A DNA stretch of 9,630 bases from Candidatus Odinarchaeota archaeon. Lineage in GTDB: Archaea > Asgardarchaeota > Odinarchaeia > Odinarchaeales > Odinarchaeaceae. Below the pieces are notes generated by a model, which had not been told where the DNA came from, ran no database searches, and was given only the letters and a program-made list of their open reading frames with translations. The stretch lies in NCBI GenBank assembly GCA_038826135.1, contig JAWBON010000044.1, positions 1 to 9,630 on the forward strand. Direction: 5' to 3'. This document shows, one piece after another, positions 1-9,630 of the stretch (positions are counted from its first letter, which is position 1; each line of letters begins with the position of its first letter). The position numbers and the translations under genes are program-made.

Positions 1-210
1 TTTTCTGCCCTGAGGGACCATCTCATCCTGGTTGGAGTTGCAATCGGGATTGCTGTGCTGATCGACCGCTCGGAAACGCCGCTCTCTTTCCCCTATCCTA
101 TTGTTTCTGTTTGGCGTCTACCGACCGAGACCTACGCTCCGGAGGAATGCCCGCTCTGTCGAGCGGGGCAACCCCTAACGGTGCGTGGCAGCCGGCACTT
201 GGAAAGATAA
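1..210 (+). CDS. pyrE: Orotate phosphoribosyltransferase, C-terminal part only (Thermus/Firmicutes-type with CPLC tail); 5'-truncated by window edge
   Basis: Frame +1 is open from base 1 to TAA at 208-210: FSALRDHLILVGVAIGIAVLIDRSETPLSFPYPIVSVWRLPTETYAPEECPLCRAGQPLTVRGSRHLER*. The motifs (V/L)-L-I-D-R-S, Y-x-P-E-E-C-P-L-C and terminal G-S-R are characteristic of the C-terminus of this PyrE subtype. Not in the ORF track because it lacks a start codon. Confidence 0.8.
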   Translation, partial: FSALRDHLILVGVAIGIAVLIDRSETPLSFPYPIVSVWRLPTETYAPEECPLCRAGQPLTVRGSRHLER

Positions 211-223
211 GGGTGAGGAGCGG

Positions 224-361
224 ATGGCAAAGCTCGATGAATTGCCACGCAAAGGCGTGTTGAAAGGCGGCTTCAGAGTGAAAGATTTGGGGGTTTGCTA
301 TTATAGGGGTGGTGTTTATTGCAGTTTTTCCCTGGAACCAGGGAGGCTTGGTTTACCATAA
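224..361 (+). other. Possible 5' start of a GC-rich-genome gene broken at a compositional junction (45-codon ORF, probably not a real protein)
   Basis: GAGGAG RBS at 215-220, ATG at 224, 13 nt after the pyrE stop. Reads MAKLDELPRKGVLKGGFRVKDLGVCYYRGGVYCSFSLEPGRLGLP* and overlaps the RBS and start of the 319 gene out of frame. No recognisable motif. Confidence 0.3.
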
Positions 362-1281
362 TTAAAGAAAAAGTTCTCGAGTTAGCTGAGAAGATTGAAA
401 AAGAGGATTTTTATTTACCAGACTCTTTAAAGGATGTCTACAAGAAAAAGATAGTATATGTTTTAGAGTTTATATTAGAGATAATTAGAGTGAATAGAAG
501 CGCTGTTTTAGAAGATATATTGTATTCTCCGAAGGCGCGTGGAATTTATAAAATCAGTGATCAAGCGGAATTAGAGCGTATTCTACAATATGTGGAGGGT
601 GTGATCCAGGCGCCCAGAGAGGACTTCAGATTATTTGAGGATATTCCAACGCCTATTTACGGCCCTCTTAAAATAGAGTATTTTTCACCTTTAAGCCCCG
701 CGGATAAGATAATTAAATTAAACGAGAAGAAGACTATTCGCTTCATAGATCCGTTGATGTATAGGCTTAACTTCTTGGACTGTAAAGCTGATAAAGTTTT
801 AGTGACTGGTTTCGATTTTGAAGAGCTGGTGGAAAAAAATGTTGCGGAGAAGCTTAATTGTTTACTTATAGGATTAGGTAACCCTATTGCTAGGTCTACT
901 AGGCATCTTTTAAGAAGATTGAACCTGGAGCTTAATTTACCTGTTTATATTTTAACTGATGCTACACCTGCAGGATTATTACAGTCTGTAAGTCTTATCA
1001 GAGGCCCATCGGATCCCGCGCCCCAATTCCTGCAAAAATTTATAGTCAGCCATGCTCTGTGGGTGGGTGTTTCCATAGGAGATTTACAGGAAAAGTTTAA
1101 GACTCTCCCCCTCAGCGCTGAAGATGTGAAAATCTTGGAACATATTAGAGAAAGCGCTTTGTCTAAATTACCGCCTTATAAACAGGAATTAGAATTATAT
1201 GACGAAAAAAAGTTTAAATCCGGTTACACAGAGCTTAAAGAGCTAGATATAGTCGGGTATATTTCCGCTAAAATACCATAG
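319..1281 (+). CDS. DNA topoisomerase VI subunit A / Spo11-family paralog with degenerate catalytic motifs
   Basis: TTG start with GGGGTGGTG RBS at 306-314. Colinear motifs match Top6A: VLEFILEII..N.SAVLEDILY (cf. TLRELYY), DQAELERIL...REDFRL, IYGPLKI, ADKVLV (cf. AEFVLVVEK), NCLLI..G.P...STRHLLRRLNLELNLPVYILTDATPAG (cf. TRRFL..L...LPVY..TDGDPWG), WVGV...DL, PLSAEDVKILE, YKQELEL....K, YISAKI. Confidence 0.82.
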   Translation: MQFFPGTREAWFTIIKEKVLELAEKIEKEDFYLPDSLKDVYKKKIVYVLEFILEIIRVNRSAVLEDILYSPKARGIYKISDQAELERILQYVEGVIQAPREDFRLFEDIPTPIYGPLKIEYFSPLSPADKIIKLNEKKTIRFIDPLMYRLNFLDCKADKVLVTGFDFEELVEKNVAEKLNCLLIGLGNPIARSTRHLLRRLNLELNLPVYILTDATPAGLLQSVSLIRGPSDPAPQFLQKFIVSHALWVGVSIGDLQEKFKTLPLSAEDVKILEHIRESALSKLPPYKQELELYDEKKFKSGYTELKELDIVGYISAKIP

Positions 1282-1295
1282 AATAGATTAAGAAT

Positions 1296-1637
1296 TTATA
1301 TAATACACGATTCTTTTTCAATATAGCGGATATATTTAACCTCGTCTCTTTCAAGCAGCTTATAAATCTGTTTTTTATTAGCGTAGACGACAGCAGATAT
1401 GAGCGGTTTACTCCAACTACCTGGCACAGGTTTAACACCCGCTTTCTCTAAAGCTAATAAAAGTTCTTCTAATGAATTCTTACCAACAACTCTAACTCTG
1501 AAACATCTCTCGTCGTCGCTTAAATTAAGTCGCTCTTCGAATTCAGGGGAGATCTTACGAGACCTTTGACTCCTAGAATATTCATCATATATTTTTCTAG
1601 CAGTTTGCGAGTCTTTATCTATAATATTTTTAGGCAT
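1296..1637 (-). CDS. Small hypothetical protein resembling a stand-alone subtilase propeptide / peptidase inhibitor I9 fold
   Basis: ATG with GGTGG RBS. KISPEFEERL...RVRVV...LEELLLALEKAG...LISAVVYANKKQIYKLLERDEVKYIRY follows the alpha/beta pattern of S8 prodomains (KI.P.L...L; v.vIV; ..l.....I..La..p.V.yIe). Confidence 0.5.
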   Translation of the reverse strand: MPKNIIDKDSQTARKIYDEYSRSQRSRKISPEFEERLNLSDDERCFRVRVVGKNSLEELLLALEKAGVKPVPGSWSKPLISAVVYANKKQIYKLLERDEVKYIRYIEKESCII

Positions 1638-1728
1638 TAAACCACCAATATGAGAACTTTAAACATTACTAAATGTATTATTCGAATTTAAACTTTTAAT
1701 AATGTCGTTCTTCAAATTACCCTGGGAT

Positions 1729-2175
1729 TTATCCGGCTTTTCTTTTCTTATCAATGATTTTGATAAGTTTCTCCGCGTACTCGAGCGCTTTGTTAACAAG
1801 CCCTTTATCATTAGAGTATATACCTATATCAAATTGCCTATCATTAGCGGTTTTAGAAAGATACGCGCTAGAGGTGAGCAGCTCATCCTGATCCCTTATA
1901 ATTATTCGACTGTTCACAAGAGGGTCCGTAAACAGTTTACAGCCGATTTTCTCAAAGAATGTTAACGCCTTTTTATGTGAGATATCCTTATCGTCAGGTC
2001 TGGTAATTATATAAATCTCCACGCCTTTCTGTCTAAGCTCGTTTATCTTCTCTAATAAGTGTTCAATACCGCTTAGATTAGGCTGAATTAATACAAGTGT
2101 TTTTTTAGCGGCTATAATCAAATTCATCGCAGTATAGAATAGCTCCGTGTCTGTGATAATACGGTTCTTAGACAT
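1729..2175 (-). CDS. Single-domain phospholipase D-fold (PLDc/Nuc-like) protein with degenerate HKD motif
   Basis: ATG with GAGGT RBS. LIIAAKKTLVLIQP, LRQKGVEIYIITRP and NSRIIIRD...LLTSSAYLS...QFDIGI match the PLD-like layout (LI..A...I.I.sP; RGV.V.Ii; HxKxxxxD...GSxN...N.E.Gv). Confidence 0.7.
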   Translation of the reverse strand: MSKNRIITDTELFYTAMNLIIAAKKTLVLIQPNLSGIEHLLEKINELRQKGVEIYIITRPDDKDISHKKALTFFEKIGCKLFTDPLVNSRIIIRDQDELLTSSAYLSKTANDRQFDIGIYSNDKGLVNKALEYAEKLIKIIDKKRKAG

Positions 2176-2565
2176 TCCACTACCTCTGAATTTTTAAATA
2201 TTTATTCAACCATTACCCCTTTAATCTTACGATTACTTAAATAGGCTCTTATTTTTTTAAGAATAAAAAACTGTTACCATTTATTTTACTTAAATGTTAT
2301 TAAGTTTAGTGCTGGATTAAACATAATAATATTGTAGCTATTCTAACATATTTAGAAACATAGGTTTCAAATTTTTTAAAAAATTTTTAGAACATGGATT
2401 TAAACACTATTATTGTTTGCGACTGAAATATTTTATTGTGCTTTTTAAATTAATGTTTTAAAATAATTTTTATCAAAGATTATTATATAATTAGATAAAT
2501 TTATATTTTTAAACAGTATTCTATTCGATAAAATATAAAATTGTAACATAATAGTGGGAAGTCGT
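2176..2565. promoter_or_regulatory. AT-rich divergent promoter region between the PLD-like gene and the ArsR-type regulator
   Basis: About 390 bp of very AT-rich non-coding DNA. TATA-like TATAAAA at 2534-2540 lies ~26 nt before ATG 2566. Inverted repeat TTCTAA-N5-TTAGAA at 2341-2357. Confidence 0.5.
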
Positions 2566-2841
2566 ATGGTTGAATTAAAGGTTAAAAGAGAGGAGATAGC
2601 GAAGGTCTCTAAGGCGATAGGGTCCACCACGCGGTGGGAGATATTAAAAATTTTGAAAGAGCGTAAAATGGATGTAAGCAGGATAGCTGAAATACTAAAT
2701 CAGACAGAGGCGAATATAAGCGCGCAGATAAAGATATTAGAGAGAGCTGGACTGGTAAAATCAAATTACGAGCCCGGTGAACACGGTGTTAGAAAAGTCT
2801 GTGAGTTGACAATTGATAAAATTATAATAGAAATTGAGTGA
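2566..2841 (+). CDS. ArsR/SmtB-like winged-helix transcriptional regulator (archaeal small HTH family)
   Basis: KAIGSTTRWEILKIL...MDVSRIAEILNQTEANISAQIKILERAGLV is a typical ArsR wHTH, followed by a wing EPGEHGVRKVC. ATG 2566 is preferred over GTG 2554 because of TATA spacing. Confidence 0.88.
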   Translation: MVELKVKREEIAKVSKAIGSTTRWEILKILKERKMDVSRIAEILNQTEANISAQIKILERAGLVKSNYEPGEHGVRKVCELTIDKIIIEIE

Positions 2842-2869
2842 AAACCTCAGAGTTCTAATTTCACCGCAT

Positions 2870-4540
2870 CTATCCAAATGAGATCTGGGGGGGTTCAAGC
2901 GCACGTCGTTTTAGAGCGTGCTTGATAAACTCGTAATATATAGGAGACGGGGAGTTGGGTCTCGATTTAAACTCTGGATGAAATTGAACGCCAACCATCC
3001 AATTTTCGCCGTTAATCTCTATGCTATTTATAGTTGAACCGGTTTCATCATAACTTGAAACGATCAAACCTTTATGCTCAGCTTTCTCCGCGTACTCATT
3101 AATTATATGGAATCGATGTCTAAACCGTTCAACAATAACATCTTTCTTATATGCTTCATAAAGTCTTGTCCCCTTCTTAATGTATATTTTATGACCGCCC
3201 AGTCTCATAGTCCCCCCCTTCTCTGAAAGCTTCTTTTGCTCCGGGAGAAGATCAACAACAGGCTCAGGTGTATTCGGATCAACCTCTGTGGAGTTTGCTT
3301 TAGATAAACTAAGAGCCCGCCTGCAGAATGCTATAAACATAAGCTGAGCGCCGAAGCATATACCTAGAAACGGAATCTTATTATCATATGCGAATTGGGC
3401 TGTTAAAATCATCCCTTCAACGCCTCTAAAACCGAAGCCGGGTGTCAGAAGGATTCCGTCAAATTGATTTAACATATTAATAGACTGCGGCGTCTGTTCA
3501 AACTGAAGGGTGTCAATCCATTTTATATCAACTTTAACACCTAGATGAGCGCCTGCATGCTTCAACGCTTCATTTATACTAATATAGCTGTCAATTATAG
3601 AACAATATTTACCCGGCATGGCGATGTTAACAGTTTTTTTAGTAGACTTGAAGAGTTTAGTAACCTTCTCCCATTGCACTGTGTCAGCTGCTCTTAAAGG
3701 TAAATCCAAAATTCTGCATAAAGCGTCACCTAGACCTTGCGCTTCAAAATTAAGCGGCATCTCATATACTATATCAATGTATGAACTGGCGATTATGCCG
3801 CTCTCAGGAACATTACAGTACATTGCTAATTTAGATCTAACATCATCTGTTAACGGGATGTCGGCTCTGCCTACTATTATATCTGGCTGCAACCCCATAC
3901 CCTGAAGGGTTTTAACACTATGCTGAGCTGGTTTAGTTTTAAGCTGTCCTACTTTACTTAAAAACGGTATGTAAGCAACATGAACTATAGCTGAATTCTT
4001 TTTACCCTCCTCTAAAGATAGTTGACGGATTGCTTCGACAAAAGGCATACCTTCAATATCACCTATAGTACCCCCTATTTCCGCTATAATAATATCCACA
4101 TTGCTTTTTTCCGCCACTAAACGGATTCTTTTCTTTATCTCATCTGTGATGTGTGGAACTATCTGAACAGTCCTACCTAGGAACTCTCCACGTCGTTCTT
4201 TAAGTAAAACTGAGAGAAATATTTGACCGCTGGTGATGTTATTTCTAGGGTGAATATTCTTATCTAAAAATCTCTCATAGGTACCAAAATCCTGGTCAAT
4301 CTCAGATATTCTAAAAACCGTGTTCGGAACAGGGGTGAAATCCCAAACCTCTTCTGTCACGAATACTTCACCATGTTCAACCGGGTTTAAAACACCCGGA
4401 TCAACATTCAAGTAGGGGTCTATTTTGATGATATCTACAGAGTAGCCTCTAAACTGGAATAATTTACCTATCGAAGCGGCGGTTATACCCTTACCTATAC
4501 CAGACATCACTCCCCCTGTTACGAAAACATATTTTACCAT
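2870..4540 (-). CDS. pyrG: CTP synthase (glutamine-hydrolysing)
   Basis: VTGGVMSGIGKG P-loop, KIDPYLNVDPG, HGEVFVT, YERF, EIGGTIGDIE, KTKPAQHSV, GICFG (catalytic Cys), GGTMRLG, RHR, VGVQFHPEFKSRP (His/Glu of the catalytic triad). Confidence 0.98.
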   Translation of the reverse strand: MVKYVFVTGGVMSGIGKGITAASIGKLFQFRGYSVDIIKIDPYLNVDPGVLNPVEHGEVFVTEEVWDFTPVPNTVFRISEIDQDFGTYERFLDKNIHPRNNITSGQIFLSVLLKERRGEFLGRTVQIVPHITDEIKKRIRLVAEKSNVDIIIAEIGGTIGDIEGMPFVEAIRQLSLEEGKKNSAIVHVAYIPFLSKVGQLKTKPAQHSVKTLQGMGLQPDIIVGRADIPLTDDVRSKLAMYCNVPESGIIASSYIDIVYEMPLNFEAQGLGDALCRILDLPLRAADTVQWEKVTKLFKSTKKTVNIAMPGKYCSIIDSYISINEALKHAGAHLGVKVDIKWIDTLQFEQTPQSINMLNQFDGILLTPGFGFRGVEGMILTAQFAYDNKIPFLGICFGAQLMFIAFCRRALSLSKANSTEVDPNTPEPVVDLLPEQKKLSEKGGTMRLGGHKIYIKKGTRLYEAYKKDVIVERFRHRFHIINEYAEKAEHKGLIVSSYDETGSTINSIEINGENWMVGVQFHPEFKSRPNSPSPIYYEFIKHALKRRALEPPQISFG

Positions 4541-4571
4541 TTATACATCAACCCGGTTACAAACAAGAATA

Positions 4572-5012
4572 TTAATTAATTTTAAGTTTGGTGCTTAAAA
4601 TTTTTTGCATTAATTTTCGTGTAGAAGATGTTAGTTCGTACTTATATACATCGTTAAAATCAACCCAAGCAATAGCCTCCACATCACTTGAAGGTTTAGC
4701 TGCACCCTCCACATTATTTGCGAAGAAATCTATGATTACATAATGGAATCTAATTTTCCCCTTACTATCCTGCTCGATATAGTCAAATACAGCTGCAACA
4801 TCACCGATGGTTATTTTAAGATTTGTTTCCTCCATAACCTCTCTAACCGCGGCTGATGTTAAACTTTCACCTAAACCAACTAATCCGCCTGGAATAGCCC
4901 ACTTCCCTTTACCAGGCTCATTACCTCTTTTAACAATGAGAATACACCCCTCTCTTATTATAACCACGCCAACCCCTACAATAGGTTGAGACGGGTATTC
5001 CCTATTCACCAT
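4572..5012 (-). CDS. Nudix hydrolase (ADP-ribose pyrophosphatase-like)
   Basis: Nudix box GGLVGLGESLTSAAVREVMEETNL (G-x5-E-x7-RE-x2-EE), preceded by P.VGVGVVI..LIVKRG.EP.KGKWAIPGG and followed by FHYVIIDF. Lies 31 bp upstream of pyrG on the same strand, so likely co-transcribed. Confidence 0.93.
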   Translation of the reverse strand: MVNREYPSQPIVGVGVVIIREGCILIVKRGNEPGKGKWAIPGGLVGLGESLTSAAVREVMEETNLKITIGDVAAVFDYIEQDSKGKIRFHYVIIDFFANNVEGAAKPSSDVEAIAWVDFNDVYKYELTSSTRKLMQKILSTKLKIN

Positions 5013-5153
5013 TTAACATCAGCCACCGTTTTGAAAATGAATTAACTCATTAATAAAATATTAGTAAAATTAACGTAAAACCCTAAAAACTTTAATATAG
5101 TAGGAGTAAACCCTATAAAAAAATAATAATCCTTCCTTTATGTTTGTTTAACG

Positions 5154-5540
5154 GTGTTGAATTTGCCTGACATTAAAGTTAATCTAGATAATATAGCCAT
5201 GCGTATTAAAGAAATTTTAAATAATACGATAGATGGAAATAGCTTTTTACCAACTTTATGGAAGATAAGGTCGGAAGTAGAGTATTTAACAGGTATTCTA
5301 AGCCTTGACCTGGAAGGAAACGTTGAATTCGAGAAAATAACAAGACCTCTCAGATTAAAGAAAGAGGAGAAGAATAAAAATAATATCATTAACCAGATAA
5401 ACAAAGTTGTGCTAGAATTATCCAATAATAAGAGCGCGGATAACCTGCATGTTTTTGAAAAATTATGGAAATTAAGGGAGTTTACAACCATACTTCTAAG
5501 ACTTATGGAGCCTCCTATTAAAAAAGATAAGGCTAATTAA
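5154..5540 (+). CDS. Hypothetical all-helical protein with a duplicated LWKxR motif
   Basis: 128-codon ORF filling the gap between Nudix and purA, with amphipathic helical composition. LWKIR (res. 35-39) and LWKLR (res. 104-108). Start uncertain (GTG 5154, TTG 5157 or ATG 5199). Confidence 0.7.
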   Translation: MLNLPDIKVNLDNIAMRIKEILNNTIDGNSFLPTLWKIRSEVEYLTGILSLDLEGNVEFEKITRPLRLKKEEKNKNNIINQINKVVLELSNNKSADNLHVFEKLWKLREFTTILLRLMEPPIKKDKAN

Positions 5541-5553
5541 TTTTAATACGCCT

Positions 5554-6570
5554 CTAAAGCTTTTCACTTCTAAGATCGATTATTTCCTCCGCTGAAGGGC
5601 CCACTCCTAAAAGTGTAACTGGCGCTTTCACATAATCCTCCACTCTCTCCACAAATTCCCTAGCATCCTGAGGTAAATCCTCGTATGATCTTGCTCCTTT
5701 AGCCCTCGGGAAAACAACGTCAAGTTTAGTAAGTGCTACCTGAGTCGCACCGTTTAACATCACAGCTCTTTTAGCCAATTCAAAGTTAAATGGGGAAGAC
5801 CGTCTCCGACGACCTGTCACCGTGCCGACCTCCAACCAGCCTCTTTTTTTAGCCTCCTCTTCACTTAACTCGTTCGGTAAAGGCCCTCCTCCTACTCTTG
5901 TAGTATATGATTTAAACACCACGTACACATCGTCGACCTTCGTTGGGCCGATACCTACATCCGAGCATGCAGCAGCTGCGCACACATCCTTACTTGTACA
6001 ATAAGGCCATGAATAAAAATGATATAGGGATATGAACGTCCCCTGGGTCCCCTCAATCAAAACATTTTCCCCTCTATCTAGAGCTTCATTAACCTCTAAG
6101 GGAACATCGGTAATAAACCGGGCTAACTCAGGTATTTCCTGAGCTAGTTTTGAAACCCGCTTAACGCGATCCACATTAGCTGGACCGCAGCCTGTTCCTG
6201 TTGTTCCAACCTTACCGCTTAAATGAGCGTCCTGTTTATCTAGCTCAATGTGCTTAGGCTCTATTATAGCACAGTGAGCGTCGACGCCTAAACGTTCATA
6301 GATTTTTGTGAATTCAAGCTCTGAGAAAAGAACATTCGGGTTAACTAAAACACCCGGTCCGATAAGTATTCTAGCTTTTTCAGCGATAAACCCACTCGGT
6401 AACATTCTAAGCTTGTAAGATACCCCTTTATATTCCACGGTGTGACCTGCATTAGGACCAACCCCCGATCTAGCTACAATAGACGGTTTATCGTTTAAAG
6501 CTAGATAAGAGATTATTTTACCTTTACCTTCATCTCCAAAGTGACCGCCAACAACCACCGAACACCCCAT
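5554..6570 (-). CDS. purA: Adenylosuccinate synthetase, short (~340 aa) archaeal type
   Basis: GGHFGDEGKGK, GPNAGHT, GTTGTGCGPA, EGTQG, TSKD, KSYTTRVGGGP, GTVTGRRRR, LTKLD. ATG 6570 is preferred because GGAGGT (6578-6583), inside the track's longer start, is a well-spaced RBS. Confidence 0.97.
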   Translation of the reverse strand: MGCSVVVGGHFGDEGKGKIISYLALNDKPSIVARSGVGPNAGHTVEYKGVSYKLRMLPSGFIAEKARILIGPGVLVNPNVLFSELEFTKIYERLGVDAHCAIIEPKHIELDKQDAHLSGKVGTTGTGCGPANVDRVKRVSKLAQEIPELARFITDVPLEVNEALDRGENVLIEGTQGTFISLYHFYSWPYCTSKDVCAAAACSDVGIGPTKVDDVYVVFKSYTTRVGGGPLPNELSEEEAKKRGWLEVGTVTGRRRRSSPFNFELAKRAVMLNGATQVALTKLDVVFPRAKGARSYEDLPQDAREFVERVEDYVKAPVTLLGVGPSAEEIIDLRSEKL

Positions 6571-6652
6571 AATTTTAACCTCCATTATTAAATTATCATA
6601 AGGAACGTTATATTTAAGATTAAAATTTAACTATCTTATTAATGATCAGGTT

Positions 6653-6727
6653 AGTAGATTCAGTTGATGAGATTAAGGTTAACTGATATTGATGAAGTTA
6701 AGGCATTTGTTTGAAACTGAGTCTACT
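6653..6727 (+). ncRNA. Box C/D guide sRNA (sRNA-1); D guide predicted to target LSU rRNA at the E. coli A1938 equivalent
   Basis: C box TTGATGA 6664-6670; 12-nt spacer; D' CTGA 6683-6686; C' TTGATGA 6689-6695; D TTGA 6711-6714 (or CTGA 6717-6720). Terminal complementarity AGTAGATTCAGTT (6653-6665) / AACTGAGTCTACT (6715-6727), one G.U pair. Guide AAGGCATTTG (6700-6709) is the exact complement of CAAAUGCCUU in TACK-type 23S rRNA. Confidence 0.85.
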
Positions 6728-6750
6728 CTGAAAATCTTTTACAAATTTTT

Positions 6751-9630: not shown

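What the first reader, a model, noticed from the sequence alone, without database searches (positions are those of the whole stretch)
319..1281. Top6A/Spo11 paralog with Tyr retained but TOPRIM metal-binding residues lost
The protein aligns with Top6A along its whole length. Tyr69 (TAT 523-525) sits at the catalytic position of the RxxYY/RDIFY motif, but the upstream Arg is Glu. The TOPRIM Glu of VEK/IET is Gly164 (808-810), DxD has become D-A-T (958-966), and the C-terminal KAE is KSG. The frame is intact with a good RBS, which suggests selection rather than decay. In Top6A/Spo11 dimers each active site pairs the Tyr of one protomer with the TOPRIM of the other (established). Inference: a heterodimer with a normal Top6A could keep at most one active site, acting as a nickase or dominant-negative regulator, or the protein could be a non-catalytic DNA-binding or Top6B-scaffolding partner. 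No top6B is adjacent in this window. If the host is Asgard, this bears on how Spo11 paralog diversification began.
Basis: partly seen in the sequence, partly recalled or inferred. Interest (0 to 1): 0.72.

Follow-up and report, generated by a model that had tools for sequence, protein, structure and literature searches.

The report
Catalytically dead Top6A paralogue, Odinarchaeum
This Asgard archaeon (genus Odinarchaeum) keeps, under purifying selection, a stand-alone copy of the DNA-cutting subunit of topoisomerase VI that has the enzyme's fold but has lost almost every element needed to cut DNA, so it most likely works by binding rather than cleaving.

Summary
Tyr69 is kept. Lost or changed are the Arg before it (Glu65), the TOPRIM Glu (Gly164), the second Asp of DxD (D-A-T) and the C-terminal Glu (Gly302). 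The ~24-residue WH-domain 'latch', essential in M. mazei Topo VI, is also deleted.

All nine known orthologues (52-99% identical, all labelled ones Odinarchaeia) share these losses, and one has Phe for the Tyr. dN/dS is about 0.10-0.15, roughly twice that of the resident Top6A. The genome also has one canonical top6B-top6A pair and no second top6B.

Trees place the dead clade on a very long stem inside an archaeal-type 'second copy' Top6A lineage. That lineage is still catalytic and paired with its own Top6B in a sister Odinarchaeia family. The dead clade is not close to the resident, eukaryote-like Top6A, so the link to Spo11 origins is not supported.

Best reading: a selected pseudoenzyme, relic of a second Topo VI, that acts by binding. 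The partner (Top6B, Top6A, DNA or other) is unresolved.

The scan had already found this family on four other windows. I found no description of an inactive Top6A in the literature searched.

The parts
306..314 (+). Shine-Dalgarno-like GGGGTGGTG, 4 nt upstream of the TTG start
   Evidence: Read directly from the sequence. GGTG-type motifs sit before the TTG or GTG starts of the orthologues as well.
319..1281 (+). CDS of the 320-aa catalytically dead Top6A paralogue (TTG start, TAG stop)
   Evidence: The orthologues start at the same residue with TTG or GTG.
328..351 (+). Family-specific N-terminal motif F4-P-G-T-x-E-A-W11. Seven of its eight positions are invariant in all nine orthologues and it is absent from canonical Top6A. 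Residues 1-5 are disordered in the model.
   Evidence: invariant columns; pLDDT below 50 for residues 1-5
340..399 (+). N-terminal helix (residues 8-27). It is the counterpart of the Top6B-binding helix of Top6A: EKVLELAEKI here against M. mazei EKLLEIAEKI.
   Evidence: H8-27; alignment to Mm 14-29; role of the helix from PMC9665070
400..447 (+). Short linker (residues 28-43) in place of about 46 residues of canonical Top6A. The WH 'latch' (M. mazei 44-67, PSRSxxN...) is deleted.
   Evidence: (the conserved P, R and N columns are gaps in all nine). Latch function from PMC13040014.
448..633 (+). Winged-helix / 5Y-CAP domain (residues 44-105). Glu65 (511-513) replaces the catalytic/clasp Arg. 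Tyr69 (523-525) is at the catalytic Tyr position.
637..660 (+). Loop E107-D-I-P-T-P-I-Y114, the counterpart of the M. mazei minor-groove loop 146-148. It is nearly invariant within the family, but with a new proline-rich sequence.
   Evidence: loop role from PMC13040014
793..1245 (+). TOPRIM domain (residues 159-309)
   Evidence: PF21180 over residues 167-309
808..810 (+). Gly164 at the position of the TOPRIM metal-binding Glu (Mm E202), next to a 2-residue deletion
958..966 (+). D214-A-T216 in place of the DxD metal ligands (Mm D254/D256). The family pattern is [DE]-x-[TS].
1003..1029 (+). Remodelled loop G229-PSDPAPQ-F237. It is 2 residues longer, acidic and proline-rich, at the counterpart of the M. 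mazei major-groove segment 270-273 (AIKS).
   Evidence: segment role from PMC13040014
1216..1224 (+). K300-S-G302 in place of K-A-E. The Glu is Mm E342, part of the acidic tetrad and of the R102/E342 clasp. Across the family this position is G/E/T/S.

Best explanation
The gene encodes a functional but non-catalytic Top6A-fold protein, a pseudoenzyme.

Origin. It descends from an archaeal-type 'second copy' topoisomerase VI A subunit. That type is still catalytic and encoded next to its own Top6B in a sister family of Odinarchaeia and in other Asgard archaea. In the Odinarchaeum lineage the cognate Top6B is no longer present. The A subunit then went through a burst of change: loss of the Arg, the TOPRIM Glu, the second Asp and the clasp Glu, deletion of the DNA latch, and gain of an invariant N-terminal FPGTxEAW motif. 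Since then it has been held under purifying selection.

What is shown: the fold, the losses, the selection, the phylogenetic origin, and the co-existence with one canonical Topo VI.

What is inferred: it cannot cleave or religate DNA, so it works by binding.

My committed guess for the mode:
- About 40%: it still docks through its retained N-terminal helix and WH domain on the only Top6B in the cell. It would then form cleavage-incompetent Topo VI-like assemblies (A'2B2 or A.A'.B2) that modulate or repurpose the ATP-gated clamp.
- About 35%: it is a stand-alone dimer that binds DNA or another partner through its remodelled groove.

The confidence given is for the core claim: selected, non-catalytic, relic of a second Topo VI.
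For: Fold: Pfam Toprim 4.4e-19; PDB Top6A hits 4.5e-15 and 4.6e-13; AF2 pLDDT 89.8; Foldseek TMq 0.81 to M. mazei Top6A over the whole length.

Loss of catalysis:
- R to E, TOPRIM E to G/S/T with a 2-aa deletion, and DxD to [DE]x[TS] in 9 of 9 orthologues. All 46 other relatives that are neither broken nor mis-aligned keep R, Y, E and the first Asp, and 44 of them keep the second Asp.
- The Tyr is Phe in one orthologue.
- The latch is deleted. Its mutation abolishes M. mazei Topo VI activity (PMC13040014).

Selection:
- dN/dS is 0.095-0.147 at unsaturated dS, against 0.060-0.075 for the resident Top6A in the same genome pairs.
- No frameshifts or stops in any orthologue checked at DNA level.
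- 108 invariant columns, including a new N-terminal motif.

Origin:
- The dead clade is monophyletic (100/100) with a stem of 2.2-2.5 substitutions per site.
- It lies inside a 97/97 clade with the P0012/P0013 type and the 449/464-aa copies of Odinarchaeia family f2.
- An AU test rejects union with the resident Top6A clade, p = 0.011.
- The f2 copies sit in top6B-top6A operons.

Genome content: one canonical top6B-top6A pair and no second top6B in a 93%-complete genome.

Distribution: 4 of 4 genomes of the genus, 0 of 3 of the sister family.

B-binding helix retained: 8 of 10 residues identical to M. mazei.
Against: - No biochemical or expression evidence exists.
- Glu168 is invariant four residues after the lost TOPRIM Glu, and an acidic residue persists at 214. 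A non-canonical metal site is therefore not formally excluded.
- Several DNA-contact elements of Top6A are lost or remodelled: the latch, the Lys of loop 227-229, and segment 270-273. This argues against canonical G-segment binding and leaves the ligand open.
- The resident Top6B is of the eukaryote-like type and the paralogue comes from another lineage (about 20% identity to the resident Top6A). Cross-assembly is therefore not a given.
- The long stem makes exact placement within the second-copy lineage less certain.
- The AU group was named after seeing the tree.
Confidence: 0.72

Rival explanations
1. Stand-alone binder. After losing its Top6B, the protein became an autonomous (probably dimeric) DNA- or protein-binding factor unrelated to Topo VI function. 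It would use the remodelled former active-site groove and the new N-terminal motif.
For: - The gene is monocistronic, flanked by opposite-strand genes, and never next to a top6B in eight loci.
- Family-specific invariant residues cluster in former groove elements: E65, EDIPxP, LT[DE]x[TS]P, GxxExxPxFLQKF.
- Basic helix residues R192/R195/R199/R200 are retained.
- The paralogue derives from a lineage other than the resident Topo VI.
Against: - The Top6B-binding N-terminal helix is retained.
- Three of the four DNA-contact elements described for M. mazei Top6A are lost or changed.
- Net charge is about neutral.
Confidence: 0.35
2. The protein pairs with the resident Top6A, giving a half-site nickase or a dominant-negative dimer.
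For: - Top6A active sites are composite, with the Tyr of one protomer and the TOPRIM of the other (established).
- Tyr69 is kept in 8 of 9 orthologues.
- Dead paralogues often regulate their active relatives (general knowledge).
Against: - Tyr is Phe in one orthologue. The Arg is Glu and the latch is deleted in all of them, so the only possible composite site is unlikely to be competent.
- Only about 20% identity to the resident Top6A, which belongs to the other half of the Top6A tree.
Confidence: 0.12
3. It is still an enzyme, a nuclease or topoisomerase that uses non-canonical residues such as Glu168 and Asp/Glu214.
For: Glu168, D/E214, D255 and D269 are invariant, and the Tyr is mostly kept.
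Against: Only one of the four acidic-tetrad residues remains. The Arg is reversed in charge, the latch is deleted, and there is Phe at the Tyr position in one orthologue.
Confidence: 0.04
4. It is a decaying pseudogene or mis-annotation with no function.
For: Loss of the catalytic residues. The start codon is non-ATG.
Against: - Intact frame in nine orthologues down to 52% identity.
- omega 0.10-0.15.
- The same TTG/GTG start and SD-like motif is conserved.
- High-confidence fold.
Confidence: 0.03

Closest known systems
Archaeal topoisomerase VI subunit A (Top6A; M. mazei 2Q2E/9O0G, M. jannaschii 1D3Y, S. shibatae 2ZBK)
   Same: The domain order and fold are the same over the whole length: N-terminal helix, WH/5Y-CAP, beta linker, TOPRIM (TMq 0.81). 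The Tyr position, the RSTRxxxRRL helix and the Lys of the C-terminal KAE motif are conserved.
   Different: It lacks the Arg (Mm R102), the TOPRIM Glu (E202), the second Asp (D256), the conserved Glu (E342) and the 44-67 latch. It has no adjacent Top6B. It has a new N-terminal FPGTxEAW motif.
Asgard 'second copy' Top6A of archaeal type (P0012/P0013/P0011 types; extra Top6A/B pairs reported in PMC12680538)
   Same: These are the nearest relatives by sequence (31-39% identity) and by tree (97/97 clade). Shared motifs are PREDF, CKADKV and ELNLPVYI.
   Different: Those proteins keep all catalytic residues and the latch, and are encoded directly after a Top6B. This family sits on a stem about ten times longer and is solo.
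Eukaryotic Spo11 / eukaryote-like Asgard Top6A (the resident 404-aa copy)
   Same: Same superfamily and fold (Spo11 core complex 8URU, E 3.7e-10).
   Different: It belongs to the other half of the Top6A tree. The resident Top6A clade, not this protein, is sister to SPO11. An AU test rejects joining them. Spo11 is catalytic.
Mini-A / Topo VIII A-like proteins of mobile elements (Takahashi et al. 2020, PMC7671362)
   Same: Solo type IIB A-like proteins without an adjacent B subunit.
   Different: Those are described as encoded by viruses and plasmids. This gene sits in conserved chromosomal housekeeping synteny and branches within cellular Top6A. I did not compare the sequences directly.
JetD/MksG nuclease of Wadjet
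   Same: A Top6A-like TOPRIM-containing fold (7TIL, 8B7F are weak hits).
   Different: TM is only 0.25-0.32. JetD is an active nuclease within a condensin-like system, and no such genes lie nearby.

Membership tests
Top6A/Spo11 superfamily (fold and homology) | TOPRIM domain of the Top6A/Spo11 type (PF21180) above the curated cut-off | tested here: met
   69.5 bits against a cut-off of 24.1, E 4.4e-19
Top6A/Spo11 superfamily (fold and homology) | 5Y-CAP / winged-helix domain (PF04406 TP6A_N) | tested here: inconclusive
   The sequence score of 17.6 bits is below the cut-off of 26. The domain is nevertheless modelled with pLDDT around 90 and superposes as part of the whole-length match to Top6A.
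Top6A/Spo11 superfamily (fold and homology) | Whole-length structural similarity to solved Top6A | tested here: met
   9o0g_A E 6.6e-18, TMq 0.81; 1d3y, 2zbk and 2q2e also match
Catalytically competent type IIB topoisomerase A subunit | Catalytic Tyr (Mm Y106) | tested here: inconclusive
   Tyr69 is present here and in 8 of 9 orthologues, with Phe in P0008
Catalytically competent type IIB topoisomerase A subunit | Conserved Arg four residues before the Tyr (Mm R102) | tested here: not met
   Glu65 in 9 of 9 orthologues; Arg in all 46 other relatives that are neither broken nor mis-aligned
Catalytically competent type IIB topoisomerase A subunit | TOPRIM Glu (Mm E202) | tested here: not met
   G/S/T at this position, with an adjacent 2-aa deletion, in 9 of 9 orthologues
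Catalytically competent type IIB topoisomerase A subunit | DxD metal-binding motif (Mm D254/D256) | tested here: not met
   D-A-T here; [DE]-x-[TS] in 9 of 9 orthologues
Catalytically competent type IIB topoisomerase A subunit | C-terminal Glu of the acidic tetrad and clasp (Mm E342) | tested here: not met
   Gly302 here; G/E/T/S across the family. Role from PMC13040014.
Catalytically competent type IIB topoisomerase A subunit | WH-domain latch (Mm 44-67) required for activity | tested here: not met
   Net deletion of about 30 residues. The conserved P, R and N columns are gaps in all nine orthologues.
Topoisomerase VI holoenzyme (A2B2) | A cognate Top6B encoded with it or elsewhere in the genome | tested here: not met
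   There is only one Top6B, adjacent to the resident Top6A on another contig. No second match was found in the 93%-complete genome. No top6B neighbours the gene in eight loci.
Topoisomerase VI holoenzyme (A2B2) | Physical binding to Top6B | not testable with these tools
   The one complex-prediction job gave no verdict. This needs biochemistry.

The most novel reading that the evidence does not exclude
The dead A-like protein is a bona fide non-catalytic subunit of the eukaryote-like Topo VI of Odinarchaeum, docking on Top6B and/or pairing with Top6A. That would give an asymmetric or cleavage-silent ATP-gated DNA clamp. It would be a prokaryotic mirror image of the eukaryotic TopoVI-like meiotic complexes, in which the B subunit has degenerated, and a natural regulator of type IIB cleavage.
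Probability: 0.2. Interest if true: 0.75.

Novelty: new variant of a known kind. Interest (0 to 1): 0.5.

Why it matters
Natural, selected, catalytically dead members of the Top6A/Spo11 family are, as far as I could find in the held literature, undescribed. Extra Top6A/B copies in Asgard archaea have been reported (PMC12680538), but that paper's main text has no statement that any copy is inactive.

The protein is a compact natural experiment. It has lost every element recently shown to control cleavage in Topo VI: the Arg-Glu clasp, the acidic tetrad and the latch. It keeps the fold and the Top6B-binding helix.

If it assembles with Topo VI, it would be the first known protein regulator of a type IIB topoisomerase built from the enzyme's own subunit. 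If it is autonomous, it shows how a topoisomerase subunit is recycled into a binding protein.

It does not bear directly on the origin of Spo11, because it comes from the archaeal-type lineage and, among GTDB species genomes of the class, is confined to one genus.

Tried and rejected
- Complex prediction of the paralogue (alignment A4) with the C-terminal 242 residues of the resident Top6B (alignment A3) gave a score of 0.00. This is no verdict, neither for nor against binding.
- Search for RNA evidence: no RNA holder is listed. Two hot-spring 'metatranscriptomic WGS' runs (probably DNA) hold short low-depth contigs over parts of the gene, and one RNA-Seq run holds none. Nothing can be said about expression.
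- The metagenome-contig scan with family patterns found no further members. The genome-contig scan returned only two already known genomes.
- P0033 (E-A-T at the DxD position) looked like an intermediate form. It is a P0011-type protein whose C-terminal part is out of frame or truncated.
- Positional orthology with the second-copy operon of family f2 was not shown. The genes downstream of the f2 top6A (a KaiC-like ATPase and a 152-aa ORF) have no similarity to the 113-aa or PLD-like neighbours here.
- Net charge and pI do not separate the dead family from canonical Top6A.
- Rfam and tRNA scans of the window found nothing.
- Pfam gives no family for the conserved small flanking ORFs.
- The protein-atlas search only recovered Top6A/Spo11 clusters.
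- The supplementary text of PMC12680538 is not held.
Full report
**1. Observation**

window:319-1281(+) is an intact ORF of 320 codons. It starts at TTG, 4 nt after a GGGGTGGTG motif.
- Glu65, GAA 511-513
- Tyr69, TAT 523-525
- Gly164, GGT 808-810
- D214-A-T216, 958-966
- K300-S-G302, 1216-1224

The protein is a Top6A homologue beyond reasonable doubt:
- PF21180 (Top6A/Spo11 Toprim) scores E 4.4e-19. The TP6A_N model scores only 17.6 bits, under its cut-off of 26.
- M. jannaschii and M. mazei Top6A are hit at 4.5e-15 and 4.6e-13.
- An AlphaFold2 model built on 45 sequences has mean pLDDT 89.8 and pTM 0.86.
- Foldseek matches it over its whole length to M. mazei Top6A (9o0g_A, E 6.6e-18, TMq 0.81). 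Next come 1D3Y, 2ZBK and 2Q2E, then the yeast Spo11 core complex.

**2. What is lost**

The functional map of M. mazei Top6A comes from PMC13040014. It names:
- the catalytic Y106
- the R102/E342 'clasp'
- the acidic tetrad E202/D254/D256/E342
- the WH 'latch' (residues 44-67), whose triple mutant is inactive
- DNA-bending loops 146-148 and 227-229
- the groove segment 270-273

The alignments map the paralogue onto these elements as follows:

| M. mazei element | Paralogue |
|---|---|
| R102 | Glu65 |
| Y106 | Tyr69 |
| E202 | Gly164, next to a 2-residue deletion |
| D254 | Asp214 |
| D256 | Thr216 |
| E342 | Gly302 |
| Latch 44-67 | Removed by a net deletion of about 30 residues between the N-terminal helix and the WH domain |
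| Lys of loop 227-229 | Gly |
| Segment 270-273 | Replaced by a loop 2 residues longer, acidic and proline-rich |

In a 63-sequence alignment, all 46 other relatives that are neither broken nor mis-aligned keep R, Y, E and the first Asp of DxD. 44 of them also keep the second Asp, and the other two have Asn.

What is retained:
- the fold
- the N-terminal helix that in Top6A binds Top6B (EKVLELAEKI against M. mazei EKLLEIAEKI; role per PMC9665070)
- the RSTRxxxRRL helix
- the Lys of KAE and a set of structural Gly/Pro/Asp residues

**3. The family**

A word-indexed search of 5.8 billion proteins gave nine distinct family members, 52-99% identical. Every one that carries a useful label is Odinarchaeia, and one is Candidatus Odinarchaeum yellowstonii LCB_4.

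An exhaustive HMMER scan of 1.84 billion cluster representatives found a single representative of the family (374 bits). The score then drops to 120 bits. Scans of metagenome and genome contigs added nothing new.

All nine members share R-to-E, E-to-G/S/T and DxD-to-[DE]x[TS]. The KAE Glu is variable. One member (P0008) has Phe at the Tyr position. The family has 108 invariant columns. These include a new N-terminal motif, F-P-G-T-x-E-A-W, that canonical Top6A lacks. Its first residues are disordered in the model, as expected for a partner-binding peptide; that reading is inference.

The start codons checked are TTG (window, L004, L005, L008, L009) or GTG (L006).

**4. Selection**

For the three genome pairs with unsaturated dS (0.87-1.01), dN/dS is 0.095-0.147. 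The resident canonical Top6A in the same pairs gives 0.060-0.075. The paralogue therefore evolves about twice as fast at the protein level but is clearly under purifying selection. No orthologue checked at DNA level has a stop or frameshift.

**5. Genome content and distribution**

The window is a whole 9.6-kb contig of a 1.26-Mb, 93%-complete genome. That genome has one canonical top6B (611 aa) - top6A (404 aa) pair on another contig and no second Top6B.

In the GTDB class there are seven species genomes:
- All four of the window's genus carry the dead paralogue (70-100% identity).
- The three genomes of the sister family do not carry it.
- Instead, two types of complete top6B-top6A operon were found in the sister family. 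One encodes a 449/464-aa A with a 526/532-aa B. The other encodes a 363-aa A with a 496-aa B. Only G002 showed both.
- The sister family has no orthologue of the 404-aa resident type.

My class search narrows that to one genus among species representatives, plus more divergent metagenomic Odinarchaeia (P0008-P0010).

**6. Origin**

In a 57-sequence ML tree the dead clade is monophyletic (100/100) on a stem of 2.2 substitutions per site. It lies in the half of the tree that does not contain the resident Top6A.

The resident Top6A groups with a Promethearchaeota protein and is sister to a clade containing insect SPO11/Mei-W68. This matches the published view that the conserved Asgard Top6A is the eukaryote-like one and that extra copies are related to other archaea (PMC12680538).

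An AU test rejects uniting the dead clade with the resident clade (p = 0.011). The caveat is that the group was named after seeing the tree.

A focused 34-sequence tree puts the dead clade inside a 97/97 clade. That clade also holds P0012 (Hermod-/Prometh-/'Odin'-labelled, 443 aa), P0013 (Jordarchaeum) and the 449/464-aa copies of the sister Odinarchaeia family. The stem is 2.46, against 0.35 or less for its sisters.

The simplest history is as follows. The ancestor carried a second, archaeal-type Topo VI. In the Odinarchaeum line the B gene was lost. The A gene was stripped of catalysis, shortened and re-specialised.

**7. Context**

In eight loci the order is: ThiC - small ORF (-) - paralogue (+) - 113-aa ORF (-) - PLD-like 150-aa ORF (-). 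The gene is flanked by opposite-strand genes, so it is monocistronic. These genomes are broadly syntenic, so I draw no functional link from this order.

**8. Mechanism**

Shown: the fold, the losses, the selection, the origin, and co-existence with one Topo VI.

Inferred: no cleavage.
- Only one of four acidic-tetrad residues is left.
- The Arg is reversed in charge.
- The latch is gone.
- The Tyr is dispensable in one lineage.

The binding mode is open.
- The retained B-binding helix and the general behaviour of pseudoenzymes favour docking on the only Top6B, giving cleavage-silent or asymmetric Topo VI-like assemblies. I put this at about 40%.
- The solo gene, the foreign lineage of the resident Topo VI (about 20% identity), and the remodelled but conserved groove with a newly gained motif favour an autonomous binder (about 35%).

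One complex prediction with the Top6B C-terminus gave no verdict. No RNA data were found.

**9. Novelty**

Extra Top6A/B copies in Asgard archaea are published. I found no statement of an inactive Top6A in that paper's main text, nor in reviews of archaeal topoisomerases and of TopoVI/Spo11 evolution.

This scan had already flagged the same family in four other windows. I confirmed their core reading independently and add four points:
- descent from the second-copy lineage
- the latch deletion mapped on the 2026 cryoEM work
- the restriction to one genus among species representatives
- the comparison of selective constraint with the resident Top6A

Noticed in passing
window:1-300: The first ~300 bases of the contig are GC-rich (48-70% in 50-bp bins, against 22-40% in the next bins). 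They have no similarity to the region upstream of the orthologues in other Odinarchaeum genomes, where homology starts at about position 301. Those genomes have a small ORF and ThiC there. Frame 1 encodes the C-terminal end of a protein with a CPLC motif. This is possibly a chimeric contig end or a rearrangement, so the native promoter of the paralogue cannot be read from this window.
   Followed up: partly
window:1729-2175 (-): The syntenic 148-aa PLD-like protein (PLDc_2, 5e-08) has a degenerate HKD motif. It reads N/R-x-R/K/H...D...SSAxLS instead of HxK...D...GSxN, and this is conserved in five orthologues. It is therefore a second apparently catalytically dead nuclease-fold protein, two genes away from the dead Top6A.
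   Followed up: partly
window:1296-1637 (-): A 113-aa ORF with no Pfam family is conserved in the same position (convergent with the paralogue) in all eight loci examined.
   Followed up: partly
window:319-321 and L004:8001, L005:8001, L006:979: The start codon of the paralogue is TTG or GTG in all six orthologues checked at DNA level, never ATG. Each is preceded by a GGTG-type motif. This may indicate low translation initiation.
   Followed up: partly
L021:8957-11888, L022:3671-6620, L023:8007-10589, L024:7161-9743: The three genomes of the sister Odinarchaeia family lack the eukaryote-like Top6A. Between them they carry two types of archaeal-type top6B-top6A operon; only G002 showed both. 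The longer A (449/464 aa) has an ~80-residue N-terminal extension that looks like a winged helix. It is followed by a KaiC-like ATPase gene and a 152/168-aa ORF.
   Followed up: partly
P0019, P0023, P0026, P0027, P0031, P0034, P0066: The long (540-900 aa) Top6A hits are intein-containing Top6A proteins. The inteins sit at different points in or just before the TOPRIM domain, and some carry LAGLIDADG domains.
   Followed up: yes
window:8970-9629 (-): An ERCC4 + HhH nuclease domain runs off the contig end. In Odinarchaeum LCB_4 the syntenic gene is a 753-aa Hef-type helicase-nuclease.
   Followed up: partly
window:5154-5540 (+) / 5138-5491 (-): Two overlapping ORFs lie on opposite strands. The + strand 128-aa ORF is the one called in the syntenic loci of the other genomes, and it has no family.
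   Followed up: no
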